60,489 nucleotides of DNA from Clostridium sp. CAG:594 (GTDB lineage Bacteria > Bacillota_I > Bacilli_A > RF39 > UBA660), in assembly GCA_000434835.1 (NCBI GenBank), contig FR881489.1, positions 41,750 to 102,238 of the forward strand, given 5' to 3'. Shown here piece by piece: positions 1-60,489 of this stretch (position 1 is the first letter of the stretch; each line of letters begins with the position of its first letter). The position numbers were made by a program, and so were the translations under genes. A model generated the notes under the pieces. It ran no database searches. It was given only the letters and a program-made list of their open reading frames with translations, and was not told where the DNA came from.

Positions 1-328
1 CGTCTTTCTTACCCTTTTTATTAGAAGTAAATAAGCCTATTTTTATACTTCCTTTTTTTACTATTAAATCGCTTACTATGCTTTCTACCTTAATGATTAA
101 TGAATCAATGTTTTTTATATCATCATCTAAACCATCTTCTATAACATAACCTGCTATAGCACTTTCCTTAATAATTTCTTTTGTTATATTAGAAAGTTTA
201 TTAGATAATCTATTTATATCTTTTCTAATTACTTTTTTTAATGCTTTTTCAAATTCACTTGGATTTTCTTCTTTTGTTATCTTTTTACCATCTATACTAT
301 AAAATTCTAGTTTGGATAATCTTTCCAT
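1..328 (-). CDS. hypothetical protein, 5' part only (gene runs off the left edge of the window)
   Basis: Absent from the ORF track because no stop lies inside the window. Reverse-strand ATG at 326-328 has AGGAGG (complement of 337-342) 8 nt upstream. The frame MERLSKLEFYSIDGKKITKEENPSEFEKALKKVIRKDINRLSNK... stays open to position 1. No family recognised. Confidence 0.5.
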   Translation of the reverse strand, partial: MERLSKLEFYSIDGKKITKEENPSEFEKALKKVIRKDINRLSNKLSNITKEIIKESAIAGYVIEDGLDDDIKNIDSLIIKVESIVSDLIVKKGSIKIGLFTSNKKGKKD

Positions 329-367
329 TTTAAATTCCTCCTAACTATCATATAAGTATATAATAAC

Positions 368-404
368 ATAAAAAAACAAAAGAATGAACAAATTTCATTC
401 TTTT
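368..404 (-). terminator. intrinsic terminator after the 403..822 gene
   Basis: Perfect 11-bp stem (378-388 aaaagaatgaa / 394-404 ttcattctttt) with a 5-nt loop. On the minus strand it is followed by a T-run (complement of A-run 371-377). It overlaps the stop codon. Confidence 0.65.
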
Positions 405-822
405 ACTTATTTTTTCTTGATTTTAAGTTTTTTAAAGCTTCTCTCATATTAACTAATTCAAAATAATGAATAGCATTATCTAAATCCTCAAAATTAGCAT
501 CATAGTTTCTAAGTTCTTTATCTATTTTTGATTCATCATCTAAAGTATATTCCAAAGCTTTAATTAAAGTAATTAATCTTATATCCATTGACTCTTGTTT
601 TGGAAGATTATCTATATTAATTTTAACTTCTTCTTTATTTAGCATATCTTCTAACAAATAATTATAAGCATCCTCTATTACTTTTATAATTTTTTCATTT
701 GATAAGTTATTTTTTGATTTTTGCTTTGCCTTATTATATGCAACTTCTAAATCCATTCGATCAAAATTACCACTTAATCCTAATATTTTTAAACTTTTTT
801 CATACATTTTTATCACCTTCAT
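403..822 (-). CDS. hypothetical cytoplasmic protein with J-domain-like N-terminus lacking the HPD motif
   Basis: 139-aa ORF. The N-terminus YEKSLKILGLSGNFDRMDLEVAYNKAKQKS resembles helix I-II of DnaJ J-domains, but no His-Pro-Asp follows. Terminator downstream. Confidence 0.55.
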   Translation of the reverse strand: MKVIKMYEKSLKILGLSGNFDRMDLEVAYNKAKQKSKNNLSNEKIIKVIEDAYNYLLEDMLNKEEVKINIDNLPKQESMDIRLITLIKALEYTLDDESKIDKELRNYDANFEDLDNAIHYFELVNMREALKNLKSRKNK

Positions 823-896
823 ATAAACTTTTGATAATTGGTGATTTGTATATTAGCACAAAAGAATGCTTAAGTCAAATAAAAAGACCAAAGTAA

Positions 897-2006
897 TTAT
901 TTCTTGGTCTTATTTACCTTTTTCTTTTTTACGTTATCTTTTTTCTTTACTGGAAAATGTATTTTCTTTAAATTTAACTTTGCATTATCAGTAACTATGT
1001 TAGTTGTTAAAACAACCCATGTTATAAGTAGTACTAAAATAACGTATATTATTGCACCTATTTTTCTATCTTTTAATACATAAAAAATGGATGCTGAAGA
1101 AAACAAAATACTTACTGCATATATTATTAAAACAGTTGTTTTCTGTGAGAATTTCTTATTTAATAGTTGATGATGAAGATGCTGCTTATCTGCTTCATAT
1201 ATTGGTTTATGATGAATAATTCTTCTTAGGATTGCAAATAAAGTATCCAGTATTGGAATTGCCAAAATAAGCATTGGAACAACAAGTGATGTAAGAGTTA
1301 CTGCCTTAAATCCTAAAAGACAAACGACTGCTATCATAAATCCTAGAAACATAGAACCTATCTCACCCATAAATATTTTAGCAGGATTAAAGTTAAATAT
1401 TAAAAATCCAAGACAAGCTCCTATCATAATAAAGGCGATAGTAATTTCAAGACTTCCTAAATTATGCATAATAAATGCTAAAACACCTATCGTTATAAAG
1501 AATATCATTGATATACCATCTGCTAGTCCATCTAAACCATCTATTAAGTTAATGCAGTTCATAACAGCAACAATAAACACTAATGTAATTGGATAAGCTA
1601 GCCATCCAAAGTCAAAATAATATCCAAAAAATGATATATCATTTAAAAGTATCTTTCCATAAAAAACTATTATCAAAGCTGCAACTACCTGACCTACTAA
1701 TTTTTCTCTTGCACGAAGAGGCTTTATAACGTCTAATATTCCGGTTATTACCACTATAAAGCTCGCTATTAAAATAGCTAACATCTGAGTACTTTGAGGT
1801 GCAAAAAGCATATATCCAAACAAAAAGCCTAAGTATATCATAAGTCCACCCATAACTGGCATTGGTTTTTTATGAACCTTTCTTTCATTAGGATAATCAA
1901 GTGCTCCAACATGATAACTAATCCATTTTATCATTGGAAAAAGTAGAGCCGTAAAGGCTGCTACTATAATAACTATTTTTAATACTTCAATTATTTCTTT
2001 TTGCAT
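897..2006 (-). CDS. tagO: polyprenyl-phosphate HexNAc-1-phosphate transferase (MraY/WecA/TagO family), wall-polymer initiating enzyme
   Basis: 369-aa polytopic membrane protein with family hallmarks DYPNERKVHKKPMPVMGG and NCINLIDGLDGLADG, and a Lys-rich C-terminal tail. It sits at the head of a glycosyltransferase cluster. Confidence 0.85.
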   Translation of the reverse strand: MQKEIIEVLKIVIIVAAFTALLFPMIKWISYHVGALDYPNERKVHKKPMPVMGGLMIYLGFLFGYMLFAPQSTQMLAILIASFIVVITGILDVIKPLRAREKLVGQVVAALIIVFYGKILLNDISFFGYYFDFGWLAYPITLVFIVAVMNCINLIDGLDGLADGISMIFFITIGVLAFIMHNLGSLEITIAFIMIGACLGFLIFNFNPAKIFMGEIGSMFLGFMIAVVCLLGFKAVTLTSLVVPMLILAIPILDTLFAILRRIIHHKPIYEADKQHLHHQLLNKKFSQKTTVLIIYAVSILFSSASIFYVLKDRKIGAIIYVILVLLITWVVLTTNIVTDNAKLNLKKIHFPVKKKDNVKKKKVNKTKK

Positions 2007-2071
2007 AATAAATCACCACTATTATTAGTTTATCATAAATTAGAAAAACAACCAAATACTATTTTTAAAAT

Positions 2072-2980
2072 TTACTTTGAATGTTTATCGTTAAATCCTA
2101 ATTTTTCTTTTATTATATAGCAAGGTCTATTTAAAATATTACTGTATATTCTAGATACATAAAGTGATATTATACCAAGTTGTAGCATAATAAAACTTAT
2201 AAACAAAATTATTGTTCTATTAGCTAAATTACCCATTAAAATAAAGTTAAGTAATCCAACTATAAGTGCAAGTACACCAATTATAAATACTGATTTTATA
2301 GGTTTAGTTGAAAACGATATTATACCTCCAAGTGAGTATTTAAGGAGTTTAAATAATGACCATTTAGAAGTTCCATACATTCTTTTTTCTGGCATGTAAG
2401 GAACGTATATCGTATTAAATCCTACCCATGAAAACATTCCCTTTAGAAATCTTGTTTTTTCATCAAGAGATGTAATAGCATCACAAACTGACTTTTTAAA
2501 CACCCTAAAATCACTTGCCCCAGGTAGTAATTTAACGTCTGATATTTTATTATTTATTTTATAAAATAATGAAGTTAAAGTTCTTTTTAAAGAGCCTTCA
2601 TCTTCCCTGTTTGATTTATATGCACAGCAGCAATCAAAACTATCATCATTAATTAACTTTTTATACATTAAAATGAGCATTTCTGGTGTGTGCTGTAAAT
2701 CAGCATCCATTATTGCAACATAACTTCCACTTGCATTTTTAAGTCCCGCAAGCATAGCGGATTCTTTACCAAAATTTCTTGAAAATCTAATTACTTTTAC
2801 GTTTTTATTTGCTTTATTAAGTGAGGATAATTTACTATAAGTGTCATCCGTACTTCCATCATCTATAAATATTATTTCATAAGTTATTTTTTCTTTTAAA
2901 AGCGCTTTAGATAACTCACTTTCAAATTCACTTACGTTTGCTGCTTCATTATAACAAGGTACTACAACAGATAATTTCAT
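2072..2980 (-). CDS. GT2 polyprenyl-phosphate glycosyltransferase (GtrB/CsbB/DPM1-like) with two C-terminal TM helices
   Basis: GT-A motifs VVVPCYNE, FIDDGSTDDT and MDADLQH, plus a C-terminal pair of hydrophobic helices. This is the typical GtrB architecture. Confidence 0.85.
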   Translation of the reverse strand: MKLSVVVPCYNEAANVSEFESELSKALLKEKITYEIIFIDDGSTDDTYSKLSSLNKANKNVKVIRFSRNFGKESAMLAGLKNASGSYVAIMDADLQHTPEMLILMYKKLINDDSFDCCCAYKSNREDEGSLKRTLTSLFYKINNKISDVKLLPGASDFRVFKKSVCDAITSLDEKTRFLKGMFSWVGFNTIYVPYMPEKRMYGTSKWSLFKLLKYSLGGIISFSTKPIKSVFIIGVLALIVGLLNFILMGNLANRTIILFISFIMLQLGIISLYVSRIYSNILNRPCYIIKEKLGFNDKHSK

Positions 2981-2996
2981 ATTTACCGCCTTCTTT

Positions 2997-4124
2997 CTAC
3001 TTTCTTTTATTAATTAATTTGCTCCATTTTTCAAGAACTACTTCGCCGCTAAAATCTTTAGCACGACATCTTGCTTCTTTTCCTATTTTTTTTCTTAGTT
3101 TTTCATCAGTAATTAATAAGTCTATTTTACTTACCATTTCGCTAGAATCTCTGTTTTCAATTAAATAACCGCTTTTTCCGTTTTCTATTATTTCGTTTGC
3201 TCCTTGTGCTGACGTATATGAAAGACAAGGAATTCCGTAGCTCATAGCTTCTATTAAAACAAGACCAAAGCTTTCTGTATGAGATGTCATAACGTATATT
3301 GAACTATTTAAAAGTAATTCGTTTATGTATTCTTTATTTTGATATCCGTGAAATATTACTTTATCTCCTAGTTTTAATTCTTCTGCAAGTTCTAGAAGAT
3401 TTCCTCTTTCCATTCCATCACCAACAATGTTTAGTTTCCAATTAGGATGTTTTATACTAAGTGTTTTAAATAACTTAAGCAAATCATCAAAACCTTTTTC
3501 CTTTGATAACCTACCTACTGATATTAAGTTTTCACTATCTAATTTAGATAATTTATTAGGAAGCTTATCAAGACAGTTTGGAATATAAACCGCTTTTTTT
3601 CCTAAGTAATTACCATAAAATTTAGTAAGTTCATTTGAAACCAAAACTAAGTTATTAACTCCCTTACAAGATTTAACTAATGAGTTTATGTATTTCTTGT
3701 TATTATTATGATGGTTATGTTCCCAAGCTATTTTTCTTATTTTTTTAGGAGCAAACTTAGATACTAACATATTATGAACTGTACGTGTAGAAATTATGAC
3801 ATCGCAATCAAGTTTTCTAAGTACGCTTGCAGTTTTAATATATTTAACAAATCCAGTTTCTAATGATTTACCAATTCCCTTAAAAAACATTTTGAAATTT
3901 TTCTTTTCTAAGTAAAACTTCATTTCTTTTTTATTTGGTTTAATATTAGAAATATATCTTATTTTTACTCTTTCATCAATATCAAAAACTGGCTCGTTAT
4001 ATAGTCTATATACAGATAATATTTCAACTTCATATTTTTCACATAAAAGATTTGCTAATGTTGCAACTGCGTTTTCAATACCTCCATAACCTAAATGGAG
4101 TGCTAAAATAGTTACTTTTTTCAT
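2997..4124 (-). CDS. GT4-family (GT-B fold) glycosyltransferase
   Basis: 375 aa. N-terminus LHLGYGGIENAV and C-terminal donor-binding region VMTSHTESFGLVLIEAMSYGIPCLS, typical of glycosyl transferases group 1. Confidence 0.85.
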   Translation of the reverse strand: MKKVTILALHLGYGGIENAVATLANLLCEKYEVEILSVYRLYNEPVFDIDERVKIRYISNIKPNKKEMKFYLEKKNFKMFFKGIGKSLETGFVKYIKTASVLRKLDCDVIISTRTVHNMLVSKFAPKKIRKIAWEHNHHNNNKKYINSLVKSCKGVNNLVLVSNELTKFYGNYLGKKAVYIPNCLDKLPNKLSKLDSENLISVGRLSKEKGFDDLLKLFKTLSIKHPNWKLNIVGDGMERGNLLELAEELKLGDKVIFHGYQNKEYINELLLNSSIYVMTSHTESFGLVLIEAMSYGIPCLSYTSAQGANEIIENGKSGYLIENRDSSEMVSKIDLLITDEKLRKKIGKEARCRAKDFSGEVVLEKWSKLINKRK

Positions 4125-4184
4125 TTATATCACCACCTTAATTATACTAAAGTAATTATAAAACGTCAAAAATTTATAAATTAA

Positions 4185-4219
4185 GTGTAAAGTAAAAGAA
4201 TATGACTCATCATATTCTT
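4185..4219 (-). terminator. intrinsic terminator after the Alg13-like gene
   Basis: 10-bp stem 4196-4205 aagaatatga / 4210-4219 tcatattctt with a 4-nt loop. A T-rich tract follows on the minus strand. Confidence 0.5.
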
Positions 4220-4710
4220 TAAATATTATCTATGTAATCTTTAATTTTCATCCTAAAGTTTTCACTGTTTGATTCATACTTTTTTGGCTTAAAAGTTTTT
4301 ATTTTATCTAAAGCAGCCGATAATCTCGACTTATCATATAGTGCAATAACATAACCTTTCATTTCAAATTCCTTTGTTATTTGCATTTGATGATCATTTG
4401 TGTGCTCTAGGTATTTTTTTAATCTTGGTACAACGATTATCTTTTTTCCTTTTTCTAGGCACTCCGTTATTGTCCCAACACCAGCATGTGTAATTATTAT
4501 TCTAGCCTTATCAATTAGTTTTTCTATTTCTTCTTTGTTTTTAAAATCAAATGATTCCATATTTTTATCTGAAAAAGCTGTATATCCGGTTTGCGCTACT
4601 ACTTTTTCTTTTATGTTACCTTTATCTATTTCTTTTGAAACCATTTTAAGCAATCTTAAAAAAGGTTTATCTTGAGTTCCTAATAATACTAATATCATTA
4701 AAATATCCAC
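4219..4710 (-). CDS. Alg13-like / Cps14G-PssE-type catalytic half of a split glycosyltransferase (Glyco_tran_28_C)
   Basis: 163 aa with ITHAGVGTITECLEKGKKIIVVP (MurG/Alg13 C-terminal domain pattern). Overlaps the upstream Alg14-like gene by 13 nt. Confidence 0.8.
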   Translation of the reverse strand: MDILMILVLLGTQDKPFLRLLKMVSKEIDKGNIKEKVVAQTGYTAFSDKNMESFDFKNKEEIEKLIDKARIIITHAGVGTITECLEKGKKIIVVPRLKKYLEHTNDHQMQITKEFEMKGYVIALYDKSRLSAALDKIKTFKPKKYESNSENFRMKIKDYIDNI

Positions 4711-5168
4711 CCTTCATATTTAGCTTTTGGATATAACTTAAGCATTGAATGCCACTGAACAACAAACACGTCCGCTATAGGATATATTAATTTTCCTGTT
4801 AACGTTTTTGTTTCAATGTTTGCAAATGATTCAATGTAAATAACTTTTTTCTTAAATATTTTAGCAATGTAACACATTGCAACACACGTGTGAGCTCCTG
4901 TTGTAACAATTACATCTGGTTTAAATTTTAAAAATAAAATAAGACTTCTTATCACGTTATATGGTAATACCCAAATATACCTTAATATATGATCTTTATT
5001 ACCGGTTAAAAGATAATCTATTTTACTTTTATATCTTGCTTTAAGCCCAACTGTAGATTTATGTTTTTCTGTTACAAGTTTGTAGTCATAATCTTTAAAG
5101 ATGCTTTTAAGTTGCATAAGTTCTGTTAAATGACCACCCATACTTGATATAAAAATTACCTTTTTCAT
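4698..5168 (-). CDS. Alg14-like / Cps14F-PssD-type membrane-associating half of a split glycosyltransferase
   Basis: 156 aa, MKKVIFISSMGGHLTELMQL... and TTGAHTCVAM pattern. Gene order Alg14-like then Alg13-like, as in cps14F-cps14G. Confidence 0.8.
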   Translation of the reverse strand: MKKVIFISSMGGHLTELMQLKSIFKDYDYKLVTEKHKSTVGLKARYKSKIDYLLTGNKDHILRYIWVLPYNVIRSLILFLKFKPDVIVTTGAHTCVAMCYIAKIFKKKVIYIESFANIETKTLTGKLIYPIADVFVVQWHSMLKLYPKAKYEGWIF

Positions 5169-5227
5169 ATATTTTTCACCTAACTCGATTATAGCAAATA
5201 AAGAAGAAATTGTATATAAATTTTAAT

Positions 5228-6163
5228 CTATATGTTAGTTAAGACCTTATTAGATAGCCTATACGTTGTAACAAATATATTAGGATCACTTACGTATTCT
5301 AATGCTAACTTACCATTTTTACGAGTTATTATGATGCCTATTGTTTCGTTGTGAAATCTTCTTTTTAAAAACTTATCGGTTAACATCATATACACCTTTG
5401 TTTGCGTAACATCTCTGGGCTTTATTTCACCAAGTTTAAGTTCACATACTATATATCTGTTAAGTTCTGTATTAAACAGTAATAAATCTACGTAATAATT
5501 TTTATTATCATATGAGAGTTTATATTCGCTTCCTACGAAAGTAAAACCAGTACCTAATTCTAAAAAGAAATGTTCTAGTTCTTTTAATATGTATTTTTTT
5601 AAAACCTTTTCACTTATTTTTTCATTGTCATCTATATTTATTAATATTGGGTCATGTATCATATCTTTTATATCCAAACTAGTTTCTTTGTCTGTTATTA
5701 GTTTTATGTGTTTCTTATCTGCATAAGATAATCTATCAAATGATTTTGTTTTTATTTCATTTATTAATCCTCTTACGGATAAATTATTTTGAATACACCT
5801 ATTTATGTAATAATTACGTTCATTTTCATTTTTTAATGGCAATAAATAACGCCAGTGTGACCAAGTTAAGGTTAATTGGTCGCACGATGTGCGACTTTTT
5901 TTAATTATCAAATAAAGTTGTCTCATATTTTTTAGATTTGTTAAATTATAACCTTTTCCATATTCTCTAGATAGTTCACTAGACCACTTCTTTATTAATC
6001 CGTCTCCATATTTAGCTTTTTCTTCGCCATCTTGTGCTTCGATTAAAAGCCTTCCTATTTCATAATAAGTCTTAATGGTTTCTTTATTACTTTCTAAGTA
6101 TCTAACTTTATCATTTACTTCTTTTTCTTCTATTAAATTCTTTATCTCTTTATAATAGTTCAT
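5228..6163 (-). CDS. DUF1016 (YhcG-like) PDDEXK nuclease-fold protein
   Basis: YhcG-type N-terminal helical region (YYEIGRLLIEAQDGEEKAKYGDGLIKKWSSELSREYGKGYNLTNLKNMRQLY, SWSHWRYLL). C-terminal PD-(D/E)xK core YVDLLLFN...IVCELKLGE. The track ORF starts at 6202, but a TATAAT lies inside that extension, and ATG 6161-6163 (MNYYKEIK) has an AAAGGAA Shine-Dalgarno sequence. Start therefore set at 6163. Confidence 0.75.
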   Translation of the reverse strand: MNYYKEIKNLIEEKEVNDKVRYLESNKETIKTYYEIGRLLIEAQDGEEKAKYGDGLIKKWSSELSREYGKGYNLTNLKNMRQLYLIIKKSRTSCDQLTLTWSHWRYLLPLKNENERNYYINRCIQNNLSVRGLINEIKTKSFDRLSYADKKHIKLITDKETSLDIKDMIHDPILINIDDNEKISEKVLKKYILKELEHFFLELGTGFTFVGSEYKLSYDNKNYYVDLLLFNTELNRYIVCELKLGEIKPRDVTQTKVYMMLTDKFLKRRFHNETIGIIITRKNGKLALEYVSDPNIFVTTYRLSNKVLTNI

Positions 6164-6230
6164 AAACTTTTCCTTTCTTAAGTCACTTATTATACGAACC
6201 ATTTATAAAAAAATTTTCGAACAAAAACAT

Positions 6231-6302
6231 AAAATGCACAATATTTTCATAATATTGTGCATTTTTGTATATTTTTTTATGATTTTGCACAATGATTGTG
6301 CA
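6231..6302. repeat. two palindromes built on the same 8-mer TGCACAAT/ATTGTGCA
   Basis: IR1 6231-6265: aaaatgcacaatatt-ttcat-aatattgtgcatttt (15-bp arms). IR2 6286-6302: tgcacaat-g-attgtgca. IR1 is flanked by T-runs on both strands, so it is a likely bidirectional terminator for the 6310..7857 gene. The shared half-site could also be an operator upstream of the DUF1016 gene. Confidence 0.6.
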
Positions 6303-6309
6303 TTTTTAA

Positions 6310-7857
6310 TTATAATTCGTCATCATCTTCTAAAGATAATCTTCTATACTTTGGTTTATTTTTATCCAACCTTTTTTTAGCTTCTTCTAATTCCTTTAAC
6401 TTTTCCTTCCTAGATTTCTTAGGCATAACGTATTCATCTTCTTCTACTCTTTTAATAACTGGCCTATCATCTACGTCATCAATGGAATAATCATAATTAG
6501 AATCTTCATTTTTAATCTTGCCTTTTAACTTATCTATTTTTCTTTGATATTTTTCTATCTTTTTGTCATTTGATTTAAACTTGCCTAATAATTTAAATAT
6601 AATAATTAAAACAAATATTAAGGCTAAGGCTGCTGCTACATAAAACACATATTTAGTATGCATATCTTTTATGTCCGATAACTCCTTATAATATCTTGAA
6701 AAAGTACTATTTTTCTTATCATATAAGTAGAAGCCTTCATCCCCTGTTTCTAAATTTTTAGCATAAACTAAATAATAGTTATCATTCTTATCATATCTAT
6801 ACTTATATCCTTCTATTTTTAAATCATTTATTTTAAAACTTGTCTTAACAAAATCTAAAGGAGTCTTTATTTTTTCATTATTAAGAATAAGTAAATTGAC
6901 TTCTCCACCTTTAGCTTCCATAAAGGATGTATATGAATTTTTATTTTTATCATAGATAAATAGCTTTATGTTGCCTTCATTATCCTTTAATGCTACTAAA
7001 AGTATTTTTGCAATTTCGCTTTGATAAGCACAAACATCTTGGTCTCCTATTTTTATAGTAGTTTCTGTAAAACCAACTGGTATGTTTTCTACTTGCCCTT
7101 TTTTTCTAACAACGGTATATGTTTTACCATCAACTTTCACCTTTACTGGATCTAGTTCCTGAACGGTTAAATTTATTACATATTTCTTTTTTTCTCCATG
7201 TTCTGCTGTTACTATTATCTCTATTTTATTAATACCATCTACAACGTCTACCTCACCAGCACCTGTTATGCTTGCTTTGCTATCTTGTGCTGTTGCAATT
7301 ATCTTTGCTTTTGTTGTATCAACCGGAAGTGTTGCTTGATACTCAGTAATATTTTTATTAAATGATGGTGATAAGTCTGCACCCTCAACCGATAATGAAC
7401 TTAAATTGTTATTTCTACTATAGCTTGCCTCTATCTCTGATTGACTTTTCATAGATACGCTAGCAGAACCTGTGCTTGATAAACACTCATTTGTTGAAGC
7501 ATAATCTAAAACTGATGCATTAACGGGTTTAAATGTTGCACTTCCACTTTGTAATGCGGTAAAAGAATAAGAATACGATGAAGATGACTTACTACCATTT
7601 CCATAATCTACCACGTGAAGCGTACCACTATTTAATCTAACTTTTGAAGAATCATAACTTAGCGTGTACTCCCAAGATCCGATTGAAGCACTACCTGCTA
7701 CCGTAACAGTAACTTTAAAGCTTTGACCAACAACAACGCTAGATGGTGCTGAAACACCTATTCTACAGCTTGCCGCACTAACGTTATCTATTTTAAATAT
7801 AAATGCAAAAAGGAGGATAAAAGCTCCTGTTAATATCTTTTTATATAACTTCTTCAT
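6310..7857 (-). CDS. type I membrane protein: signal peptide, cohesin-like N-terminal domain, cadherin-like beta-sandwich, unknown domain, TM helix, charged cytoplasmic tail
   Basis: Signal peptide ends at VSAAS. Residues ~30-135 (RIGVSAPSSVVVGQSFKVTVTVAGSASIGSWEYTLSYDSSKVRL...ATFKPVNASVLD) follow the cohesin sequence pattern. NNLSSLSVEGADLSPSFNKNITEYQATL...KKKYVINLTV is a cadherin-like beta-sandwich (PF12733-type). TM helix YVFYVAAALALIFVLIIIFKLLG. ~95-aa K/E/D-rich tail ending DDDEL. Confidence 0.75.
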   Translation of the reverse strand: MKKLYKKILTGAFILLFAFIFKIDNVSAASCRIGVSAPSSVVVGQSFKVTVTVAGSASIGSWEYTLSYDSSKVRLNSGTLHVVDYGNGSKSSSSYSYSFTALQSGSATFKPVNASVLDYASTNECLSSTGSASVSMKSQSEIEASYSRNNNLSSLSVEGADLSPSFNKNITEYQATLPVDTTKAKIIATAQDSKASITGAGEVDVVDGINKIEIIVTAEHGEKKKYVINLTVQELDPVKVKVDGKTYTVVRKKGQVENIPVGFTETTIKIGDQDVCAYQSEIAKILLVALKDNEGNIKLFIYDKNKNSYTSFMEAKGGEVNLLILNNEKIKTPLDFVKTSFKINDLKIEGYKYRYDKNDNYYLVYAKNLETGDEGFYLYDKKNSTFSRYYKELSDIKDMHTKYVFYVAAALALIFVLIIIFKLLGKFKSNDKKIEKYQRKIDKLKGKIKNEDSNYDYSIDDVDDRPVIKRVEEDEYVMPKKSRKEKLKELEEAKKRLDKNKPKYRRLSLEDDDEL

Positions 7858-7868
7858 TCTTATACCTC

Positions 7869-9737
7869 CTATTGATTAATACTTCCACTACCTAATAGGT
7901 ATTTTTGTATTAGTAATAAATCTTTAATTGTTACTGCATTATCTTTAGATACGTCTGCTGCCATTTTATTTGCACCACTTAAACTTACGTTTCTAAGTAA
8001 ATGTTTTTGAACAAGTAATAAATCTTTAATTGTTACTGCACCATCTCCTGATATATCTCCATAAACAACCGTTTCAAATGCCATATCATCAATTGATATT
8101 ATATCTCCTGTTGCAATCTTTCCACTTACTTTAGATATCCAATTTTTATTCAAAGTACTTACTGTTCCGCCTTGTTTTTGTAAATAATTCTTAATACCAG
8201 AGATATCTTCTCCTAATCTTACCCCACTTAAATATGAACCATTTAACTTGTAGCCACAATTAGTTACCTTCTTATCAGGTTTTACTACTGGTTTAGCTGT
8301 AGTTGTAGTTGTAGTTTTAGTTGTTGTAGTAGTTTTTTTTGTTGTTTCATTTTTCTTTGTAGTTGTTGTTACATTATTTTTTGTCGTTGTTGTAACAGTA
8401 CTATCATCTTTTTTATTATCAACTTCAGTACTACCATTTGACGTATCATTACCACCTACAGTGTCAGTTCTAGAAACTTTAAACGCTTTATCTGGTCTTG
8501 CGTTATAAACCGGAATAACAAAGTTGTAACTATTTCCTAGTTTTCCGTTTGTACTATAAGAATTATATATGCTAGAAGCCTCAGACTCTGGTGCCATTAT
8601 ATTTGTTTGGTACTGATGAGTATAAGCGTTTCTTACCCTATCTTTAGATACGTTAAACTTTTGGAAATATAATGTATCTTGGCCCTTTGTTATGTATCCA
8701 GAGCCGATAAACTTAGCTCCTTCGGTAATTGCTTTTTGAATGCCATTCCATCCGTTATTCTTTGCATACTCAAGACCCTTTAAGTAGTTATCTGCTCCCG
8801 ATGTTGCTCCTATATTATAGAAATTATAATATCCTTCATAACCAGAGACTTTACCACTTGATGCAGAAGAACCTCTAGTTCCCATTTCTTGAAGTGCACG
8901 AGATGCTAAATGAACAGATGATACGTTAGATTCTTTTGCAGCCTCTATAAAAGCATTAGCATAAGTTTTAGTAACTCCATTTTCAGTAAAGCTTCCACTC
9001 ATAAACGTTCCACTTAAAAGTTTTGAAACAGATGAATCTTCATTAGCATTGTAGGCTAAACTTTGAAACATAAACACGTTTTTTTCTGTTAAAAAATTTC
9101 TTGCATCCATATAGTACTTAACCGCATCTTTAGCAGGTGCATACCAACTTGTACCATCAACTAATAATCCGTTTGGATAAATACTATCTTTAAACATAAG
9201 TGATGGATAGTATTTAGATATTGCACTAGTACCCTTCTGACTTTCTGCTTCTGCTGCATCTTCCCAGTTAAGGCTTGTATAATCGGCCTCAAAAGTCCAG
9301 TTAGGATGTGCGGCATGCAATTTTCTTAAATAAGGTTTATAGCTAGCAGGAAAAGAGCTTATTTTATCTTCAAAAGCTGAATCATCATTATACGAATAAT
9401 TTTTTACATCATACATGCACGCTTTTGCAAGATATCCAGTGTATTCTCTTGCAGCATAATCCATCTTTACCGCATACCAGGTTTGATTACTTTTTCCGTT
9501 GTTAGGACCAGTTGTAGTTTTTATATACGAAACTTCTTGATTTACCGCTACCTTAACATCATCATTTCCATTTTTTACAGCGCCAACCTTATCACTTGGA
9601 GCTGTTCTAAGTGCGCATTTATATTTAGCTTTGTACAAGTCATATGAAAATGCATTTACTTTAGGCATCACAATAAAACATGAAAAAATTGTCAAAAATA
9701 CGATTAATAAACTTTTCTTTTTGCTAAGCATTTTCAT
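7869..9737 (-). CDS. secreted GH73 N-acetylglucosaminidase (autolysin) with Thr-rich linker and C-terminal type-I-like dockerin
   Basis: Signal peptide, then a tentative SH3b-like segment. Glucosaminidase core (SVHLASRALQEMGTRGSSASSGK...YYNFYNIGATSG...GQDTLYFQKFN). T/K-rich linker. The C-terminus carries the duplicated 22-mers GDISGDGAVTIKDLLLVQKHLL and ADVSKDNAVTIKDLLLIQKYLL (dockerin Ca-binding repeats). The next gene starts 11 nt downstream. Confidence 0.85.
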   Translation of the reverse strand: MKMLSKKKSLLIVFLTIFSCFIVMPKVNAFSYDLYKAKYKCALRTAPSDKVGAVKNGNDDVKVAVNQEVSYIKTTTGPNNGKSNQTWYAVKMDYAAREYTGYLAKACMYDVKNYSYNDDSAFEDKISSFPASYKPYLRKLHAAHPNWTFEADYTSLNWEDAAEAESQKGTSAISKYYPSLMFKDSIYPNGLLVDGTSWYAPAKDAVKYYMDARNFLTEKNVFMFQSLAYNANEDSSVSKLLSGTFMSGSFTENGVTKTYANAFIEAAKESNVSSVHLASRALQEMGTRGSSASSGKVSGYEGYYNFYNIGATSGADNYLKGLEYAKNNGWNGIQKAITEGAKFIGSGYITKGQDTLYFQKFNVSKDRVRNAYTHQYQTNIMAPESEASSIYNSYSTNGKLGNSYNFVIPVYNARPDKAFKVSRTDTVGGNDTSNGSTEVDNKKDDSTVTTTTKNNVTTTTKKNETTKKTTTTTKTTTTTTAKPVVKPDKKVTNCGYKLNGSYLSGVRLGEDISGIKNYLQKQGGTVSTLNKNWISKVSGKIATGDIISIDDMAFETVVYGDISGDGAVTIKDLLLVQKHLLRNVSLSGANKMAADVSKDNAVTIKDLLLIQKYLLGSGSINQ

Positions 9738-9760
9738 ATAACCAACTCCTATTCACATTA

Positions 9761-9769
9761 ATTATAACA
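9761..9769 (-). promoter_or_regulatory. extended -10 promoter element TGTTATAAT for the GH73-dockerin operon
   Basis: The complement of attataaca lies 24 nt upstream of ATG 9737, with a GGAG Shine-Dalgarno sequence between. Confidence 0.5.
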
Positions 9770-9955
9770 TGAATAAAGCATCAAAATATAAATATTTAGT
9801 CTAAATAAATACATAATTGTCAAATATTGTAAAGCCGTTTTCGAATAATCTTTTATTTTAAAAGCATCCTATTAATATGAATGATTTTGGTATTCTAGCA
9901 AAGTTGTTTTTTGTCTAATTTTATTGTATACTTATAAAGTACTAGAGGTGATATT

Positions 9956-11584
9956 TTGGAAAAGAAAAAAAAGAAATTTAAAAAGGCAGTATTACTACTA
10001 TTTCCTTTATTAATAATCTATTATTTATCTAGCATATACTTCGTAAAAGAAATATATTATTATAATTCGTCAAAAAGTTTTATGACCTACGTTGTTTATG
10101 CATCTATCATATTAACAGCATTATTTATGGTTATATTTACTATAAGAGGTTTTAAATGCATAAAGAAAAATAAAACTAAAAGTTATGTTTGGTATTTTAT
10201 ATTTATTATACTGTTTATTATATTTGAATTATTCGCAAGCATAAACATAAGTAAAATATCTAATTCTTTATCTAAAATAACTAATAAAGAAGCTGGATAC
10301 TCAACTAGTTTAGTTACTTTAAGTTCTTCTAAAATTAATAAAATAAATGATTTAGATGATGAAAACTTAATTGGTATGATAAGTGATACAAACAATGTTG
10401 AAGGTTATAAACTTCCTATGGAAATCGTAAAAAGTAAAAAAATAGATAAAAAAAGTATTGTAAGCTACGACGATTTCACTTCAATGCTTAAAGACTTATA
10501 TAACAAAAAAATAGATGCTATGTTTGTTAGTTCATCTTACGTATCTATGTTTGCTAGTTTAGATGGATATGAAAACATAGGAAATGATACAAAGGTAATA
10601 TATGAAAAAAATAAGAAGGTAATTAAAAAGACGTCAGAATCAAATAAAACGTTAAACGAACCTTTTACTTTACTTATTATGGGAGTTGATTCAACTTCTA
10701 CATCACTTAAGAAAAGTAATTCATTTAATGGTGATACATTAATGCTTATTACGTTTAATCCAAACACTATGAATGCTACCATACTAAGTATTCCAAGAGA
10801 TACTAGAGTACCTATTGTATGTACTAGATCAAAAGCTAAAAATAAAATAAACGCAACGGGAGCTTATGGAGCTGACTGCGTAATGGATACGATAACAAGT
10901 TTTACTGGTATTAAAATTGATTACTGGGTAAAAGTTAACTTTAAAGGAGTTGTATCACTTGTTGATGCATTAGGCGGTGTTGATATAGATGTTCCATATT
11001 CATTCTGCGAACAAAACAGTAACAGAGATTTTGGTAATGATACAATATACATAGAAAAAGGACGTCAAACATTAAACGGAGAGCAAGCCCTAGCCTTTGC
11101 AAGAAATAGACATCCTTGGCCACAATACTGTGGAAAAAAATATTCTAAATACACAAGTAATGATTTTATAAGAGGTCAAAACCAACAACAAATAGTAAAA
11201 GCCATGACTAATAAATTAAAAGATGTAAGAAGTTTATCTCAATTGTATAAACTACTTGATATCGCAGGAGATAACTTAGATACAAACATTGATAAAGATA
11301 CTATGATTACTGGATTTGATACCTTTAAAAATATCATCTTTAATTCTAAAAATATAAACAGTGAAGACTTTGTTGGAACACAAAGACTATATCTATCTGG
11401 TTATGATAATACCATTAATGGTATTTACTACTTTGAGTATTCTACCGAAAGTTTAAAAGAAATTGTTGACGCAATGAAAATTAACCTTGAAATTAAAAAT
11501 CCAGAAATGGACAAAGAATTTAGTTTTTCAATAAATAGTCCTTATGAAGATACACAAATAGGAAAAGGAACTTATAAAAAGTAA
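9956..11584 (+). CDS. LytR-CpsA-Psr (LCP) family wall-polymer ligase with N-terminal TM region
   Basis: LCP core LLIMGVDS...GDTLMLITFNP...ILSIPRDTRV...IDYWVKVNFKGVVSLVDALGGVDIDVP...LNGEQALAFARNRH. TTG start at 9956 after GAGGTG. Confidence 0.85.
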   Translation: MEKKKKKFKKAVLLLFPLLIIYYLSSIYFVKEIYYYNSSKSFMTYVVYASIILTALFMVIFTIRGFKCIKKNKTKSYVWYFIFIILFIIFELFASINISKISNSLSKITNKEAGYSTSLVTLSSSKINKINDLDDENLIGMISDTNNVEGYKLPMEIVKSKKIDKKSIVSYDDFTSMLKDLYNKKIDAMFVSSSYVSMFASLDGYENIGNDTKVIYEKNKKVIKKTSESNKTLNEPFTLLIMGVDSTSTSLKKSNSFNGDTLMLITFNPNTMNATILSIPRDTRVPIVCTRSKAKNKINATGAYGADCVMDTITSFTGIKIDYWVKVNFKGVVSLVDALGGVDIDVPYSFCEQNSNRDFGNDTIYIEKGRQTLNGEQALAFARNRHPWPQYCGKKYSKYTSNDFIRGQNQQQIVKAMTNKLKDVRSLSQLYKLLDIAGDNLDTNIDKDTMITGFDTFKNIIFNSKNINSEDFVGTQRLYLSGYDNTINGIYYFEYSTESLKEIVDAMKINLEIKNPEMDKEFSFSINSPYEDTQIGKGTYKK

Positions 11585-11597
11585 GTTCCTTTTTTTT
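11565..11597 (+). terminator. intrinsic terminator of the LCP gene
   Basis: 10-bp stem 11565-11574 aaggaactta / 11582-11591 taagttcctt with a 7-nt loop, followed by a T-run 11592-11597. The stop codon lies inside the hairpin. Confidence 0.7.
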
Positions 11598-11604
11598 AGG
11601 ATAA

Positions 11605-11613
11605 TGTTATAAT
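11605..11613 (+). promoter_or_regulatory. extended -10 element TGTTATAAT for the O-antigen-ligase-like gene
   Basis: tgttataat lies directly after the LCP terminator, 28 nt upstream of ATG 11642, which is preceded by AAAGGAG. Confidence 0.5.
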
Positions 11614-11641
11614 GTTATTATAGCTAAAGGAGTTCGTAATA

Positions 11642-12907
11642 ATGATTAAAAAACTATTTAAAAACTATGAAAAAATATTTATGGTATTTTTGTATTTACA
11701 GCCATTTTTAGATTTATCCGCAGGCGTTATGCTTCATTTTAATATTAATCTAACAATTAGTTCAGTAATAAGAATCTTATTTATGGTGGTAAGTTTTATA
11801 TACTTAATTTTTTATATAAAAAATAAAAAACTTAATATATACTTAGGATGTCTAATACTTTATTTTATAATGTTTATAACAACGGTTTTAATAACAAAAG
11901 GTTATCCTGCCCTATTTTATGAGGTTAAAAACCTAATTACAACTTACTATTTTGTAGTTATTACACTTACACTCATATGTCTTTATAAAAAGACCCTTTT
12001 TAACACTAAAAACTTACTTATAATATACATAATATATTTAATATGTCTATTTATTCCAAATGTATTTAACATTGGTTTTAACAGCTACTACGAAAGTAAG
12101 ATAGGTTCTGTTGGATGGTTTTTATCCGCTAATTCAGTAGGTAGTATTTTATCTGTTATACTTCCTATACTACTTATTAATATTAAGAAAATAAACTTAA
12201 AAATAATAATACTTGGATTAATAAACTTATATGTAATATTTGGTATAGGAACAAAGGTTCCACCACTTGCGTTTATATTAGTAATTGGCATAAACGTACT
12301 TTACTATGTTATTACGTTAATAAGAAAAAAAGAATACAAGAAATTATCCATTATCTTATTACCAGTTATAATAGTTTTTATAGCATCATTCTTTATATTT
12401 CCAAAAACTCACTTTTATAAGAACTTAGTTATTCATATTAATTATTTAGAAAAAAAAGATAACGGAAAAATAACTACTTGGCACATAATAGATCATTTTA
12501 TATTTTCTGAAAGACTTTCATTTGAAGAAAAAACAAGAAAAGCATACAATAAATCCAGTATTCTTGAAAAGGCATTTGGAATTGGTTATATAGAAAATTA
12601 TTCTACAGATAAAGTAAGGCTTAAAACGGTTGAAATGGACTATTTTGATGTATTTTATAGACATGGCATATTTGGCTTTATAATCTTCTTTTATCCATTA
12701 GTATACGTTTTAAAAGGCATACTAAGTAACAAATATAAGTTAAATAAAAAAACACTTAATATTGGTTTATCAATTATACTTATATTTATTCTCGCCCTAT
12801 TTCAAGGACATATATTTGTAAATCCTGCAAACAGCATTTATGTAGCATTAATATTAGCATTAACCTATAATAAAGGTATGGTATTTAAAAATGAAAAACA
12901 AGCTTAA
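11642..12907 (+). CDS. O-antigen ligase family (Wzy_C-like) polytopic membrane protein, possible TacL-like polymer ligase or polymerase
   Basis: 421 aa with ~10-12 hydrophobic helices and a late extracytoplasmic loop followed by DVFYRHGIFGFIIFF (resembles the HN..L...G motif region of the family). Family call from overall pattern only. Confidence 0.6.
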   Translation: MIKKLFKNYEKIFMVFLYLQPFLDLSAGVMLHFNINLTISSVIRILFMVVSFIYLIFYIKNKKLNIYLGCLILYFIMFITTVLITKGYPALFYEVKNLITTYYFVVITLTLICLYKKTLFNTKNLLIIYIIYLICLFIPNVFNIGFNSYYESKIGSVGWFLSANSVGSILSVILPILLINIKKINLKIIILGLINLYVIFGIGTKVPPLAFILVIGINVLYYVITLIRKKEYKKLSIILLPVIIVFIASFFIFPKTHFYKNLVIHINYLEKKDNGKITTWHIIDHFIFSERLSFEEKTRKAYNKSSILEKAFGIGYIENYSTDKVRLKTVEMDYFDVFYRHGIFGFIIFFYPLVYVLKGILSNKYKLNKKTLNIGLSIILIFILALFQGHIFVNPANSIYVALILALTYNKGMVFKNEKQA

Positions 12908-12923
12908 ATTAAAGCTTGTTTTT
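12894..12923. terminator. bidirectional intrinsic terminator between convergent genes
   Basis: Perfect 12-bp stem aaaaacaagctt (12894-12905) / aagcttgttttt (12912-12923) with a 6-nt loop. The A/T runs in the arms give a U-tail on either strand. Confidence 0.7.
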
Positions 12924-12926
12924 TGA

Positions 12927-13604
12927 TTAGTCCATCTCTACTATATATAACTTATTATTATCATCTTTAATAATGATCATTTTAGCTTCTTTTTCATAGC
13001 CTAAGTCTTCTTTATAATCCCAAGAGATAGTTACTTTATAAGCATCTACTGTTGTTCCGCTTACAGTTGTAGTAGCAGTTCTCTTATAACTTCTACGTTT
13101 AGTAGTAGTTGTAGTTGTTGTTTTAGTATCTTTAATAACAAACGTAGTATTTTCTACCTTAACATCATCTATTAAACTTACTTCCGGAAGCTTTTGAGTT
13201 CTTTTATCTGACTTAACTTCTACGTACTTATAAAACGTACTTCTTGCTTGATCAATAAAGTTATCTCTCATATCTTCCTTAATAAACTGTGTTCCACCAA
13301 TATCGTTTTTAGATAACTTATTACTTAGGGTATAAAAGTCAATTATAAATAATTTTGATATTTCTTTAGCATAATCTTCATAATTTACGTTTTTAGCTGA
13401 TAAAACTTTATCTAACTTTTCAAATTCTTCTTTATAAAGCGCAGTTTCATTTTCATCTAAAGTATATCCATACTTAGATATTGTTTTAATTACTTTTACT
13501 TCATTTTCATCAGTTTTAAAGAAAAACATATAAACTAACATTCCTATAATTAAAAGTAATACTAATACTATAAGGGCAATTAATATCTTTTTACTTTTTT
13601 TCAT
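12927..13604 (-). CDS. membrane-anchored extracytoplasmic protein of unknown function with Thr-rich segment
   Basis: 225 aa, N-terminal TM anchor (ILIALIVLVLLLIIGMLVYMFFF) and a TKTTTTTTTKRR tract. Overlaps the ltaS stop by 14 nt, which suggests translational coupling. Confidence 0.6.
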   Translation of the reverse strand: MKKSKKILIALIVLVLLLIIGMLVYMFFFKTDENEVKVIKTISKYGYTLDENETALYKEEFEKLDKVLSAKNVNYEDYAKEISKLFIIDFYTLSNKLSKNDIGGTQFIKEDMRDNFIDQARSTFYKYVEVKSDKRTQKLPEVSLIDDVKVENTTFVIKDTKTTTTTTTKRRSYKRTATTTVSGTTVDAYKVTISWDYKEDLGYEKEAKMIIIKDDNNKLYIVEMD

Positions 13605-15669
13605 TATTACCTCCTGCTTCTAAATCATAAACAATAATCGAATCAGAAACTTCTAATAATTTATTAGCATACTCTTTATTCTTTTCTATCTCATCATCGT
13701 TTACAACACTATCTTTTAATAGTAAGTATTCTTCCTTTTGTGCATTATAATACATTTTATCAGTTACCCAGTTACCATTAGGAAATACGACAATATTATT
13801 ATCAGTATTAAATATGTCGTGACCTAGAGCATACTTATAATTAAAGTTAAACATATTAGCAAGAGTTGGCATTGCATCATACATACCCATTACTTTATCT
13901 ATCTTTTTATTTAGTAATTTATTACCACTACTATTTTTCGTCCAAATAATAAATGGTACCTTTCTATTTAATTCATAGTTATAATAATCTACATCAACAT
14001 AATTTTCATTAGAACTGTCATAGTATTCATTTTCACCAGATGCTTTACTAGCCTCAAAATCATAGTTATAGAAATGTTTATATTGTTTTTTAGATATTTT
14101 AGCATCATGGTCTCCATATATAGCAATAACCGTATTTTCTAATAATCCTTGGCTATCTAATTCGTTTATAAGCTCTCCAATTGCAGAGTCTGCATAGTGA
14201 ACTGATTTATAATATCTACCAAGCTCAGACCCTTCTAGGTAAGGTAAACTTTTTTCCACAGTATTTCCATTAGAATCTGTTTCAGTATATTTATAATCAA
14301 CTGTGTAATCACCATATTTATCTTCATCTTCCCAAGGAGTATGATTTGATAAAGTAATTAAAGTTACAAAGTAATTATTATTTTTTTCACTTATTTTCTT
14401 TATTTTATTTGTAGCCTGTTTAAAGAACGCTTTATCTGATAATCCCATCCCCATAATATCATCTGAGTTAGAATAATCAAATGAGTCTTTTGCATAAAAC
14501 TTATCATATCCAAGTGTTTGATGCATAACGTTTCTATTCCAGAAGGATGCGTTATTAGCATGCATACTAGCAGTATAATAGCCTTTATTTTTAAATATGT
14601 TAGGCATTGCTTCATAAGTTCTTTTCCAGTAGTTAACAAATACCGTACCAGTTGATGCTGGAAGAAGTGAAGTATTAAAAGTAAATTCTGTATCACTTGA
14701 CGTTCCAACACTTACTTGTGGATAGTAATTTGAGAAGAACAATCCCTCATTTGCTAATTTATTTAAGTTTGGTGTTAACTTCTGATTATTAAATGATAGC
14801 GTCATATTTTGAGTCATCATACTTTCAGCATGAATAACAATTAAGTTTTTACCTTCAAATATGTTCTTATATTCATTCGTTTTATCATTTACGGTATCAG
14901 TTTTTTTCTTTTCATCATAAAATTCCCTAACCGTTTTAGATGCACTATCATAACCAAACAAACTAGTAAACTTAGACTGAGTACTTTTAATTGCATCATT
15001 TAATTGATATACATAGATACCAAATCTTTGAACTAAGTACTCCCTATTCCATTGTTTTTTTAACCTACTATAATCAGATCCACTCATCATTGTAATGGTA
15101 AAAAATGTCATTACTGCACCCAAAATTACGGTGTTTAAGAATCTTTTTTTAGGTCTTTCAAGTTTTTCAACTTTAGAATAATACTTTTTCTTTTTTAAAA
15201 TAAAGTGAATAATTGGAAGTGCTATTACAGGAAATATTAATATAACATCTTTAAGATGAATTAATCCTGTTACAATATCCCCATTCATATCTCCTAAAAA
15301 TGATGCTGTTGATAAAAGTGAAAATGATGCAAACGAAACATAATTCTCATAATATACAGCATTTATAATACAAGCTGCCGTCATAACTATCGTAAGTGGC
15401 ATTAATACTCTTATTTGTTTCTTTGGTTTTAAAAGATATGCAAATGAACCAGTAATTAGTATAAATGCTAAATCTGATATGATACCTTTAAAACTAAATA
15501 AATTTCCCATTGTAACTATTCTAAGTAACCAAGAATTAAATAAATTTATTAAAACAAAAGTTATAAAAAGTACATTAGTTTTTATGTATCTTATTAAACT
15601 TATTTCTTTTACTCTTGTTTTTATTTTTAAATATGTCTGTTTTAAAAAGTTTTGTATTTTATCTTTCAT
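13591..15669 (-). CDS. ltaS: lipoteichoic acid synthase family protein (LtaS-type sulfatase-fold phosphoglycerol transferase)
   Basis: 692 aa. Five N-terminal TM helices plus an extracellular sulfatase-like domain (NLIVIHAESMM, GTSSDTEFT, LSNHTPW, YGDHD). Confidence 0.85.
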   Translation of the reverse strand: MKDKIQNFLKQTYLKIKTRVKEISLIRYIKTNVLFITFVLINLFNSWLLRIVTMGNLFSFKGIISDLAFILITGSFAYLLKPKKQIRVLMPLTIVMTAACIINAVYYENYVSFASFSLLSTASFLGDMNGDIVTGLIHLKDVILIFPVIALPIIHFILKKKKYYSKVEKLERPKKRFLNTVILGAVMTFFTITMMSGSDYSRLKKQWNREYLVQRFGIYVYQLNDAIKSTQSKFTSLFGYDSASKTVREFYDEKKKTDTVNDKTNEYKNIFEGKNLIVIHAESMMTQNMTLSFNNQKLTPNLNKLANEGLFFSNYYPQVSVGTSSDTEFTFNTSLLPASTGTVFVNYWKRTYEAMPNIFKNKGYYTASMHANNASFWNRNVMHQTLGYDKFYAKDSFDYSNSDDIMGMGLSDKAFFKQATNKIKKISEKNNNYFVTLITLSNHTPWEDEDKYGDYTVDYKYTETDSNGNTVEKSLPYLEGSELGRYYKSVHYADSAIGELINELDSQGLLENTVIAIYGDHDAKISKKQYKHFYNYDFEASKASGENEYYDSSNENYVDVDYYNYELNRKVPFIIWTKNSSGNKLLNKKIDKVMGMYDAMPTLANMFNFNYKYALGHDIFNTDNNIVVFPNGNWVTDKMYYNAQKEEYLLLKDSVVNDDEIEKNKEYANKLLEVSDSIIVYDLEAGGNNEKK

Positions 15670-15701
15670 AATAACCTCCTAAACATATTTTTAACAATAC
15701 A

Positions 15702-15710
15702 ATTATAACA
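15702..15710 (-). promoter_or_regulatory. extended -10 element TGTTATAAT for ltaS
   Basis: The complement of attataaca lies ~33 nt upstream of ATG 15669. AGGAGG Shine-Dalgarno sequence at 15674-15679. Sits immediately after the upstream terminator. Confidence 0.5.
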
Positions 15711-15711
15711 T

Positions 15712-15741
15712 AAAAAAAGTCTTTTTTAATCAAGACTTTTT
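15712..15741 (-). terminator. intrinsic terminator after the YihY-family gene
   Basis: 9-bp stem 15715-15723 / 15732-15740 (aaaagtctt / aagactttt) with an 8-nt loop, followed by a T-run on the minus strand. Overlaps the stop codon. Confidence 0.55.
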
Positions 15742-16574
15742 ATTTTAGAAGTTTTTTCTAATTCTTCATTTAATTTATAATTATTTATTGTCATTCCTAA
15801 AACGAATATATAACTCATCCAGTATATCCAAATCATTAATATTATTAAGTTAGATAAGTTACCATAAAACTTTGAATAATTTGCTAAATGAGTAACATAA
15901 AATGAGTAAATAAACGTTGTTGCACCCCATATAATTGTAGTAAATAAAGCTCCTTTATTAACACTTTTACTTGGAATTGTAACATTAGGCGCTATTGTAT
16001 ATATTACTTTTATTGCTATAAATATCATAAAGAATACAAAAGGCCATTTAATAATGTCGTAGAAAATTGATGTATAAGGAGATATAGTACCATTTACCTC
16101 TGTTATATAATTTACAATTCTACTTCCAACAGATAAAATACCAACAATCGATAAAACTAAAAATATTAGTATTATAAGCATTATTATGGCTTTTATTCTG
16201 GTTCTAACAAAATTTCTTTGCTTTCCACCATATATCTGTGTTGATGCAATTATTATTGAATGAGTTGCTTTAGCCGCGATGTAAAACGCTGTTATTATAA
16301 ATAATATATCAAGTGTTCCAACTTTTTGCTGTTCAAATATGGAAATAATTAATCCCGAAACCCCGGTTGGTACATAATGAGTAATAAAGTTTGTTACTGA
16401 ATCAAAGCTAAGTGATAGTTTTGATGCAAACATAACTAATAAACTTATTAATGGGATTATGGACAATAACACAAAAAATGATATTTGACCAGGTAATATT
16501 GACATTAAAGGAGTATTCATAAGAGAAATATTTTCTTTTATAGACCCCTTTATTTTTTCCTTTTTCTTTTTCAT
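15726..16574 (-). CDS. YihY/BrkB (virulence factor BrkB) family membrane protein
   Basis: 282 aa, six hydrophobic helices. N-terminal pattern GQISFFVLLSIIPLISLLV is typical of the family. Confidence 0.7.
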   Translation of the reverse strand: MKKKKEKIKGSIKENISLMNTPLMSILPGQISFFVLLSIIPLISLLVMFASKLSLSFDSVTNFITHYVPTGVSGLIISIFEQQKVGTLDILFIITAFYIAAKATHSIIIASTQIYGGKQRNFVRTRIKAIIMLIILIFLVLSIVGILSVGSRIVNYITEVNGTISPYTSIFYDIIKWPFVFFMIFIAIKVIYTIAPNVTIPSKSVNKGALFTTIIWGATTFIYSFYVTHLANYSKFYGNLSNLIILMIWIYWMSYIFVLGMTINNYKLNEELEKTSKIKSLD

Positions 16575-16581
16575 AAGTCAC

Positions 16582-18654
16582 CTATTTATTCTTACCAGAC
16601 ATCTCTTTATTAGCTCTTATTTCTAGAACTGCTTCATTTATAGCATCATCTATTGTTTTTATATCATCTTCAATCATACTATATCCTAAAGTAGCTCCAT
16701 AACCATATGGTAATTCTTTAAGTTCCTTATATAACTTTCTCATGTAAGATACAACCTTATTCTTTTCATAACCAACCATATAAATTAAGTATTCATTACC
16801 ATCAGTTCTTATTATATCACTTTGCTCTAGTTGGTTTCTAATTAGAATATTGGCAGCAAGTTTAATTAACTTATCTCCCTCTTCATGACCATATACATCA
16901 TTTACATGACGTAAGTTATTTAGGTTAACAACTATTATAGATTGAGGATAAATTGCATTATTACCCCAACGTTTAAAGTTCTTATTTAAATAGTTACGAT
17001 TCTTAAGTGAAGTAAGTGGATCGATGTATCTAATTGTTTCTTCACGTTTATTTTTCTTCTTTATTTTTATTTTGTTTTTTAATAATAGATATAATACGAA
17101 TAATACAAGTACTGCAATAATAACATATACGAAACCATAACTTACTTCCTTAGAATCCTTTGAGTATTCCTTCCAAGCTACGTTATACATTTGTTTATAA
17201 TTAATTGTTTCCATATAAGATGTAAATAATGATTTAAACGTTCCGTTTTCTTCGGTATCACTTATCATATATCCATATTCTAAGTTTTCTTTATCGTTAT
17301 ATATAACTCGGTAATCAGATAACTTACTATCTTTATACATCTCATATACGCTTTGATCTAAAACAACAATGCTATCTTTTTTAATCTTACTTATTAAAGT
17401 ACTTACTTTATCATATGCTGTTACTTTAGCTTTTGCATTTTTTTCTAAATACTTTGCAAGCGTTGAGTTAGTTGTTATAACTTCCTTGTCTTTTAAAGAT
17501 TTAACAGAATTAACAACAATATCTGTTTTATTTTTATGCATTAAAACAACATACTGCTCATCATATGGTGAAATAGTTGTTACATATTTACCACTTAATC
17601 CTGAGTAATTATAGTAGTTAGGTGCTATATCAACCTTTCCACTATTTAAATCATTTTTTAAATCCTTAACTGAATGATATTTCTTAAGGGTAAATGATGC
17701 TCCCGTAATATCACTAAATGAATTAATATAAGTACTATCTAATCCAATTAATTTGTTATTAATAGTATTTGTGTAAGGTTCATTTTCCAAGTATCCAAAT
17801 ACATATCTCTTACTTAGGAAGTCTGCCTTTGATTTTTCTGAAATATTATTTTTTTCTAATAATAGATCCATCAATGATTCATTATATTTTTTTTCTAATT
17901 TGTTTGTCTTATAATCTAAGTATTTTTTTCTAACTATGCTAGCTAAATGCTTATTAATATCTTTAGATGTTTTTAAAACATAGGCTTCTTTCATTTCAGT
18001 AATGTTATATACAATGTGATATTTATTTTCTAAAATGAATGATTCAAACCTTGTTTTAGGTGCTGCTATATAGTTAACATCGCCATTTTTTAAAGCGTTT
18101 TGTAATTCTAAAACATTTTGATAAGGCTTATATGTAACACCATTATCAGATGAAATGTAATAACTTACATTTGCTAAATCATTAGATAATACTCCTATAT
18201 TTTTATTTCTTATTTCATAAGGAGCCGTTATCTTTTCACTATCTTTTGAAATTAATACATAATAGTCCTTATAAAATACCATATCGCTATCTTTTACTGT
18301 TTTATAATCATCTTGTTTAACTACCTCAAAATATAAATCATTTTCTTCAGTATCACTTGATGCATCATAAGATATTAAGTTTAATGACAATTCAGTTTGT
18401 TCTTCAAACTTAGATGCAAAGTCAAAAAATACACCTTCCCCATCACTACTAAATACTGGTATGTTATTAGCAACTGAAATATTTATAACTTCTTTTTTAT
18501 TATTTTCTATCCATTTCTTTTCTGTCAAATTAAGTTTTGAATCGTTTTCTGGGCCTTTACTAAAATTTATCAGTAAAACTAAAATCCCAACTAATACAAG
18601 AATGAATAACCCTACTATCCAATTATTATTTTTTTTCTTTTTCATTTCTACCAC
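16582..18654 (-). CDS. membrane sensor with large extracytoplasmic region and a degenerate GGDEF domain
   Basis: TM1 (residues ~10-30), a ~480-aa external region and TM2 (VYVIIAVLVLFVLYLLL). The external region has two segments resembling family-3 solute-binding domains (KNIGVLSNDL...LQNALKNGDVNYIAAP; LKDKEVITTNS...). The C-terminal GGDEF fold is DPLTSLKNRNYL...VVNLNNLRHVNDVYGHEEGD...RTDGNEYLIY, so the signature is DGNEY instead of GG(D/E)EF. Confidence 0.8.
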   Translation of the reverse strand: MVEMKKKKNNNWIVGLFILVLVGILVLLINFSKGPENDSKLNLTEKKWIENNKKEVINISVANNIPVFSSDGEGVFFDFASKFEEQTELSLNLISYDASSDTEENDLYFEVVKQDDYKTVKDSDMVFYKDYYVLISKDSEKITAPYEIRNKNIGVLSNDLANVSYYISSDNGVTYKPYQNVLELQNALKNGDVNYIAAPKTRFESFILENKYHIVYNITEMKEAYVLKTSKDINKHLASIVRKKYLDYKTNKLEKKYNESLMDLLLEKNNISEKSKADFLSKRYVFGYLENEPYTNTINNKLIGLDSTYINSFSDITGASFTLKKYHSVKDLKNDLNSGKVDIAPNYYNYSGLSGKYVTTISPYDEQYVVLMHKNKTDIVVNSVKSLKDKEVITTNSTLAKYLEKNAKAKVTAYDKVSTLISKIKKDSIVVLDQSVYEMYKDSKLSDYRVIYNDKENLEYGYMISDTEENGTFKSLFTSYMETINYKQMYNVAWKEYSKDSKEVSYGFVYVIIAVLVLFVLYLLLKNKIKIKKKNKREETIRYIDPLTSLKNRNYLNKNFKRWGNNAIYPQSIIVVNLNNLRHVNDVYGHEEGDKLIKLAANILIRNQLEQSDIIRTDGNEYLIYMVGYEKNKVVSYMRKLYKELKELPYGYGATLGYSMIEDDIKTIDDAINEAVLEIRANKEMSGKNK

Positions 18655-18657
18655 CTC

Positions 18658-19137
18658 TTATAAAACATCAAATGTAATTTCAGTTTTACTCTTATGCTTA
18701 TATCCTGTAACTGGATACTTCATAGTATCACCTTGCATTTGCTTTGAATAAAACTCTAAGTCATAATAAGTTTTTGTATCATCACTTAAGTAATTTAAAA
18801 TTTCACTAAATTTAGCTTTCATATCATCAGTTGATACACCTTCCTTAAACGTAACAAAAAACTTAATTAATCTTCCCTTTATTACTACTTCTGATTCCTC
18901 AACCCCATCAATTGAAGATACTTTATCTTGCACATCTTTCTTTTCGGAAACAGTAAATTCGTGATTATTTATGTCTCTTATTCTAACTCCATAAACTGAT
19001 TTTTCTGAACTCGAATAAAATAACGATTTGTATAGTACAAGTAAAATAATTATAACTAATAAAACTAAAAGTCCTGTTTTAACCTGCTTTTTATTATTCC
19101 TTACAAATCTTTTTATTTTTGGTAGCATTATCCTCAC
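18658..19137 (-). CDS. membrane-anchored protein of unknown function
   Basis: 159 aa, one N-terminal TM helix. Its stop lies 3 nt before the GGDEF gene start. First gene of the operon. Confidence 0.6.
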   Translation of the reverse strand: MRIMLPKIKRFVRNNKKQVKTGLLVLLVIIILLVLYKSLFYSSSEKSVYGVRIRDINNHEFTVSEKKDVQDKVSSIDGVEESEVVIKGRLIKFFVTFKEGVSTDDMKAKFSEILNYLSDDTKTYYDLEFYSKQMQGDTMKYPVTGYKHKSKTEITFDVL

Positions 19138-19153
19138 CTCTCATACGATAATT

Positions 19154-19182
19154 ATTATACTATAAATTATGCATTATTTCCA
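19154..19182 (-). promoter_or_regulatory. sigma-A-type promoter for the 159aa-GGDEF-YihY operon
   Basis: On the minus strand: TGGAAA (19177-19182), 17-nt spacer, TATAAT (19154-19159). GAGGTGAGGA Shine-Dalgarno sequence before ATG 19137. Confidence 0.4.
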
Positions 19183-19221
19183 CTTTAATTAGAAAAATAA
19201 AATTGTAAAGACTTAAAAAGC

Positions 19222-19273
19222 CTTATTTTATGGCATAAAATAAGACATAAATATAAGTTTAATATTTATGTCT
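19222..19273 (-). terminator. two consecutive hairpins after the ABC-2 transporter operon
   Basis: Hairpin 19243-19273 (agacataaata / tatttatgtct) overlaps the stop codon. Palindrome 19222-19244 (cttattttatg-g-cataaaataag) is followed by a T-rich tract on the minus strand. Confidence 0.5.
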
Positions 19274-20064
19274 TACGTTCTTGAACCCATTAGATTTGTT
19301 GATGAATATTTTTTCAATCCTAAATTAAATATTAAAAATGAGAACAATGATATTATCACTGTTAAAAATCCTACTATAAGTAATATTAAAGGATTATTAG
19401 TAAGAAGACTTTTTACTGGCAAATAAACGATTAATGCTACTGGAAATACGGTATATAAAAGTATTTTTATAAAACCTTTAAATATTCCTTCTGGATAGGT
19501 TGAAAATGATGTCGGAACCCTAATTAAAGTATCAGAAAGTTCTCTAAAATTCAAACTAAAAAATAACAAGGAATATAAAATAACTATAAATGAAGTATAT
19601 GTTATCGCACCACAAACGCTAAATAACGTTAAATATATAAACGTTTTAATAGAAGGTGATGCAATAAGAATAACTAAATAACCATATATCAAATCTCCAA
19701 AAGCACTCATCGAACAATGCGAGTTTAAAATGTTTAGCAAAACGCTTTTAGGTTGAACCAAATATGCATCAAGCTTTCCATCTTCTATATAATATGGAAT
19801 AAACATAGCTCCGCCAAATATTATGTTGGCAAGTCCAAACGAAGTCGCTGCAAAACCCCACACCATTAATATTTCTTTCATAGATAAATCACTGCTACTA
19901 GACACTGATAAAATAACTGTCCATTGTACCAAAAAGGAAGCATTAGATACAAACATTAACAAGACACTAAATAAGAATGACTTTTTATTCGTCATTGCCC
20001 TTATAGCACTATATTTAATGGATAGAAAACTTACTTTTAATTGATTTTTAACCTCCGTTAACAT
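19273..20064 (-). CDS. ABC-2 family transporter permease (uncharacterised COG3694/COG4587-type pair)
   Basis: 263 aa, six hydrophobic helices. Overlaps the preceding permease gene by 17 nt. Confidence 0.65.
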   Translation of the reverse strand: MLTEVKNQLKVSFLSIKYSAIRAMTNKKSFLFSVLLMFVSNASFLVQWTVILSVSSSSDLSMKEILMVWGFAATSFGLANIIFGGAMFIPYYIEDGKLDAYLVQPKSVLLNILNSHCSMSAFGDLIYGYLVILIASPSIKTFIYLTLFSVCGAITYTSFIVILYSLLFFSLNFRELSDTLIRVPTSFSTYPEGIFKGFIKILLYTVFPVALIVYLPVKSLLTNNPLILLIVGFLTVIISLFSFLIFNLGLKKYSSTNLMGSRT

Positions 20065-20842
20065 TTAACTTTCTAGCTCCTTTCTTATATTCAAATTTTA
20101 ATATTATAATAAGAAGTACTATGTAAAATAATTGAGATAAGATAACTCCTAAATACTCGTTTATGTTAAAATTAATTATCATTTTAACAGGACCTGATAG
20201 AGCTGCATAAACGGGAGAATATCTAATTATTGGTCTTATATACATAGGAAACATCTCAAGTGGAAAAGTAACACCGAATATTAAGAAAATCGTTTTAAAA
20301 AGCCACTGAAAAGGTTCTGAATTTTCCACCCAAAAAGATAAATAACTAATTATTAATCTTATCAAGGCCGCAACTATTATAGCCAAGATAATACTTATTA
20401 TCATAAATGGCAAAAATCTTATATCAAACGTTTTTATTGGCCCTATTAAAATTAAACCTAATATTATAGAACATATTAAGTTAACTATTCCCTTTATTGT
20501 TGATTCTGCAAAAAATCTTGCAAATATATAACCTGTGTAATCATAAGGCTTATTTAATGCATAGGCTATATTACCACTTACTATGTCATTAGTTGGTGTT
20601 TTTCTTAAGATATTACTTGATGAAAAACCAGTTAAAAACTCGGTAAAAGTAACATACCAAATCATTTGAACTAAAGTATAACCATTAATTATAGATTTAT
20701 CCCCACTAGAATATAAGTATTTCCATAATGCAAAAAATATAAATATATGAATTAAAGTACCTATAAAGTTAAGTAAGAACCCTTTAGCATACTGTAATTC
20801 TTCCATTAATGTTGCTTTATATACTTCAACATATTTTCTCAT
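20048..20842 (-). CDS. ABC-2 family transporter permease
   Basis: 264 aa polytopic. 1-nt TAATG overlap with the ATPase gene. Confidence 0.65.
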   Translation of the reverse strand: MRKYVEVYKATLMEELQYAKGFLLNFIGTLIHIFIFFALWKYLYSSGDKSIINGYTLVQMIWYVTFTEFLTGFSSSNILRKTPTNDIVSGNIAYALNKPYDYTGYIFARFFAESTIKGIVNLICSIILGLILIGPIKTFDIRFLPFMIISIILAIIVAALIRLIISYLSFWVENSEPFQWLFKTIFLIFGVTFPLEMFPMYIRPIIRYSPVYAALSGPVKMIINFNINEYLGVILSQLFYIVLLIIILKFEYKKGARKLNVNGG

Positions 20843-21822
20843 TATTTACTACCTTTATATATATTTGCAATTATGTTTTCTAGTGGCTCATTAGATATAT
20901 TAATATCAATTATTTTATCTGTATCTAACATTTTTATTACGTCTGAAACACTCTTTTTAGATACATCAATTGAAAGTTTTAGGCTATAACCTTTATCTTT
21001 TAAAACAGTTATACCATCTTCATCACTTAAATTAACTTTTTCTTTCATTTTAACTTCAATTATTTTTTTATTTAAATAATTATACTTTAAATTTGACATA
21101 GAATCATCAAGTACAACTTTTCCATCGTTTATAATAATTACACGTTTACAAAGTTTTTCTATATCACCAACATCATGACTTGTTAAAAATATGGTTGTTC
21201 CAAATTCTTTGTTCATTCGCTTAATTAAAACCCTTATATTTTCCTTTACAACAGGATCAAGACCTATTGTTGGTTCATCCAAAAATAATATTTCTGGTTT
21301 ATGAATTAAGCTAGCCGCTATTTCACAACGTATTCTTTGACCTAATGATAGGTTTCTAACTGGTGTATTTATAAAATCATTAAGCTCTAAAGTATCATTT
21401 AACTCTTTTATTCTTTTTTCTATTTCATAGTCCTTTAAATCGTATATCGCTCCAAAAAATTTAAAATTATCATAAGGCGTTAAATGAGTCCATAACTGCT
21501 CTTTTTGTCCAAATACCGTTCCTATCTTGTATGCTAATTTTTTTCTTTGTTTAGCAGGATTGATTCCTGAGACTATTGCCCCTCCACTACTTGGGCAAAG
21601 TATACCAGTTAGCATCTTTATAGTTGTTGACTTACCTGCTCCATTAGGTCCTATAAATGCTATAATTTCTCCTTTATCAATTGACAAATTAATGTTGTTA
21701 ACTGCCTTTTTCAACCTGTATTTTGGTTTAATTATAGATTTTAAACTTCCTTTAAATCCCTTTTCTTTTTCTTTTATTTTAAACGTTTTAGATAGGTGTT
21801 TAATTTCTATTATTTTAGTCAT
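20842..21822 (-). CDS. ABC transporter ATP-binding protein
   Basis: Walker A GPNGAGKST, signature LSLGQR, Walker B ILFLDEPTIGLD, H-loop TSHD. ~100-aa C-terminal extension. Confidence 0.85.
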   Translation of the reverse strand: MTKIIEIKHLSKTFKIKEKEKGFKGSLKSIIKPKYRLKKAVNNINLSIDKGEIIAFIGPNGAGKSTTIKMLTGILCPSSGGAIVSGINPAKQRKKLAYKIGTVFGQKEQLWTHLTPYDNFKFFGAIYDLKDYEIEKRIKELNDTLELNDFINTPVRNLSLGQRIRCEIAASLIHKPEILFLDEPTIGLDPVVKENIRVLIKRMNKEFGTTIFLTSHDVGDIEKLCKRVIIINDGKVVLDDSMSNLKYNYLNKKIIEVKMKEKVNLSDEDGITVLKDKGYSLKLSIDVSKKSVSDVIKMLDTDKIIDINISNEPLENIIANIYKGSK

Positions 21823-21909
21823 AAATTATCACTTCCTCCACTTTTTATTTTTTCAGCTTTTATAAAGCCTTCTTCATTACTATACTTTATCACTTTTAAT
21901 CACTTTCTT

Positions 21910-22473
21910 TTATTTAAATAATACCTTCATTATGTTTTCATATTCTTCTTTAAAAATAACCTTTGTTTTATCACTTAAATCATTATAATCATTTTCAAAA
22001 TAACGTTTTATAAAACTTCTTATGTTACTTAAATTAACATCATAGTTTTTATACGCATAATCAAATATCATTGGTATGTTATCAAAATGAGATAATATGT
22101 CAGCATCAGATACACATACCTCTTCTTTATTTTCAGCATCAAAACTTGTTCGGTGGTGAAGTACACAATTTTTAACACGTTTTATCTTTTCCTGTGGATA
22201 ATTATATTTATTTAATATTTCTTCGGCTATTTTTGCACCGTTTATGTGATGATCACTTCTTTTTCCCACTTTTTTTATTAATGCTATATCATGAAGAAGT
22301 GCGCCTAATGATACTATTTCCATATCAGCGTCATATTTTCTAGCTAACAAAAGTGCTTTATCATACATATACTTTATATGTTCATTCCAAAAATCATAAC
22401 CATCTTTAGATTCTTTTTTATGCTTATTACACTCATCTTTTACATACTCTTTTATTTTCTCTACTATGTTCAT
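21910..22473 (-). CDS. HD-domain phosphohydrolase
   Basis: 187 aa with LGALLHDIA (HD dyad) and later HH / DAD metal-ligand positions. Confidence 0.7.
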   Translation of the reverse strand: MNIVEKIKEYVKDECNKHKKESKDGYDFWNEHIKYMYDKALLLARKYDADMEIVSLGALLHDIALIKKVGKRSDHHINGAKIAEEILNKYNYPQEKIKRVKNCVLHHRTSFDAENKEEVCVSDADILSHFDNIPMIFDYAYKNYDVNLSNIRSFIKRYFENDYNDLSDKTKVIFKEEYENIMKVLFK

Positions 22474-22630
22474 TTTGTATTTCCTTATCTATTATAGGTT
22501 CATATATTTTTTCGTTTTTACTTAACGATTTTTCTATATCTATCAAATAATCTTGAACCTTATATTTTGTATCAACATTATAATATTTTCAATCGTTCTT
22601 GCTAATCTTAAATTATTCTTATCACACACA

Positions 22631-23027
22631 TCATCTATTTAACGTTTCATTTAAAATTAATTCTGCCTTTTTTACAAAGAAATTAGATTTATCTATTGAT
22701 AGATTATAACTACATATATCATCTTTTAATTCTTCTACATTTTCATATTTTCTGTTAATATATTGAGGTTCAGACTCCATTTCTATAAAAATATATTTAT
22801 CATTAACTAGTTAAACAACTAACTCGGTTTTATCATTTGCAAAAACTATACATTTATCATGTATATCAAATAATTTTTCATATCTGTTATATTTATTAAG
22901 CTATTAATTAAATATGAATCATTTACTATGTATTCTTCTTTTTTATAAAATTATTTTGTTTTAATTTCTCTTTTAGTTTTTCATAACTGACATTTACTCT
23001 AACTGTTATTTCTATTTCTTTTTTCAT
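22631..23027 (-). pseudogene. decayed CYTH-like (class IV adenylate cyclase / triphosphate tunnel) gene
   Basis: No ORF over 60 aa here. The reverse strand reads MKKEIEITVRVNVSYEKLKEKLKQNNFIKK, then shifts frame in an A6 run. It continues EEYIVNDSYLINS..., and after another shift KLFDIHDKCIVFANDKTELVV*LVNDKYIFIEMESEPQYINRKYENVEELKDDICSYNLSIDKSNFFVKKAELILNETLNR*. The ExExx start and the IFIEME strand fit CYTH. Confidence 0.5.
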
Positions 23028-23068
23028 AGTATATATCTCTTATTGAATTCATTTTAATTATATCATAG

Positions 23069-23249
23069 TTACTTCAATGTTTTTTCATAATAATTAACTA
23101 TTACTTTCTCACTAGATAAATAATATTCATAATCAGTTTTTATATACTTTATAAAGCCCCATTTAAAATATATTTGTAAATTCTTATTTCACAAGGTTCT
23201 ACTCCAAGAGTTAAATATTTGAAACCTCTTTTTTTAAATCATTTTCCAT
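23069..23249 (-). pseudogene. 3' remnant of a GNAT acetyltransferase gene with frameshifts
   Basis: The reverse strand reads ...ENDLKK, shifts frame in an A7 run, reads RGFKYLTLGVEPCEIR, shifts again, and reads NLQIYFKWGFIKYIKTDYEYYLSSEKVIVNYYEKTLK*. This matches the C-terminal third of GNAT enzymes (..GFKKLTLGVEP.N.RA..LY.K.GF). The N-terminal two thirds are absent. Confidence 0.5.
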
Positions 23250-23269
23250 AAATTTATATATTATTAATA

Positions 23270-24022
23270 TTAATAAGGTATAACCAGTCTTAATATAAAC
23301 TTCCAAAAAGGCATATCACTTGATATAAATAGTCTTGGTAAATGGTATTTATCATCACCTAATTTTACTTTTCTATGATTTTTTCCTTGACCAAATGTAA
23401 ATGCTAATTTGTAATTATTGTCTTTTAAAGCCTTTTCTATGTTATGGCTAACATGCCCATAAGGATATGCAAAATATTTAGTATCAATTACATTATTCAT
23501 CTTTTTAAAATCATTATTTATTTCTTCATAACTTAGTAAATAATCATTTTCATGATGCAAATCATAAGTATGAGATGCAAATTCTATGTTGGGATATTTT
23601 CTTTTAGCTTCCTTAATCATTTTTAAATCCATATAGTTTTCATTTTCACCATTATAATTTACTCCCATATAAAATACTACCCCATTAAAATTATATTTCT
23701 TAAGTACCTTAAATGCTAAATCATAATTAGATTTATACCCATCGTCCATCGTAATTAAAACAGATTTTCTAGGTATTTTGCAAGTCTTATTTATAAAACA
23801 ATCCATTTGTTTAAGAGTAATCGCATTATAATTATGGTCTTTTAAATATTTCATTTGCTTGTCAAATTTTTTTATATTCATCTGCATATTACTAACGGAA
23901 TCACCTTCTGTAAAATCATGATATCCTAAAACAGTAATCCTTTGATCTTTATAAAGTAAAATAAGACAAATAACAATTAACAAAGTAAAAAATAAAAATA
24001 CTATCATTAATTTCTTTTTCAT
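23270..24022 (-). CDS. membrane-anchored polysaccharide deacetylase (NodB homology domain, CE4)
   Basis: N-terminal TM anchor. NodB motifs LITMDDGY, ASHTYDLHH and YPYGH, and LPRLFIS near the C-terminus. Confidence 0.8.
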   Translation of the reverse strand: MKKKLMIVFLFFTLLIVICLILLYKDQRITVLGYHDFTEGDSVSNMQMNIKKFDKQMKYLKDHNYNAITLKQMDCFINKTCKIPRKSVLITMDDGYKSNYDLAFKVLKKYNFNGVVFYMGVNYNGENENYMDLKMIKEAKRKYPNIEFASHTYDLHHENDYLLSYEEINNDFKKMNNVIDTKYFAYPYGHVSHNIEKALKDNNYKLAFTFGQGKNHRKVKLGDDKYHLPRLFISSDMPFWKFILRLVIPY

Positions 24023-24075
24023 ACACTAAACACTTTCCTTACACTTATCAATATCATTATAGCATTTTATTACAA

Positions 24076-24103
24076 TTAAAAAAACAGAAACTTTATTTCT
24101 GTT
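24076..24103 (-). terminator. intrinsic terminator after the AMP-ligase operon
   Basis: 8-bp stem 24083-24090 aacagaaa / 24096-24103 tttctgtt with a 5-nt loop, followed by a T7 run on the minus strand (A-run 24077-24082). Confidence 0.6.
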
Positions 24104-24305
24104 AATTCTTATTTTTAGTTAATATAAATCCTATTAGTCCTACTATAACTATAATCATACCTACTATTAGGATTCCACCATTACCTTCTTTTCCTGATGC
24201 TGCTTCTTTTGCGATTGAAGCAGTATATAAATATCCGTAATACTTCATGGATAATTTGTCAAATAAGTTAATTGTATTTTCTACATTTTGTTGCAACTTA
24301 ATCAT
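24102..24305 (-). CDS. small tail-anchored membrane protein, unknown function
   Basis: 67 aa, C-terminal TM helix GGILIVGMIIVIVGLIGFIL. AGGAGG abuts the ATG with zero spacing, so the in-frame TTG 9 nt downstream may be the real start. Confidence 0.45.
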   Translation of the reverse strand: MIKLQQNVENTINLFDKLSMKYYGYLYTASIAKEAASGKEGNGGILIVGMIIVIVGLIGFILTKNKN

Positions 24306-24326
24306 CCTCCTTAAAAAAGAAAAGCA

Positions 24327-24992
24327 TTACTTCTTTTCCTTTTCTAATTTTGATATTACTTCATTATTCAAGGTTGTAAAATACATTATGAACGTTACAA
24401 ATGTTGATACTGAAGTAATTAATAATAATCCTGGATAAGTAGATTGAATAACCATAGCTAGTGCACCAAGAGAAGTTAATATAAATAATGAAGAATACCT
24501 TGAAGCAACTTTTTTATTTATGTTAAAAAACATTAATATCAAACAATAAATTATAAATGTTAATGACAAACCATAAACCAAGCTTACTCCAGGTCCATAT
24601 GTATATCTTATCTCACCTTTGTTAACTAAATGAATAGGCAATAATAAAACTGCTATGCAAGACAAAATATAAATTATAATAAAAATGTTTTTTTCCCACT
24701 TAATTCTATTTATTTTTGTCTTTGATATATTTGAAATATATTTAGTAAATAAAATAATCCATGTTACCAAATAAACTAAATAAAATTTTAAAATAAAATT
24801 GCTTAATATTGGCATCTTTTTGATGTTAAATGCAGCATAACTACATAATAATTCTGAAATTAAGCCTATAAAATTAACAATTACTAAGGATTTTAAAATA
24901 TTATTTTTTATTTTTTTATCTTTGAAACAAAGTACTATAAGTAAAACACTATAAAATAAACTTAAAACCGGAAAAAATATTCCACTTCCCAT
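24327..24992 (-). CDS. polytopic membrane protein (6-7 TM), unknown function
   Basis: 221 aa, hydrophobic throughout with a short charged C-terminus. Resembles the membrane-sensor modules found at the N-termini of Firmicute signalling proteins, but has no output domain. Confidence 0.6.
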   Translation of the reverse strand: MGSGIFFPVLSLFYSVLLIVLCFKDKKIKNNILKSLVIVNFIGLISELLCSYAAFNIKKMPILSNFILKFYLVYLVTWIILFTKYISNISKTKINRIKWEKNIFIIIYILSCIAVLLLPIHLVNKGEIRYTYGPGVSLVYGLSLTFIIYCLILMFFNINKKVASRYSSLFILTSLGALAMVIQSTYPGLLLITSVSTFVTFIMYFTTLNNEVISKLEKEKK

Positions 24993-25057
24993 AAATAATC
25001 ACCTCTGTTATGATAATATAATATTTTTAACAATTAATAAATATAATTTAAGTTAGT

Positions 25058-26950
25058 TTACATACTTTTTACATATGTTTTTTGTTTAGAAATACTATCT
25101 AAAACATTATATTCCACATCATTTTGGTTAAAATTACATTCATAAATTATTCCTTTATCTATATTAATATAACCATCTTTTTCTTCTGATAGTTTTTTAT
25201 TATCTCTTTTTCCGCTTTTTGCAATTGGAAAATCTTCTCTAATTTTAAATGCTATCGGAACACTAAAGCTAGGTAAATTCTCTTTAAAATCAGTTATAAT
25301 TTTTTCTATAGCTTCATATTTATTACCAGTAAATTCCTTTGTAAATTGAAGATGAATAACCGGTTTACTATATCCTGTACTATTAAAATCAATTCCAACT
25401 GCTTCACAATCCATTATAAAAGAATATTTCTTTGCAATTTCTTCTATTTCAAATAAATATTGTTTAAAATCATTTCCATTATCATCTTTCACAATTATAA
25501 AATCGTTTTTTCTTCCACGGTATGTTACAAATCCGTCAGAATCTATATATCCTATATCCCCAGTTTTATAAAACTTTTCCGAATCTACATAAATAAAACT
25601 TTTTCTTGTTTTTTCTTCATCATTTAAATAACCTAACATCATCATTGGAGTACTATAACAAATCTCTCCTGATTCATTATATTTTAATTCTTTACCTTCA
25701 TCATCTATTATCATAGCATTAACTTGAGGTAATGGCACACCTGCCGTTCCAGCTTTATACGCTTGTCTTAATGTGGTTGTTGCACAAGCCCCAACTTCAG
25801 TACTACCTGCTCCAGAAAATAAAGGCCTTTTGCATCCAAACTTCTTTAAATTATTATAAATTTGTTCTTGCCTATGGACAGAAGCTCCATCTCCACCAGC
25901 TATTGGATGTGTTAAATCAGATAAAGTATCTTTTTTTAATTTAGAATTACCAACAGCTTCCCACATTTCATTAGAAATTATAGCTACTCCTATTTTATGT
26001 TTATGATTTTTAAAACTTTTTCCTATTGTTTTTTTATCAAATACAGGGTCTAAAACATTTATCATTCCAACAAGTGGTGGTAATAAAAAGTTATTATTTA
26101 CACCTGTTGAAAAATTAATTGGAACTTTATGAAGACTTGCTGTATTTTCATCTGTTCCTAAATCTGCCAATTCATGATTTCTAGCCATATAAGTTATAGA
26201 ATCTATTGGTAAATTTATACCTTTAGCTTTTGCAGTAGTACCCGATGAATATACAGTCAAAAATTTAAGTTCTTTATCATATGGCTCTGCTTCAATATCA
26301 GGCATATTAATGCATTCTTTAATTGCATCGTTATAATATGATAAATTTAAATTATAATCTTCTTTTAGTTTATCAAATTTTTTCTTATTTTTTATTCTTT
26401 GAGCCAACATAACTGTTTTTGTACCTAGTGGAAATGAATTTGTAAAAGGAATTACTATAATCTTTTTGTTTTTCATTTCTGGTAATTTTAAAGCATCACT
26501 AAAAAGATCATAAAATACATCTAATACAATAAAAACATCAAAATCAGCTTGTTTTACTGAATCAATTATAAGTTCATTCGGATAAGTAATATTAATTATA
26601 TTTGCTCCAGCACCTATTTTGCTAAGTGCCATTATTGTATAAAAGGCTTCTGGAACTCCAATAGTACCAAGTAAAATTTGATCGCGTTTTTTTACTCCAT
26701 ATTTTTGTAATACTTTAGCTAATTGATCACTTTCTTTAATAACATCTTTTCTCGTTATTATTCTATTATAATATTCTATTCCAGCTTTATCCAAAAACTT
26801 TTTGTTAGCCTCTACATAATATTGATAATAAGTCAAATTTATATCTTCTATTTTTGATGCTCCAGGTGGATAAAATTTTAACCAAGGTCTATCCTTTGAT
26901 GCATATCCTGTCATATTTTTATTTTCTTCACTTAAATAATAATTATTCAT
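25058..26950 (-). CDS. class I adenylate-forming enzyme (AMP-binding / acyl-CoA synthetase-like)
   Basis: 630 aa. N-terminal KDRPWLKFYPPG, core A3 motif VYSSGTTAKAKGI, A8 region YKTGDIGYIDSDGFVTYRGRKNDFII, C-terminal lysine region PIAKSGKRD. Confidence 0.85.
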   Translation of the reverse strand: MNNYYLSEENKNMTGYASKDRPWLKFYPPGASKIEDINLTYYQYYVEANKKFLDKAGIEYYNRIITRKDVIKESDQLAKVLQKYGVKKRDQILLGTIGVPEAFYTIMALSKIGAGANIINITYPNELIIDSVKQADFDVFIVLDVFYDLFSDALKLPEMKNKKIIVIPFTNSFPLGTKTVMLAQRIKNKKKFDKLKEDYNLNLSYYNDAIKECINMPDIEAEPYDKELKFLTVYSSGTTAKAKGINLPIDSITYMARNHELADLGTDENTASLHKVPINFSTGVNNNFLLPPLVGMINVLDPVFDKKTIGKSFKNHKHKIGVAIISNEMWEAVGNSKLKKDTLSDLTHPIAGGDGASVHRQEQIYNNLKKFGCKRPLFSGAGSTEVGACATTTLRQAYKAGTAGVPLPQVNAMIIDDEGKELKYNESGEICYSTPMMMLGYLNDEEKTRKSFIYVDSEKFYKTGDIGYIDSDGFVTYRGRKNDFIIVKDDNGNDFKQYLFEIEEIAKKYSFIMDCEAVGIDFNSTGYSKPVIHLQFTKEFTGNKYEAIEKIITDFKENLPSFSVPIAFKIREDFPIAKSGKRDNKKLSEEKDGYINIDKGIIYECNFNQNDVEYNVLDSISKQKTYVKSM

Positions 26951-26980
26951 AACATCCTCCTATAAACTCCCTTTTTACTC

Positions 26981-27110
26981 TAAAAATAAAAGGTCCTGAT
27001 TTTGCAAACAAGACCCATTTATCTGCTTGCTATAATAATGTTTCTGTACAAGCAAACATCAATAAAAATTCTGATAAATATACTATCATGATTTTTATTT
27101 TTGTCAAGTT
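26981..27110 (-). promoter_or_regulatory. candidate promoter plus structured 5' leader with intrinsic terminator (attenuator or riboswitch-like) upstream of the AMP-ligase gene
   Basis: Minus strand: TTGACA (27102-27107), 16-nt spacer, TGaTAGTAT extended -10 (27080-27088). Outer stem AUUUAUC (27073-27079) / GAUAAAU (27017-27023) encloses an inner stem UGCUUG / CAAGCA. It is followed immediately by hairpin GGGUCUUG...CAGGACC (26992-27016) and U-run (26982-26991). AGGAGG then precedes ATG 26950. Confidence 0.35.
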
Positions 27111-27123
27111 TTTGCAATTTAAA

Positions 27124-27594
27124 TTATTTTATTATACAATGAACTATTTTATTGCTTTCTATTAGATTTGTTATTATATTTGGTCTAACATCCATAATAT
27201 TCAATTTGGAAATATCATACCATTTGTTTACAACGTTTGTTTTATCCAAGGTTTTTATTTCACTAATTTGATCTATTTGTTTATTGTTAATTTTATAAAT
27301 GAATAATAGCTCGTGAAATTCTTTTCCATTATATTTAAAGAAATTTTCCGAAACATTTATAAGTTTGGTTTCTTTTTTATTTACTTTAATTCCAATTTCT
27401 TCTTGTATCTCACGAATCAAAGCTTCTATTGTTGTTTCACCATATTTTACTCTACCACCAATCAGTGAATAATAATTGTCTTTTTCACATTTTTGAAGTA
27501 AAACCTTATTATCATTTACAAAAATTCCAGCAACACGGAAATTAAATTTAAAATTACTTTCATCATCTTTTATTATAATATCTTTTTTCTGCAT
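27124..27594 (-). CDS. NUDIX hydrolase
   Basis: Nudix box GGRVKYGETTIEALIREIQEEIGI (Gx5Ex7REUxEExGU). Confidence 0.8.
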   Translation of the reverse strand: MQKKDIIIKDDESNFKFNFRVAGIFVNDNKVLLQKCEKDNYYSLIGGRVKYGETTIEALIREIQEEIGIKVNKKETKLINVSENFFKYNGKEFHELLFIYKINNKQIDQISEIKTLDKTNVVNKWYDISKLNIMDVRPNIITNLIESNKIVHCIIK

Positions 27595-27615
27595 ATTTTC
27601 TCCATAATGTATACA

Positions 27616-29595
27616 TTATTTTATGATGTTTAAGACATCTTCTTCTTTATATATTTTAACACCAAGCTTTAATGCTTTATCATATTTTGAGCCAGGTTTA
27701 TCTCCTACGATAACACCGGTTGTCTTTTTAGTAACCGAACTTGTTACCTTAGCGCCTTTATCTTCTAGAATCTTAGTTAATTCTTCTCTTTTATACTTCT
27801 CTAAAGTTCCTGTTAAAACAAACGTCATACCAGATAATGTGTCGTCTGATGAGTCATTTTTATATTCGAAATTTAAGCCTAGTTTCTTTAAATCCTCTAT
27901 TAATTTTAAATTTAAAGGATCATCAAAATATGTTTTTACACTTTTAGCTATTATCTCACCTATATCATTAACGTTTGTTAGTTCATCAATATTAACATTA
28001 ATTATATTATCTATATTTTTATATCTTTTAGCAAGTATTTTAGCTGTTTTTTTACCAACATGTCTTATTCCTAGTGCAAAAAGAACCTTCTCTAAAGAGT
28101 TGTTTTTTGAATTTTCAATACTTTCAAGTAAATTGTTAACACTTTTTTCTCCAAAGCCTTCAAGTTCTATTAAGTCTTCTTTATGGTTTGATAAAAGATA
28201 TATATCAGATATGGACTTAATAAATCCCATATTATAAAAATCTTCTATGATCCTTTCACCAAGTCCATCTATGTTCATCGTATTTCTTGACGCAAAATGA
28301 ATTAATCCTTCCATTTTTCTTGCGGGGCATAAATCATTTTTACAAAAGTAGTTAGCATCTTCTTTAACCAGTTTTGATGCACACATCGGACAGTTTTCTA
28401 TCATCTTAAACGGAACTTCTTTACCAGTTCTTCTTTCTTTTTTTACCTCTACTACTTCCGGTATTACGTCGCCTGCTTTTCTAATTGAGATAACATCTCC
28501 TACCCTTACATCCTTATCTAAACAATAATCTTCATTATGAAGCGTTGCCTTTGATATAACAGAACCTGCAACATGAACTGGTGAAAAAAGAGCATTTGGT
28601 GTTATCTTACCAGTTCTTCCGACTGTAAATTTTATTTCTTTTAAAGTAGTTAAAACTTCTTCAGCTGGAAATTTATATGCTATTCCCCATCTAGGTACTC
28701 TTTCGGTAAAACCTAATTTTGCCTCATCTTCCAAGCTATTAACCTTTAATACAACGCCATCTATTTCAAAAGGAAGATTAGATCTTTTGCTTCCTAAACC
28801 ATCTATATAGTTAATTATGTCATTTATGTTTTTAGCAAGTCCATTTAAATTATAATTGGTTTTAAAACCTAATTCTTTTAAAAATGCTAAAGATTCGCCT
28901 TGAGTTTTTATACCATATTTATCTGGATTAGGTATGAAATAAGCCATAAAGTCTAGATTTCTTTTTGCAGCAATCTTACTATCTAATTGTCTTACAGAAC
29001 CTGCAGCAGCATTTCTTGGGTTAGCGAATAAATTTTCACCTCTTTTTTCTTTTTCTTTATTACACTTTTCAAAAGAGGCCTTACTCATATATATTTCACC
29101 ACGAACTTCTATATCAAGTTCCTTATTAAGTTTTAAAGGAACTGATTTTATAGTTTCTACGTTATGAGTAATATTTTCTCCGATAAGTCCGTCTCCCCTT
29201 GTCGCAGCCCTTTTAAGTACACCTTTTTCATATAATAATGAACCAGATAACCCGTCCATTTTAGGCTCTAAAGTATAAGTCGCATTAGGACAAGTCTTTT
29301 TTATCCTTTCATCAAAAAGAACTATTTCATCCTCATTAAATATATCATCAAATGAAAGCATAGGACTTTCATGAGTTACCTTTTCAAATTTATCTACTAC
29401 CTTTCCACCTACTCTTAAAGTTGGTGAATCACTTCTTTTTAAATCAGGATATTTCTCTTCAAGTTTTAATAATTCATTATAATAATCATCATATTCTTGG
29501 TCAGTAATACTAGGATTATCATCTACATAATACTTAATACTAGCTTCATTAATTATATCTATTAATTCATCCATTCTTAATTTTATATTATCCAT
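27616..29595 (-). CDS. ligA: NAD-dependent DNA ligase
   Basis: 659 aa. Adenylation lysine motif LEPKMDG, Zn finger CPMCASKLVKEDANYFCKNDLCPAR, HhH region, C-terminal BRCT (GMTFVLTGTL). Confidence 0.95.
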   Translation of the reverse strand: MDNIKLRMDELIDIINEASIKYYVDDNPSITDQEYDDYYNELLKLEEKYPDLKRSDSPTLRVGGKVVDKFEKVTHESPMLSFDDIFNEDEIVLFDERIKKTCPNATYTLEPKMDGLSGSLLYEKGVLKRAATRGDGLIGENITHNVETIKSVPLKLNKELDIEVRGEIYMSKASFEKCNKEKEKRGENLFANPRNAAAGSVRQLDSKIAAKRNLDFMAYFIPNPDKYGIKTQGESLAFLKELGFKTNYNLNGLAKNINDIINYIDGLGSKRSNLPFEIDGVVLKVNSLEDEAKLGFTERVPRWGIAYKFPAEEVLTTLKEIKFTVGRTGKITPNALFSPVHVAGSVISKATLHNEDYCLDKDVRVGDVISIRKAGDVIPEVVEVKKERRTGKEVPFKMIENCPMCASKLVKEDANYFCKNDLCPARKMEGLIHFASRNTMNIDGLGERIIEDFYNMGFIKSISDIYLLSNHKEDLIELEGFGEKSVNNLLESIENSKNNSLEKVLFALGIRHVGKKTAKILAKRYKNIDNIINVNIDELTNVNDIGEIIAKSVKTYFDDPLNLKLIEDLKKLGLNFEYKNDSSDDTLSGMTFVLTGTLEKYKREELTKILEDKGAKVTSSVTKKTTGVIVGDKPGSKYDKALKLGVKIYKEEDVLNIIK

Positions 29596-29610
29596 TTTAT
29601 CACCATAAAT

Positions 29611-29619
29611 ATTATAACA
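29611..29619 (-). promoter_or_regulatory. extended -10 element TGTTATAAT for ligA
   Basis: The complement of attataaca lies 16 nt upstream of ATG 29595, with a GGTGA Shine-Dalgarno sequence between. Confidence 0.45.
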
Positions 29620-29727
29620 AAATTTAATTAAAAAGTCTTAAATATAAAGAAAAAATATACGTATTAAGCGTCTTTTTTTTATGTGTATATAAAAAGAAAC
29701 CAGCATAAACCAGTTTCAATTATTATT

Positions 29728-30756
29728 TTATTTTTTATTTTTTTCTTTTTCTTTATCTTGTTTTAAAATGCCGTGACTTTCACGAACCTTATTTTCTATT
29801 TCTTCTTTAATAGTAGGATTATCTCTTAAGAATTGTTTAGCATTCTCCTTACCTTGGCCAATTTTTTCTCCATTATATGAATACCAAGCTCCACTTTTAT
29901 CAACAATTCCTATTTCTGATGCTAAATCAAGTATTTCAGCTTCCCTTGAAACGCCTTGTCCATACATAATTTCAACTGATGCAGTTTTAAATGGAGGAGC
30001 AACCTTATTTTTTACTATCTTAACGTTGGTTTTATTACCTATTACATTATCTCCATTTTTAATTTGTTCACCACGTCTTACATCTAATCTAATAGTTGAA
30101 TAGAATTTAAGTGCTCTACCACCTGGTGTAGTTTCTGGATTACCAAATAAAACACCTACTTTTTCTCTTAACTGATTAATAAATATTGCAATTGTATTGG
30201 TTTTGCTAATAGTTCCAGATAACTTTCTTAAAGCCTGACTCATTAATCTTGCTTGAAGTCCTACGTGACTATCACCCATTTCCCCTTCTATTTCTGCTTG
30301 TGGAACAAGTGCTGCAACCGAATCTATTACAACTATGCTTATAGCTTCACTTCTAACTAATGCTTCACAAATTTCTAGTGCTTGTTCACCAGTATCTGGT
30401 TGTGATAATAATAAATCATTAATATCTACTCCTAGGTTTTTAGCATAAACTGGATCAAGTGCATGCTCTGCATCTATAAACGCTGCTTTACCTCCTGCTT
30501 TTTGTACCTCTGCAATAGCCTCAAGTGCAAACGTAGTTTTACCTGATGATTCTGGTCCATATATTTCAATTATTCTTCCCTTTGGATAACCTCCAACACC
30601 AAGTGCTATATCTAAAGTAAGAGATCCAGATGATACCGTGTCTATTTCATTATGACTTTCATCACCTAATTTCATTATTGAACCCTTACCAAATTGTTTT
30701 TCTATGTCTGCAAGAACTTGTTCTAAAGTCTTATCATTTAAAGCTTTCTTTGCCAT
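29728..30756 (-). CDS. recA: recombinase RecA
   Basis: Canonical RecA sequence (GPESSGKTT Walker [20 protein letters not shown]). The track ORF starts at 30774, but ATG 30754-30756 (MAKKALNDK) has AGGAGG 7 nt upstream. Start therefore set at 30756. Confidence 0.97.
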
Positions 30757-30787
30757 AAATATCCTCCTAGTCATTGATTACAATAAC

Positions 30788-30816
30788 ATTATAATCCATT
30801 AAAAAAGAAAAATCAA
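30788..30816 (-). promoter_or_regulatory. recA promoter
   Basis: Minus strand: TTGATT (30811-30816), 17-nt spacer, TATAAT (30788-30793). Confidence 0.45.
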
Positions 30817-30825
30817 GTACTTTTT

Positions 30826-30839
30826 CGAACAAATGTTTG
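30826..30839. promoter_or_regulatory. LexA (Cheo/SOS) box upstream of recA
   Basis: CGAACAAATGTTTG matches the Bacillus-type consensus CGAAC-N4-GTTCG with one mismatch. It lies 9 nt upstream of the -35 and just downstream of a second TATAAA element. Confidence 0.6.
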
Positions 30840-30894
30840 AAAGTTTATACTATGATTCTTCTATTAAATTCATTTTTTTGTCTAAGCTAAAATT

Positions 30895-31524
30895 CTATTT
30901 CTGTGTTTTTTTATCTGCAGAATCTGATATTTCTTCTTTAGAAAAAATTATATCTTTATTCATTATGTAATACTGAATTCCTGAAATAATTGCAAATATA
31001 GTTGCTAAAACAAGTAAGAAACTTGCTATATCAAGATTAAATAATTCAAATGGTAAATTATAACACATGGTAAATATTATACCTAGCATTAAAAACGTTG
31101 TTTTAATCTTACCAGACTTTATAGCAGCAACTACCTTTCCCTTACTTCCTGCAATCATTTTAATCGTATCTACAACAGTATCTCTTAAAACGATTATAAC
31201 CGTAATAGCAGGTGATACCATTCCTTGTGCAGTTAAAATAATTAAACTTGAGTTAACTAGCATTTTATCTGCAATTGCATCAGTCATTTTACCAAAATCA
31301 GTTACCATATTACGACTTCTTGCAATATGACCATCAATAGCATCTGTAATTGATGCAACAGCAAATAATCCTGCCGCAATAAAATACTTAATATCTACCG
31401 TTATAGTGCCAATTAACACTTTTGGAAATTCAATGTTTACCATGTAAAATGGAAATAGTAATAAAACAATTAATAAAACCGTTAAAAATATTCTAATCAT
31501 TGTTATTCTATTAGCTAAGTTCAT
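30895..31524 (-). CDS. pgsA: CDP-diacylglycerol--glycerol-3-phosphate 3-phosphatidyltransferase
   Basis: CDP-alcohol phosphatidyltransferase motif DAIDGHIARSRNMVTDFGKMTDAIADK. Four to five TM helices. Confidence 0.85.
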   Translation of the reverse strand: MNLANRITMIRIFLTVLLIVLLLFPFYMVNIEFPKVLIGTITVDIKYFIAAGLFAVASITDAIDGHIARSRNMVTDFGKMTDAIADKMLVNSSLIILTAQGMVSPAITVIIVLRDTVVDTIKMIAGSKGKVVAAIKSGKIKTTFLMLGIIFTMCYNLPFELFNLDIASFLLVLATIFAIISGIQYYIMNKDIIFSKEEISDSADKKTQK

Positions 31525-31535
31525 ATATCCACCTC

Positions 31536-32018
31536 TTAATTCTCTAAATAAGTTAAAACACTATTATCATTATCATTTTTAGGAATAACATATTCCGTTA
31601 CAACTAAATATCCTATTAAAAATAATAACAATAAAATTATAAGTGTAACTATAATAGCGGGCACCTTTGACTTTGGTTTATCATCTACCGTGTATGGAGA
31701 TGCAACCTTTTTATCAGATGCTTTTTCCTTTTCCTTTGCGCGTGATGCTTTTTCTATCTCCGCGATTGGAATCTTTGATGTTTCCTCAAAAAAGTACTCG
31801 TTAAACTCATCCATTATAGCATCTTCATCAAGTCCTAAATACTTGGCGTATGATCTAATAAATGATTTTAAATAAAACACATCTTTAAATACCTTTAAGT
31901 TTCCTTTTTCTATGTTTTCTATTTGTGAAGCTCTAAGGTTTAAATCTTCTGCTGCTTCATCAACACTAACACCGTGTTCTTCCCTTGCAGCCTTTAGCTT
32001 TTCACCAATCTCCTTCAA
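31536..32018 (-). CDS. RodZ-like HTH (XRE-type) membrane protein
   Basis: N-terminal HTH IGEKLKAAREEHGVSVDEAAEDLNLRASQIENIEKGN, FYLKSFIRSYAKYLGLD, and a single TM helix near the C-terminus. TTG start at 32018 after AAGGAG. Confidence 0.7.
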   Translation of the reverse strand: MKEIGEKLKAAREEHGVSVDEAAEDLNLRASQIENIEKGNLKVFKDVFYLKSFIRSYAKYLGLDEDAIMDEFNEYFFEETSKIPIAEIEKASRAKEKEKASDKKVASPYTVDDKPKSKVPAIIVTLIILLLLFLIGYLVVTEYVIPKNDNDNSVLTYLEN

Positions 32019-32051
32019 CTTAAGTTCACTCCTTTATATAAATAAATAATA

Positions 32052-32404
32052 GTTTTAATAAGCCACGTTCTGTACCAGATATCTGGTCGTAAACATTTAT
32101 CTATGCTTTTAAAAAGCATCTTCTAATCCGTTTTTGTTCCTTCATAGAAGTTCCCCTACCAATTTTGGGTTTCTCACTCATGGGGTTTACCCGTTCCACT
32201 TTGCAAGTTTCCAAGCAAAATCGTCACTATGGCACTTTATGCCTAATATAGCCATATTAAAAACTTAGGCTACCTCGACGCCGTTAGGATTAAATCCTAC
32301 CAAAGGTTATTTGTTCCCTTTGCATGAACACTACGTCCGTTACAGGTCCGTGTGAGCGTGGACTTTCCTCTACTAATAATTAGCAGCGTTTACGTAAAAA
32401 CCAT
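32052..32404 (-). ncRNA. rnpB: RNase P RNA, bacterial type B (compact, ~350 nt)
   Basis: The reverse strand contains the universally conserved blocks AGAGGAAAGUCCACGCUC, AAAGUGCCAUAGUGACG, GUGGAACGGGUAAACCCCAUGAGUGAGAAACCCAAAAUUGGUAGGGGAAC and ACAGAACGUGGCUUA, in the order seen in B. subtilis RNase P RNA. A P1-like pairing joins UAAUGG..ACGU to ACGU..UUAUUA. Ends are approximate (+/- 5 nt). Confidence 0.88.
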
Positions 32405-32727
32405 TACTCATCTTTATCATATATATATTTTTCCAGTTGTGATAAACGTCTTAATATATCTACGTTGGTAATTTCTTTTTCACTTTTCTTAACAATATCA
32501 ATATTAGCTTTTAAATCTCTAAGTTCATGCTTTAAATCGATGTTTTCTCTTTCTAAAGCCTTATTCTCATTTCTAAGTTCCTTAATTATGTTAATAAACT
32601 CAACATAATCCTTAATTATTTGATCTAAATACTTATCTACTTCTTGAAGTCTATATCCACGAGTATCAATCTTAAATTCTTTATCAAAGATATCTTGTGG
32701 TGACAAAGCTATTCTACCATTAAACAT
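32404..32727 (-). CDS. gpsB: cell-cycle protein GpsB (DivIVA-domain)
   Basis: 107 aa. DivIVA/GpsB N-terminal motif SPQDIFDKEFKIDTRGYRLQEVDKYLDQIIKDY followed by a coiled coil. Confidence 0.8.
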   Translation of the reverse strand: MFNGRIALSPQDIFDKEFKIDTRGYRLQEVDKYLDQIIKDYVEFINIIKELRNENKALERENIDLKHELRDLKANIDIVKKSEKEITNVDILRRLSQLEKYIYDKDE

Positions 32728-32750
32728 TTTTTACCACCTCTGTAATTAAC

Positions 32751-32779
32751 ATTATCTCAAGTTTTTTATCATTTGTCAA
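32751..32779 (-). promoter_or_regulatory. sigma-A promoter for gpsB (and probably rnpB)
   Basis: Minus strand: TTGACA (32774-32779), 17-nt spacer, GATAAT (32751-32756). GAGGTGG Shine-Dalgarno sequence before ATG 32727. Confidence 0.55.
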
Positions 32780-32807
32780 TTTACATAAAATTTAATTTGC
32801 TTAACAC

Positions 32808-33086
32808 TTACTTTCTATTTCTTATCTTTGTAAAATACTTTGCCAAATCATAAGAAGACACGGAAAAACTAAAGCTTACAAAGCCCACAAATAAACTTTC
32901 AAAAGTAAAACCATAAAAAATAAAGTTAATTAATAAACTTAAAATAAGTAAAATCCAAACTATGTATTTGCTAGGAACCTTAAACGTCATTTTAATTAAA
33001 TTACCTGTTATATTTAAAATTATTCCTATCATTATTATATAAGGAATAAGATCATAAATCTCTTTTATATTTTCCAAACAAATCAC
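32808..33086 (-). CDS. small membrane protein (3 TM), unknown function
   Basis: 92 aa with a GTG start. Preceded without a gap by a 32-aa acidic ORF (33087-33185) that has its own AAAGGAA Shine-Dalgarno sequence. Confidence 0.4.
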   Translation of the reverse strand: MICLENIKEIYDLIPYIIMIGIILNITGNLIKMTFKVPSKYIVWILLILSLLINFIFYGFTFESLFVGFVSFSFSVSSYDLAKYFTKIRNRK

Positions 33087-33301
33087 CTAATTAAGTGTAT
33101 GATTTATAATTAAAGTTTCTTCTATTTTTTCTACTTCGTCTATTAAATCATCAATAATAACAAACATCAAAGTATAATCTTTCATAAAAAACATTCCTTT
33201 CAAATAAATAATAACACGACAAAATTATATTTTAATATTTTCGACAATTCTTTTCATATTTTATATAGAAATAATAAATAAATGTAGTATAATTATAACA
33301 G

Positions 33302-33892
33302 GTGATGATAGTGATAAATAACTATTCCTTTACCAGATTTAACAAAACTAAGAGCAATCATATTAAAACTGGTTTTGCAAATCGTGGTATGGCTTTGGAA
33401 TCTGACATAAATTTAGCAAATGAGTATTATAGAATTAAGGATATTGCATACGTTTATAAAAAACCTACTCCTATAAAACTTGTTAACGTTGACTATAAAT
33501 TAGGAAAAATAAAAGAGGCTTATTTTGAGACTCCATCAACTACCGATTATAATGGAATTTATAACGGAAAATACGTTGATTTCGAGGCTAAAGAAACAAA
33601 CAGTAAAACTTCTTTTGCACTAGCTAACATACATATGCATCAAATAAAACATTTAATAAATGTTAAAAATAAAGGAGCTATTGCATTTATAATAGTAAGA
33701 TTCAATCTGCTTGATGAAACGTATTTTTTAAGTGTGGAAAACTTAGAAGAATTTATTAAAAATAATAAAAGAAAGTCGATTCCATTAGATTTTTTTAAGA
33801 ATTATGGTACAATGATTAAAATAAAGTATGCACCTAGAATAGACTATATAGAAGTAATAGATAAATTATACTTTGGAGGTAATAAATCATGA
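33302..33892 (+). CDS. recU: Holliday junction resolvase RecU
   Basis: RecU pattern RGMALESDINLANEYY...YKKPTPIKLVNVDY...STTDYNGIYNGKYVDFEAKET. The start is ambiguous: GTG 33302, ATG 33305, or GTG 33311 (after AGGTGA). The stop overlaps the ponA start (ATGA). Confidence 0.88.
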   Translation: MMIVINNYSFTRFNKTKSNHIKTGFANRGMALESDINLANEYYRIKDIAYVYKKPTPIKLVNVDYKLGKIKEAYFETPSTTDYNGIYNGKYVDFEAKETNSKTSFALANIHMHQIKHLINVKNKGAIAFIIVRFNLLDETYFLSVENLEEFIKNNKRKSIPLDFFKNYGTMIKIKYAPRIDYIEVIDKLYFGGNKS

Positions 33893-36606
33893 TGAAAAAA
33901 AGAAGCAGCAAAGCAAGTAACATTGCAAATAATATTAAGGCTAAAACAAATGATGTTAAAAGGAAAGTTATAAAAGGTACAAATAATACTTCTAAAAGAA
34001 AAGTAAGTAAAAAGAAAAAGATGATTTTAAACATTCTTATAATTTGTGTAGTAGCTTTTGCATCACTTATGGCAGTATTTTTTGCCTATATTATTGTAAA
34101 GGCTCCTAAATTTGATCCAAACAACTTAAAATTCACTCAAATGTCAGAGTTATATGATACCGAAGGAAACATAATTACCAAAATGGGTAACGAAAACAGA
34201 ACTGAAATATCATATGATGACTTACCTGAGGTTTTAATAGATGCAATAATTGCAACAGAAGACTCTAAGTTCTTCCAGCATAATGGTTTTGACCTTGCAA
34301 GATTTATGAAAGCAAGTATGTATCAACTAGTTGGTAAAAATGGTGGTGGTGCATCAACTCTTACAATGCAAATTGCCAAAAATAACTATACTTCTACTAA
34401 ATCTAAAGGTTTTGAGGGAATAACTAGAAAGTTTACTGATATATATCTTTCAATATTTAAAATAGAAAGAAAATATACTAAAAAAGAAATTTTAGAATTT
34501 TATGTTAATGACTCTTACTTAGGTAACGGGGCTTACGGTGTTGAGCAAGCCTCATTAAACTACTTTGGTAAATCAGTTAGTGAACTTAACTTAGCAGAAG
34601 CATCATTTATAGCAGGATTATTCCAATCACCAACTTATTATAATCCTTATAACTATCCAGAACGTGCTGAAGGAAGAAGAAAAACGGTTCTTTACCTAAT
34701 GCAAAGACATGGTTATATAACTGAAGAAGAAAAAGAAATTGCAGAAAATTCTCCGATTACTTCATATATAAAGAAAACACAAACTTCTGGAACGTACTCT
34801 GAGTATCAAGGATATATTGATACTGTTGTTGAAGAGTTAGAAAACGAATATGATTTAAACCCATATACTACCCCACTTAAGATTTATACTGCAATGAATA
34901 GAAGCAAGCAAGACTTTGTTAATAAGGTTATGAATGGTGAGGCTTGGAAATGGGAAAACGAAAATGCACAAGCAGGTGTCGTAATGACTGACTCAGCAAG
35001 TGGTGAAGTATTAGCAGTAGGAGCCGGAAGAAATAAAAACTCCGAAAGATCATATAACTACGCTACGATGACAAACAGACAAATAGGTTCAACGGCAAAA
35101 CCAATATTTGACTATGGTCCAGCAGTTGAATACTTAGGTTGGGGAACGGTTAATTATATTGACGATACTCCAACAACATATAGTGATGGAACTAAAATAT
35201 CTAACTCAGATGGTGGATATAAAGGAAGGCTTCCGCTATATCAGGCACTTGGACTTTCAAGAAACGTAACAGCTTTAAAAACTTTCCAACAAGTATCTAA
35301 AGGAGCTGGTAACGATAAGATATTAAAATTCGCAAGTAGTCTTGGAATTACTCCAGAAGTAGATAAAAATGGCAAAATACATGAGGCTCATTCTATTGGA
35401 TCATTTACTGGTTCTACCAAAAAAGAAGAATCTAGAAACAGTCCAATGACAATGGCAGGAGCATATCAAGCATTCTCAAATGGTGGTTACTACATTAAAC
35501 CTCATACAATAAAGAAATTTGTATATAAAGACACTGATGAAGTAGTTGAAACAAAATCAGCTAAAACACGCGTTATGAATGACTCAACAGCATACATTAT
35601 TAACTACTCTTTAAACTGGTCTGCAACAGAAGGACTTGCTAAATCAGCCGCTGGTATAAGTGGTGTTCAAACAGCTGCCAAAACCGGTACTTCTAACTTT
35701 GATGAAGCAACTAGAAAGAGATATCATTTATCAAGTAAAGCGATAAATGACTTATGGGTATGTGGATATACTCCAAAGCAAACAATAACATTCTGGTATG
35801 GTTATGATAGTATAACAAAAGGTCATAGTACTACATCATCTTGGTCAACTCGTGATAAGTTCTATCGTAATTTAGCAGAAAACTTATTTGATAAAGACGG
35901 AAGCTCATTTGAAAGACCATCTAGCATCGAAGAGGTATCAGTTATAAGAAACTCTATTCCACTTAAAAAAGCCTTATACGGTGGTGTTGTTGGATACTTT
36001 AGAAAAGGAACTGGGCCTGATGAAACAGGAACTGAACAAGCAGAACAACTACCAAGTGTAAGTGGTGTTACAAGTAGTATATCTGGTAACACAGTACACT
36101 TAAAATGGAATGGTATTAGTGCTGAAGACATGGTAAACCTAAACTTTGATGACAGCTATGGAACACTTGGATATGACATATATGTAAAAGATGGTTCCGG
36201 TGGTTCTGAAGTATACGTTGGAACTACAACTAGTACATCATATACACATATAACAAGCTATTCAAATCCTGTATACGTAATATATACAGCATACTCTAAC
36301 TACAAAACAAACAGAAGTAAGGGCGTTGAACACAAAGTTTCGGTAACAAGTGATTTTGATGTTAAAATAAGTAATAGCACAATAGAACAAGGAAAGACGT
36401 TTGTCGATAACAAACCTATAATCGTTTTATATAACTCCGTTGATGTAACAGATGGGGCAACTATTACACTAGAATCTGGAAGCGTTGATACAAACATCCT
36501 TGGAACTTATAAACTAACTTATAAAGTAACTTATCAAGGAAAGAGTAAAACGGTAAGTAGAAACGTTACGGTAACAGCAACTAACACAACTAGTACAACA
36601 GAATAA
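33889..36606 (+). CDS. ponA: class A penicillin-binding protein (transglycosylase/transpeptidase) with C-terminal Ig/FN3-like extension
   Basis: GT51 motifs EDSKFFQHNGFD and GGASTLTMQ. Transpeptidase motifs STAKP, SRN and KTGT. ~200-aa beta-rich C-terminal extension. Forms the recU-ponA operon as in Bacillus. Confidence 0.9.
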   Translation: MMKKRSSKASNIANNIKAKTNDVKRKVIKGTNNTSKRKVSKKKKMILNILIICVVAFASLMAVFFAYIIVKAPKFDPNNLKFTQMSELYDTEGNIITKMGNENRTEISYDDLPEVLIDAIIATEDSKFFQHNGFDLARFMKASMYQLVGKNGGGASTLTMQIAKNNYTSTKSKGFEGITRKFTDIYLSIFKIERKYTKKEILEFYVNDSYLGNGAYGVEQASLNYFGKSVSELNLAEASFIAGLFQSPTYYNPYNYPERAEGRRKTVLYLMQRHGYITEEEKEIAENSPITSYIKKTQTSGTYSEYQGYIDTVVEELENEYDLNPYTTPLKIYTAMNRSKQDFVNKVMNGEAWKWENENAQAGVVMTDSASGEVLAVGAGRNKNSERSYNYATMTNRQIGSTAKPIFDYGPAVEYLGWGTVNYIDDTPTTYSDGTKISNSDGGYKGRLPLYQALGLSRNVTALKTFQQVSKGAGNDKILKFASSLGITPEVDKNGKIHEAHSIGSFTGSTKKEESRNSPMTMAGAYQAFSNGGYYIKPHTIKKFVYKDTDEVVETKSAKTRVMNDSTAYIINYSLNWSATEGLAKSAAGISGVQTAAKTGTSNFDEATRKRYHLSSKAINDLWVCGYTPKQTITFWYGYDSITKGHSTTSSWSTRDKFYRNLAENLFDKDGSSFERPSSIEEVSVIRNSIPLKKALYGGVVGYFRKGTGPDETGTEQAEQLPSVSGVTSSISGNTVHLKWNGISAEDMVNLNFDDSYGTLGYDIYVKDGSGGSEVYVGTTTSTSYTHITSYSNPVYVIYTAYSNYKTNRSKGVEHKVSVTSDFDVKISNSTIEQGKTFVDNKPIIVLYNSVDVTDGATITLESGSVDTNILGTYKLTYKVTYQGKSKTVSRNVTVTATNTTSTTE

Positions 36607-36609
36607 ATA

Positions 36610-36640
36610 AGTACCTTAAATTTAAGGTGCTTTTTTATTT
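36610..36640 (+). terminator. intrinsic terminator of ponA
   Basis: 9-bp stem agtacctta / taaggtgct (one G-U pair) at 36610-36631, followed by TTTTTTATTT. Confidence 0.6.
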
Positions 36641-36653
36641 CATAAAAAAATGA

Positions 36654-37301
36654 CTAGTCTTCATTTAACCAGTCATATTCGTAAGTTTCAGGAGTTTTTT
36701 CTTCTTCCCTTGCCTTTTGTTTTTCTATTATGTCAGTAGGCTTTTTTATACCTTTCTTATTCCATTCATATAAAATTTTATCTATGTATCTTAAATTATT
36801 AACACCATTAAACACGGCTTCTTTAAGCGCAGATAAAATAAGTTCGTTGCTTATCTTTTGCTCCTTCCAAGAATTAATTATTTCATATTCCATAGGAGAA
36901 AGAGTCCTTCCAAATTCTTTTTCAAAGTTATCATATAAATCTTTTTCATTATTCTCTTTCGTTTCCTTATTTAATATCTTAGAAAATATGATTTCATAAA
37001 ATAAACTTATATCAACCTTCTCTTCTAATACACCCGAATCATTCTTCTCCATAAGAATAAGTAAAATATTCTTATCCTTAAGAGTAGATAGTGCATTTAA
37101 AAGCTCTTTTTCAGTAAAATTAATATCTTCAATTATCTTTTTATAATCAAATATAGATTTGTTTGGTTTATTTAAAAAATAAATAAGTAAAATAAGTGAA
37201 TCCATATCTAAACCAAGTTCTTTAGCATAAGATAAAACATATCTTGGAACGGTATAATGATTTTCATTATTAAGTTCGTTCATTAACTCTTTTTTTAGCA
37301 T
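36654..37301 (-). CDS. dnaD: DnaD-domain replication initiation protein
   Basis: 215 aa. The C-terminal DnaB_2/DnaD domain FEKEFGRTLSPMEYEIINSW...NNLRYIDKILYEWNKKGI. Confidence 0.75.
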   Translation of the reverse strand: MLKKELMNELNNENHYTVPRYVLSYAKELGLDMDSLILLIYFLNKPNKSIFDYKKIIEDINFTEKELLNALSTLKDKNILLILMEKNDSGVLEEKVDISLFYEIIFSKILNKETKENNEKDLYDNFEKEFGRTLSPMEYEIINSWKEQKISNELILSALKEAVFNGVNNLRYIDKILYEWNKKGIKKPTDIIEKQKAREEEKTPETYEYDWLNED

Positions 37302-37326
37302 ATAAAATCACCTCTTTCTAAAAAGG

Positions 37327-37335
37327 ATTATAACA
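37327..37335 (-). promoter_or_regulatory. extended -10 element TGTTATAAT for dnaD
   Basis: The complement of attataaca lies 26 nt upstream of ATG 37301. AGAGGTGA Shine-Dalgarno sequence. Confidence 0.45.
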
Positions 37336-37352
37336 TAACTAGATACGTATTA

Positions 37353-38462
37353 TCAATATTTCTTATAGTTATCTAACACGTAACATTTTAACTCTTCATA
37401 ATTATTGTTTAATTCTTTGTATATTATTTTTTCTTCAATATCTTTAATTATGTTTTTTATAATACTTTTATCTTTAGGATTAATAAGATCTATTATATCT
37501 TTTCCGGTAAGTTTAATATCTGATGTCTTTTTTATCACTAAGTTATCACATCTGTCATAAATATCTTTAGTATCCATATTAAGTATTTGAGCAGCAATAA
37601 AGCACACGTAATTGCCTTTTTTATACAATTCCATATCATTAATCACATCATCTGTTAAAACATCATTTATGGCCTTTAAATAGTCTTTTTCATTAGATGT
37701 AAAAGGATATGAGGAAGAAGGACTAACCTGCGCCCATATACCTATTGGATCACTTGTCTTAACGATTTCATGTTTTAAATCTATATCTAAATATTCATCC
37801 AAAGAAAAATATTTTAAAAGACTAATTCCTTTAAGTACGTTAGGAGATGAAAAGATTCTATTTAGTTCCTGTTTTTTTCTATAAAATGATAAATCTTTAA
37901 CTAGCTTCCTATTATTTATTATGGCATCCTTTAATTCTTCATCAATAGAAAAATCAAGTTCGGTTGCAAACCTTATTGCACGAAGTATTCTAAGAGAGTC
38001 TTCTTTTAGTCTTCTGTTTGCATTTCCAACTGTTTTTATTACCTTATTCTCTATATCACACCTTGCATTTAATAAGTCAATAATGTTCTTATTTTTATCC
38101 ATGCATAACGTGTTCATAGTAAAGTCTCTTCTTCTTAAATCAATTATCAATTTATCAGTATAAACTATCTTAGAAGGTTTTCTTTTATCTTGATATTCTA
38201 GGTCCATACGGTACGTTGTAATTTCAAAATTTACTTTCTTATATACTAAATGCACGGATCCATACCCCTCAAACGGAAGTTTTACATCTTTAAATATCAT
38301 TTGCACTTCTTTTGGTGTAGCATTAGTTGCAATATCAACATCAAAACTATTTCTTCCTAAAATAATATCTCTTACAAAACCTCCAACTACATAAGCTTCA
38401 TAGCCAGAAGAATAAAACATTTGTAAAAGTTCACATGCTTTCTCTATCAAAGTTATCACCAT
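37353..38462 (-). CDS. cca: CCA-adding tRNA nucleotidyltransferase (PolyA_pol family)
   Basis: N-terminal GYEAYVVGGFVRDIILGRNSFDVDIAT and RRDFTMN motifs. No Shine-Dalgarno sequence before ATG 38462 (see findings). Confidence 0.8.
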   Translation of the reverse strand: MVITLIEKACELLQMFYSSGYEAYVVGGFVRDIILGRNSFDVDIATNATPKEVQMIFKDVKLPFEGYGSVHLVYKKVNFEITTYRMDLEYQDKRKPSKIVYTDKLIIDLRRRDFTMNTLCMDKNKNIIDLLNARCDIENKVIKTVGNANRRLKEDSLRILRAIRFATELDFSIDEELKDAIINNRKLVKDLSFYRKKQELNRIFSSPNVLKGISLLKYFSLDEYLDIDLKHEIVKTSDPIGIWAQVSPSSSYPFTSNEKDYLKAINDVLTDDVINDMELYKKGNYVCFIAAQILNMDTKDIYDRCDNLVIKKTSDIKLTGKDIIDLINPKDKSIIKNIIKDIEEKIIYKELNNNYEELKCYVLDNYKKY

Positions 38463-38466
38463 TATA

Positions 38467-38475
38467 ATTATAACA
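38467..38475 (-). promoter_or_regulatory. extended -10 element TGTTATAAT only 4 nt upstream of the cca ATG
   Basis: The complement of attataaca at 38467-38475. ATG at 38460-38462. The hup terminator ends at 38480. Confidence 0.4.
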
Positions 38476-38479
38476 AAAA

Positions 38480-38511
38480 TTCAAAAAGAAAAAACCATTT
38501 TCATGGTTTTT
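38480..38511 (-). terminator. intrinsic terminator of hup
   Basis: 9-bp stem aaaaaccat (38490-38498) / atggttttt (38503-38511) with a 4-nt loop. T-rich tail on the minus strand. Confidence 0.6.
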
Positions 38512-38513
38512 CA

Positions 38514-38789
38514 TTATTTGTTTACAGCTTCTTTTAACTTAGAACCAGCTTTGAATGTAACTGCAGTTCTAGCAGCAATCTTAACTGTTTCTCCAGTTCT
38601 TGGGTTACGACCTTCTCTAGCTGGTCTTTCTGAAGTTGCATAAGTACCAAATCCTACTAATGAAACTTTGTCTCCTGCCTTTAATGCTTCAGTTACGCTT
38701 TCAGTAAATGCGTCTAATGCACGAGCAGCATCAGCTTTAGTTAATCCAGCTTTTTCAGCCATTTTTTCTACTAATTCTTGTTTTGACAT
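38514..38789 (-). CDS. hup: DNA-binding protein HU
   Basis: 91 aa. Canonical HU sequence (LVGFGTY...[13 protein letters not shown]...I). Confidence 0.92.
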
Positions 38790-38903
38790 AATAAAACCTC
38801 CATATTTATGTTCATATCTATAAGCTACCTTGCTTACAATATAAGCGTATCATTTTTTACTAGTTATTTCAAGTATTTTTAGTACAAAAATAGTATTTTT
38901 TGC

Positions 38904-39443
38904 TTATTTATCAATGGTTTTAGCACTTTTTAACACTAATTTAACAACTAACCTTTCATCTTTAACACTTTTTTTACATGTAATTAGTATAAGTTCATTT
39001 GCTTTAGCACTATTTAAAATGTCTGTCTGCGTTTCTTTTACATCCATTTTTTCCTTAAATTGATAGGTTAGTTTAAGTTTATCTTTATAGATATATACAT
39101 TACTTTTACTATCTAATTCATCTAATCTATTAAAGTAGGTCCCATATCCCATACCAGAATGTCCTAGTATTACTATTCCTTCTTTATAATTATTATTTTT
39201 ATAATAAACTAAATATCTATCAAGTAATTTAAATTTATCATCTGATTTTTTAACTATATTTTTAAGAGAAATATCAGGGATATCTAAAACCATATCACCA
39301 TTATAATTAAACGAAGAATTATTATTAAAATAAGCTTTTACCATTTTATCATTAGAAGAATTTAATAATAGCATAAAAACCATATCTTTTGTAATTAGAA
39401 ATACACTTATGAAAAGAATTAAACTAACTAATATTTTTTTCAT
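38904..39443 (-). CDS. small sortase (class not assignable by eye)
   Basis: 179 aa. N-terminal TM anchor, catalytic His (VILGHSG), Cys (LILITCKK) and Arg (ERLVVKL). Overlaps the adhesin gene by 20 nt. Confidence 0.75.
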   Translation of the reverse strand: MKKILVSLILFISVFLITKDMVFMLLLNSSNDKMVKAYFNNNSSFNYNGDMVLDIPDISLKNIVKKSDDKFKLLDRYLVYYKNNNYKEGIVILGHSGMGYGTYFNRLDELDSKSNVYIYKDKLKLTYQFKEKMDVKETQTDILNSAKANELILITCKKSVKDERLVVKLVLKSAKTIDK

Positions 39444-40914
39444 AAATTAAAATTGATGAGCTTATAGAGAAAAGCAAAATATATAATAAGAAATCATTTC
39501 TACCAGTATTAGGTAAAACTTCTTCTTTTATCTCTTCTTTAGGCTTCGGAATTTCTTCTTTTTCTTTTGGTAAAAAATGATTAACTAACGCTATTTTTTG
39601 GATAACACCATCTTTAGTAACCTCAATTATTCTATCTTTTATTTTATCTACTCCATCTTTAGTAGATATTTGTCTAAGTGTATAAGTGCCATATGGTAAA
39701 GTAAACTCTATATTACCATTTTTATCTGTAACAAGATCCATTATGTGGTTTCCCAATATATCAAATACGTAGAATAATATTCCCTCTTCAGGTGTGCATG
39801 TATTATTTATTGGATCATCTAAAACCTTTGTAATATAAATTTTATTTTTAATTATTTTTTCAAACGATTTTATAACAACTTCCCTCGTTCCAGTTCCAAT
39901 AAACGTAGATGATATAGTTGGTGATTTAGTATATCCCACGCTTGGACTAATCTCTTTTATTCGGTAATTATTTTTAGGCAAATTATCAAATATAATCGTT
40001 CCATCTTTATCTGTTTTTTTAGTTTGAAGCAAATTATTATCTTTATCATATAATCCATATTCTGCTCCTTCTAATGAAACTTCGCTAGATGACTTATCTT
40101 TACTTTTAGTATCATCATCTAGTTTGTCAATTATTATCTTCCCATAAAATGATTTAACATCATACTCTTTAGAGTGTTCATAAGGAAACCCAAACGTCCC
40201 AATTGTTTGATATCCACTTTTATAATAGAACTTAGTTAACTTACCATTATTTTTTCTTTTTAAAGTAAATTTATTATTTCCATCAGATACTTTTATTTTT
40301 ATATTATTACCATCTTTTGTAACGTTTTGATTTTGGAATACGTCATAACCATTTAAAACATTGTTATTATCAGGAAGAATGATTTCATCTCCTACCATAT
40401 ATTCTTCTTTAAAATTAAAAGAAGGAGTTACATCGTATAGATTAACAAGTCTTAATATTTCGTTTTTATATGAATCAATATTTATTATATTACCACCAAC
40501 TTTTTTATCAGTCCACCATACGTTTTCTACGCCCATATACCTCCATATTAGCTCCTGAGTTGCCATATAATACTCTTTTGTATTATGTCCTTCATAACCA
40601 TATCCATAATATCCTATTAGGCTTAATCTTCTGGTATCTATCCCGCTTAATGGAGTATCATTTATGCTAGTAGTTGATGAATAATAAGAAGCCTTATGTG
40701 CAAGTATTCCAGGCTCAATACAGTAACCATAAACACCATTTACAGTCATCATTGCAAGATTTGTGATATGGTCACTTCCATTTCTATATTGATGTGCAAA
40801 TATGCTTCTGTCTAAATTCCAATCAACGTATGAATCATTTGCTAATGCCTTTACTTTTATAAATGGTAAAAGCATTATTACAGCAAGAAGAAGCAGCGTT
40901 ATTTTCTTTTTCAA
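39424..40914 (-). CDS. LPNTG-anchored surface adhesin with N-terminal thioester domain and two Cna-B/SpaA-type domains
   Basis: Signal peptide. Thioester-domain motifs YGYCIEPG (Cys) and YMATQELIWRY (Gln in Q...W). Two prealbumin-like repeats (LEGAEYGLYDKDNN...TDKDGTIIFDNLPKNNYRIKEISPSVGY; GILFYVFDILGN...TDKNGNIEFTLPYGTYTLRQ). Sorting signal LPNTG plus a hydrophobic tail. TTG start in a TTGA overlap with the upstream gene. Confidence 0.8.
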   Translation of the reverse strand: MKKKITLLLLAVIMLLPFIKVKALANDSYVDWNLDRSIFAHQYRNGSDHITNLAMMTVNGVYGYCIEPGILAHKASYYSSTTSINDTPLSGIDTRRLSLIGYYGYGYEGHNTKEYYMATQELIWRYMGVENVWWTDKKVGGNIINIDSYKNEILRLVNLYDVTPSFNFKEEYMVGDEIILPDNNNVLNGYDVFQNQNVTKDGNNIKIKVSDGNNKFTLKRKNNGKLTKFYYKSGYQTIGTFGFPYEHSKEYDVKSFYGKIIIDKLDDDTKSKDKSSSEVSLEGAEYGLYDKDNNLLQTKKTDKDGTIIFDNLPKNNYRIKEISPSVGYTKSPTISSTFIGTGTREVVIKSFEKIIKNKIYITKVLDDPINNTCTPEEGILFYVFDILGNHIMDLVTDKNGNIEFTLPYGTYTLRQISTKDGVDKIKDRIIEVTKDGVIQKIALVNHFLPKEKEEIPKPKEEIKEEVLPNTGRNDFLLYILLFSISSSILIYEKNIS

Positions 40915-41171
40915 TCTTTATTCACCCACGATTCAATATCATTAAATAATTTCGTTAAATATGGAGAACTTTTAGAGACTGTGTATAACTTTTTCTTATT
41001 ACCTTTTTCATCTTCTATTTCTTCTTCAGATTCTTCTATATCCTCCTCGTAGTTATCTAAGCTGTCTTTTTTCCTGATTAAGTTCATGAGCGCTTCTCTT
41101 GCAAGTGTTTTTTTTGCCACACTATCCTCATTTTCTATTTCTTTAATCGTAACAACAAATTTTCTAGTCAT
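40911..41171 (-). CDS. small acidic cytoplasmic protein, unknown function, translationally coupled to the adhesin gene
   Basis: 86 aa, with the E/D-rich centre DNYEEDIEESEEEIEDE. No signal peptide. The stop overlaps the adhesin TTG start. Confidence 0.5.
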   Translation of the reverse strand: MTRKFVVTIKEIENEDSVAKKTLAREALMNLIRKKDSLDNYEEDIEESEEEIEDEKGNKKKLYTVSKSSPYLTKLFNDIESWVNKD

Positions 41172-41266
41172 ATATTTTTTCCTTTCTTTTTTATGATTGT
41201 TTTTTAACTACAACAATTCAAAGTTATTTAACCATTAATTTCCTCCTTTCAAATTAATAGTTAGAC

Positions 41267-41312
41267 AAATTTTTGAAAAACCCCCTAAGAAATATGAAAA
41301 AAATTTAAGAAG
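41267..41312. repeat. copy A of a ~45-nt imperfect direct repeat (core AAAAACCCCCTAA)
   Basis: The 13-mer core at 41276-41288 is identical to 42747-42759, with further similarity (GAAAAA ... AAATTTA-GA-G) downstream. On the minus strand it can fold as a G-U-rich hairpin followed by a U-run. Confidence 0.6.
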
Positions 41313-41363
41313 TTTTGTCGAATAATTAAATACAATAAAAAAGCAAGGATTTCTCTTTGCTTT

Positions 41364-41507
41364 TCAAACTAATTCATATTTTCTTTCATATATTTTTTTA
41401 TTAGTTACGTATTTAAATAGATAACCATTTTTCTTTTTACACACGATAATACCAATGGTAAGTCCTTGATTAATTGCTTCATTTAAAATCAGCTTATTAT
41501 TTAGCGA
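41364..41507 (-). pseudogene. 3' remnant of a third DUF1016/PDDEXK gene
   Basis: A start-less 47-codon frame ...LILNEAINQGLTIGIIVCKKKNGYLFKYVTNKKIYERKYELV* resembles the C-terminus of the intact copies (NETIGIIITRKNGKLALEY / NPTVGILLSTNKNETIVKY). It lies 20 nt downstream of the intact gene stop and is followed by terminator hairpin 41341-41365 plus a T-run. Confidence 0.45.
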
Positions 41508-41527
41508 TTAGCTTTAATTTACTATGA

Positions 41528-42577
41528 TTAATTTTCTTCATTTAATTTGAAATTTTTCTTTTCTTCCTCAACAGCACTAATTAATTCTTGTTCAGTTGGC
41601 ATATGTAATTTATACTCAAAAGAAAATATTGTTTTATTATCTTCTGGTAATGTGTATTTTACAATTGTTTCATTTTTATTTGTTGATAGTAGTATTCCGA
41701 CTGTTGGATTTTCATCAGATTGTTTTATTTCTCTATCGTAGTAATTAACATACATCTTTATTTGACCAATATCTTGATGTGATACTTTTCCTATTTTCAA
41801 ATCAATAATTACAAAACATCTTAAAAGTCTGTTGTAAAAAACTAAGTCTGGATAAAAATGATCCTCTTCTAATGTTAATCTTACTTGATTACCAACATAA
41901 CTAAAACCCTTGCCTAATTCTAACAAAAACTCTTTTAAGTGTTCTATAATATTCTTTTCCAAATCAGATTCTAAATAACCGGTATTTTCTTTTATATCTA
42001 AAAATTCTAATACAAAAGGGTCTTTTACTAAATCTTTACTTGTTTTTAAAATTTGGCCTTTTTCGGATAATTCAAGTATTTTTTCTTTATCAGCAGATAT
42101 TGTTAATCTTTCATAAAGTAGCGAATCTCTTTGTCTTTGAAGTTCTCTAACACTCCATTTAGAATTAATCGTTTCTTTTAAATAAAAATTTCTTTTAGGA
42201 CCTTCATCAATTTTTATAAGTTCTAAATAATGAGACCAACTCAATTGCGGCGACACTGTTGTCGCAATTGGAAAGTATATATAAAACTTTCTCATCCTTT
42301 CTAGATTTCTCTTAGAAAATCCTTTTCCAAATTCATTAGTCAGTTTTTGAGATAATTTATCTAGTACAGAATCACCATAACTTGCTCTTTCATCACCTTG
42401 TTGTATTTTCATAATTGCTTTTCCTATATTCCAATACAAATTAAGCATTTCTGTATTAACTGTTTGATAAACTTTATTTCTGCTATTTATAACCAAATCT
42501 TTGATATTATCAAAAATATTATTTATTTCATTATCGTTATTTGTTAATTCATTTTTTATTTTCTTATAATAGCCCAT
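41528..42577 (-). CDS. DUF1016 (YhcG-like) PDDEXK nuclease-fold protein, second diverged copy
   Basis: YWNIGKAIMKIQQGDERASYGDSVLDKLSQKLTNEFGKGFSKRNLERMRKFY, SWSHYLELI, and the PD-(D/E)xK core YPDLVFYN...VIIDLKIGK. The track ORF starts at 42739, but ATG 42575-42577 (MGYYKKIK) follows AAAGGAGAAAAA. Start therefore set at 42577. Confidence 0.78.
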   Translation of the reverse strand: MGYYKKIKNELTNNDNEINNIFDNIKDLVINSRNKVYQTVNTEMLNLYWNIGKAIMKIQQGDERASYGDSVLDKLSQKLTNEFGKGFSKRNLERMRKFYIYFPIATTVSPQLSWSHYLELIKIDEGPKRNFYLKETINSKWSVRELQRQRDSLLYERLTISADKEKILELSEKGQILKTSKDLVKDPFVLEFLDIKENTGYLESDLEKNIIEHLKEFLLELGKGFSYVGNQVRLTLEEDHFYPDLVFYNRLLRCFVIIDLKIGKVSHQDIGQIKMYVNYYDREIKQSDENPTVGILLSTNKNETIVKYTLPEDNKTIFSFEYKLHMPTEQELISAVEEEKKNFKLNEEN

Positions 42578-42737
42578 TTTTTCTCCTTTCTTTATGATGT
42601 TTTTATCTTTCAAAATTTTAAAGCAAAAAATATCAAGTAAATTCGTCGATTTAACATCACTTATCCTTCTTACGATTTTTTTTATATAATCTATTTTGAC
42701 AAAGATACTTATCTTCCTCCTACATAAATAATTATCC

Positions 42738-42791
42738 AAAAATTTAAAAAACCCCCTAAATTTTCGAAAAATCTTTCAAAAATTTAGAGAG
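42738..42791. repeat. copy B of the direct repeat; doubles as the terminator of the ricin-GH25 gene
   Basis: Core AAAAACCCCCTAA at 42747-42759. On the minus strand, CUCUAAAUUUU (42779-42789) pairs with AAAAUUUAGGG (42754-64), followed by GGUUUUUU. Confidence 0.6.
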
Positions 42792-42811
42792 TCTATTAAA
42801 TTGTGCTTTAA

Positions 42812-45253
42812 TTAATATAAATAGTTTAAATCCACATATCCTCTTATTCCATCAACAGTTCCAGAAGAAGTGTATTGCCATAAAGAATATGAACCTTTAT
42901 ATCCACACTCTGATGCGTTATAATGTGCAATCCAATCAGATTCACCTCTAGCATAACTTCCAAATCTATTATTAACATGATTTAAATCCGCATATACCTT
43001 AACCTTATATTTACTACCCACATAACCACTTACAGAATTAATATAAGTTCTTGCTATATTATCATATTGATCTTTTGATAATGTATTTGAAGTATTATCT
43101 GCTGAAATATACCAATCTTCTAAATCATAATAAATTCCAAGTGTAGGATTTAAATTATATTTGCTTATTATGCTTTTTGTGAAGTTAGCTTCTATATTAG
43201 CACCATTAGTAGTGTTTGCATAACTAAATAGATAAATACCATATGGAATACCTAAACGTTTAACTTCGTTTATGTACTCACTTAGTCTCCCATCTTCCGT
43301 ATTCCAATATCCTATTCTAAGCATTACACCATAAATACCAGTATTATAAACTTTATTCCAATCAATTTGACCTTGGTGGTAACTTACATCTATTACCCTA
43401 GTTTTTTGCTCTGCTTTTACAAATTTGAATTTTTGAGCATTTGAATTATTACAGTTATACATCCAAATATTTGAACCATTTGATGCATTTGCGTTTGCTA
43501 CATCAAGACACAAACCATTGGCATTAGATATTATATTATAATAACCATTTCCCACATCTTTTATAATCCATTGTTGAGCCATAGAGGCATTATAATCATA
43601 TAATTGCACATTTGTACCATTTGATATTCCACCAGATGCAACATCAAATGATTTTGTCAAATTAATTAAGGTACTTATTTTGTAATATCCATTTGATAAA
43701 TAGGAAACTTCCCATTTTTGTGCATTAGAACCATTAGTTTTATATAATTGTATGTTAGCTCCATTATTAGTACTAGCTCCGGCCAAATCAATAACCATAC
43801 TATTATCTAGTGCACTAGTTATTCTATAAATTCCGTTTTTAACAGAATTACTACTTAACCCACTCGCTGTTTTTCTAAAATTAAACTTTTGAGCATTCGT
43901 TCCGTTTGGTGTAAAAACTCCAATGTTATTACCATTATTAGTTGACGCGCCAGATAAATCTAGATACTTTCCATTTTCAGAAATAATGTAATAATTAAAA
44001 CCTGTCTTTTTTATAATCCATCTTTGATTTTTAGAGTTTGTATATTTATTTATTCTTACATTATTATTTGAAGTATCAACTTCCAAAGAATAATTATTGT
44101 CTTTATCACTTAATATGGAATAGTAACCATTATTTTGGTACTTAATATACCATTTTTGAGCTAAAGAATAATTTATGTTATATATTTGAACATTAGTTAA
44201 TGCACCAACATTTCCACTTTTTATATCTAAAACTTTGTTTTGATTTAATGACGTATTTATAAAATAATATCCATCATTTATGGTTTTGGTTCCTATTTCA
44301 GAAACATCATTAAATTTAAATTTCTGAGCATCAGAACCATTATATGTATACATCCAAATATTAGTTTCATTATTTGTGCTTGCACCTGCAACATCTAACA
44401 CCAAATTATTACAATTAGAAACAATGTTATAATATCCATTACCATCATCTGATATTATCCATTTTTGGGCATTAGAACCATTATATTTATATAGTTGGAC
44501 GTTAGTACCACTATATATTCCAGCACCTAATACATCTAATGAATAATCTAAGCTTAAATACGGCTTTATTGAATAATAACCATTTCCTAAATAGTTAACA
44601 AACCATTTTTGTGCGTTGGTATTATTACTTGAATAAAGTTGTATATTACTATTATTTGAAATGTTAGCAGAAGTAACATCAAGTACTCTGCTGTCATTTA
44701 GTTTAGATGAAATAGTATAAAGTCCATTCTTTATTGTTTGTTTATTTTCAAATGATTTTTTAAATAGGAACTTTTGAGCATTTGTTCCGTTATATTTATA
44801 AAGTTGAATATTAGTATAATTACTAGCAACTGCGCTATTTACATCCAAACAATAATCCCTGTTATAAGAACATATAGAGTATAAATTATTTCCTTGTTCC
44901 TTTAAAATCCAGCGCTGAGCATTTGTATTATTTTTTTCGTATAACCAAACATTGCTCCCATTTGAAAATACTCCATTTCTTACATCAAAAACATATTTTT
45001 CATTTATTAAACTAAATATTTCATATTCCTCATTATTTATTCTTTTAACCTTAAATTTTTGAGCATTCGTTCCGTTAGAAGTATATAACTGAACATTGCT
45101 TCCATTTTTAGCAACTCCTCCATTTATATCGAGTACATAATTATTATTTATTGAACTATGTATTGTATAAACACCATCTTCTAATGCACAAACTTTCGTG
45201 CTTAAAAGGAAAAAGAACACCACCATAAATAAAATTAATCTAATATTCTTCAT
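42812..45253 (-). CDS. secreted muramidase: four ricin-B (beta-trefoil, CBM13-like) lectin domains plus C-terminal GH25 lysozyme
   Basis: Signal peptide. Twelve Q-x-W/F subrepeats (NAQKFKV, NAQRWIL, NAQKFLF, NAQKWFV, NAQKWII, DAQKFKF, LAQKWYI, KNQRWII, NAQKFNF, NAQKWEV, MAQQWII, NAQKFKF) form 4 trefoils. GH25 core VIDVSYHQGQIDWNKV...GIPYGIYLFSYA...YYDLEDW. Confidence 0.85.
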   Translation of the reverse strand: MKNIRLILFMVVFFFLLSTKVCALEDGVYTIHSSINNNYVLDINGGVAKNGSNVQLYTSNGTNAQKFKVKRINNEEYEIFSLINEKYVFDVRNGVFSNGSNVWLYEKNNTNAQRWILKEQGNNLYSICSYNRDYCLDVNSAVASNYTNIQLYKYNGTNAQKFLFKKSFENKQTIKNGLYTISSKLNDSRVLDVTSANISNNSNIQLYSSNNTNAQKWFVNYLGNGYYSIKPYLSLDYSLDVLGAGIYSGTNVQLYKYNGSNAQKWIISDDGNGYYNIVSNCNNLVLDVAGASTNNETNIWMYTYNGSDAQKFKFNDVSEIGTKTINDGYYFINTSLNQNKVLDIKSGNVGALTNVQIYNINYSLAQKWYIKYQNNGYYSILSDKDNNYSLEVDTSNNNVRINKYTNSKNQRWIIKKTGFNYYIISENGKYLDLSGASTNNGNNIGVFTPNGTNAQKFNFRKTASGLSSNSVKNGIYRITSALDNSMVIDLAGASTNNGANIQLYKTNGSNAQKWEVSYLSNGYYKISTLINLTKSFDVASGGISNGTNVQLYDYNASMAQQWIIKDVGNGYYNIISNANGLCLDVANANASNGSNIWMYNCNNSNAQKFKFVKAEQKTRVIDVSYHQGQIDWNKVYNTGIYGVMLRIGYWNTEDGRLSEYINEVKRLGIPYGIYLFSYANTTNGANIEANFTKSIISKYNLNPTLGIYYDLEDWYISADNTSNTLSKDQYDNIARTYINSVSGYVGSKYKVKVYADLNHVNNRFGSYARGESDWIAHYNASECGYKGSYSLWQYTSSGTVDGIRGYVDLNYLY

Positions 45254-45310
45254 ATTTTCTACCTCACTAATAGTATATCATTTAATAACATTATTTAAAA
45301 TAAAAAGAAC

Positions 45311-45757
45311 CTATTTTTTAGATTCTTTTTTAAAAACTAATAACTTACTTATAACATAATTAAGTACTATCTGCATAACTTGACAAACCAAAGTAAATAC
45401 AAGAACCCAAACGTTAGAATCAAGTTTAAGAAGTGTTACAAAAAACCACATGATAAACATTTGAATAATTTGAGTTGCTATTCTGCCTTTAAAGAAATTA
45501 AGAATTTCTCTAGCACATTTACTTCCTTTTGTTTTTGACTTGAATACAAATATTCTGTTTGTTACATAAGCAAATGTTACCGCTAAAAACCAAGAAATAA
45601 CTTCTGCTATTTGAAGTTCTAAACCATTTGTTTGATCAAGTATGGTAAATAATAACAGAAGTTTTGATCCAATTGCTACTATAGTAGTTAATCCACCTAC
45701 TATTAAGTAATTGATTATCTCTTCATACTTCTTATATAAATTCCATATTTTTTTCAT
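45311..45757 (-). CDS. gtrA: GtrA-family membrane protein (putative polyprenyl-phosphate-sugar flippase)
   Basis: 148 aa, four TM helices, with the family motif FAYVTNRIFVFKS. Confidence 0.8.
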   Translation of the reverse strand: MKKIWNLYKKYEEIINYLIVGGLTTIVAIGSKLLLLFTILDQTNGLELQIAEVISWFLAVTFAYVTNRIFVFKSKTKGSKCAREILNFFKGRIATQIIQMFIMWFFVTLLKLDSNVWVLVFTLVCQVMQIVLNYVISKLLVFKKESKK

Positions 45758-45759
45758 TT

Positions 45760-46689
45760 TTATTTCCTTAAAGAATTAAGATATAATTCATATAATTGTT
45801 TATGTTTCTTTACTATTACTTGTAAAATTATACCAGTTATACATAACAATAATGCAACAAGTAATGCTATTCCTGAAACTATTAAAGTAGGAAATCTTGG
45901 AACCAATCCTGTTTTAAAATATTCTGAAACAACAGGGATCCCTAAAATCAAAGCTAATACTAAGCAAATTAAACTTATTATATTAAAGAAAGCTGCTGGC
46001 TTATATTCCTTAAATAAAGTAGCTATTGTTTTTAGCACCTTAAATCCATCACTATAAGTATTTAATTTAGATACAGAACCTTCTGGTCTATCTTTATAGT
46101 TAACTGGAATTTCTACTAGTTTAAAGTTCTTATCAACTGCGTGAATAGTCATTTCAGTTTCTATTTCAAAACCCTTTGATAAAACTGGAAAAGCTTTAAC
46201 AAATTCATAAGAAAATGCTCTATAACCAGTCATAATATCTTTAACATTATTCTTAAATAACTTGTTAATTAAGAATCTAACCATTTTATTTCCTAGATTA
46301 TGGAATGGTCTTTTATTTTCCGTAAAATAGGTACTAGATAATCTATCACCTATTACCATATCAGCCTTTCCGTTTAATACTATATCACACATTTCTTTTG
46401 CATTTTCTGCTGGATATGTATCATCACCATCAATCATAAGGTAACAATCAGCATCTATATCTCTAAACATACTTCTTATTACGTTACCCTTTCCTTGGCG
46501 ATATTCATATTTTACAATAGCACCTGCTTTTTCTGCTATTTTGTCTGTACCATCAGTAGAATTATTATCATAAACATATATATCTGCTTCTGGTAACGCT
46601 TTTTTATAATCTTTTATTACTTTTGCAACTGTTTTAGATTCATTATAACAAGGAATTAAAACAGCTATTTTCTTACTATCTTTTTTCAT
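45760..46689 (-). CDS. GT2 polyprenyl-phosphate glycosyltransferase (GtrB/CsbB-like), second copy in the window
   Basis: VLIPCYNE, YVYDNNSTDGT and MIDGDDTY, plus two C-terminal TM helices. The stop lies 2 nt before the gtrA start. Confidence 0.85.
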   Translation of the reverse strand: MKKDSKKIAVLIPCYNESKTVAKVIKDYKKALPEADIYVYDNNSTDGTDKIAEKAGAIVKYEYRQGKGNVIRSMFRDIDADCYLMIDGDDTYPAENAKEMCDIVLNGKADMVIGDRLSSTYFTENKRPFHNLGNKMVRFLINKLFKNNVKDIMTGYRAFSYEFVKAFPVLSKGFEIETEMTIHAVDKNFKLVEIPVNYKDRPEGSVSKLNTYSDGFKVLKTIATLFKEYKPAAFFNIISLICLVLALILGIPVVSEYFKTGLVPRFPTLIVSGIALLVALLLCITGIILQVIVKKHKQLYELYLNSLRK

Positions 46690-46707
46690 TACATCCTCCG
46701 TATTTAC

Positions 46708-46716
46708 ATTATAACA
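46708..46716 (-). promoter_or_regulatory. extended -10 element TGTTATAAT for the gtrB-gtrA operon
   Basis: The complement of attataaca lies 19 nt upstream of ATG 46689. GGAGGA Shine-Dalgarno sequence. Confidence 0.45.
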
Positions 46717-46760
46717 TTTATAAATAAAATTTCAAAATATTTTTAAAAAATATAGTATTA

Positions 46761-46769
46761 TGATATAAT
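46761..46769 (+). promoter_or_regulatory. extended -10 element TGATATAAT for the divergent polytopic membrane protein gene
   Basis: tgatataat lies 18 nt upstream of ATG 46787. AGGTGA Shine-Dalgarno sequence at 46775-46780. Confidence 0.45.
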
Positions 46770-46786
46770 TTAATAGGTGATTATAT

Positions 46787-48559
46787 ATGAATAAAAGAAA
46801 AATTTTAATGATTTTATATAGTTTTATGGCAACGATTGGAATTTCAACTCTAATAGATACGTTTACTATCGATGGACGAGAAAGTGCCAATAATGTATTT
46901 ATGATAATTATATTTTTTGCATTTTATTTTTTTATAAAAAATATAAACGTAAAAGTGGATAAAAGAAAATTAATATTTTCATCTATATTTTCAATAATAT
47001 TATCTGCTATTATTATAGTTGGAAGTCAATTGGAATTAAATCATACGAGTATATCAAAAGTTCAAATGATTTTTGGATTTATATTTATATCAATTACTTT
47101 AATACCAATAGTCATGTCATTACTAAGTATAGAAATAAAAGAGAAAAAACAAGTTACAAAAAGAAATATGTTTTTTAAAATATTTTTAGTAATATGGATA
47201 TTTGGAATTATAGCTTGGTTATCACTATATCCAGGAGGATATGATTATGATGCTCCTGTACAGCTAAGACAATTTATGAATCCAGCATATAAAGTAAATA
47301 CACACTTTTCAGTTTTATTTTCATACTTAGAATATTTAATAGTGAGTTTAGGTTATAAAATTTTTGGTAATTATCAAGCAGCTATTGGATTATTTACGTT
47401 CTTGCAAATGACAATAGTTTCATTAGTAACATCTTATTCAAGTTATTTCATATATAAAGAATCAAGAAATAATAAAGTATTGCTACTAATTTCTGTGACT
47501 TTCTTTTCACTTTTTCCTTTTCATTTATTATTACAAATTTCGTGTGTACAAGATACACTTTTTGCAAGTTCTATCTTAATTTTTGCCATTTCTATTTATA
47601 AGTTTATAAATATAACATCAAATAATAAATTTGATGTTCTTTCACTAATCATTTCGGGTATTCTTGCTACATTGTTTAGAAATAATGGTATATACATAAT
47701 TATTTTTTTACTTATAATTAGTATTCTAATATGCTTTATCTTTAAAATAAAAATAAATAAAAAGATATATTTCACTAATTTAATAGTAATAATAAGTTTT
47801 TATTACATATACGCTTCTTTAATATTGCCTGCCCTAGGAGTTATAAAAGGAGATTCCATAAGAGAAATGTCAAGTATTCCATCGCAACAGTTAGCAAGTG
47901 TTTATAACTATAACAAAAATACGTTTTCAAACAAAGAATTGAAATTATTAAATGAATTTTATCCAAGCTGTGATTTTTCAATTTACACAATAAATCAACT
48001 TATATCTGATAATCAAAAAAGTTGTTTAAATGAAAAATACACTAAGACTCATATAAAAAAATATGCTGAGCTATATATTTCAATAGGAAAAAAGGACTTA
48101 AAAAATTATACAAAAGCATTCTTACTTAATACATATGGTTTTTGGTATCCTAATAAATCATATCCGGATTATAGAATGTTTCATCCATACATAGAGTATA
48201 AAATTTCAACCCCTTCCATTTTTTCTAGTGATTTTATTGAAATAAAAAGAAATAGTAAAATTTCAATTATAGAAAAATACTTTAAAGAGGTACTTAATGA
48301 AAATAAATGGCAAAAAATACCAGTAATATCATCAATATGTTCTATGGGAAATTATTTTGTATTTGGCTTATTTTTAATAGTATTAATACTATATAGAAAA
48401 AAATATAAATATCTAATACCTACATCTATATATGTGGGTATATATATAACTTTATTTTTGTCTCCTGTTGCACTGTACAGGTATGTATATTCTATTGTAA
48501 TTTCAATTCCTCTATTAACTTTAATATTATATAAAACATATTTAAAAAATCAAAATTAA
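46787..48559 (+). CDS. large polytopic membrane protein, candidate GT-C-type extracytoplasmic glycosyltransferase (third component of the GtrA/GtrB system)
   Basis: 590 aa, ~11-13 TM helices in the first ~350 aa, a ~170-aa soluble loop, and two C-terminal helices. Divergent from gtrB-gtrA. Function inferred from context and architecture only. Confidence 0.5.
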   Translation: MNKRKILMILYSFMATIGISTLIDTFTIDGRESANNVFMIIIFFAFYFFIKNINVKVDKRKLIFSSIFSIILSAIIIVGSQLELNHTSISKVQMIFGFIFISITLIPIVMSLLSIEIKEKKQVTKRNMFFKIFLVIWIFGIIAWLSLYPGGYDYDAPVQLRQFMNPAYKVNTHFSVLFSYLEYLIVSLGYKIFGNYQAAIGLFTFLQMTIVSLVTSYSSYFIYKESRNNKVLLLISVTFFSLFPFHLLLQISCVQDTLFASSILIFAISIYKFINITSNNKFDVLSLIISGILATLFRNNGIYIIIFLLIISILICFIFKIKINKKIYFTNLIVIISFYYIYASLILPALGVIKGDSIREMSSIPSQQLASVYNYNKNTFSNKELKLLNEFYPSCDFSIYTINQLISDNQKSCLNEKYTKTHIKKYAELYISIGKKDLKNYTKAFLLNTYGFWYPNKSYPDYRMFHPYIEYKISTPSIFSSDFIEIKRNSKISIIEKYFKEVLNENKWQKIPVISSICSMGNYFVFGLFLIVLILYRKKYKYLIPTSIYVGIYITLFLSPVALYRYVYSIVISIPLLTLILYKTYLKNQN

Positions 48560-48645
48560 AAAAATATCCAATTAAATATAGATTGGATATTTTTTTTAAA
48601 GTATTAAACTTTATTAATACTTTAAAAAGTTGCAAAGCAACTTTT
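48558..48645. terminator. three consecutive hairpins between convergent genes
   Basis: 48561-48593 (aaaatatccaat / attggatatttt, followed by a T-run; plus-strand terminator). 48598-48623 (aaagtattaa / ttaatacttt). 48625-48645 (aaaagttgc / gcaactttt; minus-strand terminator overlapping the stop of the UGM-like gene). Confidence 0.6.
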
Positions 48646-49909
48646 ATCTTAATTTTTCAGCTAACTCTTTAGCTTTAACCATAGAATCTTCCATTGAATT
48701 ATAAATCCAAGCACCATATCTACCAATTGTATAAACACCTTTTTTACTAAATTCATTTTTTAGATCATCTATTTTCTTAGTAGTTTCCGTTTCAATATGA
48801 ACATAAGCTGGATCCATTATAATAGTTTCGTGATCAACTAATTTCATATCATCACTAATAATTCCTGATTCTCTTAAATTTTTAAGAGTTAAATCTAATT
48901 GTTTATCTATTTCTTCTTTAGTTATTTTAGTATCTTTGTTATATCCGATTTCTATATACATACTTAGTTTCTCATCACCTAATATATTATTATAAAAACC
49001 TACTCTGTAATAATTGCAATTCTTAGATGGAATATATAACCAGTGTTCTTTTTTACATAATGGAGATGCTTTATCAAAGCCTAAATTAAATACTAACACT
49101 TTATTATATGACATTTCATTTAATAGTTCGTCATGTCCACCTATTAATTTTAGGAAATTATTTAATGGCATTGTGTTAATTAAATATTCATATTTTACAG
49201 TCTCTCCGTTTGATAAAGTTGCCTCTTTATTATTTAAATCCAATGAAACAACACTGGTATTTAATAAAACTTTACTCTTATCCAACTCATTATATAAAAT
49301 ATTTATAAAGCTAGCCGCCCCATTTCTTGGATACAAAAAGCTTGCATTATATGAATTAACCTTACTATTTTTCATATTGTTAATAATGGCTTCTTTATCT
49401 GCATATGGAAAAAATCTCCCCATTGCATCAACGTCTAATTTAGTTAGATCAACAGCATATAATTTTTCGTTATATGGTTTAAGAAATTTTTCTACTATAG
49501 ATTTTCCAAACTTACCATATAACATATCTAAAAAGTTATCATATTTATCTTTTTCCTCTTTATTGAATAAATCATAAAGGCAATCAATAAATTCTTGTTT
49601 TTCTAGTTGGTGAATATTAGTCTGAAAAGGAAAGTCTATAAAATTATTTTTGTATAAAATTTTAGTGCACTTATCATTGTATATAATATCTTCCTTAGGC
49701 ATTTTACTTAAGAAATTTTTCTTGAACTCATCCGTGTTAAAATGGAAGAAATGACCTGCATAATCCCAAACATAACCATTTCTTTTGATGGTTCTACAAT
49801 ATCCACCGACTTCTTTTTCTTTTTCAACTACTAAGTAGTCTTCTTTTGCATAATTAGCAAATGTAAGGCCTGATATTCCAGCGCCTATTACCAAATATTT
49901 AGTTTTCAT
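48644..49909 (-). CDS. FAD-dependent UDP-galactopyranose mutase-like flavoenzyme (pyranose/furanose mutase family candidate)
   Basis: Rossmann motif YLVIGAGISGLTFA...EKEKEVGGYC and WDYAGHFFHF. C-terminal IGRYGAWIYNSMEDSM resembles the GR.G.Y.Y.NMD motif of Glf. The track ORF starts at 49954, but ATG 49907-49909 follows AAGGAGG. Start therefore set at 49909. Confidence 0.65.
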   Translation of the reverse strand: MKTKYLVIGAGISGLTFANYAKEDYLVVEKEKEVGGYCRTIKRNGYVWDYAGHFFHFNTDEFKKNFLSKMPKEDIIYNDKCTKILYKNNFIDFPFQTNIHQLEKQEFIDCLYDLFNKEEKDKYDNFLDMLYGKFGKSIVEKFLKPYNEKLYAVDLTKLDVDAMGRFFPYADKEAIINNMKNSKVNSYNASFLYPRNGAASFINILYNELDKSKVLLNTSVVSLDLNNKEATLSNGETVKYEYLINTMPLNNFLKLIGGHDELLNEMSYNKVLVFNLGFDKASPLCKKEHWLYIPSKNCNYYRVGFYNNILGDEKLSMYIEIGYNKDTKITKEEIDKQLDLTLKNLRESGIISDDMKLVDHETIIMDPAYVHIETETTKKIDDLKNEFSKKGVYTIGRYGAWIYNSMEDSMVKAKELAEKLR

Positions 49910-49977
49910 TATTATCCTCCTTAATTTCATATTTATTATATCAAAAAAAGGCAACTTATTAAAGTCACCTTTTAAAA

Positions 49978-52539
49978 TTATTTATTTTTTAACCAGCTGA
50001 AAAACTCAATTAAAGACATAAAATGTCCGTTAAAAAATCTATGAATTTTAATTCGCTTTTTAGAAACCTTATCATCTTTATATATTTCTGGGTATTTTTT
50101 TAATATTTTATTAAACTTTCTAAATTCTTTTGGACTTTTTAAGTTTTGAGTTAATATATAATATTGAGCCTCAACTAATGGAATTATTATTTTATTTTTT
50201 AAATAGTATTTTTTATTTTCGCTTACGTCTTTTGGAATTTTATAATACTCTTCTATTAATCTTAAAGTGACCTTTTCGTGATTTTTAAAATTTCTTCGGT
50301 ATGATTCAGCGGAAACTGATTGACCTGCTCTTCCCAAATAATAATTATAAATATCTAATGGATAATATATAACGGTTTTTGAATTTAAATATCCAATAAA
50401 GTTATATTCCATATCCACATAAAAACAATGTTCATCAATCTTAAAATTAGCATCTTTTAATATTTTTGTTTTATATGTTGATGTTGATAGCAATGGTCCC
50501 CACTGCTCAAATCCATAACCAAAATGTTTCATATTGTCTAAGTGATATTGAACGCCAGGTACCATAAATGAATAATTTCTAACCGGAGTTTTAACAGCAT
50601 CTATTGCATAATCTGCAACATAATTAGTTAATATTATATCACTGTCTTCTTTTTCTAATATTTCTATAAATTTTAGGAAATCTTTCTCTATAAAATAGTC
50701 GTCCCCATCCATCAACTTAAAGTATTTACCAGTAGCTAGTTCAATTCCTTTATTGATTGTTGAGCCATGTCCACCATTAGGTTTATCAATTAGTTTAACT
50801 ATTGATTTATCACCATTTGTTGTTAATTTTTCTAATTCCTTTCCAATTTTTGCAGTATCATCTTTAGAGCCATCATTTATTATAAGTATCTCTAATTTGT
50901 TTGAATATTTATTATCTATCAAAGAATGAATTCCTGCTTTAAGAAATTTAGCAACATTATATGATGGAACCGCAATCGTTAATATTGGATTATTAACTTG
51001 TTTTTTATATTTGAATGAAGCAATGTTTGGCTTACTCTTTATCAGTTTTAAATCGGCTCCTATTGTATTATTATAACTGCAAGTTTTTGCTACACAATCA
51101 TGTGTTTGCTTTGACAATTCTTTAAATAGTTTTTCATCAAAATATATTTTTTCTATTAAGTCAGCATATTGTTTTATATTTTCCGTATCACAATATGTAC
51201 CAATATTAGGATGTATATATTCTTCAGTTCCTACTCCATTTGAAGTAATTACGACATTACCAGACATTGCGGCTTCGCATGAAGAAACAGCTTGAGTATC
51301 AAATCTAGTTGGAAATAATCCTATTCCATTTTCTTTATGGACTTGTGCTATTTCCTTGTGTGATAAAAACTTTTTATAAATATGTACATTTGGAAAATTC
51401 TTTAATGGTGCAAGCAAAACGTCATGATAATTACCATCACCATAAAATGAAAATTCTAAATCATCAAATATCTTTCTTGTACTTAATTCAAGTACCACTT
51501 TAACTGCTATATCAATTGAATATGTGCTTAAGTTATCATATTTTCTTATAACAAATATTTTCTTCCTAAGATCAGATTTTTTTTCATTGTATTTAAATAT
51601 ATCAGTATCTATATTACAAGGAATAACATAAGCGTTATTATATTTAATTCCTATCAATTTTTCGCTTAAATTTTTAGCCCAATTAGATACAAATACAAAT
51701 TTAACATTGCTCTTTTCATTATATCTTTTAATTAAATCATCTTTTCCTGGAAATGTTTTATATACTTTTTCTGGAATTTCTGTTATATTCTCAAAATATT
51801 TTGCATTCAATCTATCCCATGCTCTATATAATGTATCACTTCCATGAGAGTAAATGATTATTTCAGTTTCTGTTAAATCACTAGCATCCAAAATTTGAGC
51901 ATACTTTTCATCGAAAAAGTGTATTAATATTTTTTTGTATTTTTTATTTTGTAAAATTTTTCTTATATCATTATATCCAGTAGATACAACTTTTATATTT
52001 TCAAATTTTGAAATTGAACTTTTGTTTATGTAATTTTCATTTACTACAGCAAGATCTACTTTTAAATTCTCTTTCTTGTATGCTTGCATTCTAGAATGAA
52101 TAAAGGCATATGCATATTTATTAAACTCACTTGGATACCCAGGACACAAAAGCAAAATATCCCCATGAAACAAACTTGATATTTCATCCTCAAAAACATA
52201 ATTAAAATTTACATCTAAATTTTTTATTCTTATCTTTGAATTTGGAAAAATTGTAATACCAACGAATGTTAATTTATTAATATTTTCAAAAAAATTCTCA
52301 GAATTTGGATCAATACTTTCAACAACTTTGAACTTTTTATTTAATAATTTTATCTGACATCCTTTTCCCTCAATTATATCTATTTCATTTACAAATTTAA
52401 ATTTTTTATTCTTGCAGTATATTGGTTTCAAGAATATTACATACCCTTTTTTTGAAGTTTCATTAGATATATCTAAAACCTTACCTATTTTATTAAATTT
52501 AATATTTTTTGAAATTTTTAATTTACAATCCGTAATCAT
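49978..52539 (-). CDS. three-module glycosyltransferase: N-terminal ~125-aa beta-rich module, GT-B (GT4-like) domain, GT-A (GT2) domain, helical tail
   Basis: 853 aa. GT4-like region YGDGNYHDVL...GIGLFPTRFDTQAVSSCEAAMSGNVVITS. GT2 region LTIAVPSYNVAKFL...ILIINDGSKDDT...GGHGSTINKG...KLMDGDDY. Paralogue of the adjacent 910-aa protein. Confidence 0.8.
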   Translation of the reverse strand: MITDCKLKISKNIKFNKIGKVLDISNETSKKGYVIFLKPIYCKNKKFKFVNEIDIIEGKGCQIKLLNKKFKVVESIDPNSENFFENINKLTFVGITIFPNSKIRIKNLDVNFNYVFEDEISSLFHGDILLLCPGYPSEFNKYAYAFIHSRMQAYKKENLKVDLAVVNENYINKSSISKFENIKVVSTGYNDIRKILQNKKYKKILIHFFDEKYAQILDASDLTETEIIIYSHGSDTLYRAWDRLNAKYFENITEIPEKVYKTFPGKDDLIKRYNEKSNVKFVFVSNWAKNLSEKLIGIKYNNAYVIPCNIDTDIFKYNEKKSDLRKKIFVIRKYDNLSTYSIDIAVKVVLELSTRKIFDDLEFSFYGDGNYHDVLLAPLKNFPNVHIYKKFLSHKEIAQVHKENGIGLFPTRFDTQAVSSCEAAMSGNVVITSNGVGTEEYIHPNIGTYCDTENIKQYADLIEKIYFDEKLFKELSKQTHDCVAKTCSYNNTIGADLKLIKSKPNIASFKYKKQVNNPILTIAVPSYNVAKFLKAGIHSLIDNKYSNKLEILIINDGSKDDTAKIGKELEKLTTNGDKSIVKLIDKPNGGHGSTINKGIELATGKYFKLMDGDDYFIEKDFLKFIEILEKEDSDIILTNYVADYAIDAVKTPVRNYSFMVPGVQYHLDNMKHFGYGFEQWGPLLSTSTYKTKILKDANFKIDEHCFYVDMEYNFIGYLNSKTVIYYPLDIYNYYLGRAGQSVSAESYRRNFKNHEKVTLRLIEEYYKIPKDVSENKKYYLKNKIIIPLVEAQYYILTQNLKSPKEFRKFNKILKKYPEIYKDDKVSKKRIKIHRFFNGHFMSLIEFFSWLKNK

Positions 52540-55272
52540 TTATTTTCTCCTATTTCTTAGCATATAAATAATTTTCAAGATTCCATATGGACAAATTGCT
52601 TTTATTGACTTTTTAATAAACCATTTGACATTCTTACTTTCTAAATAATGATAATCATTGTTCAAATCCAATACAGTTTCTCGTACACCAGGTATTATTA
52701 TTGGTTCTCTTTTTTGTTTTGCATTACTATATTTTTTTATATATTTCTTATATTCTTGCAAAATTAATCTACTATTATGGTTTTTTTCAGTAATATTATC
52801 AATACTTATTTTATAAGCATATTCCCAACTTGATAAATTATTCAAAAACTCATCTAATTTCTCCCATAAACACAATGCATCAAACATAAATATTTGTGAA
52901 TCAACCATTTGTGCAATAATATTTTTATAAACATAGTATATTTTTTGTGAAGAATAGTCATTCACATTATCCAAAGTTTTCAAAATATTAAATATTATAT
53001 ATTCATGATCTTTATATTTTTTTCTCCAAAAATCTCGAGAAACGGTTTGTCCTTCTCTTCCAATTAAATATCTATAAATATCCAATTTATAATGAACAAC
53101 ACTTTTTATAAATCTAAGACTGAATGCATTAAATTCCATATCAACATATGGCTTTTTTTCCGAAATTTTAAAATCTGCCTTCTTTAATAATTCTGTTTTA
53201 TAATTTGCAGTCGTTAATAAAGGTCCATAAGTTTTAAATCCATAACCATTGTAAATTAAATTATCAAAATCATAAACTATGCCTTCTTCTAACATATCAT
53301 AATCAATTATATTTGACAATTTTGATTCTTCAATGTATTCATAACTTCCCTTCGTTAAAATCAAATCAACATCTGTCTGCTTCATAATATCAATAAGTTT
53401 AGATAAATTTTCAGAATCAACCCAATCATCACCATCAACTAATCTAAAATATTTTCCTTTTGCGGCCTTTATACCACAGTTAATAGTAGAACCATGTCCT
53501 CCATTTTCCTTATCTATTACTTTTACAATACCATTTGTTGCCTTTTCATATTTTTTTGCTATTTTTAATGTATTGTCTTTAGATCCATCATTAACGATTA
53601 TTATCTCCATATTTTTTACATTTTTATGATAGATCATAGATGATATACATTTATCCAGATATTTTTCTACATTATATGCGGGAACTACAACTGTTAAAAC
53701 TGGATTTTTGACAGGTTTGCAATTCACTGGTTCTATAGTTTTTGTATATTTTTCTAGCAACTGTTTTATTAATTCTATTTCTTTATAAACCGTATTTTTT
53801 TTACAACATCTTTTATGAGTTATACTTGCTAAATTCTTACTAATTTTCAAAAATTCATCTGGATTATTATATAATCTATCAATTATTCCAGCTAGTGATT
53901 TAAAATCCTCTGGGTCACATAATATATGATTTTCTTCATCGTTCATAAAAAACGAATTAGAAGTAACATTTGAACCTACTACAACTAAGCCAGATGAAGC
54001 CGCCTCTCCCATAGCAACAGCATGAGCATCATGTCTTGAAGGTAACATTATTATTCCTGCATTCTTATGAATATCACTTATCTTATTATTTGGAATAAAT
54101 GTCCTATGCAAATGTACATTACTAAATTGCTTAAGTGGTGCTATCAACGTATTGTAATAGTTTCCATCACCGTATATTTCAAAATCTAATTTTTCAAAGT
54201 AGATTTTTTTAGAAAGTTCCAATATTGCCATAACACATTGATCTATAGAATGCTGAATTATATTATCAAATTTTCTAATAATTAATATCTTTAACCTATC
54301 ATCCTCTTTTTTTTCTACATATGGAAACAATTCCTCATTTATAACATTATTTATGACTCTACAGTTTTTGAAATTTATATTTAATTGTTTCTCTGAAAAC
54401 TCTTTTAACCAATCAGACACAAATACCCATTCCACATTTTCCTTATTGGCAAATTTTCTAACATAATTTTCTTTTAAATCAAATATTGGATCAATTATTG
54501 GCTGTTTTATATGTGGAGTAAAATAAGGTCTTGTTACATCTTTCAAATATCTAAAAACAGTTTCAGGCCCATGACAGATAAAAACCATTTTTTCATTTTT
54601 CGAAACATAACCCTCATATATTGGATATAAGTTTTCATCTACAAAATGTGTAACAATAACTTTGTATTGATGTTTGCTTAACATTGTTTTTAATGATTGA
54701 TAATTACATTTTAATACTGGTATTTTATCTATTTCGTAAAATGTTTGATAATTGTAATATTGACTAACAGCTACAACTTGAACTTTTAATCCTGATTTTA
54801 CGTATTCTTTATTTCTTGAATGAGCAAAAACACAATAATATAAATTTTCATAAGAAGGATAATTTGGTACAACAACTAATACATCTAAATTCTTTTTGCA
54901 TTTTTCACAATAGTCTTCATATTCATTAGTAAATTCTATACTTATAGTGCAATCATTTATAGAAGATTCAGCAGATATTTCTAATCTGAATTTCAAGTTG
55001 GATATTTTTTTGATATCTATAAATGACTCACTTTGTGCTGGAACAGCATTAACATCATTTATGTATAAACATCCACCTGCATTCTTCACTTTACAATCAA
55101 ATTTTACCTTCATAAAATTATAAGAACCATCTAAATTTATACCTCTACACAAATATTCACTCTTAACATTATTATTATTTTCTATGCTAAATGTGTTATT
55201 TTTTTTGTGAAAAACACAACTCGATATATCTTTCGTTTTCCAATTTGTTAATTCAATTTTTTTTGTTTTCAT
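52540..55272 (-). CDS. three-module glycosyltransferase, paralogue of 49978..52539
   Basis: 910 aa with the same module order: YGDGNYYNTL...GIIMLPSRHDAHAVAMGEAASSGLVVVGS, then LTVVVPAYNVEKYL...IIIVNDGSKDNT...GGHGSTINCG...RLVDGDDW. Its stop codon is immediately adjacent to the next gene's start (52540/52539). Confidence 0.8.
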   Translation of the reverse strand: MKTKKIELTNWKTKDISSCVFHKKNNTFSIENNNNVKSEYLCRGINLDGSYNFMKVKFDCKVKNAGGCLYINDVNAVPAQSESFIDIKKISNLKFRLEISAESSINDCTISIEFTNEYEDYCEKCKKNLDVLVVVPNYPSYENLYYCVFAHSRNKEYVKSGLKVQVVAVSQYYNYQTFYEIDKIPVLKCNYQSLKTMLSKHQYKVIVTHFVDENLYPIYEGYVSKNEKMVFICHGPETVFRYLKDVTRPYFTPHIKQPIIDPIFDLKENYVRKFANKENVEWVFVSDWLKEFSEKQLNINFKNCRVINNVINEELFPYVEKKEDDRLKILIIRKFDNIIQHSIDQCVMAILELSKKIYFEKLDFEIYGDGNYYNTLIAPLKQFSNVHLHRTFIPNNKISDIHKNAGIIMLPSRHDAHAVAMGEAASSGLVVVGSNVTSNSFFMNDEENHILCDPEDFKSLAGIIDRLYNNPDEFLKISKNLASITHKRCCKKNTVYKEIELIKQLLEKYTKTIEPVNCKPVKNPVLTVVVPAYNVEKYLDKCISSMIYHKNVKNMEIIIVNDGSKDNTLKIAKKYEKATNGIVKVIDKENGGHGSTINCGIKAAKGKYFRLVDGDDWVDSENLSKLIDIMKQTDVDLILTKGSYEYIEESKLSNIIDYDMLEEGIVYDFDNLIYNGYGFKTYGPLLTTANYKTELLKKADFKISEKKPYVDMEFNAFSLRFIKSVVHYKLDIYRYLIGREGQTVSRDFWRKKYKDHEYIIFNILKTLDNVNDYSSQKIYYVYKNIIAQMVDSQIFMFDALCLWEKLDEFLNNLSSWEYAYKISIDNITEKNHNSRLILQEYKKYIKKYSNAKQKREPIIIPGVRETVLDLNNDYHYLESKNVKWFIKKSIKAICPYGILKIIYMLRNRRK

Positions 55273-55313
55273 ATCTATACTCCTATTTTAAATCTTATCT
55301 TCTAGTACCCTAA

Positions 55314-55888
55314 TCAATTTTTTTCAAAACTTTTTATTCTATTTCTTATTTTTAATTTAATTGGTCTTTCTCTTTTATTGGCTAATTTTATAATCTCATC
55401 TTTATTGAAGTTATTATTCAAAAAGTTGTTAAAATCATAGTTCAAAACATCTTTGTTGTATTTGTTAATGTAATTCATCTTATTTGCATAATGTCTATGA
55501 CTATAATCAATTATACTAATCGTTTTTTTGTTTAAAATGCTTGAAATTAAACTACCATGATATCGCATGCTTATAATAATGTCTTGGGAATTTAAACAAT
55601 TTAAAGTGTTATATAAATTTTCAGGATATTTTAGCAAATAAACTTTTCCATTTAACAATTTTTCTTTAATTTAATATAATTAATTTCGTCAAATTCAGTT
55701 AAAGTTTTAGGGATCAAAATATATTTGTATCCTTTATATAATTTATCATGTGCTGGTGAATTATCACATAATAAAATAGTAACTTCAATATTTTTTTATG
55801 AAATTGATTTTTTTTAAATTGTTTCAAGCATTAATTCATCACCTAAATTTGGTGCACCATAAAACCAACATAGTAAAACTTTTTTAAT
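55314..55888 (-). pseudogene. decayed polysaccharide pyruvyl transferase (CsaB/PS_pyruv_trans-like) gene
   Basis: Only the 114-aa C-terminal piece is open (IIISMRYHGSLISSILNKKTISIIDYS). Upstream on the same strand the typical N-terminus is readable: (I)KKVLLCWFYGAPNLGDELMLETI*KKSIS*KNIEVTILLCDNSPAHDKLYKGYKYILIPK.... It has ATT in place of ATG, two in-frame stops and a frameshift before the open piece. Total length (~190 codons) is far below the usual ~300+. Confidence 0.55.
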
Positions 55889-55899
55889 TCAATTTACCT

Positions 55900-56637
55900 C
55901 TATTTCATTTGTTCTTTATAATAAGCATCACAAATTTTATTAGTATCACCCATTTTTACTACTTTTCCATGTTCTAACCAAACTACCTTAGTACATAATT
56001 CTTTAATAGACTGAAGCGAATGTGAAACATATAAAACGGTTGTTCCACCTTTTATCATTTCCATCATTTTCTTCTTACTTTTCTCTTGGAATTTAATATC
56101 TCCAACTGATAGTATTTCATCTACTATTAGTATTTCAGGATTAACTATAGTTGCAATAGAAAATGCAAGCTTAGCAGTCATACCTGAAGAAAAGTTTTTA
56201 ACCGGAACATCCAAGAAATCTTTTAATTCTGAAAACTCAACTATTTCATCAAATTTATCATCCAAAAACTCTTTTGAATATCCAAGTATTGCGCCATTTA
56301 GATATATATTTTCTCTAGCTGTTAAATTTCCATCAAAGCCTGCTCCAAGTTCTATCATTGGTGATATTACACCTTTTACTTTCACTTTTCCTTTAGTGGG
56401 TTTCATAACTCCACTAACAACTTTTAATAGTGTTGATTTTCCAGCACCATTACTACCAATAAGGCCAACAACTTCTCCTTTTCCAATGTTAAAAGAAACG
56501 TCTTTAAGCGCCCAAAAGTCTTCGTTTTTTTTCTTTTTCTTCTTTTTAGTAAACAGATTTACGAATGCCTGTTTCATTGAAAAGTCTTTTTCTATTTCAA
56601 GATTGAATTTCATAGAAACATTTTCTATCTTAATCAT
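55900..56637 (-). CDS. tagH: teichoic-acid/polysaccharide export ABC transporter ATP-binding protein (TagH/Wzt-type, no C-terminal extension)
   Basis: FWALKDVSFNIGKGEVVGLIGSNGAGKSTLLK, FSSGMTAKLAF, ILIVDEILSVGD. 245 aa. Confidence 0.85.
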   Translation of the reverse strand: MIKIENVSMKFNLEIEKDFSMKQAFVNLFTKKKKKKKNEDFWALKDVSFNIGKGEVVGLIGSNGAGKSTLLKVVSGVMKPTKGKVKVKGVISPMIELGAGFDGNLTARENIYLNGAILGYSKEFLDDKFDEIVEFSELKDFLDVPVKNFSSGMTAKLAFSIATIVNPEILIVDEILSVGDIKFQEKSKKKMMEMIKGGTTVLYVSHSLQSIKELCTKVVWLEHGKVVKMGDTNKICDAYYKEQMK

Positions 56638-56647
56638 CAGTTACCTC

Positions 56648-57460
56648 CTATACATAATAGATAAATTTATCTTGTTTTTTCTTAAATACATAAGAACCTA
56701 TTGCTAGCATTCCTACACCAATTAATCCTAATATTCCAAGTGTAGTAAATGAAGGCCTTTGTCCATATACTACAATACTTCTTGCAGCGGTTAAAAATTG
56801 ATACATAGGATTAAAGTTCATTAACATTCTAAGTTTTGCCGGTAATATTTCAATACTATAGAAAACTGGAGTCAAATAATTCCATAATGTTAATGCAATT
56901 CCATATATATGCCATACGTCTCTTAAGAAAACTGATAAGCAAGATAATAATAATCCCATACCTGCAGTAAATAAGAACATACAGAAAAATATATAAGGTA
57001 AGAATAAATACCAAACATTAAAGTGACAAGTATATCCTCCTAAGCCAACGTATGATAAAGCAATAATTGCTAACCAAGGAATCAATGTTAATAAAAAGTC
57101 TATTCCTATAAATAAGCATTTTGCAATAGGAAATATATATTTTGGAATATATACCTTATTTATTAACATAAAATTATCAACAACAGATGTCATAGCCATA
57201 CTTGACGCCTGAGAAAAATAGTTAAACATAATGATACCAGTCATTAAGTACACTATGTAGTTTACTCCCTCTACTTTAAATCTAAACATTTGCGAGAATA
57301 CAATTGCCATAACGGTCATTGTAAGAATAGGATTTAATAAACTCCATAGTATTCCAAGAACACTCCTTTTATATTTAACCTTAAAATCTCTTGATATCAA
57401 TTGGGTCATTAAAAACCAATATCTTTTGAAATTTGAAAATATAGCTTTTATTTTGTTCAT
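56648..57460 (-). CDS. tagG: teichoic-acid/polysaccharide export ABC-2 permease (TagG/Wzm-type)
   Basis: LISRDFKVKYKRSVLGILWSLLNPILTM is the typical TagG/Wzm N-terminal motif. Six TM helices. Confidence 0.82.
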   Translation of the reverse strand: MNKIKAIFSNFKRYWFLMTQLISRDFKVKYKRSVLGILWSLLNPILTMTVMAIVFSQMFRFKVEGVNYIVYLMTGIIMFNYFSQASSMAMTSVVDNFMLINKVYIPKYIFPIAKCLFIGIDFLLTLIPWLAIIALSYVGLGGYTCHFNVWYLFLPYIFFCMFLFTAGMGLLLSCLSVFLRDVWHIYGIALTLWNYLTPVFYSIEILPAKLRMLMNFNPMYQFLTAARSIVVYGQRPSFTTLGILGLIGVGMLAIGSYVFKKKQDKFIYYV

Positions 57461-57491
57461 AAATACACCTCTATAATCTTTTGTCTATTTA

Positions 57492-57500
57492 ATTATAACA
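57492..57500 (-). promoter_or_regulatory. extended -10 element TGTTATAAT for tagG-tagH
   Basis: The complement of attataaca lies 32 nt upstream of ATG 57460. AGAGGTG Shine-Dalgarno sequence. Sits directly after the upstream terminator. Confidence 0.5.
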
Positions 57501-57511
57501 TAAAAAGATTA

Positions 57512-57560
57512 TTATTCAAAAAGAAAATTAATCTTTAACCATAAAGCTAAAGATTAATTT
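57512..57560 (-). terminator. intrinsic terminator after the GT4-GT2-GT2 operon
   Basis: Perfect 13-bp stem aaattaatcttta (57525-57537) / taaagattaattt (57548-57560) with a 10-nt loop, followed by UCUUUUUG on the minus strand. Confidence 0.65.
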
Positions 57561-57572
57561 CTAACTTTTCAA

Positions 57573-58541
57573 TTAAAATGCTTTGCAATATATTTTTGTC
57601 AAAGTTTTATTTCCTTCTATCACTCTTTTTAAAAAGCTTCTTTTCTTCCATATTTCATTATTTTTCCAATTTGGAAATTCACTATTTAAAAGCTTAAATA
57701 CTTCATCAATAAATCTGCTAGCTAATTTTTTATCTTTTTGATTTTTTTGTTGCAGAGTATACCTAAATAAATTTCTTGTACACCAAGCAGAAACATACTT
57801 TTCTATTTTATTATAATAACTATGATTTTTTAGTTCTTCTATTATCATATTTGTTACCTTTAAAATATCAAATACCCTTTTGTCCATAACCGTTGTTTCA
57901 CTTTTACTTCTAACTAAATAATAATTAAGTTTTTCATCTACTATTCCCATTTTTTTAGCTCTAGCCATAGCTTTCATAACAACTATTGCATCTTCATATT
58001 TTAAATTTTCTGGAAAACTTACACCATCTAATAATTCTTTTTTATATAATTTATTCCAAGGTGCTAAATTAACCTCTAATAACAAATTTGGATTTTTATC
58101 TAAAGTGGTATTTTCAAAATATGGAATAACAAAATCTGGTGTTATTTCTTCTAATTTATCATCTTTTTCAAGCATTTTATGAAAGTTACATAGCACTAAA
58201 TCAAGTTGTTCATTTTCTGCTTTAGAATATAATTTTTCACAAGCACTTCTATCTAAATAATCATCACTATCTATAAACATAATATACTTACCACTTGATT
58301 TTTTTATACCAATATTTCTATTATATCCGATCCCTTTATTAGTTTTATTGTGGATAACTTTTATCTTGTTATCATACTTTTTCTTATATTCATCTATAAT
58401 TAAAGCAGAATTATCAGGTGATTTATCATCTATTATAATTATTTCAATATCATCTAGTGTTTGATTAACCAAACTATCTAAGCAACGTCTTAAATATTTT
58501 TCAGTATTATATACAGGAACTATAACTGATACTTTCATCAT
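57573..58541 (-). CDS. GT2 glycosyltransferase
   Basis: VSVIVPVYNTEKYL, IIIIDDKSPDNS, FIDSDDY. 4-nt overlap with the upstream GT2 gene. Confidence 0.85.
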   Translation of the reverse strand: MMKVSVIVPVYNTEKYLRRCLDSLVNQTLDDIEIIIIDDKSPDNSALIIDEYKKKYDNKIKVIHNKTNKGIGYNRNIGIKKSSGKYIMFIDSDDYLDRSACEKLYSKAENEQLDLVLCNFHKMLEKDDKLEEITPDFVIPYFENTTLDKNPNLLLEVNLAPWNKLYKKELLDGVSFPENLKYEDAIVVMKAMARAKKMGIVDEKLNYYLVRSKSETTVMDKRVFDILKVTNMIIEELKNHSYYNKIEKYVSAWCTRNLFRYTLQQKNQKDKKLASRFIDEVFKLLNSEFPNWKNNEIWKKRSFLKRVIEGNKTLTKIYCKAF

Positions 58542-59479
58542 CTTACCACCTTTAAATATAAGTTTAAATTATGTTTCATTAAGTATTTTTTAAATCTTCT
58601 TATTCTTGTATTAACAAGCACTCCATCAAATACGTTTAATTTTTTAAGTTCATTTATATATACTTTTTTCTCGTCTTTTTTTAGCTCTCTTGCCTTTACT
58701 ATAACAGAGTTTGATATATAACTTAAAAAGTAATCATCTAGGTTATTTTTTCTATTTATATTTTTTGCAAATAGTCTCATTGTTTTATATTGTTCTAACA
58801 TATCAAAGGCCTTTTTAACAGTCTTTTTGTAATCGTTATTATTCATTATACTGCCATTTCTTTGTATGTAATAATAACCGATAAAATCTATCGATTTAAC
58901 CTTTCTTGCCTTATAAATTACATACGGAATAAGTCCAAAGTCTTCGTGATATACGCCCTTTTTAAAACTAAATTTATTTTCTATATAATAATTCTTTCTT
59001 ATTACATAACACCAAGCAGGTTCAACAAAATGATATGATGACAAATACTTAAATGCATCATATCCGCACATAGATTCAAAACCTTCTTCATGATATTCAT
59101 TTATTTTTGTATATTCTTCATCTTCCGTTGCTATCTGAAATCTTAAGATATCGCTATCATCTATTTTTTTATCTACTTCTTCTAATAATTTATTTGATAC
59201 ATAATCATCACTATCAACAAATATTATGTATTTTCCACTTGATTTTTGAACGCCTCTATTACGGGCCATAGAAAGTCCTTCATTTTCTTTATCTATTACG
59301 ATTATGTTTTTATATTTTTTTTGATACTTTGAAATTATATTACTACTTTTATCAGTTGACCCATCATTTACTACTATTATCTCAAAATCCTTATACGTTT
59401 GATTAACCAAACTATCTAAACATTTTTTTAAGTATTTTTCAGTATTATATACTGGTACTATAAAACTATATTTAATCAT
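58538..59479 (-). CDS. GT2 glycosyltransferase
   Basis: YSFIVPVYNTEKYL, IIVVNDGSTDKS, FVDSDDY. TAATG overlap with the upstream GT4 gene. Confidence 0.85.
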   Translation of the reverse strand: MIKYSFIVPVYNTEKYLKKCLDSLVNQTYKDFEIIVVNDGSTDKSSNIISKYQKKYKNIIVIDKENEGLSMARNRGVQKSSGKYIIFVDSDDYVSNKLLEEVDKKIDDSDILRFQIATEDEEYTKINEYHEEGFESMCGYDAFKYLSSYHFVEPAWCYVIRKNYYIENKFSFKKGVYHEDFGLIPYVIYKARKVKSIDFIGYYYIQRNGSIMNNNDYKKTVKKAFDMLEQYKTMRLFAKNINRKNNLDDYFLSYISNSVIVKARELKKDEKKVYINELKKLNVFDGVLVNTRIRRFKKYLMKHNLNLYLKVVR

Positions 59480-60489
59480 TATTTCATCTCCATTAAATCT
59501 TCTATTAATTTCATTCTTTTTTTATTTAAAGCATCATAGTCAACTTTTTCTTTTAACTTTTCTTTTTTCTCTGAAAGAGATTTTACCTTTTCATATATGT
59601 TATTTTCATCTACTACGTATCCAAATCTATTAGGTATTGATACATAATCGTCTGATACATCTATTGTTGTAATAATAGGTTTATCTAATATAATTGCTTC
59701 ATTATAAACAACTGGAAAACCTTCATATCTTGATGTTAAAATAAGATAATCACACGCTTTCATATAAGGATATGGATTTTTTTTAGCTCCCATAAAAATA
59801 ACGTTATCTAACTTATCTTTATTTACTATATCTTTATATTTTTTTTCGTCAGGTCCACTTCCTATTATCCAAAATATAGCTTTTACTTTATCTTGCTTGC
59901 ATTTATTAGCTACTCTTAAAAGAAGCGTAAGTCTTTTGGATGATTCATCTAACCTTCCTACAAATAAGAAAATCTTTTTATTAGTTCTTTTTATTTCTAT
60001 CTTTTTATTAGATAACTTTAAAATTCTTTCATAATCAACTAAGTTATTTATTGTAACCGATTTATTTTCTATTGTTTTATATATCTTACATAGATCTTTT
60101 TTAGATTCGTTACTAACAAATACAACATGATTATATTCATTTATTTTTATGCTATCAAAAAACTCTCTTATCTTATTAATATCTTTATCATAAGCCATAT
60201 AATAATTACTGTGGACAAATAAAGTTTTATTATTAGATGATGTTCTTGCTAAAAATGAAGATGGCTTAGAATATGTTGCATAAGATATACTTGCATAATA
60301 TCTTTTATAATTAAATAAAAGCCATTTAATTCTTTTAAGTAAGTTTACTATTTTTCTAAAAAGAAAGTTTTTAGCGTCACTTACGTTATATTCTTTTATA
60401 ACAACGTCTTTTGGAACATCTTTTAAAAAGACACCTTCTTTTTTTTCAAGTACTAAAGTAACTTTATATTTATCAAAGTTAATGTTTTT
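59479..60489 (-). CDS. GT4-family glycosyltransferase, 5' end outside the window
   Basis: The track lists only 59479..60198 (from the first Met). The same frame stays open for all 97 codons up to 60489 (KNINFDKYKVTLVLEKKEGVFLKDVPKDVV...TLFVHSNYYMAYDK). The 239-aa piece is only the C-terminal Rossmann half (FVGRLDESSKR...LTSRYEGFPVVYNEAIILDKPIITT). The gene is therefore partial at the window edge. Confidence 0.8.
   Translation of the reverse strand, partial: KNINFDKYKVTLVLEKKEGVFLKDVPKDVVIKEYNVSDAKNFLFRKIVNLLKRIKWLLFNYKRYYASISYATYSKPSSFLARTSSNNKTLFVHSNYYMAYDKDINKIREFFDSIKINEYNHVVFVSNESKKDLCKIYKTIENKSVTINNLVDYERILKLSNKKIEIKRTNKKIFLFVGRLDESSKRLTLLLRVANKCKQDKVKAIFWIIGSGPDEKKYKDIVNKDKLDNVIFMGAKKNPYPYMKACDYLILTSRYEGFPVVYNEAIILDKPIITTIDVSDDYVSIPNRFGYVVDENNIYEKVKSLSEKKEKLKEKVDYDALNKKRMKLIEDLMEMK

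Follow-up and report, generated by a model that had tools for sequence, protein, structure and literature searches.

Outside cellulose degradation, the glycoside hydrolase toxin complexes of Clostridium perfringens and the amylosome of Ruminococcus bromii combine a type I-like dockerin, carried by a secreted glycoside hydrolase, with a cohesin-type β-sandwich carried by another protein. In R. bromii, the dockerin attaches the enzyme to the cell surface in a calcium-dependent manner (PMC5814915). In cellulosomes, anchoring scaffoldins such as SdbA and OlpB of C. thermocellum, with their type I/II cohesins, fix dockerin-bearing enzymes to the cell envelope, and the dockerins consist of two symmetric repeats whose recognition of the partner is generally assigned to positions 10, 11, 17 and 18 (PMC4081043). 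[quoted passage not shown] 2014, cited in PMC4611034). In Staphylococcus aureus, the SagB-SpdC pair forms a membrane-bound glucosaminidase complex that cuts the glycan strands near the membrane (bioRxiv 10.1101/2020.05.21.109470); SagB has its own transmembrane helix and SpdC, a polytopic CAAX-protease-like protein, binds SagB within the membrane.

The locus presented here belongs to a window of 60,489 nucleotides from the gut bacterium Clostridium sp. CAG:594, by which we mean the whole stretch of DNA that was analysed. Its features are as follows.

7869..9737, minus strand: gene 1, secreted GH73-type N-acetylglucosaminidase, 622 aa (open reading frame, PDB homologues, NCBIfam SagB)
8508..9146, minus strand: GH73-like catalytic domain, residues ~198-410 (phmmer against the PDB)
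8268..8450, minus strand: Thr/Lys-rich low-complexity linker, residues ~430-490 (read from the sequence)
8073..8267, minus strand: pre-dockerin module, ~65 aa, residues 491-555 (position conserved in relatives)
7893..8063, minus strand: type I dockerin with two F-hand repeats, residues 559-615 (Pfam PF00404)
7858..7868, minus strand: intergenic spacer, 11 nt (AGGAGG ribosome-binding site overlapping the TAG stop of gene 1)
6310..7857, minus strand: gene 2, type I membrane scaffold, 515 aa (open reading frame, Pfam)
7438..7773, minus strand: cohesin-like tip domain, the proposed dockerin receptor, residues 29-140 (Pfam, AF2, Foldseek, co-variation)
7165..7404, minus strand: cadherin-like β-sandwich spacer, residues 152-231 (Pfam PF12733, E=5.3e-8, above GA)
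6652..7164, minus strand: β-rich juxtamembrane domain, residues 232-402 (AF2 pLDDT 94.4)
6583..6651, minus strand: transmembrane helix, residues ~403-425 (hydrophobic run YVFYVAAALALIFVLIIIFKLLG, then a Lys-rich segment)
6313..6582, minus strand: cytoplasmic tail, ~90 aa, rich in K/E/D (sequence)
6231..6265, minus strand: hairpin terminator after gene 2 (15-bp stem and T-run)

Both open reading frames were confirmed on the minus strand, the type I membrane protein starting 11 nt downstream of the hydrolase, as the first-pass annotation had described. The shortness of this gap, the overlap of the gene 2 ribosome-binding site (7 nt upstream of the ATG) with the stop codon of gene 1 and the terminator past gene 2 indicate a two-gene operon. 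The pair lies in a cluster of genes for wall polymers, which encode an LCP ligase, proteins resembling O-antigen ligase and LtaS, and GT4, GT2 and GT1 transferases; a similar context is seen in distant relatives. The best explanation of the operon is that its two products probably form an autonomous enzyme-anchor unit serving the wall of the cell itself.

The locus shares with the C. perfringens and R. bromii systems the distribution of dockerin and β-sandwich over two proteins, but its enzyme would act on the cell's own peptidoglycan and not on host or dietary glycans, its cohesin-like module has ~110 aa and remains below the Pfam threshold, its scaffold is anchored by its own transmembrane helix and not by sortase or SLH, and the pair forms a strict 1:1 two-gene operon. 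Compared with the cellulosomal scaffoldins, there is a single cohesin-like module for a single client, a transmembrane helix in the place of SLH, no CBM or plant-wall enzyme, and a locus context of wall-polymer biosynthesis. SagB is homologous to the enzyme and is kept at the membrane by a membrane protein, as is proposed here; in our case, however, the partner shows no relationship to SpdC, the enzyme would be soluble after export and the proposed link is an extracellular dockerin-cohesin contact, so that the gene pair would be a functional analogue of SagB-SpdC. [quoted passage not shown] The first-pass annotation knew of no such arrangement characterised for an autolysin. In the literature searched it has not gone entirely unnoticed (Ze et al.), the R. 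bicirculans pair receiving a single passing mention, and no analysis turned up of how such a pair is distributed, co-evolves or functions.

The model we propose, to which we assign a probability of roughly 0.65, is that the membrane-anchored cohesin-like tip of gene 2 tethers the GH73 hydrolase by its dockerin. The product of gene 1 would be exported by the Sec pathway as an active N-acetylglucosaminidase, and its C-terminal dockerin, built of two Ca-binding F-hand repeats, would bind the compact β-sandwich at the outer tip of the single-pass membrane protein, whose cadherin-like and juxtamembrane β domains would form a stalk. Held in this complex, the hydrolase would stay with the cell that made it and at a defined distance from the membrane, where it would trim the glycan strands of the peptidoglycan during wall growth or cell separation. 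We infer that the binding would be physical and calcium-dependent and that the scaffold would serve as a ruler or tether in one of these two processes; the cytoplasmic tail may, as the first-pass annotation suggested, couple the enzyme to partners inside the cell.

Gene 1 encodes, in order, a signal peptide (residues 1-29), an N-terminal domain of ~90 aa, the catalytic domain, the linker, the pre-dockerin module and the dockerin. The N-terminal domain of its relatives is matched by the Pfam model SH3_3, which was not detected by the Pfam search in the window hydrolase itself, and the pre-dockerin module (residues 491-555) is without a Pfam match. The catalytic domain is, on sequence comparison, clearly homologous to GH73 glucosaminidases of solved structure: phmmer searches of the PDB with residues 198-410 retrieved SagB (6fxp, 2.8e-19; 6u0o, 3.2e-19), Atl (6fxo, 7.5e-18) and AtlE (4pi7, 4.7e-14). 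In the motif ALQE(284)MG, the putative catalytic glutamate is E284, which aligns with the glutamate of the SagB motif LLETG and which we take to be the general acid of GH73; its equivalent is invariant in all 99 complete partner enzymes. The earlier GH73 designation is upheld by homology and not by the Pfam profile, since PF01832 gave no match to the window hydrolase at E<=1. The protein also matches the NCBIfam SagB model (NF052642; E=1.3e-25), but it was rejected as a SagB equivalog: its 90.1 bits are far below the cut-off of 425, its signal peptide is cleavable, it lacks a transmembrane anchor, and its partner bears no relation to SpdC.

The dockerin, the only one within the window, is a genuine type I dockerin. 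The two 22-residue segments (residues 559-580 and 593-614) read by the first-pass annotation as the duplicated F-hand repeat of a type I dockerin match Pfam PF00404 (Dockerin_1) over all 57 of its profile positions (1-57) with E=1.1e-13 and 51.6 bits against a cut-off (GA) of 22.9, which bears out that reading, and dockerins are also retrieved from the PDB (8x39, 1.4e-10; 2ccl, 1.3e-7). The Ca-ligand positions 1, 3, 5, 9 and 12 are occupied by D-S-D-T-D in repeat 1 and again in repeat 2, and among 63 non-redundant relatives an Asp is found at positions 1, 5 and 12 in 62-63 dockerins. The recognition residues are identical in both window repeats, I-K occupying positions 10-11 and Q-K positions 17-18; in the relatives, positions 10, 11 and 17 agree between the two repeats in 55/63, which is the symmetry that a functional type I dockerin should show.

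Gene 2 encodes a signal peptide, the cohesin-like tip, the cadherin-like β-sandwich, the β-rich juxtamembrane domain, a transmembrane helix and the charged cytoplasmic tail, an architecture conserved in all 102 diverse members examined of a family that comprises no fewer than 256 clusters when grouped at 50% identity. The cadherin-like domain is likewise present in 102/102, and the β-sandwich, helix and charged tail of the first-pass annotation were all recovered at the positions given above. For the juxtamembrane domain, Foldseek found no structural neighbour in the PDB (best E=0.15, TM <0.2). In the tail, 31 of the 90 positions are invariant among five close orthologues aligned and identity ranges from 43 to 98% across 28 genomes; in the wider scaffold family the tail is simply a Lys-rich stretch.

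The tip is the only domain of its kind within the window, and the first-pass annotation had seen in it the cohesin sequence pattern. Against Pfam Cohesin (PF00963) it scores 23.0 bits (E=1e-4), below the cut-off of 24.1 and over profile positions 10-67 of 139 only, while BatD (PF13584, BatD/DUF11-like) reaches 28.6 bits, above its own cut-off; among the family members, 31/102 reach E<=0.01 with Cohesin, the best at 8.8e-8, and 35/102 match BatD. A profile of the family searched against PDB sequences gave a majority of cohesins, which account for 11 of the 13 best matches, with 3l8q at the top (3.7e-5) and 2y3n, 4u3s, 1g1k, 6kg8, 5g5d and 2vn5 between 4e-3 and 8e-3, these matches covering mostly the first ~55 residues of the tip. 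The hhalign comparison with a classical cohesin, CipA Coh2, is weak (P=6.5e-4 over 41 columns). The AF2 model of the tip, with 9-10 strands against the nine of the cohesin β-sandwich and a pLDDT of 95.8, has its best Foldseek TM-score (0.73) with the cohesin of C. perfringens GH84C (2w1n). Normalised to the target, the TM-scores are just 0.4-0.6; the tip has ~110 aa and is some 30-60 aa shorter than classical cohesins, which have ~140-170 aa. Cohesins, which include 5nrm, 4u3s, 3ghp and 3l8q, are the most frequent class among the Foldseek matches at E<=1e-3, and TRAP-beta, CLIPPER, CARDB and complement MG domains obtain similar E-values. We call the tip cohesin-like and regard its membership of the cohesin family as borderline.

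The association of the two genes is conserved well beyond the window. The hydrolase-dockerin reading frame ends 5-11 nt before that of the scaffold in 30/30 testable species-level genomes. A full dockerin is found at the end of the reading frame preceding the scaffold at 108 of the 111 testable loci, with a single-repeat half-dockerin at two further loci, and all 104 sufficiently long partners are GH73-like enzymes. The pairing is kept at 30-45% identity. Synteny in relatives, singled out beforehand as a point on which the docking proposal could fail, was in this way found in both the genomes and the loci.

The dockerin and the tip are matched allelic classes, swapped as a cassette. Tips of type A always occur with the dockerin IK/QK and tips of type B always with VV/KK (9 genomes), and locus L027 is hybrid in dockerin and tip alike. 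At two loci, L010 and L014, the hydrolase-dockerin gene and the tip have been replaced together, with the breakpoint just past the tip domain and a remaining scaffold close to that of the window. The allelic cassettes seen include IK/QK, VV/KK, AS/KN and others. In a mirror-tree analysis, distances between tips correlate better with those between dockerins (0.65) than with those of the rest of their own protein (0.56), the dockerin-own enzyme correlation being 0.47; when the rest of the scaffold is controlled for, the partial tip-dockerin correlation is 0.47. Residue co-variation, measured by MI-APC on 63 non-redundant pairs, is strongest between modules in the block of dockerin-to-tip couplings. 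Positions 10, 11 and 17 of the two repeats make up six of the ten dockerin columns that couple most strongly to the tip (P=4.8e-5), whereas they contribute 0/10 for the cadherin-like domain and 1/10 for the juxtamembrane domain. Some of the co-varying tip residues, namely Y95 and Y97, may face the core.

Fewer than 500 bp of DNA separate the dockerin from the tip, and shared recombination tracts could therefore give class-level co-variation without any binding. In this explanation a hypervariable, surface-exposed cassette reaching from the 3' end of gene 1 into the 5' end of gene 2 would be under diversifying selection by phage or host immunity, its two halves recombining together, as the adjacency of the modules and the breakpoints of the two cassette replacements would allow. 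It predicts, however, the coupling of all variable dockerin columns, and the high-entropy linker columns 31, 37, 38 and 40 are not top-ranked whereas positions 10, 11 and 17 are; both repeats, moreover, change in concert, and linkage is irrelevant at the identities down to which the pairing persists. We judge a linkage artefact very improbable. The specificity of the coupling for the recognition positions and for the tip, and not for other scaffold domains, together with the matched classes, the cassette swaps and a tip that follows the dockerin better than its own protein, also makes it unlikely that the two proteins are co-transcribed in the same wall-remodelling process without docking. The dockerin would then have another ligand, such as a cohesin from elsewhere in the genome, a glycopolymer of the wall or the dockerin itself, and the tip would bind wall material or act as a spacer. 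Such a reading gains from the borderline status of the tip, with its higher BatD score and the comparable Foldseek scores of CARDB, TRAP-beta and MG domains, and from the scope of the dockerin and tip survey, which covered 60 kb of a genome where another cohesin may lie elsewhere. For many non-cellulosomal dockerins no partner is known, which speaks in its favour as well.

Somewhat less probable again is a scaffold that is a regulator or inhibitor in place of a passive anchor, binding the hydrolase via the dockerin or otherwise and keeping it inactive or releasing it on a signal sensed by the juxtamembrane domain or the cytoplasmic tail. The conservation of the tail in the close clade, the large conserved juxtamembrane domain of unmatched fold and the control or activation of other wall hydrolases by membrane partners such as SpdC for SagB (bioRxiv 10.1101/2020.05.21.109470) are in keeping with it, but the sequence contains no evident sensing or signalling module and the tail of the wider family is just a Lys-rich stretch. 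A regulatory role is compatible with the docking model and not opposed to it. Docking of the hydrolase dockerin on the adjacent tip, as the first-pass annotation had proposed, came through each computational refutation test that was run; it is favoured by synteny, structural matches and tip-specific co-variation, and weakened by the uncertain cohesin assignment and the stronger match to BatD.

In conclusion, the conservation and co-evolution of the pair across more than 100 related loci point to an as yet uncharacterised mechanism for tethering a wall hydrolase at the cell membrane. More tentatively, and with slightly less than even confidence, a large unnamed Gram-positive gut family may use a one-enzyme "autolysosome", in which a minimal cohesin on a rigid stalk would hold a dedicated GH73 enzyme by its dockerin at a fixed height above the membrane, the two partners existing as interchangeable allelic cassettes. 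If so, it would be an extracellular lock-and-key counterpart to the SagB-SpdC solution of S. aureus, and the family would offer mini cohesin-dockerin pairs that are naturally orthogonal to one another. The swapping of these cassettes as a unit between close strains would make the pairing of enzyme and anchor strain-specific.

The reading we favour is that the dockerin of the secreted GH73-type glucosaminidase (the hydrolase) binds the tip, that is the outermost cohesin-like domain (residues 29-140), of the type I membrane protein encoded by the adjacent gene (the scaffold). Its backing from sequence comparison is indirect but strong, and we put its probability at roughly two in three. The idea comes from the first-pass annotation, and the two ORFs are present on the minus strand with the 11-nt spacing that it described; the AGGAGG ribosome-binding site lying 7 nt before the scaffold ATG is overlapped by the TAG stop codon of the hydrolase gene. 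The two genes constitute a two-gene operon in a window of about 26% G+C, whose features around the pair are the following.

Features of the operon and its surroundings
9737..7869, minus strand: hydrolase ORF, 622 aa
7857..6310, minus strand: scaffold ORF, 515 aa, 11 nt after the hydrolase ORF
6231-6265, minus strand: perfect 15-bp hairpin with T-run, after the scaffold gene
5228-6202, minus strand: YhcG/DUF1016 PDDEXK-nuclease gene, just past the hairpin, with the scaffold gene on one side and the glycosyltransferase genes on the other
897-5168 and 9956-15669: wall-glycopolymer cluster around the pair
12927-13604, minus strand: ORF of 225 aa, with poly-Thr run and TM segment at the N-terminus of the product

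The wall-glycopolymer cluster comprises genes for GT4 (MraY/WecA-like), GT2, GT1 and split Alg13/Alg14-like transferases, an LCP ligase, an O-antigen-ligase-like protein and an LtaS-type sulfatase-fold enzyme, and its presence indicates that the organism clearly builds a wall, even though the label Tenericutes or Mollicutes is attached to some related MAGs. The LCP-family gene (9956-11584) is divergent from the operon. In the distant relatives L032, L034 and L036 the GT2/GT4 genes directly follow the scaffold gene, which gives the nuclease gene the look of an insertion. The 225-aa ORF gave no Pfam match and is kept in L014, a related locus from UMGS957.

The hydrolase carries a cleavable signal peptide ending at VNA-FS, and its residues 198-410 are homologous to the solved GH73 N-acetylglucosaminidases SagB (6fxp and 6u0o, E~3e-19), Atl (6fxo, 7.5e-18) and AtlE (4pi7, 4.7e-14). 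The GH73 identity claimed initially thus rests on PDB and NCBIfam homology (NCBIfam SagB, E=1.3e-25), Pfam PF01832 being unmatched at E<=1. In the alignment, E284 (ALQE(284)MG) pairs with the glutamate of the SagB LLETG motif. The catalytic domain is followed by a Thr/Lys-rich linker and a 65-aa module that matched no Pfam family, and the dockerin announced at the C-terminus is firmly recovered there: residues 559-615 match Pfam Dockerin_1 with 51.6 bits (cut-off 22.9) and also match solved dockerins. Each of its F-hand repeats contains the Ca-ligand pattern D-x-S-x-D...T..D, and the recognition residues are the same in both, I-K at positions 10-11 and Q-K at 17-18. Its best solved-structure match (module at 7893-8063, minus strand) is non-cellulosomal, namely 8x39/8x3a, annotated 'Serine protease' (E=1.4e-10, two stretches). 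In L014 (7932-11545) and in another related locus, L031 (8792-12014), a cadherin-like domain stands ahead of the dockerin in the hydrolase. A phage endolysin origin of the enzyme was considered and rejected on account of its signal peptide, the conserved chromosomal wall-polymer context and the lack of adjacent phage genes.

The scaffold begins with a signal peptide ending at VSA-AS, which is followed by the tip domain of about 110 aa. The rest of the architecture is as the first-pass annotation had drawn it: a beta-sandwich matched by Pfam Cadherin-like (residues 152-231, E=5e-8), a 170-aa beta-rich domain, a TM helix (~403-425) and a 90-aa K/E/D-rich tail. The cohesin assignment of the tip stands only in part. 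The Pfam Cohesin score (23.0 bits) lies below its cut-off of 24.1, whereas that of BatD/DUF11-like (28.6 bits) is above cut-off, and the tip profile gave a weak hhalign match to one classical cohesin. Among 102 family proteins, Cadherin-like is matched in 102/102, BatD in 35/102 and Cohesin in 31/102, with a best Cohesin E-value of 8.8e-8. The family profile, searched against PDB sequences, places cohesins on top (3l8q at 3.7e-5, several more at 4e-3 to 8e-3, the C. perfringens NagJ cohesin further down), the alignments covering mostly the first ~55 residues only. The AF2 model of the tip (126 sequences; pLDDT 95.8, pTM 0.87, 9-10 strands) reaches its highest Foldseek TM-score in the PDB, 0.73, with 2w1n, the cohesin of C. 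perfringens GH84C, which is non-cellulosomal; for many cellulosomal cohesins the score is 0.64-0.69. E-values similar to those of the cohesins are also obtained by TRAP-beta, CLIPPER, CARDB and complement MG domains. In our reading of profiles and model together, the tip would be a compact, distant relative of the cohesins whose formal membership is borderline. Cysteines C31 and C125 (7483-7767, minus strand) are invariant in close-clade tips of both allelic classes, types A and B, and absent in the wider family; a stabilising disulfide between them is possible. The juxtamembrane beta-rich domain (6652-7164, minus strand; residues 232-402) contains repeated '...G..G.Y.YD....F..Y' hairpin-like motifs; its confident model (pLDDT 94.4), searched with Foldseek, has no counterpart among PDB structures (best E=0.15, TM <0.2), so that the domain may have an undescribed fold.

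The recurrence of the gene pair in relatives, which the first-pass annotation had proposed to check, is extensive. We found 31 loci, one genome per species, all in uncultured gut Bacilli MAGs including Ca. Aphodocola, and in 30/30 of those with enough upstream sequence an ORF of 573-673 aa with a GH73 domain and a C-terminal dockerin lies 5-11 nt before the scaffold ORF. The taxonomic range is taken from MAG record titles. Those of L004, L021, L023, L027, L028, L031, L018 and L020 read 'uncultured Muribaculaceae' or 'Clostridium sp.'; such contigs, with their Bacilli-type locus, have probably been mislabelled or mis-binned. Four distant family members (30-40% identity) have the arrangement of the window, and the wall-glycopolymer genes (GT4, GT2, O-antigen-ligase-like) usually adjoin the pair in relatives as they do here. 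A metagenome scan, with a profile made from a 26-member subset of the 102-member alignment, added 80 further loci. At 108/111 testable loci there is a complete dockerin that ends 71-108 nt upstream of where the tip domain begins and therefore closes the preceding ORF; the exceptions are L099, with less than 400 nt of upstream sequence, and L052 and L068, with a single-repeat dockerin. In the latter two the upstream GH ORF (2037-4112 in each), immediately ahead of the scaffold gene, has one F-hand repeat at its end (…GDTSGDGKVTILDLLQVRKHINGDKKL) and thus a naturally occurring half-dockerin. A GH73-like domain is present in 104/104 upstream ORFs long enough to judge, and the catalytic Glu is invariant in 99/99 partner enzymes. 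The scaffold family itself comprises at least 256 clusters at 50% identity (full HMMER scan, 1.84 billion representatives), in nearly all of which the tip occupies residues ~23-150 of proteins of 430-640 aa with the same architecture.

The specificity of the pairing is suggested by the way in which the two modules vary together. Among close genomes there are two discrete classes: the type A tip (…WEYTLSYD…HVVDYGNGS…) always accompanies the dockerin repeats …TIKDLLLVQK…, and the type B tip (…WYYVLSYD…KVVGVIGDS…, 9 genomes) always accompanies …SVVDLLYIKK…, L027 being intermediate in tip and dockerin alike. The related locus L010 shares 88% identity with the window over the scaffold outside the tip, whereas its tip (47%) and its dockerin (49%) both belong to the other class. 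In L014 the flanking genes and the scaffold C-terminus are near-identical to the window, whereas the GH-dockerin gene and the tip are wholly different, the latter having diverged beyond the reach of the family HMM; here two close strains differ by replacement of the whole cassette. The two swaps imply that the tip travels with the dockerin of the neighbouring gene rather than with the remainder of the scaffold. Over 111 pairs the best correlation of tip distances is with dockerin distances (Spearman 0.65, against 0.56 for tip and rest of its own protein and 0.47 for dockerin and own enzyme), and the partial correlation is 0.47 when the rest of the scaffold is controlled for.

One recombination tract can carry dockerin and tip together, the modules being less than 500 bp apart, but such linkage alone does not explain where the coupling falls. 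In 63 non-redundant pairs (MI-APC), dockerin-tip couplings exceed every other inter-module block, those within the scaffold included, and the top four dockerin columns are positions 17 and 10, each in both repeats, with position 11 of both repeats also among the ten most coupled. The accepted dockerin recognition set consists of positions 10, 11, 17 and 18 (PMC4081043); its columns make up 6/10 of those most coupled to the tip (P=4.8e-5), against 0/10 in the control ranking with the cadherin-like domain and 1/10 with the juxtamembrane domain. Nor does linkage alone account for the uncoupled state of the more variable dockerin linker columns or for the persistence of the pairing at 30-45% identity. 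Furthermore, in 55/63 dockerins the two repeats agree in their residues at positions 10, 11 and 17, a symmetry that, judged from sequence, is the pattern of a functional type I dockerin. On the tip side, the strongest co-varying column, Y95, may be core-facing or indel-linked.

In the docking model that we propose, the exported hydrolase would attach through its dockerin, in a Ca-dependent manner, to the cohesin-like tip of the membrane stalk, thereby keeping the active glucosaminidase on the producing cell. The distance from the membrane would be set by the two beta domains and by the enzyme's own flexible linker, and the docked hydrolase would process glycan strands in wall growth or cell separation. 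The scaffold might also act as a regulator, by way of the conserved tail or the juxtamembrane domain.

A central question of cell-wall biology is how potentially lethal wall hydrolases are held where they belong in Gram-positive bacteria. The known means are wall-binding repeats (LysM, SH3b, CWB), a TM anchor of the enzyme itself and intramembrane partners, as in SagB-SpdC and FtsEX. Cohesin-dockerin pairs outside cellulosomes occur in the toxin complexes of C. perfringens (2w1n). Another established case is the R. bromii amylosome (PMC4611034, PMC5814915). Functionally, the nearest parallel is SagB-SpdC of S. aureus, where a membrane partner positions a GH73 enzyme homologous to the hydrolase (bioRxiv 10.1101/2020.05.21.109470), but both the partner and the way in which the two make contact differ. 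In the accessible parts of the literature on dockerins with peptidoglycan hydrolases, autolysins or GH73, we found only one sentence, on R. bicirculans, and no description was found of the scaffold family, its membrane-anchored architecture, its distribution or its co-evolving classes. The scaffold family is unannotated: for 14 of its members the databases gave two names, both uninformative ('uncharacterized integral membrane protein' and 'cadherin-like beta sandwich domain-containing protein').

The hydrolase-scaffold pair would extend a known type of interaction and not reveal a new one. The docking idea is amenable to a direct test with two small recombinant modules, and the matched allelic classes could yield compact orthogonal binding pairs for protein engineering. 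The scaffold family is widespread and abundant in human and animal gut metagenomes. If the docking model is true, tethering to a membrane stalk by dockerin and cohesin would be a new positioning principle for wall hydrolases, and cohesin-dockerin biology would then cover the cell's own envelope as well as nutrient acquisition.
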